A stretch of 64,000 nt of DNA. Source: Spirochaetales bacterium (lineage in GTDB: Bacteria > Spirochaetota > Spirochaetia > Treponematales > UBA12059). The position numbers and the translations under genes are program-made. Positions 1 through 64,000 of the stretch are shown here, piece by piece; positions within the stretch are counted from its first letter, which is position 1; every line of letters starts with the position of its first letter. The DNA lies in the NCBI GenBank assembly GCA_016928955.1, contig JAFGJV010000004.1, positions 186,001 to 250,000 of the forward strand. Reading direction: 5' to 3'. A model generated the notes under the pieces. That model saw only the letters and a program-made list of their open reading frames with translations, was not told the DNA's origin and ran no database searches.

Positions 1-1742
1 GGGTCCGTGGCGGACGACAAGAATCCTATGCCAAGCACGGCCGCAACGGACGACGCGTACGGGGCCTGCTTGGCGGCATCGGCGGCTGCATCGGGGACAC
101 AGGTCAGCACCGCGGGCTTGTGCATATCCTCCACATCACGGAAGAGGAAGGATAGGCGCTCGGCGGCGTCGGAGCCGGACACCAGTGCGCACACCGATCC
201 CTCCGTACACAAGCGCGTCGCCTCCCTGGCAAGAAGGCCATTATCAGCGTTCAAAATTAGGACATGGTCTGTATTTGCAAGACGTGCAGCCTTGAAAACT
301 GCATCCTTGAGTCCCTGGAACACGTGGGCCGACCCTGCCTCGGCGCGCTCGGTCCAGGCGCCCTGGCCCTTGCCTGCCATGGCTTCACCAGACAGCCAGG
401 CGGCCAATTGGGCGTCCCGGCGGACGAGCACCTTCTCGCGAACCGCGGACTCGTACCCTTCGGCGCCCGGCTGGTAAAACAGGGCGTCGCCAAGGCTTGA
501 TGGCAGGTAGCGCTGGGCTATCCAGTGGCCCTTGTACGCGTGCGGGTAGAGGTAGCCCTGGCCGTGTCCCAGGCCATCCGCGTCTCGGCTTGCGTCCTTC
601 AGGTGGTCGGGAACCTCAGCGCGCTCGCGCTCTACGGCGGCAAGGGCGTCGAAATAGGCCATGGCAGAGTTGGATTTTGGCGCCGTTGCCAGGTACAGGG
701 CGGCCTCGGCAAGGTGGAACTGGCCCTCCGGCAGGCCTATGCGCTCGTACGCTGCGGCGCACGCGTTGACCACGCCTATGGCCGACGGATCTGCAAGTCC
801 CACGTCCTCGGCCGCCGATATGAGAAGGCGGCGGAACAGGAATCTGGGATCCTCGCCGGCGTATACCATGCGGGCCGTCCAGTACAGGGCGGCGTCCGGG
901 TCCGAGCCTCGTATGCTTTTGATCAGGGCGCTGGCCGCGTCATAGTGGTAGTCGCCGTCCCGGTCGTACAGCACGGCCCGCTTCTGTATGCTCTCCTCGG
1001 CCGCGGCCATGGTGACCAGAATGGCTGAGCCGTCCGGTGGGGGCCAGGAGCTGGCGCTTGTTTCAACTGCCAGCTCCAGGGCGTTGAGCAAGGAGCGAGC
1101 GTCGCCGTCGGACACGTCCACCAGGTGTTCCAGGGCCCCGTCGTCAAACGCGACCTTCCAGCGGCCATAGCCGCGCTCGGCATCGGCAAGGGCCTGGGCG
1201 GCGGCCTTGGCAAGCTCGCCTGGGCCCAAGGACGCGAGCTGGAACACCCGGGAGCGGCTGACCAGCGCACGGTTGACCTCGAAATACGGGTTCTCCGTGG
1301 TGGCGCCGATCAGGATGATGGTGCCGTTCTCCACCCAGGGCAGGAGCGCATCCTGCTGGGCCTTGTTCCAGCGGTGCACCTCGTCGACGAACAAGATGGT
1401 GCGCCGGTCGTATAGATCGCGCTCGCGAGTGGCCGATTCTATGGCGTCGCGTATGGCCTGGACGCCGGACAGCACCGCGTTGATGGACACAAAACGGGAG
1501 CTGGTGCTGTTGGCTATGATCCTGGCCAGGGTGGTTTTGCCCGTACCCGGAGGGCCTGACAGGATTATGGACGACAGCCTGTCCCGCTGTATGGCCCTGC
1601 GGAGGAGCTTGCCTGGCCCGACGATGTGTTCCTGGCCTATGAATTCGTCCAGGGTGCGTGGCCGCATGCGATCGGCCAGGGGCGCGGACGTTCCGGATAC
1701 GGAACCGCCGCCCGGTGGGGCGGCGGAAAAAAGGTCGCTCAC
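1..1742 (-). CDS. rarA: Replication-associated recombination protein A (RarA/MgsA AAA+ ATPase), long form with C-terminal extension; 3' end lies beyond the window
   Basis: Not in the ORF track because it has no stop in the window. Manual translation from GTG 1742 gives MSDLF...PLADRMRPRTLDEFIGQEHIVG...LSGPPGTGKTTLA (Walker A) and later HWIAQRYLP...FYQP, the MgsA C-terminal motif. Confidence 0.93.
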   Translation of the reverse strand, partial: MSDLFSAAPPGGGSVSGTSAPLADRMRPRTLDEFIGQEHIVGPGKLLRRAIQRDRLSSIILSGPPGTGKTTLARIIANSTSSRFVSINAVLSGVQAIRDAIESATRERDLYDRRTILFVDEVHRWNKAQQDALLPWVENGTIILIGATTENPYFEVNRALVSRSRVFQLASLGPGELAKAAAQALADAERGYGRWKVAFDDGALEHLVDVSDGDARSLLNALELAVETSASSWPPPDGSAILVTMAAAEESIQKRAVLYDRDGDYHYDAASALIKSIRGSDPDAALYWTARMVYAGEDPRFLFRRLLISAAEDVGLADPSAIGVVNACAAAYERIGLPEGQFHLAEAALYLATAPKSNSAMAYFDALAAVERERAEVPDHLKDASRDADGLGHGQGYLYPHAYKGHWIAQRYLPSSLGDALFYQPGAEGYESAVREKVLVRRDAQLAAWLSGEAMAGKGQGAWTERAEAGSAHVFQGLKDAVFKAARLANTDHVLILNADNGLLAREATRLCTEGSVCALVSGSDAAERLSFLFRDVEDMHKPAVLTCVPDAAADAAKQAPYASSVAAVLGIGFLSSATD

Positions 1743-1752
1743 GGGGCTTGTG

Positions 1753-2904
1753 CTACTCCCTGCGCCAGCCGGTCCACACAGAGCCGTCATGGTAGTTTGA
1801 CCACAGGCCGTTGCCGTCAGTCAGGGCAAAGAGCGATGTGCCCGTGCCTTCCTGCAGGCTGACGATGGACTTGATGGACGCCTTGTCCAGGGTAATGGCG
1901 TAGTTCGTTGGCCAGGACACCAGGTCACGGTCGGCGTTGGGGGTGGCCGTGGCCACATCAAAGCCGGTCGCGGCGAATTCCAGGTAGCCGCCTGGCGGGG
2001 CCGGGTCGGTGGAGCTTCTGTACCAGGAACGGGTGGGCATAAGGATGGCAGCCGTGCCGGCTGAAACGTAGACAGGCTGGTAGAAGGCGTACGCGTCGCC
2101 CCCAAGGTCGGTCTGGGCTGTGCTGGCGGCGCTCCAGGTGGTTCCGCTTACGGTATACATGACGCCCGAACGCGTTCCGAAAACGGTCTCGCCGGGCACG
2201 GCCGCGTATGCTACACCGCCAAAGTCCGCCGCCGGCGCCGTTGCGTCCACCGCTATGGCGCTTGCCGCCGTGCCGGTCAAGACCTGGGGACCGGCGGTGA
2301 ACCAGTATCTGGTGCCGTCAAAAGCAACCGAGTTAGGCTGGCCTATGGCGGCGTCTGCCGGACCCGCTGTGGCAAAGGCGGCTCCGTTCAGGTAGTACAG
2401 GCTGTGGGTGGTGTCCATGCTGTCGTCGCTGGCGGCGTGGAGGGCGGTAACGGCGAACACCTGGCCGTTGGCGCCGAGGACGCACCTGAGCTCCTCGCCG
2501 GCGGCCGGGAAAGCGGCGTCGACGCGGTTCCAACTTGTTCCGTTCCACGACCATACACCCAGGTCCGCGCCCGTGCCGGTGTCCGTGAACGTGGCATAGA
2601 GCGTGGTGCCGACAACGGCGGCGCTGGTGGCAAAGAGCGTGCCCGAGCCAACGGCGCTAACATCCATGCGGGTCCAAGGCCTGCCGCCTTCCGGGCGGCT
2701 CCACAGGACGCCGACACCCGCGTACATGGTGGTATCCGCCTTGACCACGAAGGCTGGGGACGCGTTCTCGAATTCCTTGGTCATGAGGGCGTTAATGTCC
2801 GTCTCGCCGGCTATGCTGGCAAAGATGCCCACCGGGCCCTCTTCGCAGGACGAGAGCGACACGACGACGACGGCAGCCAAGGCCAGTAGTTTGAGCGCTT
2901 TCAT
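1753..2904 (-). CDS. Hypothetical lipoprotein, beta-strand rich (possibly a propeller)
   Basis: MKALKLLALAAVVVVSLSSC is a signal peptide with a spirochaete-type lipobox; GGAGG RBS; many W-containing beta segments. Confidence 0.8.
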   Translation of the reverse strand: MKALKLLALAAVVVVSLSSCEEGPVGIFASIAGETDINALMTKEFENASPAFVVKADTTMYAGVGVLWSRPEGGRPWTRMDVSAVGSGTLFATSAAVVGTTLYATFTDTGTGADLGVWSWNGTSWNRVDAAFPAAGEELRCVLGANGQVFAVTALHAASDDSMDTTHSLYYLNGAAFATAGPADAAIGQPNSVAFDGTRYWFTAGPQVLTGTAASAIAVDATAPAADFGGVAYAAVPGETVFGTRSGVMYTVSGTTWSAASTAQTDLGGDAYAFYQPVYVSAGTAAILMPTRSWYRSSTDPAPPGGYLEFAATGFDVATATPNADRDLVSWPTNYAITLDKASIKSIVSLQEGTGTSLFALTDGNGLWSNYHDGSVWTGWRRE

Positions 2905-2916
2905 GATGCCTCCGCC

Positions 2917-3504
2917 TTACAGGTGATACGACACGGACAGCGTGGCTTCCATGAAGAAGCCCACCCGGTTCTGGGTGCTGTCCTCGTAGAACTGGGGAAT
3001 GATGTCCGCAAACAGGTGCAGTCCGTAGCTCACGTCGCTGTTATAGCGCCACAGGAAGGATGACCCCAGTTTGAACAGCGGATCTATGTGCTTGTAATCT
3101 GACAGGGAACTGATGGCCATACCCACGCCTATGGTAGGCAGGATGGATATGGGCGACAAGTTGATGGCGTATGCAGCCTTGAAGGATATGGGGGCCAGGA
3201 AGAGCCGCCGTTCGGCCAGCGTCGTTATGAACGCTCCGCCCGCGTCGCCGCCGAGGGCCCAATGCTCGTCCAGAAAGCCAAGATAGGACAGGCCAAAGGC
3301 AAAACCCAGGGTGGAATTGGGGCCAACAAGGCCGGGCTGGGTGGGGTCGTAAAAGCCGAGGGGAATGTTGGTTCCGAGGTTGAGCGAGAAAATGCCGTCG
3401 CCCTTCTCGTAGTCGCTGTATTCCACCGCCGATAGGCCGTCTTGGGCGTACACGGGGGCCAGGGCGGCCGCCACAAGGAGCAAAGCAAGGAATCGGATGC
3501 GCAT
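2917..3504 (-). CDS. Small outer-membrane beta-barrel protein (TP0733/OmpW-like)
   Basis: Signal peptide, alternating amphipathic strands and a C-terminal ...LSVSYHL beta signal; GGAGG RBS. Confidence 0.72.
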   Translation of the reverse strand: MRIRFLALLLVAAALAPVYAQDGLSAVEYSDYEKGDGIFSLNLGTNIPLGFYDPTQPGLVGPNSTLGFAFGLSYLGFLDEHWALGGDAGGAFITTLAERRLFLAPISFKAAYAINLSPISILPTIGVGMAISSLSDYKHIDPLFKLGSSFLWRYNSDVSYGLHLFADIIPQFYEDSTQNRVGFFMEATLSVSYHL

Positions 3505-3615
3505 CGATCCTCCATTTTCTGTTGGGCGTTGGTGCGCGGATACGCGCGGAACCGTCGCGGTCCCGCCACTATACCACAGGCGCCACCCCGTGAAAAGGCT
3601 CGTGACGCCCGCTCG

Positions 3616-4137
3616 TTACCGTCTGGAAGCGCATTTTTTCGCAGCCATGCCGGCAAGCACGGACGGTCCCTCCTGCCACCAGGCCGCGTGTTCGTCCCAT
3701 ACCAGCCTGTACGCTGCCAGGCGGTAACGCCCAAAACGAGGGTAGGGCGGCGGCGGGAGGTCGATGGACTGGTCGGCGTGTCCGCAGTACAGCCCCAGGC
3801 CGGCGATGAAGGGCGCTTGGTCTAGGCGGGCACGGCCGATGCCCATATCGCGTAGCTGGGAAAGCGACTGAGTGTCAAAACCCAGGTAGAGTTGATCATC
3901 GTGGCGTACAAAACCGGTAAAACCCAACGGCCCGACCAATGCCGCCGCTCCGCGTTCAAGATCGGCACAGATGGGCGCGGATTCAGACCAGGCCACTACG
4001 GGACAGTCAAAGAAGGCCCGCGCTCCGGGAAGGCCGGATCTGAACAGCCGCTCCCTGAGCCCTGCCAGTTCAGCCAGAACATTGCCTGAAGGCAGACACG
4101 AGAGAGCCCACACCATGTTCTGTGTTCCCAAAGGCAT
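3616..4137 (-). CDS. Hypothetical protein
   Basis: 173-aa ORF filling the gap between neighbours; TATACT just upstream; no motif recognised. Confidence 0.55.
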   Translation of the reverse strand: MPLGTQNMVWALSCLPSGNVLAELAGLRERLFRSGLPGARAFFDCPVVAWSESAPICADLERGAAALVGPLGFTGFVRHDDQLYLGFDTQSLSQLRDMGIGRARLDQAPFIAGLGLYCGHADQSIDLPPPPYPRFGRYRLAAYRLVWDEHAAWWQEGPSVLAGMAAKKCASRR

Positions 4138-4249
4138 GGAGGCATAGTATACTCGGCGCTAGACGGTGTAAAGAAGCGCCAGCGGTAGGCGTCAAAACGC
4201 GCGTTTTGCGACCGCCCATGCAAGCGGCAATAAAAACGGGGGAGCATAC

Positions 4250-5017
4250 ATGAAGCACAGAGTCGAGCGCTTGGCTGAACGCCTGACGTCCGTTCTCGCA
4301 TCCTGGCCCATGGTGGAATGCGTTCTTTCCTGCGAGGCGTCGGAGACGGACGTCCTTGACCCGTATTTTGCCCTGGTGCTCGACGTGTTCTGCTCGGGCG
4401 ACATTCCCGACGACCAGGTGCGCCAGGAAGCCTTTGAGAATCCCGGCGCCTTCGAGAGCTCCCGCGCTAAGGAAAAGGACCGTTTTTTCCTGGAGGGGCT
4501 TCCTATACGCATAGAGTACAAACAGGTAGGAAGCGTGGACGAGATACTGGAAAAGCGCTTCAATATCATGTGGGTATACCGCAATTCGGGCACCTACCTC
4601 TTTTACCGGCTGGTGGACGGCAAGGTTCTGTACAAACGCTCGGAATGGATAGACCGCGTGAGGGAAGGCCTGTCGCGTACGCCGCCTGAGTTCTGGGAGC
4701 GGCTCAAGGAAACGCACCTGTTTTCCATGGAGCACAGCCTGAGCGATCTGGGCGGAGCAGCCCTCAAGGACGACTGGTACTTCTTCATGACATCGCTGGT
4801 CGGCTTCATGCGCGCGTGCATATCCACGCTGTTTGCCATCAACCAGGCATGGGAGCCGTCTGACCGGCACATGACCGAGGCGCTCAATGCCCTGGCCGTG
4901 CTTCCGGAGGATTTCCAGGGCCGTTGGGCCACCCTCCTCCGCGTGGACGGTTCGGCCACGCCCGAGCGCAAATATCAGGTTGCCCAACTCGTGGCCAAAA
5001 GCATATTTTCTATGTAA
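4250..5017 (+). CDS. Nucleotidyltransferase-like protein (DUF4037-type)
   Basis: GGGGAG RBS; N-terminal DPYFALVLDVF segment followed by a helical substrate-binding-like domain; family call from recall only. Confidence 0.6.
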   Translation: MKHRVERLAERLTSVLASWPMVECVLSCEASETDVLDPYFALVLDVFCSGDIPDDQVRQEAFENPGAFESSRAKEKDRFFLEGLPIRIEYKQVGSVDEILEKRFNIMWVYRNSGTYLFYRLVDGKVLYKRSEWIDRVREGLSRTPPEFWERLKETHLFSMEHSLSDLGGAALKDDWYFFMTSLVGFMRACISTLFAINQAWEPSDRHMTEALNALAVLPEDFQGRWATLLRVDGSATPERKYQVAQLVAKSIFSM

Positions 5018-5022
5018 GCACC

Positions 5023-6588
5023 ATGAGAACAACAGTACGTGCCGTTCCGCTGATCCTGGCCCTGGCGTCGTGTTCCTTCGGCAGGGTTGAAGACCTTTCC
5101 TTCTCGGACTCTGACGGCAGCTCCCAGGCCGTGTACGCGGAAAAAGCCAAGAACGCCCGATTTCTAGGGGCGGAGAATCCAGAGAGCGAATATTTCTTCT
5201 CGTCCGAGGAAATTCCCGGGGATACGGACCTGGCTCTCACCCTGACGGGCGAAGCCGATATCCGGGTCACGGCTCTCTACCAGGTTGAGGACGACAAAAA
5301 GGCGACTGTGGACGGTCCTTCAGCCGTCTTCCCCGGACTGGGCGCCGTATGGAGGGATCTCAGGTTGGCCCTGGAGCCCGGCACGCCTCTTGCCGGCCTC
5401 AGGCTCACCGTGGAGGGCGAGGGTTCGGTCACCCTGCATTATATAGGCCTCCGGCCGCGGTATATCGGATACCGGGCCGCCAGCGATAAGGCCCCCGAGC
5501 TGGCGAGCGCCGGAGTACGCTTGGTCATGGACGCGTCTGGCGCCGTGGCAGAAGTCAGCTTTACCCAGCCCGTCCCTAAGGGCGGCTCGCTCGCGGCTAC
5601 AGGCCGGCAGGAACACCCGCTGGTGTTCGGGGAATCAACACGCTTTACCCTACAGGCTTTGGGCAGGGAGTCAGCCATTCCCCTGGCCTTTTTGGATACG
5701 GCCGTGGTGAGATCCTCCGGCGGCATTGAAGAAGTCCGCTATGTTCCGGGAAACGGAGCTCCCCTGGCAGACCTCCATTCCGTATTGGACGCGGCATGGC
5801 CAGGCGGCGACTACGCGCTGTACCGCTGGGATGCGCTGCCGGGCACCTTGATACTGGATTTCAAGGATTACGCCACCCAGGATCGATACCTCAAACGCCT
5901 GGCGTTTTTCGCTGAAAAGCCCGGCTTTAGGGGACGAATAGCTTCGGATGAGGAAATAGCCGGCCTCCATGGCTGGAACGCCCACGATTACCCAACATGG
6001 ACCCTGCGCAACTTCTACACCCTGGCAGAGTCGTCGGGCTTCACGCTCAACCAGTCTGAATACCGACTGCTGGACCTGCTTGTGGCCTACGGCATACTCA
6101 GGCGGGGGGAGGACGGCTCGCTGAGCGAGGGTGCGGGAGCTGTCATATCGTTCACCAGGGAATCCAGCGCAGCTCTTCGCAGGCTATTTGCCGACCATGA
6201 AGCGTCGCACGCCCTGTTTTTCCAGGATCAGGCATACCGAGACCTGACCGCTGCCTTATGGAACGCCCAGCCAAAAGCGGCGCTGGACTTCTGGCTTGAG
6301 CATTTCCAGTGGCGTTCATATGATACGGCCGACGACTACCTGATGGTCAACGAGTACCAGGCGTATCTGGTTCAGCAGAGCGTATCGGCGACACGCTGGT
6401 ACGTGGGCGGAAACGTGATGGCGCGGCTGTCCGCGGTCCACCCTGAACGGGCGTCCTACCATGCTGCTACACGGGCCATAGTGGAGGACAGTTCCGTGTC
6501 ATCGGCGGCCGAGCTGGATTCGTACCTGGCTCGCGTATGGGGCCTGGGAGCCGGGCGTCTGGGCAGGCTGGAATCCGTGTCGTATTAG
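5023..6588 (+). CDS. Hypothetical lipoprotein with HExxH motif (putative zinc metallopeptidase)
   Basis: Start reassigned to ATG 5023 (MRTTVRAVPLILALASC lipobox); HEASH at 6196-6210 and a downstream NE. Confidence 0.7.
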   Translation: MRTTVRAVPLILALASCSFGRVEDLSFSDSDGSSQAVYAEKAKNARFLGAENPESEYFFSSEEIPGDTDLALTLTGEADIRVTALYQVEDDKKATVDGPSAVFPGLGAVWRDLRLALEPGTPLAGLRLTVEGEGSVTLHYIGLRPRYIGYRAASDKAPELASAGVRLVMDASGAVAEVSFTQPVPKGGSLAATGRQEHPLVFGESTRFTLQALGRESAIPLAFLDTAVVRSSGGIEEVRYVPGNGAPLADLHSVLDAAWPGGDYALYRWDALPGTLILDFKDYATQDRYLKRLAFFAEKPGFRGRIASDEEIAGLHGWNAHDYPTWTLRNFYTLAESSGFTLNQSEYRLLDLLVAYGILRRGEDGSLSEGAGAVISFTRESSAALRRLFADHEASHALFFQDQAYRDLTAALWNAQPKAALDFWLEHFQWRSYDTADDYLMVNEYQAYLVQQSVSATRWYVGGNVMARLSAVHPERASYHAATRAIVEDSSVSSAAELDSYLARVWGLGAGRLGRLESVSY

Positions 6589-6626
6589 CAGGCTGCTGGC
6601 AAGGCATGCGGCTTTGTCAGCCAAAT

Positions 6627-6664
6627 GGGAATCTCTAATAACCATGGGGTTTTAGAGGTTTCCC
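6627..6664. repeat. Short palindromic repeat, relative of the element at 25776-25882
   Basis: GGGAATCTCTAATAACCATGGGGTTTTAGAGGTTTCCC is nearly identical to 25851-25882 over ~32 bp; it lies between convergent genes. Confidence 0.8.
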
Positions 6665-6668
6665 AATG

Positions 6669-8360
6669 TTAGTCCCGCAGCTCACCACGGACTTTAGCTA
6701 TGCTCCACTCAAGCGCGTCCCTCAACACGGAAGCCCTGCCAGAACCACGCGTCTCCGCTTCCTTGCGGAACGCGGCTACGGAGGGCAGGATGGTTACCAG
6801 GGCCTCAAGGGCATCGGGTTCGAGCTCTGCCATGTATGAGCCGGCCTTGGCCGGCGTCTCGGGACCACGTAGCCGCGGGAGGCCCGTGAGGGCTTTCAGA
6901 TAGGATTTCATAAAATCGTCGGTGCCCATGAACAGCCTTCCGGAGGCAAACACCGCGCCCGGGGGGCCGGGAGGGACCTGCGTAGCTTTGTCTCCGTCCA
7001 GAGTGGAGGCCGCGCCTCCGCCGCGTCGTCTGGTAACGAACATGGCCAGGGATGACCCATAACGCTCAAAGCGCTCCAAATACACATCAAGCTGGCGGTT
7101 CCGGTAGCGGAATAAACCGTCCGGGTCGTTTTCCTTGCGTACGGTGCAGGACCTGAACATGAGCTCGACATGCATGCTCTCGAACGGGCCCAGGCGAGCC
7201 TGCCTGGCGTCAAAATACCGGTGTATGTAGGTACCCCTTGCGTAGCTCCTCCCGCCCGGATACGAATAGTCAGCACCGTAAACGGACACCTGCCTGGCCC
7301 CGAGCCTGGCTGCCAGGGACAGCGCCGCGTGGGTGACATTCCCGCCGGACGTGTCCAGGCTGGGGAAGGCCCTGAGCCTGGACGATATGTAGCCGGCAAA
7401 AGGATGGGCCGACGCAAAGAAGTACGGTCGCCGTGCCAGCCTGGCCAGGTTGGGCGGCGACGCCAGATCGAGGAACAGAGGAACGTCCTCAGGCAAGCCG
7501 TCCATGTAATGGTAGTAGCTGATGTGCTGGCAATCTATGGATATGACCGCGTCAGGTTTCACGCCTGAGCCCAAAAGGGCCGGAAGGCTTGTGTCCGTGG
7601 CAATAAGAAACTCGTCGCGCGAACGGCTTTTCAGGAGGGGCACGGCATCCTCTAGGCTCGGGCCGGCGCCCGTGACGATGGCTCTGCGAACAGGCGCCAC
7701 AGGCGGTGTCGCCAAGCATGCCTGCCGGATGTTCCTGACGATATTGGAAAACCATCGCTTGCCGAAATGCGCCTGTACCGAGTAGTCGTCGGATACGGAC
7801 GACAAGGCCCCCTTCAGGGCCACCGAAGCGCTGTGGAAGCGCTCGCTCTCCGCGTCAACACGGGATGAAAGGGGCACCACGGAAAAACCGCCGGCCACGG
7901 CAGGCACATACAGCTCGGCCACCGCCGCCGCAAGCTCGTCGTCCGCTGGATCGACCATGAGGCACAGGCGCCTGTCAGCCAGGAGCCTGGTCAGGTCCAG
8001 GCGCTCCAGGAGCGCCCTGAGGGTGGACGCCCTGTATTCAACGATGAGACCACGATTCAAAAGCCCGCTATCCAGGAGAGCCAGGGGCAGGAATCCGGCG
8101 CCCAAGCCCAGAAACACGTAAAATCCCCCGCCATCATAGGCGCGCGCAAGGCGCGTGGCTTCCCGTACAGGATCAAAGCGGGAATGCATGTGCGCCCTGC
8201 GCCCGGCCAGGTCAAGATAGGGTACTTGGCTACCGTCCCTGGCGCTCTCAAAACCCACCCTGGTATCTGGGCGAGCGGCTCTGATGCGCGAGGCGGTGGA
8301 TTCTGGGTGAAACGACGCTATGGCAAGCATATTGCGCTCGAACAAGGCCGGATCAGGCAT
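6669..8360 (-). CDS. Maf-family (motility accessory factor / MptE-like DUF115) protein
   Basis: LFERNMLA, HSRFDPVREA, FLGLGAG, WFSNIVRN, VTGAGPSL, IATDT, PDAVISID, GGNVTHAA and GADYSY match the Maf/DUF115 pattern. Confidence 0.85.
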   Translation of the reverse strand: MPDPALFERNMLAIASFHPESTASRIRAARPDTRVGFESARDGSQVPYLDLAGRRAHMHSRFDPVREATRLARAYDGGGFYVFLGLGAGFLPLALLDSGLLNRGLIVEYRASTLRALLERLDLTRLLADRRLCLMVDPADDELAAAVAELYVPAVAGGFSVVPLSSRVDAESERFHSASVALKGALSSVSDDYSVQAHFGKRWFSNIVRNIRQACLATPPVAPVRRAIVTGAGPSLEDAVPLLKSRSRDEFLIATDTSLPALLGSGVKPDAVISIDCQHISYYHYMDGLPEDVPLFLDLASPPNLARLARRPYFFASAHPFAGYISSRLRAFPSLDTSGGNVTHAALSLAARLGARQVSVYGADYSYPGGRSYARGTYIHRYFDARQARLGPFESMHVELMFRSCTVRKENDPDGLFRYRNRQLDVYLERFERYGSSLAMFVTRRRGGGAASTLDGDKATQVPPGPPGAVFASGRLFMGTDDFMKSYLKALTGLPRLRGPETPAKAGSYMAELEPDALEALVTILPSVAAFRKEAETRGSGRASVLRDALEWSIAKVRGELRD

Positions 8361-9894
8361 GGTCTGCCTCCGCAAAGCTGGCACAGCCCCTGTCCACGGC
8401 GGCCAGGGCAGCCTGAATCCGTTCGGCGTCCGAACGCATCCTTGCCGCGTCCGCTATCACGGCGGCCGCGTCTCGTCCGGCCAGGGCCAGCAGGGCAAGC
8501 ACCTGGTCGGGATCCAGGTGGCGGGGTTCAGAGGCAAGGGCCGCGACCGAACTTTTCAGGCTTTGCGCTAGCTGCGCAAGGCCAACGGCAAAGCGCCTGG
8601 CGGGATCCGCGCTGGGATCCGGCGCGGGAATAAGCGCGGGCCGTTGGCTTTTTCCGTATGCGGAAAGAGCGGCGGCAAAAGCGTCCTGGGTAGCCGCAGT
8701 ACACCATGGCAGAGCTCCGGGCCTTCCCAGGGTAAAAAATCGCTTGACGTTGTTCCTTCTCAACCCAGAAGCATAGGCGTCAAAGGCTCTGGACAGCCTC
8801 CATGAGCAGCTGACCTGCGGATATCGCTCAAAAGCGCTGGTCACCATCTGCGACGTGCCGGGGTTGACGCGCGACGAGTATTCCCGGTCCACGTGGTCAA
8901 GGGCATAGGGGCGGGCATGGGCTAGGTAGGATCTGGCCGCGAGATCCAGGCCCGCTATAAACACAGGGCCTGAGCCAGCAGAGGCTGCTATGTCCAAGGC
9001 TGCCCCTGCAGCCGTACCCGAGCTTGGCGCCTTGAAGGCCCTGCTGCCCACGGCCATCGCGGCCAGTTCGTCAAAAGGCAGCGCGGTGTCCAGCGGAAGC
9101 AACATGCCCGCCCCGTCTAGTATGGACGCGGGTAGGAAGGAGCCTGGGGCGCAAGCCAGGGGCACCTTGCCATCCTGGGCCAGGCGCACGTGCAAGGCGT
9201 TCCACGGACCTGGATCGGTGGACACAAGAAGGTCTGGAATGACCCCGTGCTTGGACAAGGCGGCGTGCGCGGCGGCAAGGGCGACCACAAAGACATCCTG
9301 CCGCCTTTCCCTGAGCACGGGGAGAACCGGCTCAAGGCTAGGTCCTGCGCATGCTACTAGCGTCAGCCCCTGGCCAGGCTTGAGTTCGGCCAGGTTCCTG
9401 GGAGCGGCGGAAAAGCGCCAGGCGTTTCTCAGCCAGCGCCTGGCCCAATAGGCAGACGTGGCGGCGTTGGATGAAAGAAGCTCCAGGGCCGTTTCGGCTG
9501 CCGTACGGATACGGCCCGCCCAGCCGGGAAAGGCTCGCATGACCGGAGGCCATTCGAGTATCGCCACACCTCCCGCTGCCTTGCCGTCATACAGCTGAGC
9601 GTCAAAAAAGGCTAAAAGCTCCTGCCCTGAGCCCGGCGACCAGCAGGGATAGGGGAGCGCGGTCCAATGGCGGTCAAAACACGCGTCCGGCTGCACGGCA
9701 AGTATCCTGGTCCCGGGCAGGATGGAACTCAGGGCCGTTGCCAAAAACGGCATGCCGGGGCCAAGGAGTATCACAAGGGACGGGTGCTTGCCCTTGAGCT
9801 CGCGCACGGCAAAACGCTCGGCTTCCCTGCCCGGATCGTAACGCGAGTGGAACGTGTCTGTTCGCGGATCGGACGAGCTCGGGGAAGGGTTCAC
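8353..9894 (-). CDS. Maf-family (MptE-like DUF115) protein, paralogue
   Basis: Start at GTG 9894 (GTGA overlap with the upstream stop); HSRYDPGREA, WLRNA, ACAGPSL, PDLLVSTDPG, SGTAAGAA, GLDLA. Confidence 0.8.
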   Translation of the reverse strand: MNPSPSSSDPRTDTFHSRYDPGREAERFAVRELKGKHPSLVILLGPGMPFLATALSSILPGTRILAVQPDACFDRHWTALPYPCWSPGSGQELLAFFDAQLYDGKAAGGVAILEWPPVMRAFPGWAGRIRTAAETALELLSSNAATSAYWARRWLRNAWRFSAAPRNLAELKPGQGLTLVACAGPSLEPVLPVLRERRQDVFVVALAAAHAALSKHGVIPDLLVSTDPGPWNALHVRLAQDGKVPLACAPGSFLPASILDGAGMLLPLDTALPFDELAAMAVGSRAFKAPSSGTAAGAALDIAASAGSGPVFIAGLDLAARSYLAHARPYALDHVDREYSSRVNPGTSQMVTSAFERYPQVSCSWRLSRAFDAYASGLRRNNVKRFFTLGRPGALPWCTAATQDAFAAALSAYGKSQRPALIPAPDPSADPARRFAVGLAQLAQSLKSSVAALASEPRHLDPDQVLALLALAGRDAAAVIADAARMRSDAERIQAALAAVDRGCASFAEADHA

Positions 9895-10870
9895 GGTTTC
9901 GACAGCATGTCCCGCAGTGCAGCCGCCGCGTCCGGGCTGGCCAGTTGGATGTTCATGAAGGAGACCAGGGCCGGCTGGGCCGCTTTTGGGGCTCCGAACA
10001 TCCGCATCATGGACGAGCTGAGCTGGACCCCGAGCAATTCCGGGTCGCACTGGCGCGGTGAGAAATTGACAGACAGGAGCCGTCGGGACGGAACCAGGCG
10101 AACCATGCCCGTATCGGAAAGCACCAGATTGGCAAAGCGGCCAGCGTCGGCGGCAATGGCCTGGGTAAGGGCATGGGGACATTCGGCCTGAACCCACGCG
10201 ATCAGGGCGCCAAGGTCCAGGATGCATACGGCAGCTTCCCGAGCGCAGCGCGCAGCCGGCTCACCGCGCAGCTCGGAAAAAAGGCTGTCGGCGCTGAGTG
10301 CGGGAGGCCGTGCTACGGTCAGCCGTCTGGCGCGCAATTCGGCGGCCTCGTCGGAGTGCGGGGCCACAACAGGGCCCTGGCTGACCGCTGGATAGCGCAC
10401 GAGCGCCGCAAGTCCGCCAAGGAGGGGCTCAATGGAACACGGGCCGCCACCGGGCAAGGGAAGCGATGCAGTGGCAGGCAAGCCCGAATCGAGATAGGGT
10501 TTAAGGACGCTCAGCTCGAGATCCGGCGGATAGGGTCGGGGTGCCCGGGGGCCAAAGGCAAGGGCGGGTTCATAGCGTTCGTGTGTCAGGAAGTACAAAA
10601 CGCCAAGTTCGTCCGACCCAGTTCTGGCCGCATGCTCGCCGACCTGAAAGGGGTACAGGTAGGCATTCCCCGCGCTTACAGCCGGGGGAACTGGTTTCTG
10701 TACGTCTTTGGATACTTGTTTGGAACTACGCCCAGGCGGAGCGGCTGCTGGGCGGCTTTCCCGAACCTGGTCTACGCGTACGCCGACCGGGACTTTTTTT
10801 TTTGACTCTGACCAAGCAGACCGCCGGGCTGGGCCGTTTTTGCCTCAGCCGCTTTATTCAATAAGCCCAT
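9891..10870 (-). CDS. Hypothetical protein encoded across a -1 frameshift (about 326 aa if recoded; 32-aa product if not)
   Basis: ATG 10870 overlaps the upstream TGA. Frame 0 reads MGLLNKAAEAK...QSQKKKSRSAYA* (stop 10772-10774). The -1 frame is open from the A10 run to 9891 and contains the track ORF 9891..10598. Confidence 0.7.
10793..10804 (-). other. Slippery site C-AAAAAAAAAA-G (codons CAA AAA AAA AAG; heptamer A_AAA_AAG)
   Basis: T10 run at 10794-10803 on the + strand; the heptamer is in the correct phase for a -1 shift into the long downstream frame. Confidence 0.7.
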
Positions 10871-12981
10871 CAGAGCAACCCCAATTCCTCAAACAGCTTT
10901 TTATAGGTGTCGTAATACTCAGAGGACGCAAACTCCTCTATTTTCTCCTCAGGGAGCGATGCAAGAAGCTGGTCCAGGTACAAAAGAACGGATTTAATGT
11001 CCGTCTTTAGCTTGTCGGAAACCACGGGCTCAGGAGCAGACGAATCGTTGGCCGTGGGAGCCGGTGACGGTGCCATTGGTTCGGCGGACGGCATGCCAAA
11101 GGACGGCATGGCTATTGGAGGGGGCGACGACAATTCTATGGGACGCTCGGGCGCTTCTTCCGCTTCCACGAAGAAGGAGTCGTCCAGGCTCATGTTAATC
11201 TCGTCGGGATGCACCTCAACGGGCGTTGCCGGCTTAATGACGCTGCTGTCTATACGGTCGGCCAGGGACTCGCCGCTTTCCTGCTCATCGAGGGGAGAAA
11301 GATCCTCTATGCCGACTTCCTCGGTGTGCAGGTTCATGTCAAACGACACATCTTCGGGCGCCAGTTCCTCAAGCTCGGACGCCTCGAGCTCCTCAAGGGG
11401 AGCCTCTGCTAGGTCGGCGGGCGGAGACTCGGGCTCTTCGCCCTCTATGGAAAGCACCAGTTCGCCAAGATCGTCGTCGCCAGACTCATCCAGCACGAGT
11501 TCGTCGGCAGCTGGCTCCACCAAGGGAGGCTCTTCCAGGTCTTCCGTGTCCAGATAGCTGGTGTCCTCCTCCAGCGGGGTCATCGGGGTCACGTCAACGT
11601 CAGGAAGCTCGTGACTGTCGCTTTCCGCGGGGGTGGCGTCTATGCCGATGTGCTCGATATCCGACGGATGGGCTTCGTAGTCGCCGTCTTCCGGCAGGAT
11701 GGCAAGGTCGGCCTGTCGGTCCGGCGATCCTGCCTCCTCGGTGAAGTCGGCCGTGTTCAGGATATTGTCCAGCTCGTCGCCGGTCAGGGCTATGGTGTCG
11801 TCCTCTTCCTCGTCAAAGAAACCGCCTGACTGGGCCCCTGCCGACTTGGATTCATCCGACTCGGCGCCCTCGGCGGGACGGGAGGATTTCAGCGCTCCGA
11901 GCTGGCTGCGGAGGCTGGATAGCTCGTCTTTGATGGCAGCGAGCTCGGACGCGATGGTTTTGAGCATGTCCGACGCCGCGCCCCCTGAAGGGGATGCCAA
12001 ATCTGAGGTAACGGCCCCTACGTCGTCAAAGCCCACGTCCGAATCAAGGCGGATGCCTTCACGCTGCTCGAGGGAGGGGAGGACGCTGTCACCACCGCCC
12101 TGGTCCGAATCGATGAACGAATCCACGCTGATGCCTGACGGCATTGATTTGGTTTCCATGTCGTCAAAGGCGGCTGTCACGTCTTCCATGGACGAAGCGG
12201 GGCTGGGTATGCCCTCAAGGCCGCCCACGTCCTCGAACACGGGCTTGGATAGATCCTCAACGTCGTCTAGGGAAAACTCCACGCTGGAGTCGGCCGACGG
12301 TTCAGACGGCGCTGGTATGGTGTCGTCAAAATTCAGGTCTATGTCTATGGATTCGAACTCGTCGGCGGGCACCGGCTCGTCGTGGGTTTCCTCTTCCTCG
12401 GACATGCCGAACTCAGACAGGTCCACAGCTTCTGCCCCGGCGCTCGGGGTGGAAGGAGGCTCGGTTTCTTCAGGGGCCTCGTCCATAGAGAACCCAAAGT
12501 CCTCAAGGCTGACTTCCATGGCATCGGACGAGTCGGCCTCTGGCTCCCTGGCTTCAGGCTCTGGGCTACTCAGCCGCTCGGGCGGAGCTTCCGTCAGCTC
12601 GTCCAGGGGTATGTCTATGACAGAGTCTTCAATGACGCCCTCGTCGAGGTTGTCCTCAACGTCCATGATGGCCAGGTCGTCGTCCCCGCCCAGGGTCTGG
12701 ATGTCCAGAACATCGTCCCCGCCATGCTGAGCGGGCTGTTCGTCCTCCACACCCTCAGGAAGACCGAAATCGTCCAGGGACAGCTCGTCATCGGACGCAA
12801 AATCCATGTCCGCGGGAGGAACCAAAGACCCCTCCTCGGCCTCGGAGATGAGTTCGTGTTCGGTTTCCGGCTCCTCGATGACATCCTGAGGCTCCGCCTT
12901 GACCCAGACACCGTATTTTTCCAAATCCTGGTCCGAGGCAAGCTCAGGCACGTCGTGCCCACGCTGTTTCTTGGTCTGCAT
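10870..12981 (-). CDS. Large, highly acidic, largely disordered hypothetical protein
   Basis: Start at ATG 12981 after GGAG; very D/E-rich; ordered islands LEKYGVWVKAEP, a coiled coil, GGFFDEEEDDTIALTGDELDNIL and a C-terminal helical domain. Confidence 0.85.
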   Translation of the reverse strand: MQTKKQRGHDVPELASDQDLEKYGVWVKAEPQDVIEEPETEHELISEAEEGSLVPPADMDFASDDELSLDDFGLPEGVEDEQPAQHGGDDVLDIQTLGGDDDLAIMDVEDNLDEGVIEDSVIDIPLDELTEAPPERLSSPEPEAREPEADSSDAMEVSLEDFGFSMDEAPEETEPPSTPSAGAEAVDLSEFGMSEEEETHDEPVPADEFESIDIDLNFDDTIPAPSEPSADSSVEFSLDDVEDLSKPVFEDVGGLEGIPSPASSMEDVTAAFDDMETKSMPSGISVDSFIDSDQGGGDSVLPSLEQREGIRLDSDVGFDDVGAVTSDLASPSGGAASDMLKTIASELAAIKDELSSLRSQLGALKSSRPAEGAESDESKSAGAQSGGFFDEEEDDTIALTGDELDNILNTADFTEEAGSPDRQADLAILPEDGDYEAHPSDIEHIGIDATPAESDSHELPDVDVTPMTPLEEDTSYLDTEDLEEPPLVEPAADELVLDESGDDDLGELVLSIEGEEPESPPADLAEAPLEELEASELEELAPEDVSFDMNLHTEEVGIEDLSPLDEQESGESLADRIDSSVIKPATPVEVHPDEINMSLDDSFFVEAEEAPERPIELSSPPPIAMPSFGMPSAEPMAPSPAPTANDSSAPEPVVSDKLKTDIKSVLLYLDQLLASLPEEKIEEFASSEYYDTYKKLFEELGLL

Positions 12982-13241
12982 GGCGTAGCGCTCCGTCAAC
13001 GGGATGATTCTAGACCAAATATCGGCACAAAACCCGCTCAAGGGCACAGCAAAAAGCCCGTTGGGCTCCCTCCGCGCTCCTTGTTTCCAGGACCTGCCAC
13101 GGCGCGCGCATACGGGCGTGCCGGTGAATAAACGATCCTGACTCAACTCTACTAGCGCTCAAGTGCGTTGTCAACATCATGGTTTTGCTGATTGAAGATA
13201 GGCGTTCAAGGAGCGGCCCGGGCGAGCCGTTAATAGGAGGG

Positions 13242-13679
13242 ATGAAACGCTCACTCGCAACGGCCGCGTGGACGGCCATCGTGTCGTATTGCCTCATATC
13301 CCTGACGCTCGGGCCTTTCGGTGTCCTGGCGTTCCGCGACGCGGATGGAGCCAGGAAGGCCATGGAAGGCAATATCGTCGAACTGGAACGGATGAACCGC
13401 GCCTTTGAGCGCCAGTGGCAGGCTTTGCGGGCAGACGCCCAATCGGTGGCGCTGGAAGGCCGCACCCTCGGCTATGTGGCCTACGACGAGGTGGCAATAC
13501 GGCTGTCCGTAGGCGGCCGGCCGGGCGTTCCCGCCTCACCAGGAGACATCCTCACGCTTGAGCGGTCAGGCTTCATGGATGACGGCGCCATCAAGCTCTT
13601 TGCCCTTGGTTTGGGGGTGGCCGTGGGAATAGTCACCTTCGGGCTGGGCAGAATGAGACGCGAAACCGGGCGGGAATAG
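13242..13679 (+). CDS. Septum formation initiator (FtsB/DivIC-like) protein
   Basis: AGGAGG RBS; TM helix, GPFG, coiled coil, 'GRTLGYV...E' motif, extra C-terminal TM helix. Confidence 0.65.
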   Translation: MKRSLATAAWTAIVSYCLISLTLGPFGVLAFRDADGARKAMEGNIVELERMNRAFERQWQALRADAQSVALEGRTLGYVAYDEVAIRLSVGGRPGVPASPGDILTLERSGFMDDGAIKLFALGLGVAVGIVTFGLGRMRRETGRE

Positions 13680-13743
13680 GCAACCCAGACATACAGGAGC
13701 CGTACCATGATCGGTGCGCAGTGTCCCTGGGCGCGCCGGCTCG

Positions 13744-14190
13744 CTAATCCTCTATATGAAACAGTTTCTTAAACCACGCGACCAGGGCGTTCCACAGCCT
13801 GGCCAGCAAGCCAGGGTGGTTTAGTCGCTCAAGCCGCGCCAGCCCGTCGGCCACCTCGTCGGCGCTGAGCTGGGCGCGCTGCAGGTTTTCGTCCAGCTCC
13901 AATTCCAAGAGCGCGGCCTTGCCCTGGCCGCGGATCATGATGGCCTCTATCGTGGTCCAGCCCAGGGATTTTGCCGCTTCCAGCCTGCGATGGCCGGACA
14001 CCAAGTGGTAGCGCCTGGTCAGAACCACGGGGTGGAGCTGGCCGAAACGCGCCATGCTGGCCGCCAGCTCCCCGATTGCGCCCATATCCTTGCGTACCCG
14101 CTTGAGAACACGTATCCGCCGTATGTCAACCTGCATATCAGCCCCCGTGGCCGGGTCGGCATCCGCAAACAGCAGCAGCCGACGTCCCAT
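13744..14190 (-). CDS. ParB N-terminal (CTPase) domain protein, short; start may be ATG 14136
   Basis: LAASMARFGQLHPVVL, LVSGHRRLEAAKSLGW and ELDENLQR motifs. Confidence 0.85.
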   Translation of the reverse strand: MGRRLLLFADADPATGADMQVDIRRIRVLKRVRKDMGAIGELAASMARFGQLHPVVLTRRYHLVSGHRRLEAAKSLGWTTIEAIMIRGQGKAALLELELDENLQRAQLSADEVADGLARLERLNHPGLLARLWNALVAWFKKLFHIED

Positions 14191-14192
14191 GC

Positions 14193-16787
14193 TCAGTCAA
14201 GCACGCCAGTTGTGTCGTCTTCAACAACCCCGGTTTCAGGTTCCTGGCCGGTGTCGCCGTCCTCGGTTTCTTCCGTACCCGTATCCTGCTCGCCGTCGGA
14301 CGGAAGCTGGCCTGACAGTATGGAGTCGAGCAGGTCTCCTATGCCGCCGTCGTCAAGGGCGCTGTCCACGGTGGGGCCTCCGAGTGTGGCTGCCTGGTCG
14401 CTCAGCTCCTGGATGCCTTCCTGGGCCTGCTCCGTGTTGAATTCGTGCAGGTCGCAGTACTGCCGCGGCTGGGTTCCCTCAAGGTAGGTAAGCGTGACCA
14501 GCCCGTCGTCGCAGTACTCGGTGGGCAGAAGGCCAGATTCCGCGCATACCGTCACTTCCACTAGCCCGGTGGCCGGTTTGGCAAAGTCCTTGTACGGAAG
14601 CCCCCTGTGTATCTCAGACATGTAGCCGGACCAGGCAGCGCCGGCTATGGTCGCTCCGGTCTGGCTCACGCCCAGGGAATTGCCGCCCTCGTCAAAGCCG
14701 AACCAGATGGCCGTGGTCATATAAGGCGTGTAGCCCACGGTCCATGCGTCTTCCCAGTTCTGGCTGGTTCCCGTCTTGCCTGCGGACGGAATGGTGAATT
14801 TCTTGCCGTCAGCGTCTTTGTAGGTGAATACGGTGCCGCTGGACGAGGGATAGCTCAGGGTGCCGATCTTGACCACGCGCTTGAGCATGTCGGTCATGAT
14901 GTACGCGTTCTGGGGCGACACCACTTGTATGGCCGACCCCTTGCGTTTCTGCTCGGCGCGCAGGTCCTTTTCCGGCTCCAGGATGACGCGTCCGTTCCTA
15001 TCCTCGATGGAACGGACGGCTATGGGCGTGACCTCTCGGCCCTGGTTCCCGAAGATGGCAAAGGCCCTGGCCATGCGCACCGGCGTCACTTCTATAATGC
15101 CGAGCGCCAGAGGGTATACGCGGGGGAAGGTGGTGCGGATTTGCTCTGGGTCGGTTATGTCCAGGAGGGCGGCTGCTCGGCTGATGGCGGCGTCAAAGCC
15201 TATGCCGTCAAGCACTTTGACAGCCGGTATGTTCATGGACGCTGCCAAGGCTTGGTACACAAGCACGGGGCCCTGCCATTCGCCCTTGTAGTTATTGGGA
15301 ACGTAGGGGGTGCCGTCCTCGTTGTAAAACACCATGGGCGCGTCGTAAATAAGCGTGCCCTGGCTGAACAGGCGGGAGTCGATGGCCGCAGAATAGAACA
15401 GAGGCTTGAAGGACGAGCCGGGGGTGATGGCGCTGATGGTGGCCCGGTTGAATTCGTTTTCTTTCCATACGAACTCCGAGCCGCCGACCATGGCCAGTAT
15501 GTAGCCCTTCTCGGTGTCGAGGGTAATTAGGGCGCCTTCCACCGTGGTTTTCTTCAGTTCCTTCTGCACGGCGCCGTAGCTGGTGCTCGTTGCGGCCTTG
15601 AGGGAATCCAGACCGAACATCAAGGCCAGGGCGTCCACGGTGGGATTGACGGACTTGGTGTAGTAATCCATGGCCTGGCTCTCCAGTTTTGAGCCGCGGC
15701 GGAAGACGCCCTCCAGGTTGAACGCCAGGCTGAACAGCTCGGCCATGGGCGCGTACAGAAGCTCGGCGTCCTTAAGGCGCATCGAGCTGGACTGCAGATA
15801 CGTCTTGTTCACCTGCTCGATGTAGCGGGCCATGTAGCGGTCGGCGACGGCTTGGTAATCCAGGTTCAGCGTGGTGTGTACCGTGAGCCCGTCCCGGTAC
15901 AGGTCGGTGGAGCCGTACAGCAGGTCCTGGAGCTGTATGCGCACGTACTCGCTGAACCAGGGCGCCTTGTCGTTCCGCGGGTTGTATGCCTCTCCGGATG
16001 CCCTGGTATAGTCAAAGTTGTCCCAATACAGGTTAAAGGACGTGTCGGCCTCGTCCCTGGTCGCAAAGCCAAAGTCTACCATGTCGTCAAGGACGGCCCT
16101 GGATCGGTCGCGGGCTACGTTCGGGTTCCGGAGAGGGTTGTAGCGCGTCGGGGCTGATAGCTGGACCGCCAGGATGGCGGCCTCGGCCAGGGTCACTTCC
16201 TTGGCGCTGTGGCCGAAATAATATTTGCTGGCGGCCTCCACCCCATAGGTGCCGGGGCCCATGATCATCCTGTTCAGGTACATCTCCAGGATTTCCTGTT
16301 TGGAGTACCTGCGCTCCAGCTGGAGGGCGTACCACAGCTCGACGAATTTCCGCCGGTAGCTGATATCCCTCCGGTCGGCGTACAGGGTTCCCGCCAGCTG
16401 GAGGGTTATGGTTGAACCGCCGCCGAGGTTCTTGCCCAAGATCTGGCCAGCCAGGGCGCGCACGTAGCCTTTGAGGGTGAAGCCGGGATGGGTCCAGAAC
16501 GTTTTGTCCTCACGGATTACTATGGCGTCAACCAGGTGTTGGGGAAGGTCCTTTATGGACACGATTTCGCGCTTGATGTCGGCCGAAAACTCGGTAATGA
16601 CCCGCCCGTTGACGTCCAGGATGCGGGACGGAATCTCGGGGTCGAACTGCGAGAAATTCTCCACGGACATCATGTTTTTGGTCGTTGCTACGGCCATGCC
16701 GAACGCCACACCAATCCCGAGGGCCGATACCAGGGTCAGGACGGTCAGGGTTTTTAGGAGCACGGACGCGATCTTCTTCGGCTTCAT
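14193..16787 (-). CDS. Penicillin-binding protein 1A family (transglycosylase/transpeptidase)
   Basis: EDKTFWTHPG, GGSTITLQL and RKFVE transglycosylase motifs; GSSFKP, SMN and KTG transpeptidase motifs. Confidence 0.95.
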   Translation of the reverse strand: MKPKKIASVLLKTLTVLTLVSALGIGVAFGMAVATTKNMMSVENFSQFDPEIPSRILDVNGRVITEFSADIKREIVSIKDLPQHLVDAIVIREDKTFWTHPGFTLKGYVRALAGQILGKNLGGGSTITLQLAGTLYADRRDISYRRKFVELWYALQLERRYSKQEILEMYLNRMIMGPGTYGVEAASKYYFGHSAKEVTLAEAAILAVQLSAPTRYNPLRNPNVARDRSRAVLDDMVDFGFATRDEADTSFNLYWDNFDYTRASGEAYNPRNDKAPWFSEYVRIQLQDLLYGSTDLYRDGLTVHTTLNLDYQAVADRYMARYIEQVNKTYLQSSSMRLKDAELLYAPMAELFSLAFNLEGVFRRGSKLESQAMDYYTKSVNPTVDALALMFGLDSLKAATSTSYGAVQKELKKTTVEGALITLDTEKGYILAMVGGSEFVWKENEFNRATISAITPGSSFKPLFYSAAIDSRLFSQGTLIYDAPMVFYNEDGTPYVPNNYKGEWQGPVLVYQALAASMNIPAVKVLDGIGFDAAISRAAALLDITDPEQIRTTFPRVYPLALGIIEVTPVRMARAFAIFGNQGREVTPIAVRSIEDRNGRVILEPEKDLRAEQKRKGSAIQVVSPQNAYIMTDMLKRVVKIGTLSYPSSSGTVFTYKDADGKKFTIPSAGKTGTSQNWEDAWTVGYTPYMTTAIWFGFDEGGNSLGVSQTGATIAGAAWSGYMSEIHRGLPYKDFAKPATGLVEVTVCAESGLLPTEYCDDGLVTLTYLEGTQPRQYCDLHEFNTEQAQEGIQELSDQAATLGGPTVDSALDDGGIGDLLDSILSGQLPSDGEQDTGTEETEDGDTGQEPETGVVEDDTTGVLD

Positions 16788-16795
16788 ACGCTAGG

Positions 16796-16825
16796 AGCCT
16801 ACGCGAAAGCAAGCGCGCTGGTCAA
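16796..16825 (-). promoter_or_regulatory. sigma70-like promoter of the PBP1A gene
   Basis: TTGACC-N18-TAGGCT, 8 nt upstream of the ATG. Confidence 0.55.
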
Positions 16826-16850
16826 GCGAGCACGAGGAGCCACACAATGC

Positions 16851-16946
16851 AAGAAAAAGGCCGGTCACGCATGACCGGCCCGCCCTGACAGGCTGTCGGA
16901 CACCCCATAGCAAACTGGGAGGGGAACTATGAACGTCTCCGACACC
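16851..16946 (-). ncRNA. Candidate sigma28-dependent small RNA (~95 nt)
   Basis: Upstream TAAAG...CCGATA; long hairpin with loop UUCCCCUCCCAGUUUG; terminal hairpin GGCCGGUCA-UGCG-UGACCGGCC followed by UUUUU. Confidence 0.65.
16854..16880 (-). terminator. Intrinsic terminator
   Basis: Perfect 9-bp GC stem, 4-nt loop, U5 tail. Confidence 0.85.
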
Positions 16947-16950
16947 CTTA

Positions 16951-16976
16951 GTATCGGTATTTGGCCAGCAACTTTA
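16951..16976 (-). promoter_or_regulatory. sigma28 (FliA)-like promoter
   Basis: TAAAGTTG...ACCGATAC (TAAA-N15-CCGATA) compared with consensus TAAA-N15/16-GCCGATAA; the spacer is about 1 nt short. Confidence 0.65.
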
Positions 16977-17020
16977 ACAGACTTTTTGCCGACAAACGCC
17001 GTGCCCTGTCTCTCATCGGA

Positions 17021-17050
17021 TTGACGAATGATTCTCTTTGTCGATATGCT
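17021..17050 (+). promoter_or_regulatory. sigma70-like promoter of gap
   Basis: TTGACG-N18-TATGCT. Confidence 0.6.
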
Positions 17051-17066
17051 CAGTACGCTAGCATAA

Positions 17067-18197
<1,131 letters not shown>

Positions 18198-18220
18198 CTC
18201 GGAGCCGGTTGCGATACGCA

Positions 18221-18258
18221 AAAGGGCTGCCCGGGCCTGGCCTGGACGGCCCTTTTTT
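18221..18258 (+). terminator. Intrinsic terminator-like hairpin after gap
   Basis: AAAGGGCTGCCCGGGC...GCCTGGACGGCCCTTTTTT. Confidence 0.7.
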
Positions 18259-18322
18259 ATCGTGATCAGCGCGTTGCCGGCCAGATACGGAGCTCGGAAC
18301 GAGTAGATCCAGGGAGGAACCG

Positions 18323-19582
18323 ATGATCAAGACAGTCAAGGATATAGCCCTCAAGGGCAAGCGGGTCGTCATGCGGGTGGATTTCAACGTGCCCATGAAG
18401 GATGGCAAGGTCCAGGACGACACGCGCGTCATGGCAGCCATACCGACCGTGCGCTACATCCTGGACCAGGGCGCGCGGAGCCTGGTCCTTTTGAGCCACC
18501 TGGGCGACCCGACCAAGGACGCCAAAAAAGCCAGGGAAAAGGCCGAGAAGGCCGGAGCGGCCTGGGACGAGCACACCTACCTGGCGGGCAAGCACCGCAT
18601 GAAGCCTGTAGCCGAGTACCTGGCGGCCAAGCTCGGCCGCCCCGTCGTGTTCGCGGGCGAGGACGGTTGCTACGGCAAGAAGGCCTTCATAGAGGCCCAG
18701 CCGGACGGTAGCGTCGTCATGCTTGAAAACACCCGCTTCCATAAGGAAGAGACTAGTGACGACCCCGCAGCCCGCGACAAGCTGGCCAAGGAACTGGCCG
18801 GCTACGGCGACGTATTCGTGAACGACGCTTTCGGCACGGCCCACCGCGACCACGCGTCCACGGCCAGCATAGCCAAATTCATGCCCGTGTCCGTGGGCGG
18901 CTTCCTGATGGAGAAGGAAGTTGCCTACCTGGAGCCCATGGTCACCACGCCTCCAAAGCCCATGGTGGCCATCATAGGCGGCGCCAAGGTCAGCTCCAAA
19001 ATAGCCGTGCTGGAAAGCCTCCTCAAAAACGCCAAGGCGCTGGTGATCGGCGGCGGCATGGCCTATACCTTCCTGAAAGCCCAGGGCCACGCCGTGGGCA
19101 CGTCACTGGTGGAAGACGACCAGCTGGACACGGCCAAGCGCGTCCTGGACGCGGCGGCCGCGGCGGGCGTGGACATCGTCCTTCCGCTCGACCACCTGTG
19201 CGCCGAGAAATTCGACGCTGGCGCCGCCGCGGTTGCCGTGGATGGCGTAGCGATACCCGGCAGCCTTATGGGCATGGATGTTGGACCAAAGACGCTGGAC
19301 CGCTACAAGGCCGTCCTCGCTGAGGCAAAGAGCGTGGTGTGGAACGGTCCTGTCGGCGTGTTTGAATTCGAGGCCTTTGCTGGCGGCACGGGAGCGGTGG
19401 CCAAGATGGTGGCCGAAGCTACCGGCAGGGGCGCGACCACCGTGGTAGGCGGCGGCGATTCCGTGGCGGCGGTCAACAAATTCGGCCTGGCGTCAAAGAT
19501 GAGCCATGTATCCACGGGAGGGGGCGCTTCCCTTGAGTTGCTTGAAGGCAAGAAGCTGCCCGGCATTGAAGTGTGCAGGTAG
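18323..19582 (+). CDS. pgk: Phosphoglycerate kinase
   Basis: RVDFNVP, NDAFGTAHR, GGAKVSSK, HVSTGGGASLE. Confidence 0.99.
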   Translation: MIKTVKDIALKGKRVVMRVDFNVPMKDGKVQDDTRVMAAIPTVRYILDQGARSLVLLSHLGDPTKDAKKAREKAEKAGAAWDEHTYLAGKHRMKPVAEYLAAKLGRPVVFAGEDGCYGKKAFIEAQPDGSVVMLENTRFHKEETSDDPAARDKLAKELAGYGDVFVNDAFGTAHRDHASTASIAKFMPVSVGGFLMEKEVAYLEPMVTTPPKPMVAIIGGAKVSSKIAVLESLLKNAKALVIGGGMAYTFLKAQGHAVGTSLVEDDQLDTAKRVLDAAAAAGVDIVLPLDHLCAEKFDAGAAAVAVDGVAIPGSLMGMDVGPKTLDRYKAVLAEAKSVVWNGPVGVFEFEAFAGGTGAVAKMVAEATGRGATTVVGGGDSVAAVNKFGLASKMSHVSTGGGASLELLEGKKLPGIEVCR

Positions 19583-19591
19583 GGGGACAAC

Positions 19592-20341
19592 ATGAGAACA
19601 TATTACATGGCGGGCAACTGGAAAATGCATAAAACTGTCGCAGAGTCGGTGGCGCTGGCCAACGAGCTGAAACAGGCCCTGGCCGGAGCCAAGGACAAGG
19701 TGATGGTCGCTCCTCCCTTCACGGCCCTGGCGGCAGTGGGCCAGGCCATCAAGGGCTCGTCCATTATACTCGGCGCGCAGAACATGGGGCCCGATACCCA
19801 GGGAGCGCACACCGGCGAGGTGTCGCCCCTGATGCTCAAGGAACTTGGCGTCCGTGCCGTCATCCTTGGCCACTCGGAGCGCCGCCACTCGTATTTCGAG
19901 ACTGACGAACTGATCAACCGCAAGGTGCTTCTGGCCATCGAGCAGGGCCTGGATCCCATACTCTGCGTTGGCGAGACCCTGGCCGAGCGGGAGGCCGGGC
20001 GCCTTGAAGCCGTGGTGGGCACCCAGGTGCGGGAAGGCCTTAAGGGCGTGGCCCGAGGCGACCTGCCCAAGGTGACCATAGCCTATGAGCCCGTTTGGGC
20101 CATCGGTACCGGCAAAACGGCCACCCCGGACGACGCGGACGCCGTCCACGCCTTCATCCGGAGCGTTGTTGCGACTATGTACGACGGCGACGCGGCCAAA
20201 GCCCTCTGTATCCAATACGGCGGGTCGGTCAAACCGGACAATGTTGCGGAGCTCATGGCCAAACCCAACATAGACGGGGCCCTGGTCGGCGGAGCGTCGC
20301 TTAAAGCCGAAAGTTTTGTGCCCATAGCTGCCTTCCGCTGA
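19592..20341 (+). CDS. tpiA: Triosephosphate isomerase
   Basis: AGNWKMH, GHSERR, AYEPVWAIGTG, YGGSVK. Confidence 0.99.
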   Translation: MRTYYMAGNWKMHKTVAESVALANELKQALAGAKDKVMVAPPFTALAAVGQAIKGSSIILGAQNMGPDTQGAHTGEVSPLMLKELGVRAVILGHSERRHSYFETDELINRKVLLAIEQGLDPILCVGETLAEREAGRLEAVVGTQVREGLKGVARGDLPKVTIAYEPVWAIGTGKTATPDDADAVHAFIRSVVATMYDGDAAKALCIQYGGSVKPDNVAELMAKPNIDGALVGGASLKAESFVPIAAFR

Positions 20342-20522
20342 GGTATTCCCGGGATCCGGCGCCAAAGAGAGCCCTCTACAACGCCAGTTTGCAGGGAGTT
20401 CTCATAAGCCGGATTCCGGGCCTTGCCTAGGGCCCGCTTTTAGGGCTATTATCCCGACTTAGGGCTGTTCGCGGCATGAGCGGAGAAGCCCAATCCTGAC
20501 GGTAACCCTCGGAGTCAACAAA

Positions 20523-20897
20523 ATGGGATTCTTCGCTATCGTTCTGCTGGTGCTTTTTGCCATCGTGTGCGCCCTGCTGATTTTCATGGTCATCATCCAG
20601 GATCAGGAAGGCGAGGGCCTTGGCGGCATCTTCTCCGGAGCCGGCAGCGCGGCTTTCGGTTCGCGCTCGAGTTCCGTCGTGGTCAAGTTCACCTATATAC
20701 TCGGCGGTTTGTTCTTCGTCATTGCGTTCAGCCTGGCGTTGATGAACCGAGCCCCCGATCTTGATAACCTGGAACCGTCCAGCGCCGTATCCACCGAGAT
20801 CAGGCAGGCCGAGGTTCCGGCAGACGAGCCGAGCGCTACCGCCGCCGAGTCGGCAGACAGTACGGAAGACTCGGGCTCGACCGCGGAAAACCAGTAA
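20523..20897 (+). CDS. secG: Preprotein translocase subunit SecG
   Basis: Two TM helices, IIQ...GLGGIFSG linker, located after tpiA. Confidence 0.95.
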   Translation: MGFFAIVLLVLFAIVCALLIFMVIIQDQEGEGLGGIFSGAGSAAFGSRSSSVVVKFTYILGGLFFVIAFSLALMNRAPDLDNLEPSSAVSTEIRQAEVPADEPSATAAESADSTEDSGSTAENQ

Positions 20898-20924
20898 ACA
20901 GAGCCACCTGCGCGTCAGCGGCGG

Positions 20925-21719
20925 ATGACCGACCATTATCTTGTCCTCGGTGTCAGCCCTGACGCGTCGGACAAAGACGTAAAAAGCGCGTTCCGGAAAA
21001 AGGCCAAGGCGGGCCATCCCGACGTTGAGGGCGGCGACGCGAGCCGCATGCGGGAGCTTCTGGACGCGTATCGCGTCCTCTCTGATCCCCAGTTGCGGCG
21101 AGAGTACGACCGGGGCCGTCTCCGCATTATCCGGGATGGCTCGTCGGAAGGATTCGACTACCGGGCCTGGCTGAAAGAACGGCTGGGCGATCCTGAGTAC
21201 GTGGCCAAGCTGGTGTTCTACGACCTTCTGCACAACCTCGAAGACGAGGCCCTCGAGCTGTATGAAACCATCCGGCACCGCTCCGACGGCAGGCTGGAGC
21301 GGTTTTTCGAGCGCCCTGAAGCCATGGACGCCGAGTTCTGCATAGCCGAGGAGTACGCGGCACGGGGCCGTTTCCGCGACGCCTTTGACGTCATGGCAAA
21401 GCTCATACGCATGGAACAGCGCCTGTCGGGCTTTGGCTACTTTTACGACGTGGTTCTGGCTCGTTTCCGCAAGCTGACGCTTGAGGAGCTTGGCCGCACG
21501 CTCGAGCCCGAGGACGAAATTTCCCTCCTCGAGGAAGCAAGCTCGCTCAGAAGCAGCGCCGTCAACGACGCCCAGTTCCTGAGGAGAGCTGCCGAACTCC
21601 ATCTCAGGCTCGGCCGCAGGAACGAGGCGGCGCTTTGTGTATCCAGGGCCCAGGCCCTACGTCCCCGCCTGCCGGGACTCAAAGCCCTGGTTTCAAGGAT
21701 ACTTTCGGTCGGCGCTTGA
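20925..21719 (+). CDS. J-domain (DnaJ-like) protein with helical/TPR-like C-terminus
   Basis: DHYLVLGV...HPD...AYRVLSDP..R.EYD. Confidence 0.85.
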   Translation: MTDHYLVLGVSPDASDKDVKSAFRKKAKAGHPDVEGGDASRMRELLDAYRVLSDPQLRREYDRGRLRIIRDGSSEGFDYRAWLKERLGDPEYVAKLVFYDLLHNLEDEALELYETIRHRSDGRLERFFERPEAMDAEFCIAEEYAARGRFRDAFDVMAKLIRMEQRLSGFGYFYDVVLARFRKLTLEELGRTLEPEDEISLLEEASSLRSSAVNDAQFLRRAAELHLRLGRRNEAALCVSRAQALRPRLPGLKALVSRILSVGA

Positions 21720-21874
21720 TGCCGGTGGCCGATGCTTGCCTGATTTTTACTTTCCTGGCGTCTTTCCAACTGCCGGGTATTAACCTGCCGCCCTCTCGCG
21801 TGTTATAGTCCGTACGGCTCCGGCGCCCGCAGTGGGCGGACGGAACCGGCGATCCGTTCTTTTTGGAGCGTTTG

Positions 21875-22888
21875 ATGAAAAAGCCCCTCATAGTGCTGCT
21901 CATGGCCGCCACGCTGGCGTCCTTGGCCATTGCCCAGACCCTTGGTACTCCCATGGCCACGGTCAAGCTGACCAAGACGGAGATCATTTCCGTCAAGGCC
22001 TTCACCGACACGGTCGCCAAGTACGAGGCTGTCAAAAAAGCCACCCTCACCGAGGACGAGCGCAAGGCCCTGCTGGACGAGATGATCAACGATGTCCTCT
22101 TTTACCAGATGTGCGAGCGGGACGGCATCAAGGCCAGCGACGCCGAGGTGAACGCCTACATTACCCAGGTCAAGTCACAGCTCGGCCCGAACGTCACGGA
22201 CGCCCAGTTCGAGGCTTATCTTGCCGGACAGGGGGTCATGATGGCCGACCTCAGGGTGTACTACAAAAAGCAGATACTCCTCCAGCGCTGGCTGGCGGCG
22301 TTCCGCACGGCTGAGATAGCGGCCATACCCAAGGTGACCAGCAAGGACATCCTTGACACCTACGAGCTGTACAAATCCAAGCTCGTACGGCCCGATACGG
22401 TACGGATAGCCATGATCTATTACCCCTATACCGACCGCACCGAGGCGGAGCGGGCCAAGGCGGTCCAGGTCATCAAGGACATTTCCGAGAGGATAGCCAA
22501 GGGCGAGAGTTTCGACGCCCTGCGCTTAAAGGCGGCTGACGGCTCGTACGGAGCCACGCGCGACTATATTTACGTGCAAAAGACTGACGCCGCCCGTACG
22601 CAGTACGGCCCTATTTTTGACAACGCCTTTGCCATCAAGGACGGAGCCGTGTCAGCTCCCTTTGAGAACGACGCCGGGTGGTGGATCGTGCGCCGTGCCG
22701 AGTTCTTCCCCCAGAAGCAACTCGAGCTGTCGGATCCCATACAGCTTGGCCAGCAGGGCACTGTCCAGGATTACCTGACCCAGCAGCTTGCCCTGAAGCG
22801 CCAGAACGAGTTCATGTACAAGACGCTAACGGACCTGTTCAAGGAGCTCCGGGGCAAGGCCGAGATCAAGATCATCGGGAAGCCCTGA
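21875..22888 (+). CDS. SurA/PrsA-like periplasmic peptidylprolyl isomerase/chaperone
   Basis: Signal peptide; SurA-N-like helices; parvulin-like GESFDAL...VSAPFE..GWWIV. Confidence 0.75.
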   Translation: MKKPLIVLLMAATLASLAIAQTLGTPMATVKLTKTEIISVKAFTDTVAKYEAVKKATLTEDERKALLDEMINDVLFYQMCERDGIKASDAEVNAYITQVKSQLGPNVTDAQFEAYLAGQGVMMADLRVYYKKQILLQRWLAAFRTAEIAAIPKVTSKDILDTYELYKSKLVRPDTVRIAMIYYPYTDRTEAERAKAVQVIKDISERIAKGESFDALRLKAADGSYGATRDYIYVQKTDAARTQYGPIFDNAFAIKDGAVSAPFENDAGWWIVRRAEFFPQKQLELSDPIQLGQQGTVQDYLTQQLALKRQNEFMYKTLTDLFKELRGKAEIKIIGKP

Positions 22889-23307
22889 TGGCGTCCAGGC
22901 GCAAGGCTCGTATACTGGCGTTCCAGGCTCTCTACGCATGGGACGCGGCAGGCGGAGACGCCGCCGATGTACTGTCGTTCTCCTGGCTGGCCGACGACTC
23001 CGCGGCCTACCAGGATGACGAGCTCAAGACCTATGCCCGCCTGATGGCCGCCGGGGCGATAGAAAATATCGACGCCATAGACGCGGCCATCAAGAAACAC
23101 CTGGAGCACTGGAGCTTTGAGCGCCTCAAACGCGTCGACCTGGCCATACTCCGCATGTCCGTGTACGCTTTGATGTACCAGCGCGACATACCGGTGCAGA
23201 TCAGCATAGACGAGGCTATAGAGATAGCCAAGGAATTCGGTTCGGAGGAATCCTACCGGTTCATCAACGGCGTGCTGGATGCCGTATGGAAAGAAATAGG
23301 CGGCTGA
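22888..23307 (+). CDS. nusB: Transcription antitermination factor NusB
   Basis: MASRRKARILAFQALY, DLAILR, IDEAIEIAKEFG, FINGVLD; TGATG coupling. Confidence 0.97.
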   Translation: MASRRKARILAFQALYAWDAAGGDAADVLSFSWLADDSAAYQDDELKTYARLMAAGAIENIDAIDAAIKKHLEHWSFERLKRVDLAILRMSVYALMYQRDIPVQISIDEAIEIAKEFGSEESYRFINGVLDAVWKEIGG

Positions 23308-24821
23308 GCCGTATAGGCATGGCGGTCTGCGCGGCCACACTCATGGCCGCGGCGGGCTGCTCGGGAAAGCCTTCGTTCGAGGGACTCCTGGCGCTCATAG
23401 ACGCAGGCGCGCCCTCGGTCAACCAGGGCACGTTCATGCGCGCGGCCGAGCTGTGCGAGTCGACCGTAGACAGGCTGAGGCTCTTAAAGCGTGCGGCTGT
23501 GCGCGGCCCGGCCTTTGCCTCAGACCTAGCCCTCTCGCTGAGGTTTGACGCCGAAACCGAACCATCCGTGGCGTTAGCCGCGTACAGCTTCCACCTGGAT
23601 ACCGGAAAATACGCGGAAGCCGCTGCGCTGGTAAACCGTGGCGTGCCCTACGAACCATGGCCTGCCCTTGCCGCCGAGCTCGCGCTCAGGGCCCTTGCAG
23701 ACGGCCAGCTTCCGAAGCTGTCCACGGCGGCGCTGATAGCCGCTGCCGACTTCACATCCCACCCTGATTTCATGATCCTGGCGGCCCTTGAGGCAATGCG
23801 CTCTGGCCGGCCCGAGGAAGCCAGGGAGCTAGCTCGGGCAGCCATTTCCGGTGGCGGAGCGCCAGAGGCGGACGTGTTGTGGGATTGTGGCCTTTTGGAC
23901 CCTCTGGCCCTATCTGCCCTGGATATATCCAACCCCGACAAACTTGAATTGGCGGCCCAGGCCGCCTGGCTGAGCGGCCATGTGGCCCTGGCGGCCGAGG
24001 CCTACGGCGCGCTGGTGTCATCCGCTCCCCATTACTCATACAGACCGTACGCGGCATTGGCAAGGCTATCGGCCGCGGACCATACAGCCGCCGGCCGTGC
24101 GCCGCAAGCCGTCCACAACCAGCTGCGAACCTTTTGGGTCGAGGCCATGCGCTCCGCGTTCCCTGGCCATACAGCCGCCGGCCTTGAGTACGCGTCCCAC
24201 CTCATCCACGAAGGCAGGCTGGACCAGGCGCGCGCAGTTTTGGATACGCTGAGACCCGGGGACGCTCCCGAGGCAGCCAGGCTCTATGCCCTGCGGGCAG
24301 CCGCGGAGCCACGGCTGTCCGCGCGTTACGGTCAGGAACTGGCCCTGGCCTTTCCCGATAACGCCGTGGCCATGGACACGGCACTGGCCCTGGCTGTGCA
24401 TGCCGGCGACTGGGAAGGCTACCGGGCCGTCCGCGACTCAGCGCGCAAGCTGTCCGGCATGGAGCGTGATGTTTTCTGGGATGCCCTCGACGCTGTGATG
24501 ACGGGTGACCTTGAGGGTGCGTCGGGAATACTCCGCGCGAGACACGCGGACGTTCCGGATTTCTGGGCGGCGTATGACCTTGGCCTGGTCGAACTGGCGC
24601 GCGGCCTGGCCAAACAGGCCGCGGAAGCCTTTTCAGCTGCTGCCAGCAAGGCCTCGGATACCGCGCAGAAGGCCGAAGTGCTGGCGCGCGCCGGTTCGGC
24701 CTACGGATTCGCTGGAGACAGGGTCATGGCCAAGGCAGCGTACAAGGCGGCTATCAGCGCCGACCCCACCTGCGTTGACGCTATACGCGGGCTGTCGGGA
24801 CTTGAAGGTACCTCGCCTTGA
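23286..24821 (+). CDS. TPR-like helical lipoprotein (hypothetical)
   Basis: LMAAAGC lipobox; Ala-rich helical repeats; start could be 23319. Confidence 0.65.
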   Translation: MERNRRLSRIGMAVCAATLMAAAGCSGKPSFEGLLALIDAGAPSVNQGTFMRAAELCESTVDRLRLLKRAAVRGPAFASDLALSLRFDAETEPSVALAAYSFHLDTGKYAEAAALVNRGVPYEPWPALAAELALRALADGQLPKLSTAALIAAADFTSHPDFMILAALEAMRSGRPEEARELARAAISGGGAPEADVLWDCGLLDPLALSALDISNPDKLELAAQAAWLSGHVALAAEAYGALVSSAPHYSYRPYAALARLSAADHTAAGRAPQAVHNQLRTFWVEAMRSAFPGHTAAGLEYASHLIHEGRLDQARAVLDTLRPGDAPEAARLYALRAAAEPRLSARYGQELALAFPDNAVAMDTALALAVHAGDWEGYRAVRDSARKLSGMERDVFWDALDAVMTGDLEGASGILRARHADVPDFWAAYDLGLVELARGLAKQAAEAFSAAASKASDTAQKAEVLARAGSAYGFAGDRVMAKAAYKAAISADPTCVDAIRGLSGLEGTSP

Positions 24822-24986
24822 AGGTATTCTGGGCGTAGACGGTTCGGGTATCCTGAGTAGAAAGAACGGCCCGTCTATGCCCGCCGCTGCCCGGCCCGTA
24901 CTGAGCAGCCACGGTCCATACGTATCAGCGCATACACCCCGCGCCGGACCCTGGGCCCGCACGCAAGGAAAAGAGGAACGACCCCT

Positions 24987-25733
24987 ATGGTAAAACTCAA
25001 GAACAGAGAACAGCTCGAAGGAATACGGACATCGTGCAGGCTGCTCTCTGAGATGTTCTCGGTATTGGTACCCCGCGTCAAGGAAGGCATAACCACGGCC
25101 GACCTGGACGCCGTGGCCAGGGAGTTTATAGTATCGCACGGAGGAAAGCCGGCTTTTTTAGGCTATTATGATTATCCGGCGTCTCTGTGCGTATCCGTTA
25201 ATGAGGAAGTCATCCACGGCATACCAGGTTCGCGTGTGCTAAAGCCAGGCGACATAGTAGGCCTGGACTGCGGTATAGACCTGCACGGCTATTTCAGCGA
25301 CGCGGCCATAACGGTGCCCGTGCCGCCGGTGTCGCCCAAGGCCGAACGGCTCATGGCCACCACGCGCGAATGCCTGGACCTGGCCATCAAGGCCGCCCAT
25401 CCCGGTGGACGGGTGCACGATATATCCCGGGCAGTGTTCGCGCACGCCAAGACGGCCGGTTTTGGCGTGGTCAGGCAGTACTGCGGCCACGGGGTGGGGC
25501 TGGCCGTCCACGAGGATCCCCAGGTTCCCAACTACGTGGGTTCCGGCCCCAATCCTCGGCTCGTGCCCGGCATGGTACTGGCCATCGAGCCCATGATCAA
25601 CGCCGGAGGAGATGGCGTTGAGGAGCTTGACGACGGGTGGACGGTGGTCACGCGGGACCGCTCCCTGTCAGCCCACTATGAGCACACCATAGCCATCACC
25701 GAGGACGGTGTTGAGGTGCTGACCGCTTGGTAG
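24987..25733 (+). CDS. map: Methionine aminopeptidase type I
   Basis: CVSVNEEVIHGIP, GHGVG..VHEDP, AIEPMIN, SAHYEHT. Confidence 0.98.
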   Translation: MVKLKNREQLEGIRTSCRLLSEMFSVLVPRVKEGITTADLDAVAREFIVSHGGKPAFLGYYDYPASLCVSVNEEVIHGIPGSRVLKPGDIVGLDCGIDLHGYFSDAAITVPVPPVSPKAERLMATTRECLDLAIKAAHPGGRVHDISRAVFAHAKTAGFGVVRQYCGHGVGLAVHEDPQVPNYVGSGPNPRLVPGMVLAIEPMINAGGDGVEELDDGWTVVTRDRSLSAHYEHTIAITEDGVEVLTAW

Positions 25734-25736
25734 GCG

Positions 25737-25758
25737 CGGCCTGTCAGGCCTTCTTTTT
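25737..25758 (+). terminator. Intrinsic terminator after map
   Basis: GGCCT-GTC-AGGCC followed by TTCTTTTT. Confidence 0.55.
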
Positions 25759-25775
25759 ATTAGTATATTACATGA

Positions 25776-25882
25776 GGGAGCCTCTAAAAACTGCAGTTTT
25801 TAGAGGGTTACCTTAAAAACCCTGCGTTTTCGGCCGAAAACGCAGAGGACCTCTAATAACCATGGGGCTTTTAGAGGTTCCC
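25776..25882. mobile_element. MITE/REP-like palindromic element (107 bp) with terminal inverted repeats and a 4-bp flanking direct repeat
   Basis: Ends GGGAGCCTCTAAAA / TTTTAGAGGTTCCC (13 of 14 match); ATGA on both sides; internal perfect palindromes at 25781-25806 and 25822-25845. Confidence 0.75.
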
Positions 25883-26022
25883 ATGAGGCTCATCCACATG
25901 TTGGACGAGTTTTGAAGTAGGCTCTAGCCCCGACGGTCATGTCTGAAACTGGAACGTTTCTGAAACCGTCGTATGCCTTGCATTGTTGTATGCTTTCGAT
26001 ACCCCGTGATAAGGAGAGCACC

Positions 26023-27525
26023 ATGTCGTTCACCAAAAAGCTGTTCTCAAGAAAGATTTTCCTTGTGAATCTCGTGCTGGTCGGCATCATGGTGGGCTTT
26101 GTCGGAGCCCTGGCCATCATGGCTGCCGGAGGCGGCGGAGGCCAGGCCGTGGTCAAGGCCGAGTCAGGGCCGGTTGCGCCCGCCCACGTCACCGACCAGG
26201 CCCTTGCCCTGCAGTCGGCATTCAACCATGTGGCGGACACGGTCTTGCCCGCCGTGGTAGAACTCCACGTGCTCGGCAGTTCCGCCGCTCCAGACTCAGG
26301 CGAGTTTCCCTGGCGCTTCTTCTTCGGCAATCCTGAGGAGGCTCCGGACGAGAGCGACCCGGCTCCCGGCTATCAGGAAGAGGGTCTTGGCTCGGGCATT
26401 GTCGTGCGGAAGAGCGGCTCCACCGCGTACGTGCTCACGAACAACCACGTGGTCGCCGGGGCCGACACCATAACGGTCAAGCTCTTTGACGAGCGCGAGT
26501 ACGCAGGCACCCTGGTCGGTTTTGACGAGCGCAAGGACCTGGCGGTCGTGTCCTTCAAACTTGCAGGAGGAGAGGACGTCCGGATCGCCACGCTCGGCAA
26601 TTCGGACAACGTCAAGGTCGGTGACTGGGCCATTGCCATAGGCAGCCCGTTCGGTTTCTTCTCGTCCGTAACTGCCGGCATAGTCAGCGCCATAGGCAGG
26701 GACGGCGGCCCGGACGGCAACATCAACGACTTTATCCAGACAGACGCGGCCATCAACCGGGGCAACTCCGGCGGCGCCCTGGTGAATATCCGAGGCGAGG
26801 TGATCGGCATCAACACCTGGATAGCCAGCACCACCGGCAGTTCCATAGGACTTGGCTTCTCCATCCCCATCAACAACGCCACCAGGGTCATAGACGACCT
26901 TATATCCAGAGGTTCCGTGCGCTATGGATGGCTCGGCGTCCTCTTGACCGCGCCAGGCAAGGAAAGCCTGTCCGAACTGGACGTAAAGGACCCCAAGGGT
27001 GCTCTGATAGGCCACGTGTTCACTGACGGGCCTGCGTCCAAGAGCGGCCTCAGGCCGGGTGATTTTGTGCAGGCCGTGGACGGCAAGAGCGTTGCCAACG
27101 TCGAGCAGCTGGTCAGGATAGTGGGCGACCTTCCCGCGGGCGCTACGTCCATGTTCTCCGTTGTGCGCGAGGGCAAGGCCATACAGCTCAAGGTGAGCAT
27201 TGAGGAGCGCAAGGAGAGCAACGCCGCCGACTATACCAAGCTGTGGCCAGGCGTTGAGGTCAGCCACCTGACCGATGAGCACGCCAAAGCCCAGGGGCTT
27301 TCCGGCGTGCGTTCGGGCGTCATGGTGTCCAGCGTCATCGCGCGGAGCCCCTCGGCCGCCTTGGGCCTCAAGATTGGCGACGTGATCACAGCGCTCAACG
27401 GACAGAAGATAGCTGACGTGGGCGACTTCTACCGCCTGCTCAACGACACCAAGGCCAAATCCGTGCAGTTTACCGTCATCAGGGACGGCGCCGAGTTGGC
27501 CACGCTTGCGCTGGTTCGCAAGTGA
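26023..27525 (+). CDS. htrA: HtrA/DegP family serine protease with two PDZ domains
   Basis: GLGSG, TNNHVV, IQTDAAINRGNSGGAL; AAGGAG RBS. Confidence 0.95.
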   Translation: MSFTKKLFSRKIFLVNLVLVGIMVGFVGALAIMAAGGGGGQAVVKAESGPVAPAHVTDQALALQSAFNHVADTVLPAVVELHVLGSSAAPDSGEFPWRFFFGNPEEAPDESDPAPGYQEEGLGSGIVVRKSGSTAYVLTNNHVVAGADTITVKLFDEREYAGTLVGFDERKDLAVVSFKLAGGEDVRIATLGNSDNVKVGDWAIAIGSPFGFFSSVTAGIVSAIGRDGGPDGNINDFIQTDAAINRGNSGGALVNIRGEVIGINTWIASTTGSSIGLGFSIPINNATRVIDDLISRGSVRYGWLGVLLTAPGKESLSELDVKDPKGALIGHVFTDGPASKSGLRPGDFVQAVDGKSVANVEQLVRIVGDLPAGATSMFSVVREGKAIQLKVSIEERKESNAADYTKLWPGVEVSHLTDEHAKAQGLSGVRSGVMVSSVIARSPSAALGLKIGDVITALNGQKIADVGDFYRLLNDTKAKSVQFTVIRDGAELATLALVRK

Positions 27526-27552
27526 TGCTAGAGTGAGCCGCAAGAGGCCCCA

Positions 27553-28158
27553 ATGAGCAAAGAATTCATATCGTACAACCAGGTCCGCAACAACGCTCTG
27601 AAGCTCGCGCACCGTATCCACATGGACGGCTTCATACCCGATGTCGTCTATGTGTCGTTGCGCGGCGGGGCCTATCTGGGCAATGTCATATCTGAGTACT
27701 TCAAAGTGGTCAGGAAGGACGAGCGGCCCGTTTTTTACGCCGCGGTGGTCGCCCGTTCATACACCGACGTCAGGCAGAGCGAGCAGGTACGGGTGGACGG
27801 CTGGACATACAGCCCGGAATACCTCCGCCATGGCGACAAGGTTCTGCTCGTGGACGACATCTACGACTCTGGCCGGACTATCAACCATCTGGCGAGCGTG
27901 ATTCTTGAGAAAGGCGTGCCCAGACGCGATCTCAAGATAGCGGTACACGATTACAAGATCGTGCGGTACCGGGGAGAGCCCCTGCCCATCGTTCCCGACT
28001 ACTGGTGCCGCCTGCACGACATAGCCACGGTAGACGACGAACGCTGGATCCACTATATGAGCCACGAGCTGGTGGGCCTTACGGAGGCCGAGCTCAAGAC
28101 CCACTACTATCCCGAGGATCCGGAACTCCAGGACATTCTCTCCGTCCTCAAGGGCTAA
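27553..28158 (+). CDS. Phosphoribosyltransferase, type I
   Basis: SLRGG and VLLVDDIYDSGRT PRPP-binding loop. Confidence 0.9.
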   Translation: MSKEFISYNQVRNNALKLAHRIHMDGFIPDVVYVSLRGGAYLGNVISEYFKVVRKDERPVFYAAVVARSYTDVRQSEQVRVDGWTYSPEYLRHGDKVLLVDDIYDSGRTINHLASVILEKGVPRRDLKIAVHDYKIVRYRGEPLPIVPDYWCRLHDIATVDDERWIHYMSHELVGLTEAELKTHYYPEDPELQDILSVLKG

Positions 28159-28159
28159 T

Positions 28160-29668
28160 ATGGGTTCGGGCACTGTAAGGTTCCTTGGGCTTGCGGCGGC
28201 TGTCACCTTATGCGCGGCCGCCGTACACGGCCAGTCCGGGCAGCTCGCAAGCCTGGTCCCCGAAAGCGACCGGGCAGCCTACGCTGAGGCGCTTTCAGCG
28301 CTGGATGCGGCCCGGGATGCCAACGAGGATTCCGTCATGAGCCGCATGCGCTGGTGGCTTGGCTGGCTGGATGGATCTTCGGAAGCGGCCTATCCCGTTC
28401 CCGACGAGCGGGCGGCCAGCCTTGCGAGTCAGGCGTCCGCAAACGTGGTGTCCTTGGTAGCCAAAAGCGCTCGCTCCAGCCTGGATAGGATACTGGAACT
28501 GTCGCTGGGCGAACTTGGGCTTCCTGACTACATTGTCCGGCTCTTTCCCGACCTTTCCAAGCTGGACGCGGAGAAACGGAAGCGTGTCGCCGCGGCAGCC
28601 CTCACGGGAAGCCAGCGTATCCTGCTGCAAACCCTGTCGGCCATCGACCCTCAATCCACCCTGACTACGTCTTGGTCCATCGCAGGCGAGCTCAGGGAGG
28701 CCCTGCTCTTGGATCAGCAGACAGGCATCAGGATTCCATCGGCCAAGGCCTTTTCCGCAGCCGCCCGGCTCGAGGCGTCCGCCGGCCTCCCAGCAGCCCG
28801 TTTCTTGGCAATGGCAGAGGCTGACGGCCTAGACACCTTCGGCTACGTCGCAACCTTCCTGCGGGCCTTGCCCGAGCCGGGAAGGCGAGCCCTCGCCGGG
28901 AACGGAATGTTGAGCTTCCTTGAACAACGGCGTATCCTGGCCTACGCATATGACCCCTTCTTAGACGGCGCGTATGCCTGGGAAGCCCTGAATGCGTATG
29001 CCGTATGGCTGTCCTCGTTCGTGCGCTCATCCCATGACGAAGCGAGCTTGCTAGCCGCCTTGACGACCCTGCCAGGCGCAAATTCATTGCCGAACCAGCT
29101 TGATCCGGATTCTCTGGCCCGCATGGAAAACAGGATGCTCGAACTTGCCGAGCTTGCCTCCCGCAGGCTCGAGCTGGAAGCCCGTATCGAGGCAAGAAGC
29201 TGGGCCAAGGATAAGGCCGGTACCCTGCCGGAATTCCGGGCTACCGTGGGACGAACGCCTGGCCACCCTCTGGGCTTCACCCTGAGGCTGTGGCTACAAA
29301 CCGAATCAGGCGCACTGAGTGTCCCCTGGAACAAAGTACGGTCGTCCTTCGAGCTTGCTCTTAGGGACGCTTTCGGAGGAATTCTGCCATTGGCCCTGTA
29401 CGTCGACGAGTCAGGGCTCAGTGCGGGAAGCGGGGACGCCGAATCGGACTCGGGCTATGTTCTCTACCATAGTCCTGCCGGGCTTGGAGAGGCTGGAGTG
29501 TGGCTTATGTCCGAGCTCACGGCGCTCGAGGTAGGGGGAAACGCCGGCTCGATCTTCATTGGCGCCGGTCGGATGGCGGCCGAATGGGCGGTGGTACAAG
29601 GCATGACGGATGGTACCGCCGCGGCACATGCCAGAGCCTGGTTTGAAGCCATGGAGGCCGGCTCATGA
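28160..29668 (+). CDS. Hypothetical exported protein
   Basis: 502-aa ORF with a signal peptide, abutting both neighbours. Confidence 0.65.
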   Translation: MGSGTVRFLGLAAAVTLCAAAVHGQSGQLASLVPESDRAAYAEALSALDAARDANEDSVMSRMRWWLGWLDGSSEAAYPVPDERAASLASQASANVVSLVAKSARSSLDRILELSLGELGLPDYIVRLFPDLSKLDAEKRKRVAAAALTGSQRILLQTLSAIDPQSTLTTSWSIAGELREALLLDQQTGIRIPSAKAFSAAARLEASAGLPAARFLAMAEADGLDTFGYVATFLRALPEPGRRALAGNGMLSFLEQRRILAYAYDPFLDGAYAWEALNAYAVWLSSFVRSSHDEASLLAALTTLPGANSLPNQLDPDSLARMENRMLELAELASRRLELEARIEARSWAKDKAGTLPEFRATVGRTPGHPLGFTLRLWLQTESGALSVPWNKVRSSFELALRDAFGGILPLALYVDESGLSAGSGDAESDSGYVLYHSPAGLGEAGVWLMSELTALEVGGNAGSIFIGAGRMAAEWAVVQGMTDGTAAAHARAWFEAMEAGS

Positions 29669-30951
29669 AACGGGTATTCATGATCTGGGCCCTTGCCGTA
29701 CTTGCTCTTGCCCAATCCGCCTGCGGTTCAGGCTCCCGCGCGGGAGAAGGCCCCTCCGATAGCTTTACCATGGTCCGCCCGGCGGTTCATGAGGACGCTG
29801 GTTATTCTGGCCACGCGGCAGAGCCAGACGCGTCGGTCTTCTACCGGAACGACGAAGCATGGGCACAGGACATATACGCGGATAACCATATCCTGGCTAC
29901 GGCATACACCCAAAACGGTCCAATTTTCGCGTGGAGCGATGGATCCATATCTGTGGGCGGCACGGACCAGTCGGTCAGGCGGGATGAAGCCTTTGACCCT
30001 TCCGGCTTGGTGGAACTTGCCGTCACCCGGAGCGTATGCCTGGTTTCCGGACAGGATGGCGTCGTCAGGGCGTATCATCTTCCTCGCTTGGAGGAACTCT
30101 GGACCAGTAAAAAACGCACGGGGCGCATACTGGCAGCCGGCGGTGGAGCTTTGTGGGTCGAATCTGGCGATGTTGCGGTGCTACGCGGGGCGGACACGGG
30201 AGCCGTGGCTCAGTCCTTTCCCCTGGAAACGGCGTCGGTTTGGGTCCAGCCGGCCACCAACGGCGATGCCCTCTACCTTGCCTTGGGTGGCGGCAGGGTA
30301 GTGGCCCTCAGACCTGAAGACGGGGCAGTGCTATGGGATGCCACCCTGGGCGGCGTGGACTATATCCTGTGCTCGGACGACGCCGTATGGGTCCTGCGCG
30401 CCGATCAGGTGCTGGAGCTGGATCCTCTTGACGGCTCCATCCGGAAACGATCCGAGCTGCCTGCGCTACCGTTGTCACGCCCTTTCGTCAACGAGCAGGG
30501 ACTGCTGTGCTACAAAGGGGCGGACGGCTACATGTATTCGTCGTCAGCGCCGCAGCCGGATCAACGGAGCGTACCGCCTGCCGTCTGCGAGACGCTGTCG
30601 TCCTACCTGCTGGACAGCACGCTTGCCGCCGCAGGTGATACGTATCTTCCCTTTGTTGATATGGCTCCCCATGACGGAGCGTATCCCTTCACCGTGTTCC
30701 AGTGGTTCACTCCAGACAACGCGGCCGAGTTTGCCCTGGAAGCCCTGGAGGCCGACGGTCAGACACCGGCTAGCGGAGCTGTGCTGTGCGTGTTCGACTA
30801 TGACGGCAACCTGCTCATGTCCAACGTAGATGATTTGGGTGCCCACGCCGTCAGTGTCCACTCCTTCAATCCCTCGGAGGGGTATTACCTGGCTCTGGGC
30901 ACGCGTGAAGACGCAACACGGCCCCTGGTGCTCAGAGTCCGCCTTCCCTGA
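29665..30951 (+). CDS. PQQ-like beta-propeller lipoprotein (BamB-like repeats)
   Basis: LAQSAC lipobox; repeats such as 'ALRPEDGAVLW' and 'LDPLDGSI'. Confidence 0.7.
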   Translation: MKRVFMIWALAVLALAQSACGSGSRAGEGPSDSFTMVRPAVHEDAGYSGHAAEPDASVFYRNDEAWAQDIYADNHILATAYTQNGPIFAWSDGSISVGGTDQSVRRDEAFDPSGLVELAVTRSVCLVSGQDGVVRAYHLPRLEELWTSKKRTGRILAAGGGALWVESGDVAVLRGADTGAVAQSFPLETASVWVQPATNGDALYLALGGGRVVALRPEDGAVLWDATLGGVDYILCSDDAVWVLRADQVLELDPLDGSIRKRSELPALPLSRPFVNEQGLLCYKGADGYMYSSSAPQPDQRSVPPAVCETLSSYLLDSTLAAAGDTYLPFVDMAPHDGAYPFTVFQWFTPDNAAEFALEALEADGQTPASGAVLCVFDYDGNLLMSNVDDLGAHAVSVHSFNPSEGYYLALGTREDATRPLVLRVRLP

Positions 30952-31618
30952 CCATGATGGCGTCCACCGTGGCGTCGGGCTCGGCGCCCAGCAGCGCGGA
31001 CGTGACCTGGTGGCCCCCGCACACGTTGGCCGACGAGTAGAGGGCGGCCAGATGCGCCTGTTCCGAATAATCGGCCAGGGCGTCCGTGACAAAGGCCACC
31101 GAAAAGCCACGGTCGGACGCGTCGCGCGCCGTGGTGTTCACGCACTGGCTGGTGGTCAACCCGGTCATGAACATGAGCCCCACCCGTAGCTCCTTGAGCA
31201 GCGCTTCGAGCTTGCCCGAGGTAAATCCGGAATACCCTGTTTTGTCGAACACCAGTTCGCCAGCGGCTGGCTCAAGCTCAGGCGGCATGCCGGCAAGTTC
31301 CTGGTCGCACAGCGGATAGGTATCCTGATACCCCTCGGCCAGGGCCGCGTCGTAGAAACGCTTGAAGTAGCGATGCAGGTCCGATCGATCCTCTTTACTC
31401 CCGCAGAGCCGCAGGTACACCACCGGCCAGGAGCGCGAGCGGAAGAGCGGTAGCAGTCGTCCGAGCGCGGGTATCACCTGCTGTCGGACCCGATTCGCTA
31501 TGTAGCCGGTGCCGCCCGGCCTCAGGCGCTCGGAATAGCGCCTGAAAGGCGCGTCCGGGTCCAGGTAATAGCGTTGGACGTCGACAACAACCAGCGCCGG
31601 GAGCCTCCGCCCGCTCAA
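30932..31618 (-). CDS. Isochorismatase family cysteine hydrolase
   Basis: ALVVVDVQ, KTGYSGF, GLTTSQCVNTTARDA. Confidence 0.92.
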   Translation of the reverse strand: MSGRRLPALVVVDVQRYYLDPDAPFRRYSERLRPGGTGYIANRVRQQVIPALGRLLPLFRSRSWPVVYLRLCGSKEDRSDLHRYFKRFYDAALAEGYQDTYPLCDQELAGMPPELEPAAGELVFDKTGYSGFTSGKLEALLKELRVGLMFMTGLTTSQCVNTTARDASDRGFSVAFVTDALADYSEQAHLAALYSSANVCGGHQVTSALLGAEPDATVDAIMVREGGL

Positions 31619-32889
31619 ATGATGGTACCCGGCGGAATGGCGGCGTTTTTGGGTATGACGATGATGCCGTCCACGATGTAGTAGTGCTCATACTCGCCAT
31701 CGACCCTGGGCAGGTCGTCTATGCCTATGCGGCAGTTGGCTCCTATGCGGGCGTTTTTGTCTATGATGGCGCGCTTTATGATGGTGCCCATGCCTATGCC
31801 TATGTTCGGCCGGCCGGCCGCCTCGTTGGCGGCCTTTTCGTCGTCGTTCTCGTAATAATCCGCGCCCATGCACACCACGCCGTCCAGGCTGGCGCCTGTT
31901 TCTATGATGGTCCGGATACCGACTATCGAGCCGGATATGGACGCGTTGGTTATTATGCAGCCGTCGGCGCTCAAAGACCGGTTGAGGGTGCAATAATTCA
32001 GCTTGGACGCCGGCAGGTTGCGCCTGTGGGTGTAGATGGGCATGTGCTCGTCGTAGAAATTGAACTCCGGCGTCATGTCGCTCAGGTCCAGGTTCGCGTC
32101 GTAGAAGCTCTTGATGGTTCCTATGTCCTCCCAGTAGCCCTCGAACATGTAGGCGTTTACGGGCTTGGATTTCAGTATGGCCGGTATCACGTCCTTGCCG
32201 AAATCGTTGTGGGCGTTGGCCAAGGCCTCCTCCATCAGGGCGGCGTCGAATATGTATATGCCCATGGATGCCAGGTAATCCTTGCCCCCGGTCCTGCGGT
32301 CGTGCCTCAGTTCTTTTGGGATTTTATAGTTGTCAATGTCCAGGTCAGGCGCAGGCTTTTCCATGAAATCCAGGATGCGCGACTGTGCGTCCATCTGCAT
32401 GATCCCGAATCCGGACGCGGCTTCCCTGTCCACGGTGGTGCAGGCTATGGTCAGGGGGCAGCCGGACTCCACATGCCGCTTGAACATGTCAGCCAAGTCC
32501 ATGCGGTACAGCTGGTCGCCCGACACGATCAGGTAATGGCTGGGATGCTGGGGGCGGAAGTGGTTCAGGTTTTTGCGCACGGCGTCCGCGGTGCCCTCGT
32601 ACCATCCCGTGTGCGTGAGCGTCTGCTCGGCTGCCAGGATCTCCACAAAGCCGTCGGAAAAGGTGTCGAACACGTAGGTGCGCGCGATATGCAGGTGGAG
32701 AGACGCGGAGTTGAACTGGGTCAGGATGTATATTTGCTTGAAGCCGGAATTGATGCAGTTGGATATGGGTATGTCGACGATACGGTATTTGCCGCCAAAG
32801 GGAACGGCGGGTTTTGCCCTGTCTTTGGTCAGCGGGAACAGCCGAGTACCTTTGCCGCCGCCAAGGACGATGGACAGCACCTTTTGCAT
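31615..32889 (-). CDS. glgC: Glucose-1-phosphate adenylyltransferase
   Basis: LGGGKGTRLFPLTKDRAKPAVPFGGKYR, WYEGTADAV, SMGIYIF, YWEDIGT. Confidence 0.98.
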   Translation of the reverse strand: MQKVLSIVLGGGKGTRLFPLTKDRAKPAVPFGGKYRIVDIPISNCINSGFKQIYILTQFNSASLHLHIARTYVFDTFSDGFVEILAAEQTLTHTGWYEGTADAVRKNLNHFRPQHPSHYLIVSGDQLYRMDLADMFKRHVESGCPLTIACTTVDREAASGFGIMQMDAQSRILDFMEKPAPDLDIDNYKIPKELRHDRRTGGKDYLASMGIYIFDAALMEEALANAHNDFGKDVIPAILKSKPVNAYMFEGYWEDIGTIKSFYDANLDLSDMTPEFNFYDEHMPIYTHRRNLPASKLNYCTLNRSLSADGCIITNASISGSIVGIRTIIETGASLDGVVCMGADYYENDDEKAANEAAGRPNIGIGMGTIIKRAIIDKNARIGANCRIGIDDLPRVDGEYEHYYIVDGIIVIPKNAAIPPGTII

Positions 32890-32958
32890 GATACGCTCCT
32901 TACTAGTAGTCTCGGGTCTGAGTGCACAGGCAGGCCGCTTCATAGTATAGTCTCAGCC

Positions 32959-35265
32959 ATGAGCGCTGTCACCGATTTCCTGGACGATTTTTTGGCGGAT
33001 CCCGAATTTGGCCCCTCGGTCGGCCACGTGGAGCGCCTTCCGCCGCGGGACGCCGTGTGGGCTGACCTGCCTGCGGACCTGCCCGATGGCATACGCCGCG
33101 CCCTGGCCGCCCGCGGAGTAGAGCGCCTGTACTCCCACCAGGCCCAATCCCTTGCGCTTGCCAGAGCCGGCAGGGATTTTGTGGTCGTGACGCCGACGGC
33201 CAGCGGCAAAACCCTCTGTTACAATCTGCCGGTGGCGGAAACCTTGGTGCAGGATCCAGACGCACGGGCCTTGTACCTGTTTCCCACCAAGGCCCTGTCC
33301 CAGGACCAGCAGGCCGAGCTGAACGCCCTCGTCACCAGCGGGAACCTGCCCATCAAGGCCGCCACCTACGACGGCGACACGCCGCAGAGCGTACGGGCGT
33401 CCGCCAGGGACACGGGGCGCATAGTGATTACTAATCCTGACATGCTCCATTCCGGCGTCCTGCCGAACCACGCCAAATGGATCAGTTTCTTTGCTGGCCT
33501 GCGTTACGTGGTGGTTGACGAAATGCACGCGTACCGCGGCGTGTTTGGCAGCCACGTGGCAAATGTGCTCAGGCGCCTCCTTAGGGTAGCCGCCTTCTAC
33601 GGTTCATCGCCCAGGCTGATATTCTGCTCCGCCACCATAGGCAATCCCGCCGAGCTTGCCGGCCTGCTTGCCGGACGTCCCGTGGAAGCGGTCACGGAAA
33701 ACGGGGCGCCGAGCTCGGAAAAAGCCGTGCTGTTCTACAACCCGCCGCTTTTGGATCCCGTCCAGGGCATACGCAAAAGCTCCGCGTTGCAGTCTCGGTC
33801 CATAGCCGCCCGCCTCCTGGAACGCGGCGTGCGGACCATACTGTTTGCCCGGTCGCGCGTGCGCGTGGAGCTTATCGCATCCTACCTCAACGAGCATTTT
33901 AGAAACCTGTACACGGAAAATTCAGGCGTTCGCGTCGAGCCGTACCGCTCCGGCCTCTTGCCAACGGAACGGAGGGAAATCGAGCGCGGCCTCCGCGAGG
34001 GAACGGTCCACGGCGTGGTGTCGACCAATGCGCTTGAACTGGGCATAGACATAGGCGGCCTGGACGCAGCAGTCATAGCCGGCTGGCCGGGCGGGCTGGC
34101 ATCGTTCTGGCAACAGGCAGGGAGGGCGGGCAGGAGACGCGACCTTTCCGTGGCCGTGTACGTGGCGACAGGATCGCCTTTGGACCAGTATCTGATCAAC
34201 CATCCCGAACGCGTGTTCGGAAAGGGCGCCGAGAACGCGCGCATCGACCCATACAACCCGTATATCTACCTGGACCACCTTAAATGCGCGGCCTTTGAGC
34301 TGCCGTTCCGCGACGGGGAGAAATTCGGAGACGATCCTTCAGAAGGCCTTTCCATGCTCGAGGACGAGGGCATTGTGAGGCACACCGGCGGCCGCTGGTT
34401 CTGGGCCAGCCAGGGCTACCCGGCTGAAAAGCTGTCCCTGCGCTCGGCCACGTCGGACAATATCGTCATCGTTGACGCGACCGAAGGCCGTAACGCCGTC
34501 ATTGGGGAAATGGACAGGCCCAGCGCCAAGGAGCTGATCTTTGACGACGCCGTGTATATACACCGGGGCAGGCAGTATATCGTCCTCAAGCTGGACTTGG
34601 AAAACCGGATATGCACGGTCGAGGAACGTGACGTGAACTACTACACGGACGCCGTGGTCAAGACGGACCTTAAGGTGCTCTGCGAAGACCAGCGTTTTGG
34701 CCCGGATTCAGCGCCCGCTGTGCTGGGAGACATCCTGGTGCGTAGCCAGGCTGAAAAATTCAAGAAACTGCGCTTTCACAGCCATGAAAACGTCGGGTAC
34801 GGAGAAATTTACCTGCCACCGGAAGAAATGCAGACCCGGGCCCTGGCCATCCTGTTCCCCGAAGGGAGCCGGGCCGCCGACGTACTGGATTCTGCGTCCA
34901 ACGACATGAGGAAGGCGGCCCTCCTGTCCGGGCTGCTCCAGCTTATGAAAAGCCTGGCGCCGGTGCAGCTGTTGTGCGACGCGGCCGACCTAGGCGGCGC
35001 GTGGCGCCTGCGGGACGATCATTACGGCGTGCCTGCTTTGTACCTGTGGGACCGCTACCCGGGCGGAACGGGCCTGGCTGAGGCTTTGGGTCCCATGCTT
35101 GGCTCGCTTGCCCGCGCAGCGTCCGAGCGAGCCAGTACCTGCGATTGCGAGGATGGCTGCCCCTCGTGCCTGGGCGTGTATGACGGCAATCCCGACTTTG
35201 CCCGCGGCCGGAAAAAAACCGCGCTGTCTGCCCTGAAAATCCTTGCCGATGCCTGGAGGGCGTAA
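32959..35265 (+). CDS. DEAH-box helicase with C-terminal DUF1998 zinc domain (MrfA/YprA/Hrq1-like)
   Basis: Start reassigned to ATG 32959; LYSHQ, TPTASGKT, DEMH, SAT, QAGRAGR, CDCEDGCPSC. Confidence 0.93.
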   Translation: MSAVTDFLDDFLADPEFGPSVGHVERLPPRDAVWADLPADLPDGIRRALAARGVERLYSHQAQSLALARAGRDFVVVTPTASGKTLCYNLPVAETLVQDPDARALYLFPTKALSQDQQAELNALVTSGNLPIKAATYDGDTPQSVRASARDTGRIVITNPDMLHSGVLPNHAKWISFFAGLRYVVVDEMHAYRGVFGSHVANVLRRLLRVAAFYGSSPRLIFCSATIGNPAELAGLLAGRPVEAVTENGAPSSEKAVLFYNPPLLDPVQGIRKSSALQSRSIAARLLERGVRTILFARSRVRVELIASYLNEHFRNLYTENSGVRVEPYRSGLLPTERREIERGLREGTVHGVVSTNALELGIDIGGLDAAVIAGWPGGLASFWQQAGRAGRRRDLSVAVYVATGSPLDQYLINHPERVFGKGAENARIDPYNPYIYLDHLKCAAFELPFRDGEKFGDDPSEGLSMLEDEGIVRHTGGRWFWASQGYPAEKLSLRSATSDNIVIVDATEGRNAVIGEMDRPSAKELIFDDAVYIHRGRQYIVLKLDLENRICTVEERDVNYYTDAVVKTDLKVLCEDQRFGPDSAPAVLGDILVRSQAEKFKKLRFHSHENVGYGEIYLPPEEMQTRALAILFPEGSRAADVLDSASNDMRKAALLSGLLQLMKSLAPVQLLCDAADLGGAWRLRDDHYGVPALYLWDRYPGGTGLAEALGPMLGSLARAASERASTCDCEDGCPSCLGVYDGNPDFARGRKKTALSALKILADAWRA

Positions 35266-35268
35266 GGC

Positions 35269-36450
35269 GTGCCGAACGATCTGAGATCCAGGCTGAAGCG
35301 GATCAGGGAAAGTTCAGCCACGGCGGGCCAGGCCAGGCCCATGAACCCGGGCGGCAAGGCTCGGTGCGAGGACGGGGCGCCCGCGCGTTCAGAATGGCTC
35401 GAGCGACACGGCTGGGCACGCCTTGGCGACCAGGTTTGGGAGCGGCGCGTGGAGTGTCCCGGCATACATGCTGGAGCGACCATGGACGCCGGCTACCTCA
35501 GCGCGCGCGGCCGAGGTAGCCTGGTAGCTCCGGAAGACATAGTTTTTTTCGATCTGGAAACCACCGGGCTGTCGGGCGGGACGGGCACAATCGCTTTCCT
35601 GTCAGCATTTGGTTCGTTCGGGCGGCATGGCTACTCAGTGCGGCAGATATTCCTGGAGGATTATCCGGGCGAGCCCTTGTTCCTGGAAGCATCAGGCGAC
35701 GAATTGTCCCGCTTTAAGGCGGTGGCAAGCTACAACGGCGCGTCGTTTGACCTGCCCCTGTACAAGGCGCGCCGTACCATGAACGGACTGCCTCCGGTGG
35801 CGCCTGCTTTGTCGCTCGACCTCCTGCACGCGGCGCGGAGGCTGTGGCGCGGAGTGCTTCCTGACTGCTCGCTCAGCTCGGTGGAACGCGGCGTCTTGGG
35901 AGTGCGGCGTACGGATGACCTGCCCGGTTCCGAGGTGCCGGACGCGTGGTTCAGGTTCCTGGCAACAGGCCCGCACCCGGAGCTGGCCCTGGCCATGGAT
36001 CATAATCAGGCTGATGTAGCGGGCTTGGCGTCCTTATACGGACTCCTGAGCGCCGGGCTTGCCGCCGGACGGCTACGGAAAGCGGATCCGCGCGGGCTGG
36101 CGTCGCTCATTGCCAGGGTCGATCTCGGGAGGGCTGCCCGCGTGCTGGAACGCTCGCTCAGAACAGGAGACGCCGGAGCCGTTCCCGAACTCATGCGCCT
36201 GTACTGGAAACTCGGCCGCAGGGACGAGCGTTTGGCCCTGATACCCTTGCTTCCGGACGATGCCCGTGGCCTGTACCTGAAGTCCATCCACGCGGAACGG
36301 GTGCTCGGCGACGCCCAAAGCGCAACCAGGTTCGCGGAGTCGGCTGCCAAGCTGGCCGGCTCGTCTGAGAAAGCGTGCGACGCTGTGCTCGCTCGAAGGG
36401 CGGACCGCAGGCTCAGGCGACTTGAGCAGCTGCTGGCTCCTGACGCATAG
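35269..36450 (+). CDS. RNase H-like exonuclease (MrfB/YprB-like)
   Basis: FFDLETTGLSGG, SYNGASFDLP, DLLH, HNQADV; directly downstream of the helicase. Confidence 0.88.
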   Translation: MPNDLRSRLKRIRESSATAGQARPMNPGGKARCEDGAPARSEWLERHGWARLGDQVWERRVECPGIHAGATMDAGYLSARGRGSLVAPEDIVFFDLETTGLSGGTGTIAFLSAFGSFGRHGYSVRQIFLEDYPGEPLFLEASGDELSRFKAVASYNGASFDLPLYKARRTMNGLPPVAPALSLDLLHAARRLWRGVLPDCSLSSVERGVLGVRRTDDLPGSEVPDAWFRFLATGPHPELALAMDHNQADVAGLASLYGLLSAGLAAGRLRKADPRGLASLIARVDLGRAARVLERSLRTGDAGAVPELMRLYWKLGRRDERLALIPLLPDDARGLYLKSIHAERVLGDAQSATRFAESAAKLAGSSEKACDAVLARRADRRLRRLEQLLAPDA

Positions 36451-36474
36451 CTGCGGGCGCAAAAAAAACCTTGA

Positions 36475-37509
36475 TCAGTCCTGATCGGCCTTGAGCGTGT
36501 CGCCAAGCTGGCCGCAGGCGCCAGCCACGCCCCTCCCGCGCCGTGCCCTGCGCACCGCAGTCAGCCCGAGCCGTTCCAGCTCGTTCTCATACGCGGATAC
36601 CTCGGCCCGTGACGGCTCATGGTAGGGCAAGCCATCGACGGGGTTCCAGGGTATGACGTTCACCTGTACCTTGAGCCCGCGCGCCCAGGCCGCCACCGCC
36701 CTTGCCGAATCAACGCCGGCGTTGGTGCCGGCCATAAGTGCTGTTTCCAGGGTGATCCTGTCGCCGCTGGCCTTTTGGTACACCAGCAGGGCATCCTTCA
36801 AGGCCGCCAGGTTCCAGGTCTTGTTGACCGGCATGAGTTCGTTCCTGATACGCTCGTCAGCGGCCGTCAGGGATATGGCCAGGCGTACGTGCGGACCGTT
36901 CTGGGCAAGGTCCAAGATGCCGGGAACCAGTCCGCAGGTGGATAGGGTGATTTTCCGTTTTGACAGCCCAAAGCCGTCAGGGTGTGTGAGTATGGCTATA
37001 GACGACCTGACGGCGGCCAGGTTGAGCAAAGGTTCGCCCATGCCCATGTACACGACATTCTGGATACGTCCCCGTATTGCTGACAGGTGCAGGTACTGCT
37101 CGACGATCTCATGGGTTTCCAGGTTGCGGAGAAAGCCCAGCGTGCCCGTTTTGCAAAAGGCGCAGGCCATGGGACAGCCCACCTGGGACGACAGGCACGC
37201 GGTGAGCCTGCCCTCATGGTCGCAAAGGAGCACGGACTCCACGGCCGCTCCGTCCCCAAGGCGGATCTTGAGCTTGATCGAACCGTCGGGGTCGCCCAGG
37301 CTGCCGTCTACGGAGCTCGAGTACAGGCTTGGCAATAGGGCGGCCAGGCGCTCGCGCTCTGCCGCGGGGAAATCCGTCATGTCCGCGAACGACCGGGCGC
37401 CCTTGACTATCCACTTGAATACCTGCAGGCCGCGGTATGCCTTGTCCAGCCCATAAGCGCGGCTTATGTCCTCGGGCAGCAAACCCGCGGGGTAGGGAGC
37501 ATTGTCCAT
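36475..37509 (-). CDS. rlmN: 23S rRNA m2A2503 methyltransferase RlmN (radical SAM)
   Basis: CLSSQVGCPMACAFC, MGMGEP, ACGQL. Confidence 0.95.
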   Translation of the reverse strand: MDNAPYPAGLLPEDISRAYGLDKAYRGLQVFKWIVKGARSFADMTDFPAAERERLAALLPSLYSSSVDGSLGDPDGSIKLKIRLGDGAAVESVLLCDHEGRLTACLSSQVGCPMACAFCKTGTLGFLRNLETHEIVEQYLHLSAIRGRIQNVVYMGMGEPLLNLAAVRSSIAILTHPDGFGLSKRKITLSTCGLVPGILDLAQNGPHVRLAISLTAADERIRNELMPVNKTWNLAALKDALLVYQKASGDRITLETALMAGTNAGVDSARAVAAWARGLKVQVNVIPWNPVDGLPYHEPSRAEVSAYENELERLGLTAVRRARRGRGVAGACGQLGDTLKADQD

Positions 37510-37528
37510 GCGCCGTCCTTGAAAGAGC

Positions 37529-37554
37529 CGCGCCCCCGGCCGGCCGGGGGCGCG
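37529..37554. terminator. Perfect 26-bp GC palindrome (terminator/processing hairpin)
   Basis: CGCGCCCCCGGCCGGCCGGGGGCGCG between the TPR gene and rlmN; short U-rich tail on the - strand. Confidence 0.5.
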
Positions 37555-37574
37555 AAAAACACTGCCAGTCCGTT

Positions 37575-38720
37575 TCAGTTCTGTATGCGCGACAAGAGCT
37601 CGCTGATCTGCGGATTACGAATGCCGAGCCGCTGGAACTCAACCAGGGTTTCCTCCGCCTTGCGCTTGTCGCCCACGGCCAGGTAGCACTGGGCCAGCTC
37701 CAGATACAGGCGATAGTTCTTGGCGTCGTTCTGCACCAGCCGGGTCAGGGAGTCGATGGCGTCCTGAACCTTGCCCTGCAGCCTGGATATGGTGGCCAGA
37801 CCGAGCACGGCGTACGCGTCGAACTCGATGTTCAAGGCGCGTTCGTAATACTCAACGGCGGTGGGAAGGTTTTCCATGGTACGGTACGCGTCGCCCGCCC
37901 GCGTGAGGATCACCTTGTTGCGCGGGTCCCTGTCCAGAATCTTATTCCAATACACCAGGGACTTCTCGGGATTCCCTATGCCGCGATAGCAGTCTGCCAG
38001 GCCGAAGAGGGCGTAAAAATTGTCCGGTTCCTTGCCCAGGGCCTTCTCGAAATAGGGAACCCCAAGCTCGAACTGCTTGAGCTTGCGGTGGCAGTTGCCT
38101 ATGGACGTGAGCACCCGTATGTCCACCGCCTCGCCCTGGGCGTCTACCATGCGCTGCCAGTAATGCAAGGCGTCACGGTATTCCTTGAAGTCGTAGTGGA
38201 GGTGCCCAAGGCCTATCAGGGCGTAGGGATTGTTGTCCTCCATCTCGAGTACCCTGAGGTAGATGGCCTTGGATTTGCGGAAATCCCTGACCTTGCGGTA
38301 AGCGTCCGCTATACGGGTCAGTACCGTGATGTTGCGGTTGTCGTGAAGCAGGTACTGTTCCCAAATCTCGATGGCTTTCTGGTACTGATTCAGGGCCTTG
38401 TAACAGTCTGCCAGGCCAAAAAGGGCGTAATTGTTGCCCGGATGGTACACCAGGCACTTCTTGTAGTGATCCACGGCGTCCCTGTACGCTCCGCGCTTGC
38501 GGGCCGCGTCGCCGAGTCCGACCAGAGCGTAGTTATTCTCGGGATCCTGTTCCAGGATCTTGCTGAAGTTACGCTCGGCGTCCGCCACGCGGTTTTCCTT
38601 GAGGTACTGGTATCCCTTTTTGGAAAGATCCGCGATTTCCACGATTTCTGGATTCTGCTGGGGGGCCGTCCCGGCTTGTGAATCCGCCTCGTGGTTCTGG
38701 TTGGTAAGATGGTCGCTCAT
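37575..38720 (-). CDS. Tetratricopeptide repeat protein
   Basis: Regular 34-aa repeats (NNYALFGLADCY...). Confidence 0.93.
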   Translation of the reverse strand: MSDHLTNQNHEADSQAGTAPQQNPEIVEIADLSKKGYQYLKENRVADAERNFSKILEQDPENNYALVGLGDAARKRGAYRDAVDHYKKCLVYHPGNNYALFGLADCYKALNQYQKAIEIWEQYLLHDNRNITVLTRIADAYRKVRDFRKSKAIYLRVLEMEDNNPYALIGLGHLHYDFKEYRDALHYWQRMVDAQGEAVDIRVLTSIGNCHRKLKQFELGVPYFEKALGKEPDNFYALFGLADCYRGIGNPEKSLVYWNKILDRDPRNKVILTRAGDAYRTMENLPTAVEYYERALNIEFDAYAVLGLATISRLQGKVQDAIDSLTRLVQNDAKNYRLYLELAQCYLAVGDKRKAEETLVEFQRLGIRNPQISELLSRIQN

Positions 38721-39064
38721 GTCTTTTCCTCTTCCGTGAGCATTTTTCGTATAGCCAAAGCCGCCTTTTCAAGCAGCGCTTCGCTCCGTTTGTCGTCATG
38801 GGCAAGCTTGAACATTTTAAGGGCGTCTACCGGCTTGCCGCCGTCCAGGTAACGCTCGCCAATGCGGATAAGTCCGTCCGAGTAGCCGGTTGTCTGGAAA
38901 ATGCGCCTGGCCGTGTCGTAGTCGCCCTTGTTGAACATGGTATTGCCTCTGAGATTGAGGCGGGCCTTCTGCTCGGCGCTGAGTTCGGCATTCGGCTCAT
39001 CAACGGCCTTGATAAGCCCTTCGTCCGGGAATTTGGATAAGATTGTTTCATCCATATCAATCAT
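38717..39064 (-). CDS. Hypothetical helical protein
   Basis: ATGA overlap with the TPR gene; RGNTMFNKG...TTGYSDGLIRIG TPR-like segment. Confidence 0.8.
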   Translation of the reverse strand: MIDMDETILSKFPDEGLIKAVDEPNAELSAEQKARLNLRGNTMFNKGDYDTARRIFQTTGYSDGLIRIGERYLDGGKPVDALKMFKLAHDDKRSEALLEKAALAIRKMLTEEEKT

Positions 39065-39470
39065 ATACTGCCATTGTAAGAACGGTTACAGGTTTATCAT
39101 ACGCTCGCGACATTAAGGGGTCGCGAAACTATACGATAGATGTTTAAAATAATCAATTGAAAGATGGTTGAGTGCATAGAATGGAAATTTTCGAATATTC
39201 TCGATTTCAGGAAACCAGCACTTGTTGATAGACTTGTGGCATTGTTGCCTTGAGGATGCCGCGCATGGTCCGTTTTGATTGAAATGTTTAGCAGACACCG
39301 CGGAGCGCGGTGGCCATGCCATTCAAACTGGTCAATCCAGGACTGAATTTTTACATTTGTGCGCTACAATCTGTACAAGACGGTGGGCAGGCACGGAGCC
39401 AAGCGCCCGGTACCTCATACTTTCACGCACCATGACGGCGGCTCTGGAGTCGCTGGGATCGGAGCGCTAG

Positions 39471-39641
39471 ATGGAACGCGACGAGATTTGCACGCATCTC
39501 CAACAGGTTATATCCGAGCCCGGTATCCAGGACCAGGTCCAACGACTGTTTCCAAAAAACCTGAAACCACGGAAAAAACCAGCCGGGCTCGAGGACGCGG
39601 ACAGTCGATTGGCCAAGCTCATGAGGGAACTCGACCACTGA
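39471..39641 (+). CDS. Small ORF, 56 aa (below the track cutoff)
   Basis: GGAG 6 nt before the ATG; MERDEICTHLQQVISEPGIQDQVQRLFPKNLKPRKKPAGLEDADSRLAKLMRELDH. Confidence 0.4.
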   Translation: MERDEICTHLQQVISEPGIQDQVQRLFPKNLKPRKKPAGLEDADSRLAKLMRELDH

Positions 39642-39699
39642 CAGCCCGCTGAAAAGCATTGGGTTTTTTGAACAGCCTTCTACACATTCTGCCAGAGAA

Positions 39700-40263
39700 T
39701 CAGACTCCGGTCGACTCTGCGCGGCGGTACAGCCGAACGCGCGAGCGTCCGTACTCCCGGATATCAACGCTTGCAAGGTCGCCTGAAAGCTCAGGGAGCG
39801 TGTCTTCCGCTGGGTAGTGTATGAGGAGGAGGCCGCCCGGTTCGACAAGACCCCTGGACGACACGGACTCGACCAACGCGGTCTTGTGGGCGTAGGGGAA
39901 GGGCGGATCGCAGAAAACAACGGAGAAGCGCTCGTCACAACGCAGAATAAAGCGTTCAACCGGCATGCACCTGCAGTGTATCCGTTGGTCGCTTGCAATG
40001 GACACGTTGCGTATCAGTACCGGCAGCTTGGCCCGATCGCGCTCCACGCATCTGATCGGCCGGGCGCCCCGGCTGGCCGCCTCCAGGGCCATGATGCCCG
40101 AGCCTGAGAAGAGATCCAAAAACGAGCGGCCCGACAAGTCGCCAAGCACAGAAAAGATGGATTCCCTCATGCGATCCATGGCCGGGCGTATGTCATAGGG
40201 GCCGGTTGGCACCTCTACCACGCGACCCCGGTACATCCCGCCGGTAATGCGGAGGCCGCCCAT
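39700..40263 (-). CDS. rsmD: 16S rRNA (guanine(966)-N2)-methyltransferase
   Basis: LRITGG, IRPAMDRMRESIF, LDLFSGSG, DPPF, YGRS. Confidence 0.92.
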   Translation of the reverse strand: MGGLRITGGMYRGRVVEVPTGPYDIRPAMDRMRESIFSVLGDLSGRSFLDLFSGSGIMALEAASRGARPIRCVERDRAKLPVLIRNVSIASDQRIHCRCMPVERFILRCDERFSVVFCDPPFPYAHKTALVESVSSRGLVEPGGLLLIHYPAEDTLPELSGDLASVDIREYGRSRVRLYRRAESTGV

Positions 40264-40791
40264 CTAGCTGTTACGCTCCCTGAACTCCCTGGCCAGGTCG
40301 CGCTTGACCTCCCGGTCGCGGATGGCGTCGCGCTTGTCGGCCATTTTCTTGCCCTTGCACAGGCCAAGCTCCACCTTGACCCTGCCTTTGGTGAAATGAA
40401 AATCCAGGGGAATAAGCGTGTATCCCTTTTCCTCTACCCGGCGTTTGAGCCGCTTGAGCTCATGGGCGTGGGCCAGCAGTTTCCGCGGACGGTGGGGGTC
40501 GTGGTTGAACATGGAGGAAAAGCTGTATTCGGATATATTCACGTTATAGAGCCAGAGCTCGCCGTCCTTGAAGGCCGCGTAGCCGTCAGGGAAGGACACC
40601 TTGCCCAGGCGCAGGGACTTCACCTCGGAGCCCTCGAGCACGATACCGCACTCAATGGTCTCGTCCACGCTATAGTCAAAGCGGGCGCGGCGGTTCTGCG
40701 CTATGATCTTTCTGCCTTCCACCTTCACTCCGATGCGGGCCTTGCTTTCGCTCGGGACGGCCATGGCGGCCATCACGCCCGCTTGCGCCAC
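40264..40791 (-). CDS. smpB: SsrA-binding protein (true start may be GTG 40722)
   Basis: NRRARFDY, GIVLEGSEVKSLR, RKLLAH, GKKMADKR. Confidence 0.97.
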   Translation of the reverse strand: MAQAGVMAAMAVPSESKARIGVKVEGRKIIAQNRRARFDYSVDETIECGIVLEGSEVKSLRLGKVSFPDGYAAFKDGELWLYNVNISEYSFSSMFNHDPHRPRKLLAHAHELKRLKRRVEEKGYTLIPLDFHFTKGRVKVELGLCKGKKMADKRDAIRDREVKRDLAREFRERNS

Positions 40792-40799
40792 GCCGCGCG

Positions 40800-40829
40800 A
40801 TTATAGAAGCGCGGTCCGCGGCTTGTCAA
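40800..40829 (-). promoter_or_regulatory. Consensus sigma70 promoter of smpB-rsmD
   Basis: TTGACA-N18-TATAAT. Confidence 0.75.
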
Positions 40830-40961
40830 CGCGACCGAAAGATGCTAGCCTTCCGACGCGATGTTTGTACAACTGGGCAACGCCGGCCGCGGGAACGCGG
40901 CATTCGCCACGGCAAGGGCTCCGGCCTCTGGCCGCGAGCGCGGATGTATGGGACTCCTTTC

Positions 40962-41684
40962 ATGGCTATAAAGCGCGTCGAGTCTTTCCAGCTGGCCCGC
41001 TACCGGCGGCAGCGGGTCATGCGGGTTGTCAGGGCTATACTGATCGCTTTCGTGGTGTTCGAACTCGCGGATACCTACGTGGTGAGCTCGGTAAGCACCC
41101 TGTCCGCGTCCATGGAACCCACCATACGGAAGGGCGAGCGGCTGGTGGTCCTGCCAGGCGCCTACGGCCTCCTTAAGCCCTTCTCTGGATCCAGGCTGGC
41201 CGTCGGCGAGCCCCGTCGTGGGGACATCGTGCTGGTGCGCCCGCCCTCGGCGTTGGACAAATCGTGGCCGTCGCGCTTCCTGTCCAATGTCCTGGACTTT
41301 TTCACGCTCAGGCGCTTTGGCCGTAGCGCGGTGGACGAGGCCGTGATCAAACGCGTCGTGGCCCTACCCGGAGACAGCGTGCGCATGGACGGATTTGTCA
41401 TCCACGTCAGGGCCAAAGGCGAGGCGCATTTCCTGACCGAGCACGAGGTTTCCGGCAGGGCGTATGACGTGCGCACGCAGGGCCTGCCCGACGGCTGGGA
41501 TCCATCCCTGCCGCTGTCCGGCTCCTTCCCAGAATTCACCCTTGCCGACGGGCAGTTCTTTGTCATTGGCGACAACCGCCTGAGCTACGCCGATTCGCGA
41601 TTCTTCGGGCTCGTATCGGCAGACGACATACAGGGCAAGGTGGTGCTCCGGTATTGGCCGCTCGGCAGGCCGGAACTCAGGTGA
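40962..41684 (+). CDS. lepB: Signal peptidase I
   Basis: SMEPTI, IKRVVALPGD, GDNR..SYADSRFFG. Confidence 0.93.
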   Translation: MAIKRVESFQLARYRRQRVMRVVRAILIAFVVFELADTYVVSSVSTLSASMEPTIRKGERLVVLPGAYGLLKPFSGSRLAVGEPRRGDIVLVRPPSALDKSWPSRFLSNVLDFFTLRRFGRSAVDEAVIKRVVALPGDSVRMDGFVIHVRAKGEAHFLTEHEVSGRAYDVRTQGLPDGWDPSLPLSGSFPEFTLADGQFFVIGDNRLSYADSRFFGLVSADDIQGKVVLRYWPLGRPELR

Positions 41685-42856
41685 GCCCAAGGAAAATCAC
41701 TGCGGGCTCTTCGCCCTCGCTGTACATCCACGTTCCTTTCTGCCGTTCGATATGCTCGTACTGCGACTTTCACCGCTCGATTGGGTCCAGGCAGGCAATG
41801 GACGCATGGCTGGCCGCGGTCAAAAGGCATGTGGCCTGGCTCAAAGAGCATTTCAAGGTGAGTTCCTGGAACACGGTATACGTGGGCGGCGGCACCCCGT
41901 CGGCCCTGCCGAACGATATGTTGGCGGAACTTTTGGCCTTGCCGGGCGTCCGGAACACGGGCGTCGAGTTTACCCTTGAGGCCAACCCGGATGACATTGA
42001 CGACGCGTTTCTGGAAACCGCCACGCGGGCGGGGGTCACGCGCATCAGCGTAGGCGTCCAGAGCCTTGAGGACGATGCTCGAACGGCGGTGGCCCGGCGT
42101 GGCTCGTCGGACGACATCAAGACGGCCCTTGAGCGCCTGTCCCGATCCTGGAACGGCGAGCTGTCCGCGGATATGATTTACGGCCTGCCGCGCCAGACCG
42201 AATCCGGTCTGGCCGCCGATATAGCGTATCTGGCCGGCCTGGGTTTTGACCACCTGTCAGTGTACGAACTCACCCTGGCAGAGGGCACCAGCCTGGCTGA
42301 TGCCGTCCGCGATGGCACGGCCAAGGTGGCCGGCTCCGACGATCGAGCGCGCCTGTGGGACGCGGCCGTCCGCCCGCTGAGGGACCGTGGCTACGAGCGC
42401 TACGAAGTGTCCAACTGGGCGGTGCCCGGCCGGGAATGCAGGCACAACCAGATGTACTGGTCCATGGGCGACTGGCTCGCGGCCGGTCCTTCTGCTTCGG
42501 GGAACCTGTACAACGGTGATGGCACCTTCCTGCGGATGGACAACACATGGAACGACGCGGCATACGCGGCTGATCCCGTGGCCAGCTGCTCGGAGAGCGT
42601 GGTATCCGGCAAAGACGCGTGGATAGAAACGCTGATGATGGCCATGCGCACCAAGAAAGGCCTGGACTCGGATACCTTTGTCGGGCGCTTCGGCCGGCCA
42701 CCGGAAGATGTTTTCGGGCCGGCCCTGACCGAACGCCCCGACGTGTTCCAGAAGGATAGCCACGGCTGGAAACCGACCGAACGCGGCATGGACGTGCTCA
42801 ATTCAGCGCTGGTGGCGTGCATGATGGAAGCGGACCGGAGAGAGGGATCAACATGA
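41681..42856 (+). CDS. hemW: Radical SAM heme chaperone HemW (HemN-like)
   Basis: YIHVPFCRSICSYCDF, GGGTPS, YEVSN, HNQMYW. Confidence 0.88.
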   Translation: MSPRKITAGSSPSLYIHVPFCRSICSYCDFHRSIGSRQAMDAWLAAVKRHVAWLKEHFKVSSWNTVYVGGGTPSALPNDMLAELLALPGVRNTGVEFTLEANPDDIDDAFLETATRAGVTRISVGVQSLEDDARTAVARRGSSDDIKTALERLSRSWNGELSADMIYGLPRQTESGLAADIAYLAGLGFDHLSVYELTLAEGTSLADAVRDGTAKVAGSDDRARLWDAAVRPLRDRGYERYEVSNWAVPGRECRHNQMYWSMGDWLAAGPSASGNLYNGDGTFLRMDNTWNDAAYAADPVASCSESVVSGKDAWIETLMMAMRTKKGLDSDTFVGRFGRPPEDVFGPALTERPDVFQKDSHGWKPTERGMDVLNSALVACMMEADRREGST

Positions 42857-43710
42857 CCGTGCTGTCCATTCAGTCGCATGTGGTGCGCGGCAGGGTAGGC
42901 AACCGCTCCGCCGTATTTCCCCTCGAGCGCATGGGCATAGACGTGTGGCCGTTGAACACCGTCCAGTTTTCCAGCCATACCGGCACCCCCGGCTGGAAGG
43001 GAGCGAGCTTTGGCGCGGACCACGTGGCCGATATCGTAGGAGCCTTGGACGGGCTGGGTGCCCTGGGTTCGTGCGACGCTGTGCTATCAGGCTACGTGGG
43101 CGACGCTGACACGGGCAGGTCCATACTGGGCGCCGTACGGGCAGTCAAGCGTGACAACCCGTCGGCCCTCTATTGCTGCGACCCCGTCATGGGCGACAAG
43201 CCCGCCGGCTTCTACGTCAGGCCAGACGTGCCGGGTTTCATGGCACGGGAAGCCTGCCCGGCGGCGGACATAGTGATTCCGAATCTCTTTGAGTCGGAAG
43301 TGCTTGCGGGTTCCGTGGTCAACAACCTTGCCGACGCGGAACGGGTGACTGCGGCCATACATGAGCTGGGGCCCAGGGTGGTGATCATCACCAGCTTCAG
43401 CCCTCCGGGCGAGGAGCGCACGGGCTTCTACCTGAGCGACTCGGGCAAGCCGTGGACCCTGATGACGCCGCGCCTTCCGTTTGCAAGCCCCCCAAAAGGA
43501 TCCGGCGACCTGTTTTCCGCCTTGTTCCTGGGGAATTACCTCAAGAACAGGGACGCTCCCTCGGCCCTGGGGAAAGCGGCGTCCAGCCTGTTCGCCATTT
43601 TGGAAGCCAGCCAGGGCTCGGGCTGCCTGGCCGTGGTTCAGGCCCAGGAGTCTATAGAAAAGCCGCCCCGTTTGTTCGAGGCGGCCATGGCATACAAGGC
43701 GCGTCGATAG
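42853..43710 (+). CDS. pdxY: Pyridoxal kinase
   Basis: LSIQSHVVRGRVGN, TVQFSSHTG, CDPVMGD, GSGDLF. Confidence 0.93.
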   Translation: MTVLSIQSHVVRGRVGNRSAVFPLERMGIDVWPLNTVQFSSHTGTPGWKGASFGADHVADIVGALDGLGALGSCDAVLSGYVGDADTGRSILGAVRAVKRDNPSALYCCDPVMGDKPAGFYVRPDVPGFMAREACPAADIVIPNLFESEVLAGSVVNNLADAERVTAAIHELGPRVVIITSFSPPGEERTGFYLSDSGKPWTLMTPRLPFASPPKGSGDLFSALFLGNYLKNRDAPSALGKAASSLFAILEASQGSGCLAVVQAQESIEKPPRLFEAAMAYKARR

Positions 43711-43722
43711 CGCCCGAACGTC

Positions 43723-44259
43723 CTACTTTTTCTTCTTGGTGGGTATGACGGGAACAAAACTGGACGGATTGGGCAGGGTGAAATCCTTGGGCAGCTCGGA
43801 GGGACCGGCCAGCAGCCAGGTTTGGTTCCGGCCGAGAAGGCCCCCGGTACCCCGGAGCGAACCCCGCACGATCAGCTTGTTGCCGTCTCGCTTGATGGTG
43901 CAGTCGTACACCTTGCCGTCCTTGGGATCGATGATGGAACCCTTCCAGTCCTTGCCCTTCAGCTGCATGCCGTATACAAAATCCAGGCCGCACATGGGGG
44001 GATCGCCGGCAAGCTCGTCAGCAACGTGTTTCTTGGTGGCCAAGGTGTCGTCCACAAGGCCCGTATCCTCGTCAATGGTGGCCACCATGCGTCCGTACAA
44101 TTTGCCGTCGAACATGTACAGGTACACGTAGGCCGTGGGCTTGTTGGTCTTGTCGTCTATGATCTTCCAGACGCCCAGCACGTCAGTCGCCCATGCCGAC
44201 GCTGCCCCCAGGGTCGTAAGGAGCATGACAGCGGCGAGCGTCATCCATGTCTTCCTCAT
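43723..44259 (-). CDS. DUF2147 family exported protein
   Basis: Signal peptide; GVWKIIDD, WKGSIIDPKDGKVYDC, GRNQTW. Confidence 0.85.
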   Translation of the reverse strand: MRKTWMTLAAVMLLTTLGAASAWATDVLGVWKIIDDKTNKPTAYVYLYMFDGKLYGRMVATIDEDTGLVDDTLATKKHVADELAGDPPMCGLDFVYGMQLKGKDWKGSIIDPKDGKVYDCTIKRDGNKLIVRGSLRGTGGLLGRNQTWLLAGPSELPKDFTLPNPSSFVPVIPTKKKK

Positions 44260-44393
44260 AGCTTCTCCTTGTTGCGTGTGTCGGCGTCCGGCCGCGGCCC
44301 GACGCCTCAAGGCACAAGTATACGCTCTTTCCCCCGCTTGTAAATGACGCTCGCACGGACCGCCCGAGCGGAAGGCGGAAGCCCCTCGGGCCG

Positions 44394-44999
44394 TCACACG
44401 AAGAATTCGTAGCGGGCGCGCAGGGCCTCGGCCTTTGACTGCCTGAGGCCAAGGTTGAACTGCCGCTCGGCCGCCACGCTGGACGGAGGGCCGTGACCTG
44501 GCAGGATAAGGCAGTCGTCGCTCTGCGAAAGGATTTTCTGTTCCAGCTGGTCCCGGAGGAGCCCATGGCTGTACTGGCTCATGGTCGACCCTATGGTGCC
44601 CGCAAAGATAGCGTCGCCCGAGAAGAGTATTTTGCCGACACGGAACACCACGGAGTCAGCGCTGTGCCCGGGCACCGATATGGCCTCCACGTCCAACCCA
44701 GAGGCCGTAAAGCGGTCACCGTCGTGCACGAGCCTGCATGGCACTCCGTCTATCTCGGCGTTGTTTGAGTATACTTCCGCGTCGTACACCCGTAGCAGGG
44801 TCTTGAGGCCGGCCACGTGGTGGATATGGTTGTGGGTGATGAGGGCGGCCGTGACCGAATATCCCTTGCCCTCGATAAAGGACAAAAGCCCGGTGGTAAA
44901 GGCGGCAGGGTCGACCACGAAGGCCTGGCCGTTGTCGTCATTGCCGACCAGGTACACGTTGGCGAAGCCGTACAGCGAGTAGTGAAAAAATACCGTCAT
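44394..44999 (-). CDS. MBL-fold metallo-hydrolase
   Basis: THNHIHH, PGHSADS, FSGD, PGHG. Confidence 0.9.
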   Translation of the reverse strand: MTVFFHYSLYGFANVYLVGNDDNGQAFVVDPAAFTTGLLSFIEGKGYSVTAALITHNHIHHVAGLKTLLRVYDAEVYSNNAEIDGVPCRLVHDGDRFTASGLDVEAISVPGHSADSVVFRVGKILFSGDAIFAGTIGSTMSQYSHGLLRDQLEQKILSQSDDCLILPGHGPPSSVAAERQFNLGLRQSKAEALRARYEFFV

Positions 45000-45595
45000 T
45001 ACTCGGCGTCCTCCATGGAGCGCACGGCTTCCTGCAGGTTGGAGTATTTCCATGACACTTCGTTCTCCACCGTGTCTATGAGCCAAGCGTTTTTCAGGTT
45101 GCAGTCCACAAAATCGGTGGACCGGAAATTGGCCATCATGAAGCGCGAGTTATACAGGTTGGAAAAGCTGAAGGTGCACGACTCGGCTGCCAGCCCGTTG
45201 AAATTGTTGTGTATGAGCTCGGAATTCTCGAAGGATGCGTTGAAGAGCCGCGCGCCGGCAAAGGAGCAGAACTGGGCGTCCACCCCGGAAAAATCGCAGG
45301 AATCGGCCTGGCAGAAGTCGAAAAAACACATTCTGAACAGCGATCCCGCGAACGTGACGTTCTTGAGGGCTGACCTGGCAAACGAGCACGCGTAGAAGCG
45401 CTTGCCCGACAGGTCCGCTCCCTCGAGCATCAGCCCGGACAGGTTCTCGTTCTTGATGGTGTGCGTACCCGCCAGCCGCGTCAGGGTGTCTTCGGCGTAT
45501 GCCTTGGGATCCGGGTGGTGGGACGCGCAGAACTCGCTACCCGAGAGGACGGTAGCCTCGCAGCCCGGCGCAGAACAGCGCTTGAACGAATACAC
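44999..45595 (-). CDS. Pentapeptide repeat protein with N-terminal Cys/His motif
   Basis: GTG start after GAGGGG; CSAPGC...FCASH; (A/S/C)xFxx repeats; TAATG coupling to the MBL gene. Confidence 0.88.
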   Translation of the reverse strand: MYSFKRCSAPGCEATVLSGSEFCASHHPDPKAYAEDTLTRLAGTHTIKNENLSGLMLEGADLSGKRFYACSFARSALKNVTFAGSLFRMCFFDFCQADSCDFSGVDAQFCSFAGARLFNASFENSELIHNNFNGLAAESCTFSFSNLYNSRFMMANFRSTDFVDCNLKNAWLIDTVENEVSWKYSNLQEAVRSMEDAE

Positions 45596-45747
45596 AGCCC
45601 CTCCCCTCGTGTTGGCAAACAGCCTGCCAGAACCGCATCCGGCCTTATCCGCGCAAGGCGGCTCCGCACGACAGCATACTCCGCTTATCGGCCGCCCCGC
45701 AAGCTCCATGCTTGCCAAAGCGCCCTCGGTGAACGTACACTAGCCCC

Positions 45748-46020
45748 ATGTGCCTCTTCTGCGGCTCGCCCCTGCCCAAGGGCAAAATCATGTTCCGCGA
45801 CGTATGCCCGGACTGCGGCAAGGACATACATACCTGCAGGCATTGCCGCTTTTACAAGCCCGGCGTCTACCGCGATTGCGCGGAGACGGTGCCAGAGGAA
45901 GTGAAGGACAAGGACCGCAACAATTTCTGCGAGTACTTTTCGCCAGTGGCCAAGGTGGAAGCCGGCGGCGCAAAACCGGTTGATGACGCCAAAAAGGCCT
46001 TCGACAAGCTGTTTGGCTGA
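45748..46020 (+). CDS. Small Cys-rich (zinc-binding) protein
   Basis: CLFC, CPDC, CRHC, C...NFCEYF; C-terminal AKKAFDKLFG. Confidence 0.85.
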   Translation: MCLFCGSPLPKGKIMFRDVCPDCGKDIHTCRHCRFYKPGVYRDCAETVPEEVKDKDRNNFCEYFSPVAKVEAGGAKPVDDAKKAFDKLFG

Positions 46021-46060
46021 CGGTCCGGATTCGTACGCCACGCTAGACACCGGAAGCACC

Positions 46061-46882
46061 ATGAGCAGAGATACAGGAACACAGCGCCCCGTCGCCTTTT
46101 TCGATTCCGGGGTTGGCGGTTTGCCCTACCTGGAGGTGGCCAAACGGCTCCTTCCCGGAGAGCGCTACATATATTTGGCTGACAGGGCAGGATTCCCTTA
46201 CGGCGCCAAGACCAGGCAGGAAATCGTCGGGCTGTCGCTCAGGGCTCTGGCCGAACTGGCTACCGCCCACCGGCCCAAGGCCGTGGTCGTGGCGTGCAAC
46301 ACGGCGTCGGCCGCGGCTTTGTCCGAGCTCAGGAAAGCCCATGCTAACCTGCCCATCGTGGGTACCGTACCGGCCATCAAGCCGGCAGCCCAGGGCTCGA
46401 GGGCAAAGCGTGTAGGCCTTGTGGCCACGGCGGCCGCCACGCGGGACCCGTACGTGCTAGACCTGGTGGAACGCTGGGCTGGCGACTGCCGGGTGGTGCT
46501 TCGGGGCGACCAGGACCTTGTGCGCTTTGTTGAGGACCAGCTGTTCAAGGCCACCCACGCTGAACGCCTGGCGGCAGTCAGGCCCAGCGTCGATGCCATG
46601 AAAGCGGAAGGGGTGGACGCCATCGTACTCGGTTGCACGCATTTCCTCTATCTTGCCTCCGAGTTCGCCGAGGCATCGGGGCCGGGCGTGCGGATAATCG
46701 ACTCCCGTGACGGAGTCATAGCCCAGCTCAGGCGGGTGCTCGCGGCCGGGCCGGGACTGGCCGACAACAGGCCGGATGGCCCCGACCTCATGTATCTCAC
46801 GGGGCCGGATCCCTTTGGCGACAAATACGCGTCGTTCGCCGCTCGTTTTGGCCTGGAACCGGCCGGCTCGCTGTACGCATGA
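46061..46882 (+). CDS. murI: Glutamate racemase
   Basis: FDSGVGGL, ACNTA, LGCTHF. Confidence 0.97.
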   Translation: MSRDTGTQRPVAFFDSGVGGLPYLEVAKRLLPGERYIYLADRAGFPYGAKTRQEIVGLSLRALAELATAHRPKAVVVACNTASAAALSELRKAHANLPIVGTVPAIKPAAQGSRAKRVGLVATAAATRDPYVLDLVERWAGDCRVVLRGDQDLVRFVEDQLFKATHAERLAAVRPSVDAMKAEGVDAIVLGCTHFLYLASEFAEASGPGVRIIDSRDGVIAQLRRVLAAGPGLADNRPDGPDLMYLTGPDPFGDKYASFAARFGLEPAGSLYA

Positions 46883-47871
46883 TAGGCCTTGTTCTCTCTG
46901 GCGCAAACAACGCGTTTTCCGTGCGGGCGGAGGACGGATCCGTTATCCGCTGCGGTCTCAAAAGCAAGCGGCTCAAGGGCACCGAGGGCTTTTATAATCC
47001 CCTGGCCGCAGGCGACCTGGTGTCCTACGAGCCCGCGTCGGCAGGCAGCGGCACCATCACGTCGCTGGTGCCGCGCCGCTCCCTGTTCTGGCGTTATAAC
47101 GAGAAGGGCAGGGCCGTGCAGGCCATAGCCGCCAACATGGACCTGGTGGTGTGCGTGACCAGCGCCCGCCTCCCGCCGTTCAGGCCTCGTTTTATAGACA
47201 GAGTGTCGCTCGAGCCGGCCAGCGAAGGGTTGCCCTTCTTGATCGTGCTCAACAAGGAAGACCTGGGCGTGGACGATGACGTGGCCGAGCGCTGCGACGA
47301 CTACCTCAGGATAGGCTTCAGCGTCATCAGGACCAGCGTGGAGAGCGGTGGCGGGCTGGACGAGCTGGCATCGGCAATCAGGGGCAAGACCGCTGCCTTT
47401 GTGGGGCAATCCGGGGTGGGCAAGAGCTCCCTATTGAACGCCCTGGAACCGGGGCTCGGCTTCAAGGTCGGCGAGGTATGCGAGAAATACGAGCGGGGTA
47501 GGCACACCACGGTGGCCGCCGTGTTGGTAGAGCTGGCAGACGGCGCCACGAGAGTAATAGACACGCCGGGATTCAGGCGCCTGGCCGTGCGCGGAATGGC
47601 GCCTGAATCCCTGGGGGCCTGCTTTCCTGAAATCAGGACAACGTCCGCCGGCTGCTCGCTTGGTGCCCGCTGCATGCACGTGGATGAACCGGGCTGCGCC
47701 GTCAGCGCCGCCGCAGAGGACGGGAGGATCCACCCCGACCGTTACGAAAGCTATCTGCGTATCCTTTCCGAGCTTGAGGATACGAAAACCTACGCCAGAA
47801 AAGTCGGCCGGCCCAGGCATGTGGCCAGGCGCTATTCTGGCGACGACGATGGAAACGACAACGATGAATGA
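46879..47871 (+). CDS. rsgA: Ribosome small subunit-dependent GTPase A
   Basis: NKED, GQSGVGKSS, GRHTT, DTPG, C..C.H.DEPGC. Confidence 0.96.
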   Translation: MIGLVLSGANNAFSVRAEDGSVIRCGLKSKRLKGTEGFYNPLAAGDLVSYEPASAGSGTITSLVPRRSLFWRYNEKGRAVQAIAANMDLVVCVTSARLPPFRPRFIDRVSLEPASEGLPFLIVLNKEDLGVDDDVAERCDDYLRIGFSVIRTSVESGGGLDELASAIRGKTAAFVGQSGVGKSSLLNALEPGLGFKVGEVCEKYERGRHTTVAAVLVELADGATRVIDTPGFRRLAVRGMAPESLGACFPEIRTTSAGCSLGARCMHVDEPGCAVSAAAEDGRIHPDRYESYLRILSELEDTKTYARKVGRPRHVARRYSGDDDGNDNDE

Positions 47872-50206
47872 CCACGCGCTGAACTTATTGGATTTTCCCC
47901 GCATACGCGATTCGGTTGCCGAATACGCCCTCAGCCCGGAGGGAGCGGCCTCAATTCAAGCAGCCTTGCCGCTCACCGACACGGACGCCGTTGCCGAACT
48001 CAAGGCCCGTGCCGAGAGCGTCCGCTACCTGTTCCGAGAGGGCAAGGGAGTACCCGCCTGCAGCTACGCGCCCATAGAGGACTCTGTGCGCGTCATAGCC
48101 AAGGAAGGCACCTGCCTTGCCATCGAGGAGCTGTGGGCCCTGGGCATGTGGGCCGACGCGTATGAGGCCGAGCGCCGCTGGCTGGGTCAGGCCAGGCACC
48201 CGGCACTGGCGTCGGAGCTCTCAGCCTGTCCTGACCTCGGCGCCGTTTCCCAGGCCGTGTTCCGGATCGTCGGCAGGGACTGCGTCATCCGGGATCTGCC
48301 CGAGCTCAGGGAGATCAGCAGCCGCATCCAGAGAATCAACGCCGATATCCAGAAGACCACAGCCGCCTACTTCCAGGACGAATCGCTGAGGGCCGCCCTC
48401 CAGAGCGACGTGCCGACCCAGCGTGACGGCCGCACGGTACTTGCGGTCCGCTCGGGATCCAAGACCAAGGTCAAGGGCATAGTCCACGAGGTGTCCAGCA
48501 CGGGCCAGACAGTGTTCATAGAACCAGAACTCCTGGTGCAGAAAAACAACGAGCTGGTGGAGGAAGAGGCGCGCTACCAGCGCGAGCTGGCCAGGATACT
48601 CAGGGACGCCACGGCCGCCCTCCACGTCCACCATGACGCGGTCCTTGCCGCTCGCGCGGCGTGCGCGTCCTTTGACGCCCTGTACGCCCGCGCCCGCTAT
48701 TCCCACATGAACGACGGCACCTTTGCCGAGCCCCGGGCGGCCGGCATGGAGCTCATTCGCGCCAGGCACCCCGTGCTCGGGAGCAAAGCCGTGCCCATAG
48801 ACCTTCGCCTGCCCGAGGACGCGCGCGTACTCATCATCACCGGGCCGAACACCGGCGGTAAGACCGTGTCGCTCAAAACGGCGGGCTTGTTCGCGCTGAT
48901 GAACCAGTTCGGCCTTGCGGTGCCGGCGGCACTAGGCACGGCCATGCAGGTCTTTGACGGGGTGTGGGCAGACATAGGCGACGAGCAGAGCATGGACCAG
49001 AGCCTGTCCACGTTCTCGGGTCACATGAGGACCATCGCAGACATCGTGTCAGGCGCCGGCCCCTCAAGCCTGGTGCTGTTGGACGAGCTGGGTTCGGGCA
49101 CCGACCCCGAGGAGGGCTGCGCCATTGCCATGGCCCTTTTGGACCACTTCATAGCCGCCGGCGCCCTGACCCTGGTAACCACCCACCACGGCATCCTGAA
49201 GAATTACGGTTACACCAAGGAAGCCGTCCTGAACGCTAGCGTCGATTTTGACAAGACGACCCTGTCACCCACCTACCGCATCCTCATGGGCGTGCCCGGA
49301 GAGAGCCGTGCCCTGGAAATAGCCGGGCGCAACGGCCTGCCGGACACACTGGTGGAGGGAGCCCGCGCTTACCTCAAGGACGAGCGCACCGACATATCCG
49401 CCATGATACGCGGCCTGTCGGCCAAGCACCGCGAGCTCGAGCAGATGAAGGACGAGGAACGCAGGCGCCTTAGGGACGCCATGGAAGAACAGCGCAAGGC
49501 AGACCTCAAGGAACTGAAGCTCAGGCAGAAGGAAACCGAGCTGCGCGCCCAGGGAGTCGCCGAGCTCAAAAACCTCCTGGCAGAAAGCCGCAAGACCCTG
49601 GAGAACCTGGTGCGGGCCGTGCGAGAAGGCGAGCTCACCAGGGAAAAAACCCAGGAGGTCAAGGACTTTTTGGCCGACCTGGATGTAAAGGTAGCCGACG
49701 CCGACAGGCAGCTCCGCGCCGACGAGCGCAAGCTCAAGACAGGCGCGCGCCCTCCCGAGGAGATCAAGGCCGGGACCTCGGTCCTGGTCCTGCCGGCACG
49801 CAGGCGGGGCAGGGTACTGAGGGCGGCAAAAAAAGGTTCCTGGGTGGTGGAGACCGACGCTCTCAGGCTGACCGTGGACGAGGCGGACCTGGAAGTGACG
49901 CAGGATCTTGCCATGCGCGCCCCCAGCATCAGCGTGGAGGCTGCGTCGAGCAGGTCCAACCGAGCGGTCATAGAACTGGACGTGCGCGGTTTCAGGCTCG
50001 GGGAGGCGATCCAGGCGCTGGAACGCCAGCTGGACGCGGCCGTGCTGGAAGGTCTCCACGGTTTCTCGGTGATACATGGCACGGGAGAGGGCGTGCTCCA
50101 GCAGGGTGTGCGGGAAACCCTGTCGCGCTACCCGGGCGTGGCCGATTTCCATTATGCCCGGCCGGAGGAGGGCGGGCACGGCAAAACGGTGGTCAGCCTG
50201 GGCTGA
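47864..50206 (+). CDS. mutS2: Endonuclease MutS2 with Smr domain
   Basis: TGPNTGGKT, SLSTFSGHM, DELGSGTDP, IHGTGEG. Confidence 0.96.
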   Translation: MNDHALNLLDFPRIRDSVAEYALSPEGAASIQAALPLTDTDAVAELKARAESVRYLFREGKGVPACSYAPIEDSVRVIAKEGTCLAIEELWALGMWADAYEAERRWLGQARHPALASELSACPDLGAVSQAVFRIVGRDCVIRDLPELREISSRIQRINADIQKTTAAYFQDESLRAALQSDVPTQRDGRTVLAVRSGSKTKVKGIVHEVSSTGQTVFIEPELLVQKNNELVEEEARYQRELARILRDATAALHVHHDAVLAARAACASFDALYARARYSHMNDGTFAEPRAAGMELIRARHPVLGSKAVPIDLRLPEDARVLIITGPNTGGKTVSLKTAGLFALMNQFGLAVPAALGTAMQVFDGVWADIGDEQSMDQSLSTFSGHMRTIADIVSGAGPSSLVLLDELGSGTDPEEGCAIAMALLDHFIAAGALTLVTTHHGILKNYGYTKEAVLNASVDFDKTTLSPTYRILMGVPGESRALEIAGRNGLPDTLVEGARAYLKDERTDISAMIRGLSAKHRELEQMKDEERRRLRDAMEEQRKADLKELKLRQKETELRAQGVAELKNLLAESRKTLENLVRAVREGELTREKTQEVKDFLADLDVKVADADRQLRADERKLKTGARPPEEIKAGTSVLVLPARRRGRVLRAAKKGSWVVETDALRLTVDEADLEVTQDLAMRAPSISVEAASSRSNRAVIELDVRGFRLGEAIQALERQLDAAVLEGLHGFSVIHGTGEGVLQQGVRETLSRYPGVADFHYARPEEGGHGKTVVSLG

Positions 50207-51350
50207 CAGCCTGTGCGTCGACCGGTCCGCCGACGTCTTCCCAGCGTATGCCTTGCCCATCAGGAACATCCCTTGCGGCCAGGCGTCCAAGAACGATGGG
50301 CAGAAAGCGCGGCTGCACGCCGGGGCGCAACACTTTTTCCGTGCGTAGGATGGCTACATTGCCCTCCGTGAACGCCTGACCGGCTCGAATGGCTGTCCGC
50401 GCGTGCAGGGACCGGTTGGTGCGTCCATAATTATCCGCCTCGCTGGATGCCAGGCGCTTGCGGCCGTTTCCAAGGACGGCTTCTACCAGCTCGGGTGTGT
50501 AGTCTCTGGACAGGGTAAGGGCGGTTTCCTCCAGGGGACGCCCCGCTGCGTCCTGGACGGCCCGAACCATGGCCGCGAACTGCCCAGGCGGCAGGGCTAT
50601 GGGATCGTCCAGGCCAGGGTCGTCGCGGGACAGGCATAGGTGCTTCTCAATGACGACGGCGCCGACCGCCGCGGCAAGCGCAGGCACCAGTACCGGGTCC
50701 ATGGAATGGTCGGACACTCCAGGCGCCATGCCTAGAAGCGTCGACAAAACGGGCAGGATACGCAGGTTGTAGTCACGTTCAGGCGCTGGATACGCGGTCA
50801 CGCAGTGGAGCAGGGCTAGAGAAACGCCGTCCTGGTACGCGGGCCTGGCGGAAAACAGCCCGACAGCCCGCTCTATGTCCGCGAGCGTGGACACCCCAGA
50901 CGATAGGATGACCGGCAGGCCATAGGACGACAGCTCGTCCAGCAAGGGCTCGTGGTTGAGTTCCGGAGACGCGACCTTCATGGCTACGACGCCAAGGTCG
51001 CGCAGCTCCCTGGCGCTCCTTTTCCCGAACGGCGTGCAGAGGAAAAGGGCGCCGCGGCGCTCGGTCTCGTCCTTGAGGAAGGAGAGAAAGTCCAGCCCGG
51101 TTTCCAGCGCCCGGAAACGATCGTAGAGGGCGACAGGTCCTCCGGGAAGGGGGACGACGCCCGTGAGCGGGTGAATAATCTCGTCGGCGTACACATGCTG
51201 GAATTTCACGCAACCCGCGCCCGAGTCCACGGCCGCCGCGATGAGCTCGGCCGCCTTGACCCTGTCCCCGTTGTGGCCGGTACCCACCTCGGCCACAATA
51301 AGGGGTGAGCCCGCCCCGTATTTCCTGCCGTGTATGCTCAAAATGGACAT
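50193..51350 (-). CDS. NeuB/PseI-family nonulosonic acid synthase with SAF domain
   Basis: IVAEVGTGHNG, VKFQ, KVASPE, LHCVTAYP, SDHS, IEKH. Confidence 0.92.
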   Translation of the reverse strand: MSILSIHGRKYGAGSPLIVAEVGTGHNGDRVKAAELIAAAVDSGAGCVKFQHVYADEIIHPLTGVVPLPGGPVALYDRFRALETGLDFLSFLKDETERRGALFLCTPFGKRSARELRDLGVVAMKVASPELNHEPLLDELSSYGLPVILSSGVSTLADIERAVGLFSARPAYQDGVSLALLHCVTAYPAPERDYNLRILPVLSTLLGMAPGVSDHSMDPVLVPALAAAVGAVVIEKHLCLSRDDPGLDDPIALPPGQFAAMVRAVQDAAGRPLEETALTLSRDYTPELVEAVLGNGRKRLASSEADNYGRTNRSLHARTAIRAGQAFTEGNVAILRTEKVLRPGVQPRFLPIVLGRLAARDVPDGQGIRWEDVGGPVDAQAVSPG

Positions 51351-51480
51351 GTATACTCCTCTCGGGCGCCATCCGTGGGCCACACGCGCCCGGTACGCCA
51401 AGGCGCGGCGAAAAACGCTCGACAGAGACAACGCGATACGATACACTTATCGGCATCGATCGCATGCGAGGAGTAGCGAC

Positions 51481-51726
51481 ATGAAGCAGTTGTTCTGCGA
51501 TATCTGCAAGAAAGAAGTCTCTGATCCCATCCCCGGCCGGACCTTTTACCACTTCCGGGAATTTGACCTCTGCGAGTCGTGCAAGGACGACCTGGAAGCG
51601 GCCCTTAAGTGGACCGTCAGGAACAAGAAGCCCTTCGACTTCAGCTGGTACGACAAGCTCCGCATGGAACTCCTCCAGGCCGGAGCAAAGAACAATCGTA
51701 TAGCCGTGAGCAAGCGGCCGCGCTGA
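51481..51726 (+). CDS. Small CxxC/CxxC protein (hypothetical)
   Basis: GAGGAG RBS; CDIC...CESC. Confidence 0.85.
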   Translation: MKQLFCDICKKEVSDPIPGRTFYHFREFDLCESCKDDLEAALKWTVRNKKPFDFSWYDKLRMELLQAGAKNNRIAVSKRPR

Positions 51727-51780
51727 ACAGACTGTGCAAACCGGCAGGACACTAACACGGTCCTGCCGCTTTCCCCTTCA

Positions 51781-51830
51781 TACGACTGAGCCGGTGTCCA
51801 AGCGCACGCCGGCCCGGTCGTGTTTTTTTT
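51781..51830 (+). terminator. Intrinsic terminator
   Basis: 17-bp imperfect stem followed by T8. Confidence 0.8.
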
Positions 51831-51942
51831 GCCCGTCATACGGACCCGTACTCATTTGATACCGGGGAAAAGGCGCTTGGCATCCACAACGAAGCGCGAA
51901 TCCTGTAGTTTTTCGCGTCTTCTTGCGTTTTCTGCCGTATCG

Positions 51943-51972
51943 TTGACAGTTGCCTGCGCCGTGTGCTATGGT
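51943..51972 (+). promoter_or_regulatory. sigma70-like promoter of yebC-ruvC
   Basis: TTGACA-N18-TATGGT with extended -10 TG. Confidence 0.6.
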
Positions 51973-52089
51973 CATTGACGGTTCAAGCGCGTACGGCCCC
52001 TGAATTTCAAGCGCCTGGCCCCACCAGGCCTGTGTTTACCCTTGGGGCCCTTGCACATCGACCCCGCATTCCGCTCGCAAGGAGTCAAT

Positions 52090-52827
52090 ATGTCAGGCCA
52101 TAGCAAATGGGCGACCATCAAACACAAGAAGGGTGCCGCCGACGCCAAGCGCGGCCAGATGTTCACCAAACTTATTAAGGAAATTTCCATAGCCGCTCGC
52201 ATGGGCGGAGGCGATCCTGACACCAACGCCCGCCTGCGCACCGCGGTTCTCAAGGCCCGCGCCGCGAACATGCCCAAAGACAACATCGAGCGGGCTATCA
52301 AGAAGGGCACCGGCGAACTCGGTGCCTCGACCTTTGAAGAGCTCGTATACGAGGCGTACGCCCCGGGCGGAATAGCCGTGCTGGTCGAAGTGCTGACCGA
52401 CAACAAAAACCGCGCTGCCGCCGAGGTTCGCAATATCCTCAACAAGGCCGGCGGTTCCCTGGCCACAGCAAACGCCGTTACCCGCCTGTTCAACCGCAAG
52501 GGCGTCATATCCCTGGACGGGGAGAAATACTCTGAAGACCAGGTCATGGAAGTGGCCCTGGACGCCGGCGCAGACGACATCGTCAACGAGGACGGTGAAA
52601 TCGTGGTGTATACCACGCCGGAGGCTTTTGAGGCCGTTCTGAACGCCATCAACGCCAAGGGCATGGAAACCGACGGCGCCGAGGTGTCCATGGTTCCGGA
52701 CAGCTACGTGGACATGGACGTGGAATCCGGCAAGAAAGTCGCCAAGATGATCGACCGCCTTGAGGAAAACGACGACGTCCAGAACGTGTACCACAATGCC
52801 AACCTGCCCGAGATGGATGAGGAATAA
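52090..52827 (+). CDS. yebC: YebC/PmpR family protein
   Basis: MSGHSKWATIKHKK, TDNKNR, DDVQNVYHN. Confidence 0.97.
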   Translation: MSGHSKWATIKHKKGAADAKRGQMFTKLIKEISIAARMGGGDPDTNARLRTAVLKARAANMPKDNIERAIKKGTGELGASTFEELVYEAYAPGGIAVLVEVLTDNKNRAAAEVRNILNKAGGSLATANAVTRLFNRKGVISLDGEKYSEDQVMEVALDAGADDIVNEDGEIVVYTTPEAFEAVLNAINAKGMETDGAEVSMVPDSYVDMDVESGKKVAKMIDRLEENDDVQNVYHNANLPEMDEE

Positions 52828-52829
52828 CC

Positions 52830-53330
52830 GTGCCTAGGGCCCCGGTCCGCGTCTTGGGCGTGGATCCCGGCCTTGCTTCCGTGGGATGGGGCGTCGTCGA
52901 CATGGACGGCGCCCGTCTTTTTTATCGGGGGCATGGCTGCATATCGACCCCTGCCGACGCTCCCCTGGCCGAACGCCTGGCCAGCATACGGGACAGCTTG
53001 GTGGCCGTTGCTGACACCTGGAATCCCGGCCAGGTGGCCATGGAAGGCCTTTTTTTCTCCCGCAACGTGACCAGCGCCCTGGGCGTTGCGGAAGCCAGGG
53101 GCGTTATCCGCCTTGCCTTCCGCGACCGAGGGCTCATTCCCTTTGAATACCTACCGAACGCGGTCAAGCAGGCAGCCGCCGGGTCCGCAAGCGCCCGCAA
53201 GGCCGACGTGCAGAATTTCGTGCGCCTGGTGCTCGGCCTTGGCGATGTGCCCAAACCGGACCACGCCGCTGACGCCCTGGCAGTGGCGCTGTGCCACTGC
53301 CAGCACATGACGCTGCCCGGCATCCGCTGA
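52830..53330 (+). CDS. ruvC: Holliday junction resolvase
   Basis: LGVDPG, MEGLFF, ARGV, DHAADALAVA. Confidence 0.95.
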   Translation: MPRAPVRVLGVDPGLASVGWGVVDMDGARLFYRGHGCISTPADAPLAERLASIRDSLVAVADTWNPGQVAMEGLFFSRNVTSALGVAEARGVIRLAFRDRGLIPFEYLPNAVKQAAAGSASARKADVQNFVRLVLGLGDVPKPDHAADALAVALCHCQHMTLPGIR

Positions 53331-53446
53331 TACGATTTCTCTTGCCTCCTGCATGACCGGTCTGCTATAGTCACGCTCTTTGCCCGCCGCCCCCTGTCAA
53401 GCGGTGGGCTCGACCGGCCCGTCAGCGGCCACGAGGGTCCATAGCC

Positions 53447-55180
53447 ATGACCAAAAGAACATTCTTCCTCACCTATGCCTGGGCAGAGCGGGGCAGGCTT
53501 GCCGCGCTCCTGGCCCTGACCCTGGCAGCCACGGGCGCGGCCCTGGCCAGTCCGCAGATCGTCAGGCGCTTCCTTGACCAGGCCCAGGCTGGCACCGAGC
53601 CCGGGCGGCTGTTATGGACGGCCCTGGCGTTCATGGCCCTGGCCCTCGCCGCGCAGGGCCTGAATCTGGCACGTACCTATCTGGGAGAGCTGGTCGCCTG
53701 GCGGGCAACCAACAAGCTGAGGGAGGACCTGGCGGCGCATTGCCTTGCCCTGGACATGGACTTTCACAAAACCCACAAACCCGGGGAGCTGATGGAGCGC
53801 CTGGACAACGACGTGAACGAGACAAGGGCCTATTTTTCCACCCTGTTCACCGAGTTGGTGTCCACCGGCTGCCTGTTCGTCGGCGTTATCGTGTTCCTCT
53901 GGCTGGAGGACTGGCGGCTTGGTACCAGCGCCATGTTCGTGAGCGTTGTGGTGCTGGCCGTCTTCCCGCGCATCAATAAGGCCCGCGTTCCCCTTATAGC
54001 CAACGTGCGTGAGGTGCACGCCGCGCTGTCCGGAGACCTCCAGGAATGGGTGCAGGGCAGAGAAGACATACAGGCGTCGGGTTCCACGGGCGTGATGCTG
54101 GACCGCCTGGAGGGCCGCTACGGGGAACGCTACCGCGTGTCCCTGGCCCTCCTGCCGGTCAACACCGTATCCAACGTCCTTCCGGGCGTGGTGCTGTTCT
54201 CCGCCTATGCTCTGGCATATACCCTGAGTTCCGGTGCCTTTGGCGGCGCGCTCAGCGTGAGCGCCTTTGCCATGGTGCTCATGTACATTGCCAAGCTAGA
54301 AAACCCCATCTACATGATCCAGGAAAGCTTTATGTGGGCGGCCACCGCCCAGGCCAGCCTGGAACGCATAGCTGACCTGTTAGGTCAGCGTCCGAGGCTC
54401 TCGCCGGGACGCGCGACGCTCAAGCCGAGCGGCGGACTGGGCGTACGCCTTGAGAGCGTCTTTTTTGGCTACGACGACGAGAACGTGCTCCACGGCGTCA
54501 GCCTGGATCTTGCCCCCGGGCAGAGTCTCGGACTCCTCGGGCGGACGGGAAGCGGCAAGACCACGGTGGCCCGACTCATAGCCCGCATGTATGATCCCGT
54601 GCGCGGCCGCGTGGTGCTCAGCGACGGCAACACCGAGGCAAGCCCCGCCGAGCTGGATCCGGCCTGCCTGCGCTCCATGGTCGCCATGGTCACGCAGGAA
54701 GTCGAGCTCTTAAACGCGTCCGTGCGCGACAACATCACCCTGTTCAACCAGGAAATTCCGGACGACAGGATATGGGAAGCCCTCAGGTCCGTGGGCATGG
54801 ACGGCTGGGTACGGGGCAAGCCCGGATGCCTTGCGTACAAGCTGAACGGCATTCACGGACTGTCGGCCGGGGAAGCCCAGCTCCTGGCCCTGGCCCGGGT
54901 ATTCCTGAGCGACCCTGCCCTGGTCGTCATGGACGAGGCGTCGTCGCGCCTTGATCCAGCCACCGAGCGCGCCATGCGGAACGCCGTATCGGCCCTGCTG
55001 CGCGGCCGCTCGGCCGTGATCATAGCCCACCGGCTGGAAACCCTGCGCGATGTGGACACAATTGCCGTGCTTGAGGAAGGCCGCGTCATCGAATTCGGCC
55101 GCCGCGTCGATCTGGAGGAACGCCAGGACAGCCGGTACAGCGCCCTCCTCCGGGCCGGACTCGAGGAGGCCTTGGCGTGA
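53447..55180 (+). CDS. ABC exporter, fused TMD-NBD (heterodimer subunit 1)
   Basis: Six-TM domain; GRTGSGKT, LSAGEAQ, MDEASS, AHR. Confidence 0.93.
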   Translation: MTKRTFFLTYAWAERGRLAALLALTLAATGAALASPQIVRRFLDQAQAGTEPGRLLWTALAFMALALAAQGLNLARTYLGELVAWRATNKLREDLAAHCLALDMDFHKTHKPGELMERLDNDVNETRAYFSTLFTELVSTGCLFVGVIVFLWLEDWRLGTSAMFVSVVVLAVFPRINKARVPLIANVREVHAALSGDLQEWVQGREDIQASGSTGVMLDRLEGRYGERYRVSLALLPVNTVSNVLPGVVLFSAYALAYTLSSGAFGGALSVSAFAMVLMYIAKLENPIYMIQESFMWAATAQASLERIADLLGQRPRLSPGRATLKPSGGLGVRLESVFFGYDDENVLHGVSLDLAPGQSLGLLGRTGSGKTTVARLIARMYDPVRGRVVLSDGNTEASPAELDPACLRSMVAMVTQEVELLNASVRDNITLFNQEIPDDRIWEALRSVGMDGWVRGKPGCLAYKLNGIHGLSAGEAQLLALARVFLSDPALVVMDEASSRLDPATERAMRNAVSALLRGRSAVIIAHRLETLRDVDTIAVLEEGRVIEFGRRVDLEERQDSRYSALLRAGLEEALA

Positions 55181-57078
55181 ACACCCTGAAATACCTGTAC
55201 GGCCTCCTGAAATCCTTTCCCGCCCTGGTGGCGTCGTTCTTCGCTTCCATGCAGGCGAGCAACATAGTGGTGTTCCTGTCCGGCGGCTACATAGCCCGCG
55301 CCTTCATCAACCACCTGAACGGCGACCCGGGGCCCAGCTTTGGGCTGGGAGCGGCTCTGGCCCTCCTCACCATTGCTGAAATGTTCCGGGTGGCGGGAAT
55401 GGCCACGAACATGTATACGTCCATCAGGGTGAGCCGTTTTTCCATGGCTCTCCTGTCGCTCAACATCATGGAGCGCATCCTTAAGCGGCCAGGCGGGCTG
55501 CCCTTGCCCCTGGACCGCAAGAAAGGACGCCCCCTGAGCGAGGGACAATGCCTGAACACCCTGAGCACGGACACGCTGAAGATACCCGGCATGTTCCATT
55601 TCCTCTTCGAGATGGCCAGCATGCTGGCGTCAGGAGTGGTGGCGTTCTGGATCATGATGTCCATAAACCCGGCGGTCACGCTCACGGTGTGCATTCCGCT
55701 TGCCCTGGTGTTCTGGCTCATCAATATGCTCAGGAAACGCGTCGAACCCCTGGCGGACAAGGCCAGGCGCTCTGCCGGCGAGGTCAGCTCCCTGATAGGC
55801 GACATGTTCAACTGCGTGCAGACCGTCAAGACCATGGGCGCCGAGTCATTGTTCCTGGCGGAATTCCGCAGGAGGAACCACAAGCGCCTGCGCGACTCGG
55901 TCAGGTCGGAATTCTTCTTTACCCTCCTGCGCGGCTTGAACGCCGGTCTTATGGAGTTCGCGGCCGGCATCATACTCCTGGGAGCAGCCGCTTCGATGAC
56001 CAAGGGCGCGTTCACCGTGGGCGACTTCATGCTGTTCACGTCCTACCTGTGGGCGGTGCTCGGCGTGTTCAGGTGGGGAGGACTCTTCCTGGCCGAGCTC
56101 AAGCGCAACGACGTGGCCATAGAACGCATGGAAACGCTCACCAGCCCGGAACCGCCAGGCACCCCGGCGCGGAGGCGCCGACTGAGGCTGGACAAACCAT
56201 TTGACTCGTCGCTTGACCTGGCCGCCCGGCCCGTTGAGCCCCTGCGCTCCCTTGAGGTCAAGGATCTGTGTTTCACCTACTCCGCGCCCCGCCAACATGA
56301 CGACGACGATCCAGCCTCGGTCGCCGGGTTGGACGCAACCCGCGGCCATACCGGGAGTTCAGGCCCGCACGCGGCCACATTCAGCCTGGACCGCGTGTCC
56401 TTCATGCTTGAAGGCGGAAGCCTTGTGGCCGTGACCGGACCCGTGGGCTCAGGCAAGACCACCCTCCTTAAATGCGTGGTCGGGCTCCTTCCCGTTGACT
56501 CTGGCCACGTGCGCTGGAACGGCCAGGAAACTCCCGCGGCGTCGGTTTCCGCTCGCGGGGATTACTGGGACGCTCCCCGGGCCGCGTACACGCCGCAGGT
56601 TCCCAGGCTCTTCTCTGACAGCCTGGGCCGCAACATCTTGCTCGGGCTTCCGCACGATCCGGACCTGCTTGACCGCGCCATGCGCGACGCGTGCCTAGAG
56701 GACGATCTTGAGCTCATGCCCGATGGTCTTGCTACGCAGATCGGGCCTCGGGGCGTCCGACTGTCTGGTGGCCAGCTGCAGAGAACCGCGGCGGCCCGGA
56801 TGTTTGCCCGCGGGGCCAGGCTTATGGTACTGGACGACATATCGAGCGCGTTGGACGTGGAGACGGAACGGCGGCTGTGGGATCGCCTTATGGCCAAAGG
56901 AGGCGACGCGAGCTACCTGGTGGCAACGCACCGCGAGGCCGTGCTCAGGCGCGCGGACGCCATCCTGTTTCTCAAGGACGGCCGCCTGGAAGCCAAGGGC
57001 GTATACAGCCAGCTTATGGAAAGCTGCCCGGGTTTCAGGAACATGATAGCCCGCTGCGAACATCCGGAACTGAACTGA
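55177..57078 (+). CDS. ABC exporter, fused TMD-NBD (heterodimer subunit 2)
   Basis: GPVGSGKT, LSGGQ, LDDISSALD, THR; GTGA overlap. Confidence 0.93.
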   Translation: MNTLKYLYGLLKSFPALVASFFASMQASNIVVFLSGGYIARAFINHLNGDPGPSFGLGAALALLTIAEMFRVAGMATNMYTSIRVSRFSMALLSLNIMERILKRPGGLPLPLDRKKGRPLSEGQCLNTLSTDTLKIPGMFHFLFEMASMLASGVVAFWIMMSINPAVTLTVCIPLALVFWLINMLRKRVEPLADKARRSAGEVSSLIGDMFNCVQTVKTMGAESLFLAEFRRRNHKRLRDSVRSEFFFTLLRGLNAGLMEFAAGIILLGAAASMTKGAFTVGDFMLFTSYLWAVLGVFRWGGLFLAELKRNDVAIERMETLTSPEPPGTPARRRRLRLDKPFDSSLDLAARPVEPLRSLEVKDLCFTYSAPRQHDDDDPASVAGLDATRGHTGSSGPHAATFSLDRVSFMLEGGSLVAVTGPVGSGKTTLLKCVVGLLPVDSGHVRWNGQETPAASVSARGDYWDAPRAAYTPQVPRLFSDSLGRNILLGLPHDPDLLDRAMRDACLEDDLELMPDGLATQIGPRGVRLSGGQLQRTAAARMFARGARLMVLDDISSALDVETERRLWDRLMAKGGDASYLVATHREAVLRRADAILFLKDGRLEAKGVYSQLMESCPGFRNMIARCEHPELN

Positions 57079-57096
57079 ATGGGCTCGCTTCCTACC

Positions 57097-57125
57097 ATGA
57101 CAGGAGCTTCCAAGCTTGGTATACT
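57097..57125 (+). promoter_or_regulatory. sigma70-like promoter for a leaderless ruvA transcript
   Basis: ATGACA-N17-TATACT with TG extension; predicted +1 is the A of ATG 57132. Confidence 0.6.
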
Positions 57126-57131
57126 GCCGTC

Positions 57132-57737
57132 ATGATCAATGCCATCAGCGGCACCCTGGTACACAAGGGTGCCGATAGCATACGGGTGGAGAACCACGGC
57201 ATCGAATGGGAATTCTCCGTGCCGGCTCGTTCGGTGGACGCTTTTGGCCGCGTAGGCGACCAGACCCGCGTCCTTGCGTGGCTGCTGCACCGCGAGGACC
57301 AGATGCGGCTGTTCGGCTTTCCCGCGGAGGACGAGCGGACCGTTTTCCACGAGCTTCTGACCGTTGAGGGCATAGGCCCCAAGCAGGCCCTGAAGATACT
57401 CGGGGGCATAGGAGCGGCCGACCTTGAACGAGCCCTGGACTCAGAAGACCTGGCGCGGCTCGAATCCATACCCGGCCTTGGCAAGAAGACTGCCCAGAAG
57501 CTGGTGTTCAGCCTGAAGGGCAAGCTGCCTTCGTCCCTGCCGCCGCGCCCAGGCGCTGACGCAGACGGCCCCCACGAGGACATCGTCCGGGCCTTGGTCG
57601 ACCTCGGCTACGAGCGCAGAAAGGCACAGGACGCCGTGAGGACGGCCGCAGCCGACCCGGCCATAGCGGCGGTGGAACCTGCCGAACGGGAACGCGAGAT
57701 TTTCCGCCGAGCCATGATGGCGCTGAGCGGAGCCTAA
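57132..57737 (+). CDS. ruvA: Holliday junction branch migration protein RuvA
   Basis: MINAISG, REDQMRLFGF, VEGIGPK, IPGLGKKTA, ALVDLGY. Confidence 0.96.
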   Translation: MINAISGTLVHKGADSIRVENHGIEWEFSVPARSVDAFGRVGDQTRVLAWLLHREDQMRLFGFPAEDERTVFHELLTVEGIGPKQALKILGGIGAADLERALDSEDLARLESIPGLGKKTAQKLVFSLKGKLPSSLPPRPGADADGPHEDIVRALVDLGYERRKAQDAVRTAAADPAIAAVEPAEREREIFRRAMMALSGA

Positions 57738-57741
57738 GGCC

Positions 57742-58764
57742 ATGGACGCAACCACCATCGTATCAGGGGCCTACCAGCCGGGCGAGGACGAGCGGGAGAA
57801 TGTCCTCAGGCCCCGTTTCCTGTCCGAGTTCCTGGGCCAGGCAGGCGTCAAGGACAACCTTGCCGTGTTCATCCAGGCTGCCAAAAACCGGGGAGAGGCC
57901 CTGGACCACGTATTTCTGATCGGCCCTCCCGGCCTGGGCAAGACCACCCTGGCCGGCATCTTGTCGCGCGAGCTGGACGTAGAATTCAAGGTAACCAGCG
58001 CTCCGGCCCTGGAGAAACCCAAGGACCTGGCGGGAATTCTGACCACGCTGTCACCCAGGAGCGTCTTCTTCATCGACGAGGTGCACCGCCTGAAACCGGC
58101 CATAGAGGAAATGCTGTACATGGCCATGGAGGACGGCGAACTGGACTTTATCATAGGCCAGGGGCCAAGCGCCCGCACCCTGCGCATACCGCTGCCGCCT
58201 TTTACCCTTGTGGGCGCCACCACCAGGGCAGGCATGGTTGGCAGTCCCTTGGTCAGCCGCTTTGGCATCAACGTGCGCCTCGGCTTCTACGACAAAACCG
58301 ACATGGTAGCCATATTGTCGCGGTCAGCGGCCATACTGGGCATGGCCCTCGATATCGACGCCGCCGGGCTCCTTGCAGACGCCAGCCGGGGAACGCCACG
58401 CGTGGCGAATCGGCTCCTGCGGCGGATGCGCGACTTTGCCCAGGTGGACGGCAAGGCCACCGTGGACGCGGACGTGGTCCGGCGCGGACTCGGGCGCCTG
58501 GAAGTGGACGCGTACGGGCTGGAGCGACATGACCGGGACGTGCTGGCCACCATCATAGAAAAATTCGGCGGGGGTCCCGTGGGCGCTGAGACCCTGGCCG
58601 TGTCAACGTCGGAGAGCGTTGAAACCCTGGAGGACTACCTGGAGCCCTATTTGATCCAGGCCGGTTTTCTGATGCGCACCCCCCGGGGGCGCATAGCCAC
58701 TCCCTTGGCCTACAGGCACCTAGGATACGCACCAAAGCATGAAGACAACGGATTTCAGTTTTGA
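57742..58764 (+). CDS. ruvB: Holliday junction helicase RuvB
   Basis: GPPGLGKTT, FIDEVHRL, GATTRAG, RGTPRVANRLL, RTPRGR. Confidence 0.98.
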   Translation: MDATTIVSGAYQPGEDERENVLRPRFLSEFLGQAGVKDNLAVFIQAAKNRGEALDHVFLIGPPGLGKTTLAGILSRELDVEFKVTSAPALEKPKDLAGILTTLSPRSVFFIDEVHRLKPAIEEMLYMAMEDGELDFIIGQGPSARTLRIPLPPFTLVGATTRAGMVGSPLVSRFGINVRLGFYDKTDMVAILSRSAAILGMALDIDAAGLLADASRGTPRVANRLLRRMRDFAQVDGKATVDADVVRRGLGRLEVDAYGLERHDRDVLATIIEKFGGGPVGAETLAVSTSESVETLEDYLEPYLIQAGFLMRTPRGRIATPLAYRHLGYAPKHEDNGFQF

Positions 58765-59755
58765 GCTCCCCGAGGAGCTGATAGCCCAGGAACCGGCAGC
58801 CAAACGGGGGGCGTCACGGCTCCTCACGCTGGACAGTCACAGCGGAGCTCTGGGGCACCGCATGGTGGCGGACCTTCCCGACCTGGTAGAGCCGGGCACC
58901 GTCATGGTGTTCAACGACTCGCGGGTCCGGCGGGCGCGCCTCTTTGCGTCCAGCGCGACCGGGGGCAGGGTGGAAGTGCTCCTTCTCAGACGTGAGGGGG
59001 AGCGGCTATGGGCCGCCATCACCACGCGCATGGCCAAACAGACCGTGGGCAAGACGCTCTGCCTGCCCGAAGGCCTTGGAGCGGAAATAGTCGCCGTTCG
59101 ACCCGACGAGAGGGTGCTGGAATTCAGCCGCGAGCTCGACGATTCCTACCTGGAACGCCACGGCCACCTGCCCCTGCCGCCGTACATACGCAGGCCGGAT
59201 TCTGCCCAGGACGCGTCCAGGTACCAGACCGTGTACGCCCGAAACGCGGGGTCGTCGGCGGCGCCAACGGCCGGCCTCCACTTCACGCAAGAGCTTTTGG
59301 ACAGGCTTGCCGAGCGGGGCGTGGACCTGCGCTTTGTCACCCTTCACGTCGGCCTTGGCACCTTCCTGCCGGTCAGGGCCGACAACATAGAAGACCACCG
59401 CATGCACGAGGAAAGCTACACGGTGCCGGACGACACGGCCGACGCGGTCAACCGGGCCAAGGCTGAAGGCCGCGCCGTGATGGCCGTGGGAACGACGAGC
59501 GTGCGCACCCTGGAAAGCGCGTCCCAGAACGGCACGCTTGCCGCCGGGCCGGGATCAACCTCTATTTTCATAACGCCCGGCTACCACTTCAGGATGGTCG
59601 ACCAGCTCTTTACCAACTTCCATACGCCGGAATCCACCCTGCTGATGCTTGTGTCGGCCTTTGCGGGGAGGGAACGCATCCTGGCCGCGTACCGTGAGGC
59701 GGTGGAACGGCGCTACCGCTTCTTTTCCTACGGCGACGCCATGCTGATACGCTGA
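58739..59755 (+). CDS. queA: tRNA preQ1 S-adenosylmethionine ribosyltransferase-isomerase
   Basis: LIAQEP, PLPPYI, AAPTAGLHF, TNFH, FFSYGDAM. Confidence 0.98.
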   Translation: MKTTDFSFELPEELIAQEPAAKRGASRLLTLDSHSGALGHRMVADLPDLVEPGTVMVFNDSRVRRARLFASSATGGRVEVLLLRREGERLWAAITTRMAKQTVGKTLCLPEGLGAEIVAVRPDERVLEFSRELDDSYLERHGHLPLPPYIRRPDSAQDASRYQTVYARNAGSSAAPTAGLHFTQELLDRLAERGVDLRFVTLHVGLGTFLPVRADNIEDHRMHEESYTVPDDTADAVNRAKAEGRAVMAVGTTSVRTLESASQNGTLAAGPGSTSIFITPGYHFRMVDQLFTNFHTPESTLLMLVSAFAGRERILAAYREAVERRYRFFSYGDAMLIR

Positions 59756-59779
59756 TTTCAGGGATACAGGCAGGGCAGG

Positions 59780-60379
59780 CTAGTAGCTGGCCTCGTCCAT
59801 GGCCTCAAAGTCCGCGCGGACCTTGGCCAGGTGCTCTAGATGGCGCTCTATGATGCGGCCGTAATCCAATTCGCCGGTCGCTATTCTCTGCGCTTCGTCT
59901 ATCCAGTACTGTACGTCCGGAAGGAGCGTCCAGCGTAGCTCGTTAGCCTTCAGAGCCCAGGCCTTGGCGCTGTCCCAATAGGCCAGGGCGGCCCGGTACG
60001 CCGTTTCGGCTATGGCCAGGCTCTCCAGGTTTTCCCGCTTCCAAGGCGCGTTGTAAAAATACGCCACCTGTTTGTCAAACTTGGCGCCCAGATACAGGTG
60101 CTGCTCGATCAGCTTGAGCTCGATATGCATGTTGAAAAGATATCGGTAGCGTTCCCAGTGTTTTTCGTCAGGAATCTTGGCCAGGGCGTAAAGGGGATTG
60201 CAGAAATCGGCCTTCTGGGCCTGCTCCAGCCAGTATATGTTCTCTATCGTGTCGTCAGGGTATTGGATGTAGTGGATGTGGTACAGCCGGAAGTATTGTT
60301 CCTTGAAATAGACAGGATAGGCCGCGGCCGATGAGAATTGGGTAAGGAGGACGAGCGCCAGGGCTAAGGCCTTCTTCAT
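59780..60379 (-). CDS. Hypothetical exported protein
   Basis: AGGAG RBS; signal peptide; aromatic-rich helical body. Confidence 0.85.
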   Translation of the reverse strand: MKKALALALVLLTQFSSAAAYPVYFKEQYFRLYHIHYIQYPDDTIENIYWLEQAQKADFCNPLYALAKIPDEKHWERYRYLFNMHIELKLIEQHLYLGAKFDKQVAYFYNAPWKRENLESLAIAETAYRAALAYWDSAKAWALKANELRWTLLPDVQYWIDEAQRIATGELDYGRIIERHLEHLAKVRADFEAMDEASY

Positions 60380-60428
60380 GCTCCTAATATCGGCCCCTCG
60401 GCACGGTCCATAAAGAGCCGGCGGCCTG

Positions 60429-61079
60429 TTACGTCGTGCCCGGCCTTAACAACCGCCCGGCCACAGGGTGCACGGCGGCCCATACGGCCTCGGACACCAA
60501 ATCCACCGGCAAGGATGCGTCGACCCGCACGATGGCCACCCCCGACGATGCGTATGAGTCAAGGACAGCCCTATATTCGTCCGCCACCCGGTCCTGAAAG
60601 TCTCGGTTCTCGTAGATATCCAGGGCATGGCGTCCGGCCATGCGGGACATGGACGTATCCGTACGCACGTCGAAGTAGACCACCAGCTCGGGAAGGGGAA
60701 AGGCGGCGTTCTGGAAACGCGGAAAGTCGCGCCCGCAGGTCAGGCCCTGGTAGGCGAGCGACGAGAATATGTAACGGTCGCTGATGGCCAGCCCGCCTTG
60801 CGCCAGGGTATCCAGGATGCCGCCCGTCGAGCGAAGATGCTCGTCCCTGTCGGCGGCGAACAGCCTGGCCACGGTTTCGGGGAGCAGGGGCGTCCGGCCG
60901 GCCAGAGCGTCGCGTATCAGCTTGCCAACGGGACCGTCGGTCGGCTCGGCGCTGACCGTATGCGGGATGCCAAGACCGGACAGGCGGGCGTCCAGGACAC
61001 GCAGCTGCGTGCTGGTCCCTGAGCCGTCTATGCCTTCAAAAACGACAAAACCCGTAAGGATGCGTGGCGCGTCGGACAT
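60429..61079 (-). CDS. tmk: Thymidylate kinase
   Basis: FEGIDGSG, EPT, LFAADR, SDRYIFSSLAYQ. Confidence 0.95.
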   Translation of the reverse strand: MSDAPRILTGFVVFEGIDGSGTSTQLRVLDARLSGLGIPHTVSAEPTDGPVGKLIRDALAGRTPLLPETVARLFAADRDEHLRSTGGILDTLAQGGLAISDRYIFSSLAYQGLTCGRDFPRFQNAAFPLPELVVYFDVRTDTSMSRMAGRHALDIYENRDFQDRVADEYRAVLDSYASSGVAIVRVDASLPVDLVSEAVWAAVHPVAGRLLRPGTT

Positions 61080-61159
61080 GATGCGCGAGCATACCCGCGA
61101 CGCGGCCAGGAGGGCAAGTATTCTGGCGCAAGAATCCCCGCTGTGATACTGTCTTGGGC

Positions 61160-64000
61160 GTGACTGAACGGCCGCGCGCAAAACTCATTATCGTCATCCT
61201 GCTTACCGCGGGCGTGGTGTCAGCATGGGCCGCGGCATCGTTTCTTGGCGACGCGTTGTCGCTGGACCTGGTCGCGTCCACCCTGGAAGCCACGCTTTCT
61301 CGCTACACCCAGGCTCTGGGCATACAGGCAACGTACGCGGGCGCGTCCCCGTCCATTTTCAGCGGCCTCTCCCTGCGGGACATAGTCGTGCGCAGGGGAG
61401 AGCGCGTCATGCTGTCCGTGCGCCGGGTGCGTCTTGACTACAACCTGTGGTCGCTCATCCGCGGCAAGCCGGGGTTGGACGGGATTACGGTGACCGGCCT
61501 GGCCGCGGACATAGACCTTGAACAGGACAGGGACAGCATAGACGGCCTTCTGGACATGCTGAAGGACGGCGGCGGCCAGCTTGGCCGCCTGGAACTGGCT
61601 CTGGAAGACGTTACTATCGGTGTCAGGGGGCCGGGGCTGCCGCCCCTAAGCGCCAAGCTGCGCCGCGCCGACCTCTTGTCCGCTCCCGACGGGTCCCTTT
61701 CCGTGAGCGGCTCGGGCCAGATAACCCTGGATACCGGCACGTCTTCAACCCTTGGCACCATAACGGCTCCCTTTGCGCTTACAGGCAGCATGAACGCGGA
61801 TGCGTCGTCGGCCCTGGTGTCCGCAAAGCTGGCCGCCGAGAGCCCGGCGGGCAGGCTGAGGGAAATCCGCGTTCTTGCAGGCCTGGACGGAAATCGGGCA
61901 AACCTGTCGGTGCACGGAGTCGCGGGCATCAGGGAACTGGGGTTTGAGTACGACACGGCGGCAGGCACCCTGGGAGCCAGCGCGGATTTTGATGACTGGC
62001 GACCATCGTCCGTGCTCAGCTTGGGTAACGCGTTCAAGGACGCCAACCAATGGCTTGAATCAACCGTAACGGGCACGCTTGCCGTATCCACGGATTTCAG
62101 CCTGGACGGCACAAGGATCGGCGCGTCGCTGTCAGGCAGGCTTCCCCTTGGCCTGCCGGGCGGCAGGGCTTCCTATCGGCTCAGGGCGGATGGCACGGCG
62201 GCAAACGTCGCCGTGGCCGAGGCGCGGATAGCGTCGCCTGGAGTGTCGCTGTCCTATTCTGGCCAGGTTTTCCCGGCCGCTCCCGGAGCGTCAGGCTCCC
62301 TGGACCTGGTTTTTGCCCCCAGCGGAACGGACGCTCTGGAGGCGTCGTTCAGTATTGAAGGCAGGGGGCTGTCCTGGCGTGCGGCTTCAGAGCGCCTCGG
62401 TGGGGACGTGCCAGCCCTGGAAAACGTCGTCGTTACCCTGGATTCAGAGGGCCAGAGCCTGACCTTTGGGCTGGAAGCGGACGCTGTGCCCCCGGTGCGC
62501 TCGGAACCCGACCCGGCCGCTATTCCCAGACCCCGCCTGACGCTGGAAGGCCGCGCAGCCCTTGGACGCAAACCATATATAGAAGCTGCACTCAGCCTGG
62601 ACAACAGCGGCCTGGGCTGGCTGGCCAGCCTGCTGCCGGACAACGCCAGGTCCCTGGTTGACGATTACGCCGCGGGGCTCAGCATTGAAAGCTCGCTGTC
62701 CTTTTTCAGCGACCTGTCGACCTTCTCCTTCGGCTCGCCGGCAACGGTGTTCAGCTATGACGGGCCCACGCCGGCCCGCGTCGAACTGTCCTTCAAGGGC
62801 AACTCGGAGAGCGCCGAGCTGGGCATGCTCGACGCGCGCATAGGGGACTATGTGGTGACCGGCTCGGGTTCGGTCGACTATTCGTCGCCCCAAGGGCTGT
62901 CCTTTGACGCCAATTTCAAGGTACAGGACATACCCTACGATCTGGCCGGTTCCGTCCTTGACAAGAGCCTGTTCATCCAGGGTGCGTACGGGCTCCTGGT
63001 GTCCCTCAAGGGCACGGGTACCGGAACAAGCGCGTCCTTGGTCATGGATTCGCTGCCCGTGGCCCTGGCAGGCGAGATACTCCTGTTCACCGTGGACGCC
63101 GGGGCCCTTCTTGAGGGCCAGACCTGGCAAGCCGTGCTGTCGCGCTTTGAGGCCACGCCGTCGGACGCGACCACGGCTCGGCTACCGAGCGTGTCCATGT
63201 CAGGCAGTTTTGACCAGAACGGCGGCTCGCTCCACGACATGAAGCTAGCCGACCGCTTCTCGTCATTGGAAGGCGGAGCGGAATTCATCTGGCCAGCCGG
63301 CGGCGGGGCGTCAGCAAGCCTGAACCTGGCCAACGATGGAGGGGAGTCGTACCAGGTTACGGCTTCATATTCAGACGGCCGCCTGGATGTGGACACTGAC
63401 GTCAAGCGGGCCGCCCTGGCCCGGTTCGGTCTGCCTGTGCTGACGGGAGTCATGGACGCCAACCTCCGCGCCAAGGACATCCTGGGCCAGGCTGAAGCCA
63501 ATTTTACCTTCACCGTCAACGGCGGCCAGCGCAACGACGACGCGCCCTTTGCGACCGGGCGGGGGACCTTTGCCAACGGCGCGCTGGAGCTCACGGACAC
63601 GCGCTTGAGCTACCTGATGCAGACCGTTGACAGCCTTTCCATGCTGCTCCGGCCGTCCGACTGGTCCTTTGGGCTGACGGCGAACGCGGCGTTGTCGTTG
63701 GGCGACGCTACCGCGACCGGAGCCTTGAGCGCCGAAGGCGCGCTACAGGCGGATGGCGGCTACCTGATAGGCGGTTCATTTGCCGATTTTTCCTGGGAAA
63801 ACGAGCCGGTAGGCACCTGGCCCTTCGCCGTGGAGCTAGGCGACCAGGTCCTGGTTGCCACCCTCGGTGCCAACGGCGAGGCGTACCTGCGTCTGACGGG
63901 GCAGGGCGACATACAGGCGCGACTGGACCCCGTCCTTCCGCTGTCGTTCGACGCGTCTGGCCGCGTGAGCGGCGACACCATAAGCCTGGACCTTCGCAGC
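61160..64000 (+). CDS. Large TamB/AsmA-like envelope protein; 3' end lies beyond the window
   Basis: Not in the track (no stop). GTG ACT GAA... gives an N-terminal TM helix, then YAGASPSIFSGLSLRD and long amphipathic beta-rich sequence; it lies divergent from tmk. Confidence 0.7.
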   Translation, partial: MTERPRAKLIIVILLTAGVVSAWAAASFLGDALSLDLVASTLEATLSRYTQALGIQATYAGASPSIFSGLSLRDIVVRRGERVMLSVRRVRLDYNLWSLIRGKPGLDGITVTGLAADIDLEQDRDSIDGLLDMLKDGGGQLGRLELALEDVTIGVRGPGLPPLSAKLRRADLLSAPDGSLSVSGSGQITLDTGTSSTLGTITAPFALTGSMNADASSALVSAKLAAESPAGRLREIRVLAGLDGNRANLSVHGVAGIRELGFEYDTAAGTLGASADFDDWRPSSVLSLGNAFKDANQWLESTVTGTLAVSTDFSLDGTRIGASLSGRLPLGLPGGRASYRLRADGTAANVAVAEARIASPGVSLSYSGQVFPAAPGASGSLDLVFAPSGTDALEASFSIEGRGLSWRAASERLGGDVPALENVVVTLDSEGQSLTFGLEADAVPPVRSEPDPAAIPRPRLTLEGRAALGRKPYIEAALSLDNSGLGWLASLLPDNARSLVDDYAAGLSIESSLSFFSDLSTFSFGSPATVFSYDGPTPARVELSFKGNSESAELGMLDARIGDYVVTGSGSVDYSSPQGLSFDANFKVQDIPYDLAGSVLDKSLFIQGAYGLLVSLKGTGTGTSASLVMDSLPVALAGEILLFTVDAGALLEGQTWQAVLSRFEATPSDATTARLPSVSMSGSFDQNGGSLHDMKLADRFSSLEGGAEFIWPAGGGASASLNLANDGGESYQVTASYSDGRLDVDTDVKRAALARFGLPVLTGVMDANLRAKDILGQAEANFTFTVNGGQRNDDAPFATGRGTFANGALELTDTRLSYLMQTVDSLSMLLRPSDWSFGLTANAALSLGDATATGALSAEGALQADGGYLIGGSFADFSWENEPVGTWPFAVELGDQVLVATLGANGEAYLRLTGQGDIQARLDPVLPLSFDASGRVSGDTISLDLRS

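Follow-up and report, generated by a model that had tools for sequence, protein, structure and literature searches.

On the minus strand of the window, the whole 64,000-nucleotide stretch analyzed here, lies an operon in which a split gene stands between a TP_0179-family gene and two MptE-like genes. The upstream gene (10870..12981) encodes an acidic, largely low-complexity protein of 703 aa that matches Pfam PF27359, with a conserved C-terminal domain (10873-11022) that is likely a helical hairpin. Its TGA (10872-10870) overlaps the ATG of the split gene at 10870, as expected from the original prediction of a start coupled to the upstream stop. From this ATG runs a 0-frame ORF of 32 aa (10772..10870, minus strand; MGLLNKAAEAKTAQPGGLLGQSQKKKSRSAYA; stop at 10774-10772), which would be the product of unslipped mRNA and is a predicted docking peptide carrying two GLL motifs, MGLLNKA and GGLLGQS. 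The recoding site within it is a run of ten A (10794..10803, minus strand; CAA AAA AAA AAG). The -1 frame is closed 13 codons 5′ of this A10 and then open for 317 codons up to a TGA at 9893-9891. The resulting ORF (9891..10793, minus strand) comprises a linker, a predicted GAF domain and a predicted degenerate GGDEF fold, and the earliest candidate for a start of its own, a TTG at 10598, would remove part of the predicted GAF domain (model P0001, residues 39-158). Closure just 5′ of the run, some 300 open codons beyond it and the lack of a convincing start had all been claimed beforehand and hold true, as do the two product lengths, computed as 32 aa in the 0 frame and 326 aa after the addition of one A.

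The first MptE-like gene (8353..9894, minus strand; PF01973, Maf-type) likely starts with a GTG that overlaps the stop of the -1 ORF (GTGA), and the second (6669..8360, minus strand; PF01973) is coupled to the first. A sigma-70-like promoter match, TTGACA-17-TAGAGT (13146..13174, minus strand), is found 5′ of the operon; it is a consensus match only, and promoter-type matches number 2 against 1.2 expected. The region further 5′ (13179-16787 of the window) contains a divergent DivIC-like ORF (weak Pfam match, E 0.009), a ParB-N protein and, by inspection, a penicillin-binding-protein-like ORF.

Long homopolymers are rare in this genome (2.87 Mb, 63.5% GC), which contains 112 runs of A/T8, 8 of A/T9 and 2 of A/T10. 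The A10 of the split gene is the sole run of at least nine A found in coding sense, and none was observed in 2.36 Mb of long high-GC3 ORFs; by inspection the remaining nine runs of 9-10 are apparently non-coding, and they mostly lie beside hairpins. The run was also recovered from a second strain, separated by 22-24 substitutions in about 2 kb, whose contigs (from one DNA run and two RNA-labelled runs, X10 and X11) cross it without an indel. Since these contigs list no indel, we consider the A10 in the DNA to be correct, and the run is A10 rather than an in-frame A11. In X10 and X11 the contigs show A10 at a depth of 3-5, and such contigs drop rare variants and may contain DNA; the contigs of a third RNA-labelled run, X19, leave the split-gene site uncovered.

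A first search with the shifted ORF as query identified 8 relatives among 40 other genomes, all eight with the split anatomy. To avoid selecting by the trait itself, the last 50 residues of the upstream gene later served as anchor, with matches in 371 of the 401 genomes searched for the order and 255 of the 401 for the class, and, with this query, in 0 of 38 and 0 of 37 genomes of two well-sampled families. The 240 loci that we read comprised 80 of the order search, 80 of the class search, for the most part its top-ranked matches and distributed over families, and 80 of the 102 in a named collection. Removal of 26 duplicates and hand correction of nine rows left 214 distinct loci, related loci included, so that the counts are not independent. 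The gene is split in 78 of them, in frame in 112 and absent from 19; three were unparsed, one is a remnant and one is cut off. Split loci belong to 20 families (19 coded and one counted under its named duplicate), both inside and outside the order, and their runs are A10 in 69, A9 in 4, A11 in 2 and A12 in 3 cases, with just 34 codons after the run in one of the 78. Relatives thus keep a short MGLL.KA…KKK ORF with an out-of-frame A run, which is what the original prediction proposed to look for in orthologues.

The in-frame orthologues share the N-terminal motif M[GS]L[LF]x[KR]A with the split genes, which indicates that the joined protein is a natural protein. Among 22 pairs compared, of which 5 were saturated, dN/dS of the shifted ORF was 0.04-0.33 in 15 of 17 unsaturated pairs and 0.50 and 0.62 in the other two; by this measure the shifted ORF is under purifying selection. 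No common start codon was found in the shifted frame, the first start lying anywhere between codon 1 and codon 165. A tree of the neighboring gene with 132 rows requires 15 changes of the split state, of which starred branches force 4, and in two families in-frame genes retaining the run sit within or beside split clades. This tree was built with FastTree from a 170-column fragment, has long branches and gives no direction of change. We conclude that the recoding site is real, class-wide and conserved; programmed recoding in a non-mobile chromosomal gene is supported, and the persistence of this split in relatives throughout the class makes it likely that the cell produces both the short peptide and the full-length, signalling-type protein. 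The short product is not universal, nor is the gene, since 89 of 112 in-frame orthologues have no run of at least ten A and the gene is absent at the 19 loci mentioned. Some loci have short forms of the gene, of 113-180 aa or with a shifted part of 130-177 aa, that are apparently devoid of the GAF region; these occur both split and in frame (L021, L015, L049, L052, L054, L067, and L071).

We propose that RNA polymerase slips at the A10 and adds one A in a fraction of transcripts. With the extra A, the 32-aa frame would continue into the -1 frame and give the 326-aa protein with its predicted GAF and degenerate GGDEF parts; from unslipped mRNA nothing but the short MGLLxKA peptide would be made. 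From comparison of the loci we infer that the frame change is due to the polymerase and not to the ribosome, and slippage at the A10 split is, in our judgment, the probable source of the joined protein. It is favored over -1 frameshifting because the length of the run is kept and its phase, the heptamer, a Shine-Dalgarno (SD) word and a hairpin are not. The codon phase of the run is 1, 2, or 0 in 57, 12, and 9 split loci, respectively, the run is followed by G in 47, by C in 27, and by T in 4, and no split allele among the 78 has a run shorter than 9, though for a ribosome 7 A would suffice. According to passages of PMC5009743, slippage by bacterial polymerase is efficient once a run reaches 9 A or T, and selection against runs commonly begins at 9 (PMC1088944, in part). 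Ribosome sliding in E. coli extracts is described as slight at A9-A10 and robust at A11 in a portion of PMC4363877.

Programmed -1 ribosomal frameshifting, by a tandem tRNA-Lys slip on A_AAA_AAG or A_AAA_AAA or by sliding on the run, would yield the same two products from unchanged mRNA, and we regard it as an unlikely alternative. A usable A_AAA_AAA lies inside any A10, and the run of the window is a perfect in-frame A_AAA_AAG, with the same heptamer and direction as the -1 frameshifting of E. coli dnaX and IS3-type elements. This heptamer occurs in frame in 37 of 78 split loci (24 of 35 in the home family and 13 of 43 outside it). Unlike in those systems, however, the heptamer, SD word and 3′ stem-loop are not conserved here, and a tRNA-Lys(CUU) is present. 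Within 25 nt 5′ of the run, the SD-like words GAGG, GGAG, and AGGA appear in 11, 9, and 9 of 78 loci, respectively, and none appears in the window; given this rarity, an internal SD stimulator was rejected. A stimulatory hairpin 2-5 nt after the run had also been suggested, yet in the window the 50 nt following it fold no better than shuffles (z about +0.6). Over 73 loci there is a slight excess of 3′ structure (mean z -0.83, with 10 of 73 below -2, versus a mean z of about 0 and 2-4 of 73 below -2 for control windows further downstream), in a test of hairpin folding against shuffles.

The direction of the shift also speaks for the ribosome. Of the 78 split loci, 76 have the long frame at -1 and 2 have it at +1, and a single direction among orthologues is given as a sign of ribosomal frameshifting in section 10 of PMC3711429, whose section 19 reports 10-63% shifting for chlD-type poly-A cassettes in E. 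coli reporters. The two A9/+1 alleles (L061 in G148 and L026 in G101) were considered as evidence for slippage and dropped: L026 has an otherwise identical 1,149-nt contig, L289, with A10, so one of the two is probably an assembly slip and neither is usable in this way. Polymerase slippage in Thermus dnaX has been linked to the presence of two lysine tRNAs (PMC5009743, in part), and tRNA-Lys(CUU) and tRNA-Lys(UUU) are both present in this genome. ARAGORN lists, among 46 parsed genes of genome G000, a selenocysteine tRNA along with both lysine tRNAs. Where the original prediction left slippage and frameshifting side by side, programmed recoding is therefore upheld and the polymerase option fits better, and the ribosomal details of dnaX/IS3 type find no support.

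The model of the shifted ORF (mean pLDDT 84) displays a GAF fold at residues 39-158 followed by a GGDEF fold at 160-299. Comparison with Dcsbis (4zmu) gave a Foldseek E value of 5.7e-4 and a Z score of 10.1 (rmsd 8.8, 232 aligned), and the GGDEF part compared with 4zmm gave a Z score of 10.8 (rmsd 3.6, 134 aligned). In addition, the predicted model of an in-frame orthologue has GAF/GGDEF look-alikes. In this predicted order of GAF and then GGDEF fold the protein resembles Dcsbis and PelD (4euv) of Pseudomonas aeruginosa, from which it differs by an identity of 8-16% and by a family without GG[DE]EF. This catalytic motif was found in 0 of 113 aligned members, so the split protein is likely no cyclase. 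Searches of Pfam and NCBIfam returned no family for it, apart from one weak GGDEF match (E 0.005) in 1 of 15 sequences. In-frame orthologues without a long run carry a motif [IL][TN]QxE[LI][DN]x[LI] 34-49 residues in (L120, L125, L182, L187, L209, and L237), which we take to resemble the CheY-P-binding peptide of FliM, and the upstream protein has a similar motif, LTGDELDNIL.

PF27359, the TP_0179 family, is annotated (precomputed) on 120 of 120 homologues of the upstream protein among the matches listed, including a 99%-identical entry; the feature scores of 0.79-0.82 are a lead on their own. In its length, its acidity and its small conserved domain at the C terminus, the upstream protein is like FimV/HubP, which we take to be polar hub proteins, and several of its homologues are automatically named “pilus assembly protein FimV”. 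Unlike FimV/HubP, it belongs to its own Pfam family, TP_0179.

A metagenome scan for the pattern MGLL[DE]KA plus A8 yielded 41 matches, and in 26 of these the C-terminal domain of the upstream protein, which was outside the scan pattern, ends beside the MGLL[DE]KA start. In nine of the 26, on low-GC contigs (profile E 7e-11 to 2e-8; L256, L258, L259, L264, L266, L267, L276, L282, and L290) that are probably archaeal, the motif, often repeated, heads a different protein. The four such proteins tested all had FlaI/VirB11-type ATPases as best match, below curated cut-offs and with partial sequences. Because the pairing recurs with two unrelated cargoes, the hairpin domain and GLLxKA may together form a docking module. 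A predicted complex of the MGLLxKA peptide with the TP_0179 C-terminal domain scored 0.32, versus 0.01 for the best control, with a partner pLDDT of 56 and a contact agreement of at least 84%. This complex lends docking weak support, a mark that 18 of 157 solved complexes and both of the 2 mismatches (of 215) that passed also reached at scores of 0.60 or under. In view of the recurrence of the pair before FlaI-like ATPases and of two loci that encode the peptide alone, the probable docking site of MGLLxKA is the hairpin at the C terminus of the upstream TP_0179-family protein. Both products carry the motif, and the free peptide and the full-length protein would thus compete for one TP_0179 site. 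We also considered MGLLxKA as a membrane anchor, likening it to amphipathic N-terminal helices; this reading had little support (mean hydrophobic moment 0.32, and 0.21 in the window).

Both products probably matter. Among the 112 in-frame genes, 23 keep a run of at least ten A near the same place, and slippage there would give, by computation, products mostly of 23-60 aa. All five in-frame genomes tested, each with such a gene, have just 2, 2, 2, 7, and 13 runs of this length genome-wide, one of them in this gene. Two spirochaete-like metagenome loci of 30% GC (L265:1101-1247 and L294:1035-1184), which count among the 26 above, encode a 49-50-aa MGLL[DE]KA peptide alone, between the upstream gene and a directly following Maf-type gene. 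An alternative is that the split is a tolerated “saviour” frameshift: the spirochaete polymerase would slip on any A10, the peptide would have no role, and the split would be a nearly neutral relic or a simple way to lower expression. The loss of run or gene in many lineages is consistent with this, but it appears improbable given that the split is maintained in 20 families, that the run is retained after a return to frame, where the short product is the only thing it could add, that the two loci above encode the peptide alone, and that runs of at least nine A are purged from other coding DNA.

Phase variation, in which replication slippage would toggle the gene between ON (A11) and OFF (A10) in subpopulations, had been raised as a further alternative and we find it very improbable. 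The two-domain gene accounts for 16 of the 41 metagenome matches, at least 6 of which repeat reference genomes; it is split at A10 in 14 of them, and in frame with A11 in one and with A12 in another. The A11 locus (L271:207-1193) is home-family-like, encodes 329 aa and may be a fixed lineage, a phase variant or an assembly slip. This locus, the two A9 alleles among the 78 split loci and the Maf-type neighbors would suit such a switch. Conversely, an in-frame A11 was found in 0 of 37 home-family reference loci, the second strain of the same species is also A10, and an OFF state in almost every consensus is not to be expected of an ORF under purifying selection. Finally, an assembly error in the homopolymer, as the original prediction had also considered, a pseudogene, or two genes with internal initiation can be practically dismissed: the two A9 alleles do suggest occasional assembly slips at the run, but the split is found again and again, in 78 assemblies and in independent runs, including the second strain, dN/dS is low, first starts in the shifted frame are scattered, and in-frame orthologues fuse both parts.

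Returning to slippage by the polymerase, its effect may reach beyond the split gene. Two MptE-like genes follow, which presumably resemble Maf flagellin glycosyltransferases, and a start lies within -20 to +12 nt of the shifted-ORF stop in 38 of 54 split loci. Owing to this position of the next start, slippage would in addition cap how much the Maf-type gene downstream is translated by coupling. As a tentative overall model, which we hold to be possible and no firmer than that, slippage at A10 would act as a class-wide stoichiometry switch, setting free MGLLxKA peptide against a docked GAF-GGDEF-like adaptor on a TP_0179 scaffold and thereby the output of the coupled flagellin-glycosylation-type genes. 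In the same tentative model, the hairpin domain and GLLxKA would make up a hitherto undescribed docking module that serves archaeal-type pilus ATPases as well.

To our knowledge, few families of non-mobile bacterial genes show conserved recoding, namely prfB, dnaX, and chlD-type genes. A split gene such as this would be mis-annotated as a truncated hypothetical gene. Across the 20 Spirochaetia families the polarity switches repeatedly while the run stays, and the natural alleles (split, in frame with the run, in frame without it, and peptide only) offer a ready series on selection for two products. The locus also provides a first handle on the uncharacterized TP_0179 family and a candidate docking module. 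We found no literature on this site; the supplement of PMC3711429, which likely holds cluster tables and lay outside our search, may list the family, and the portion of PMC13749626 available makes no mention of these genes.

In Shigella flexneri spa13/mxiE, as described in part of PMC5009743, slippage likewise extends a short 0-frame ORF, here into a frame whose end falls on the start of the next gene, which slippage therefore affects as well; that system is plasmid-borne, serves type III secretion and is confined to one genus, whereas the present one is chromosomal and class-wide. The dnaX of Thermus thermophilus (A9) and the two-ORF “reversed” dnaX (A10) are, in passages of PMC5009743 and PMC3711429, similarly chromosomal, non-mobile and dependent on runs of A9-10, with short and long products that share the N terminus and with both polarities among lineages. 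The protein of the split gene is unrelated to DnaX, the peptide made as its short product measures some 15-80 aa, and there are repeated changes in polarity, or losses of the run, inside a single class. In the window's genome, dnaX carries no A10-type run. In two of the five in-frame genomes tested, the sole other run of at least ten A lies in frame in dnaX, after domain III (L250, G006:C9:79081-79091; L251, G017:C68:15227-15237), as one of only two A10 runs in each genome.
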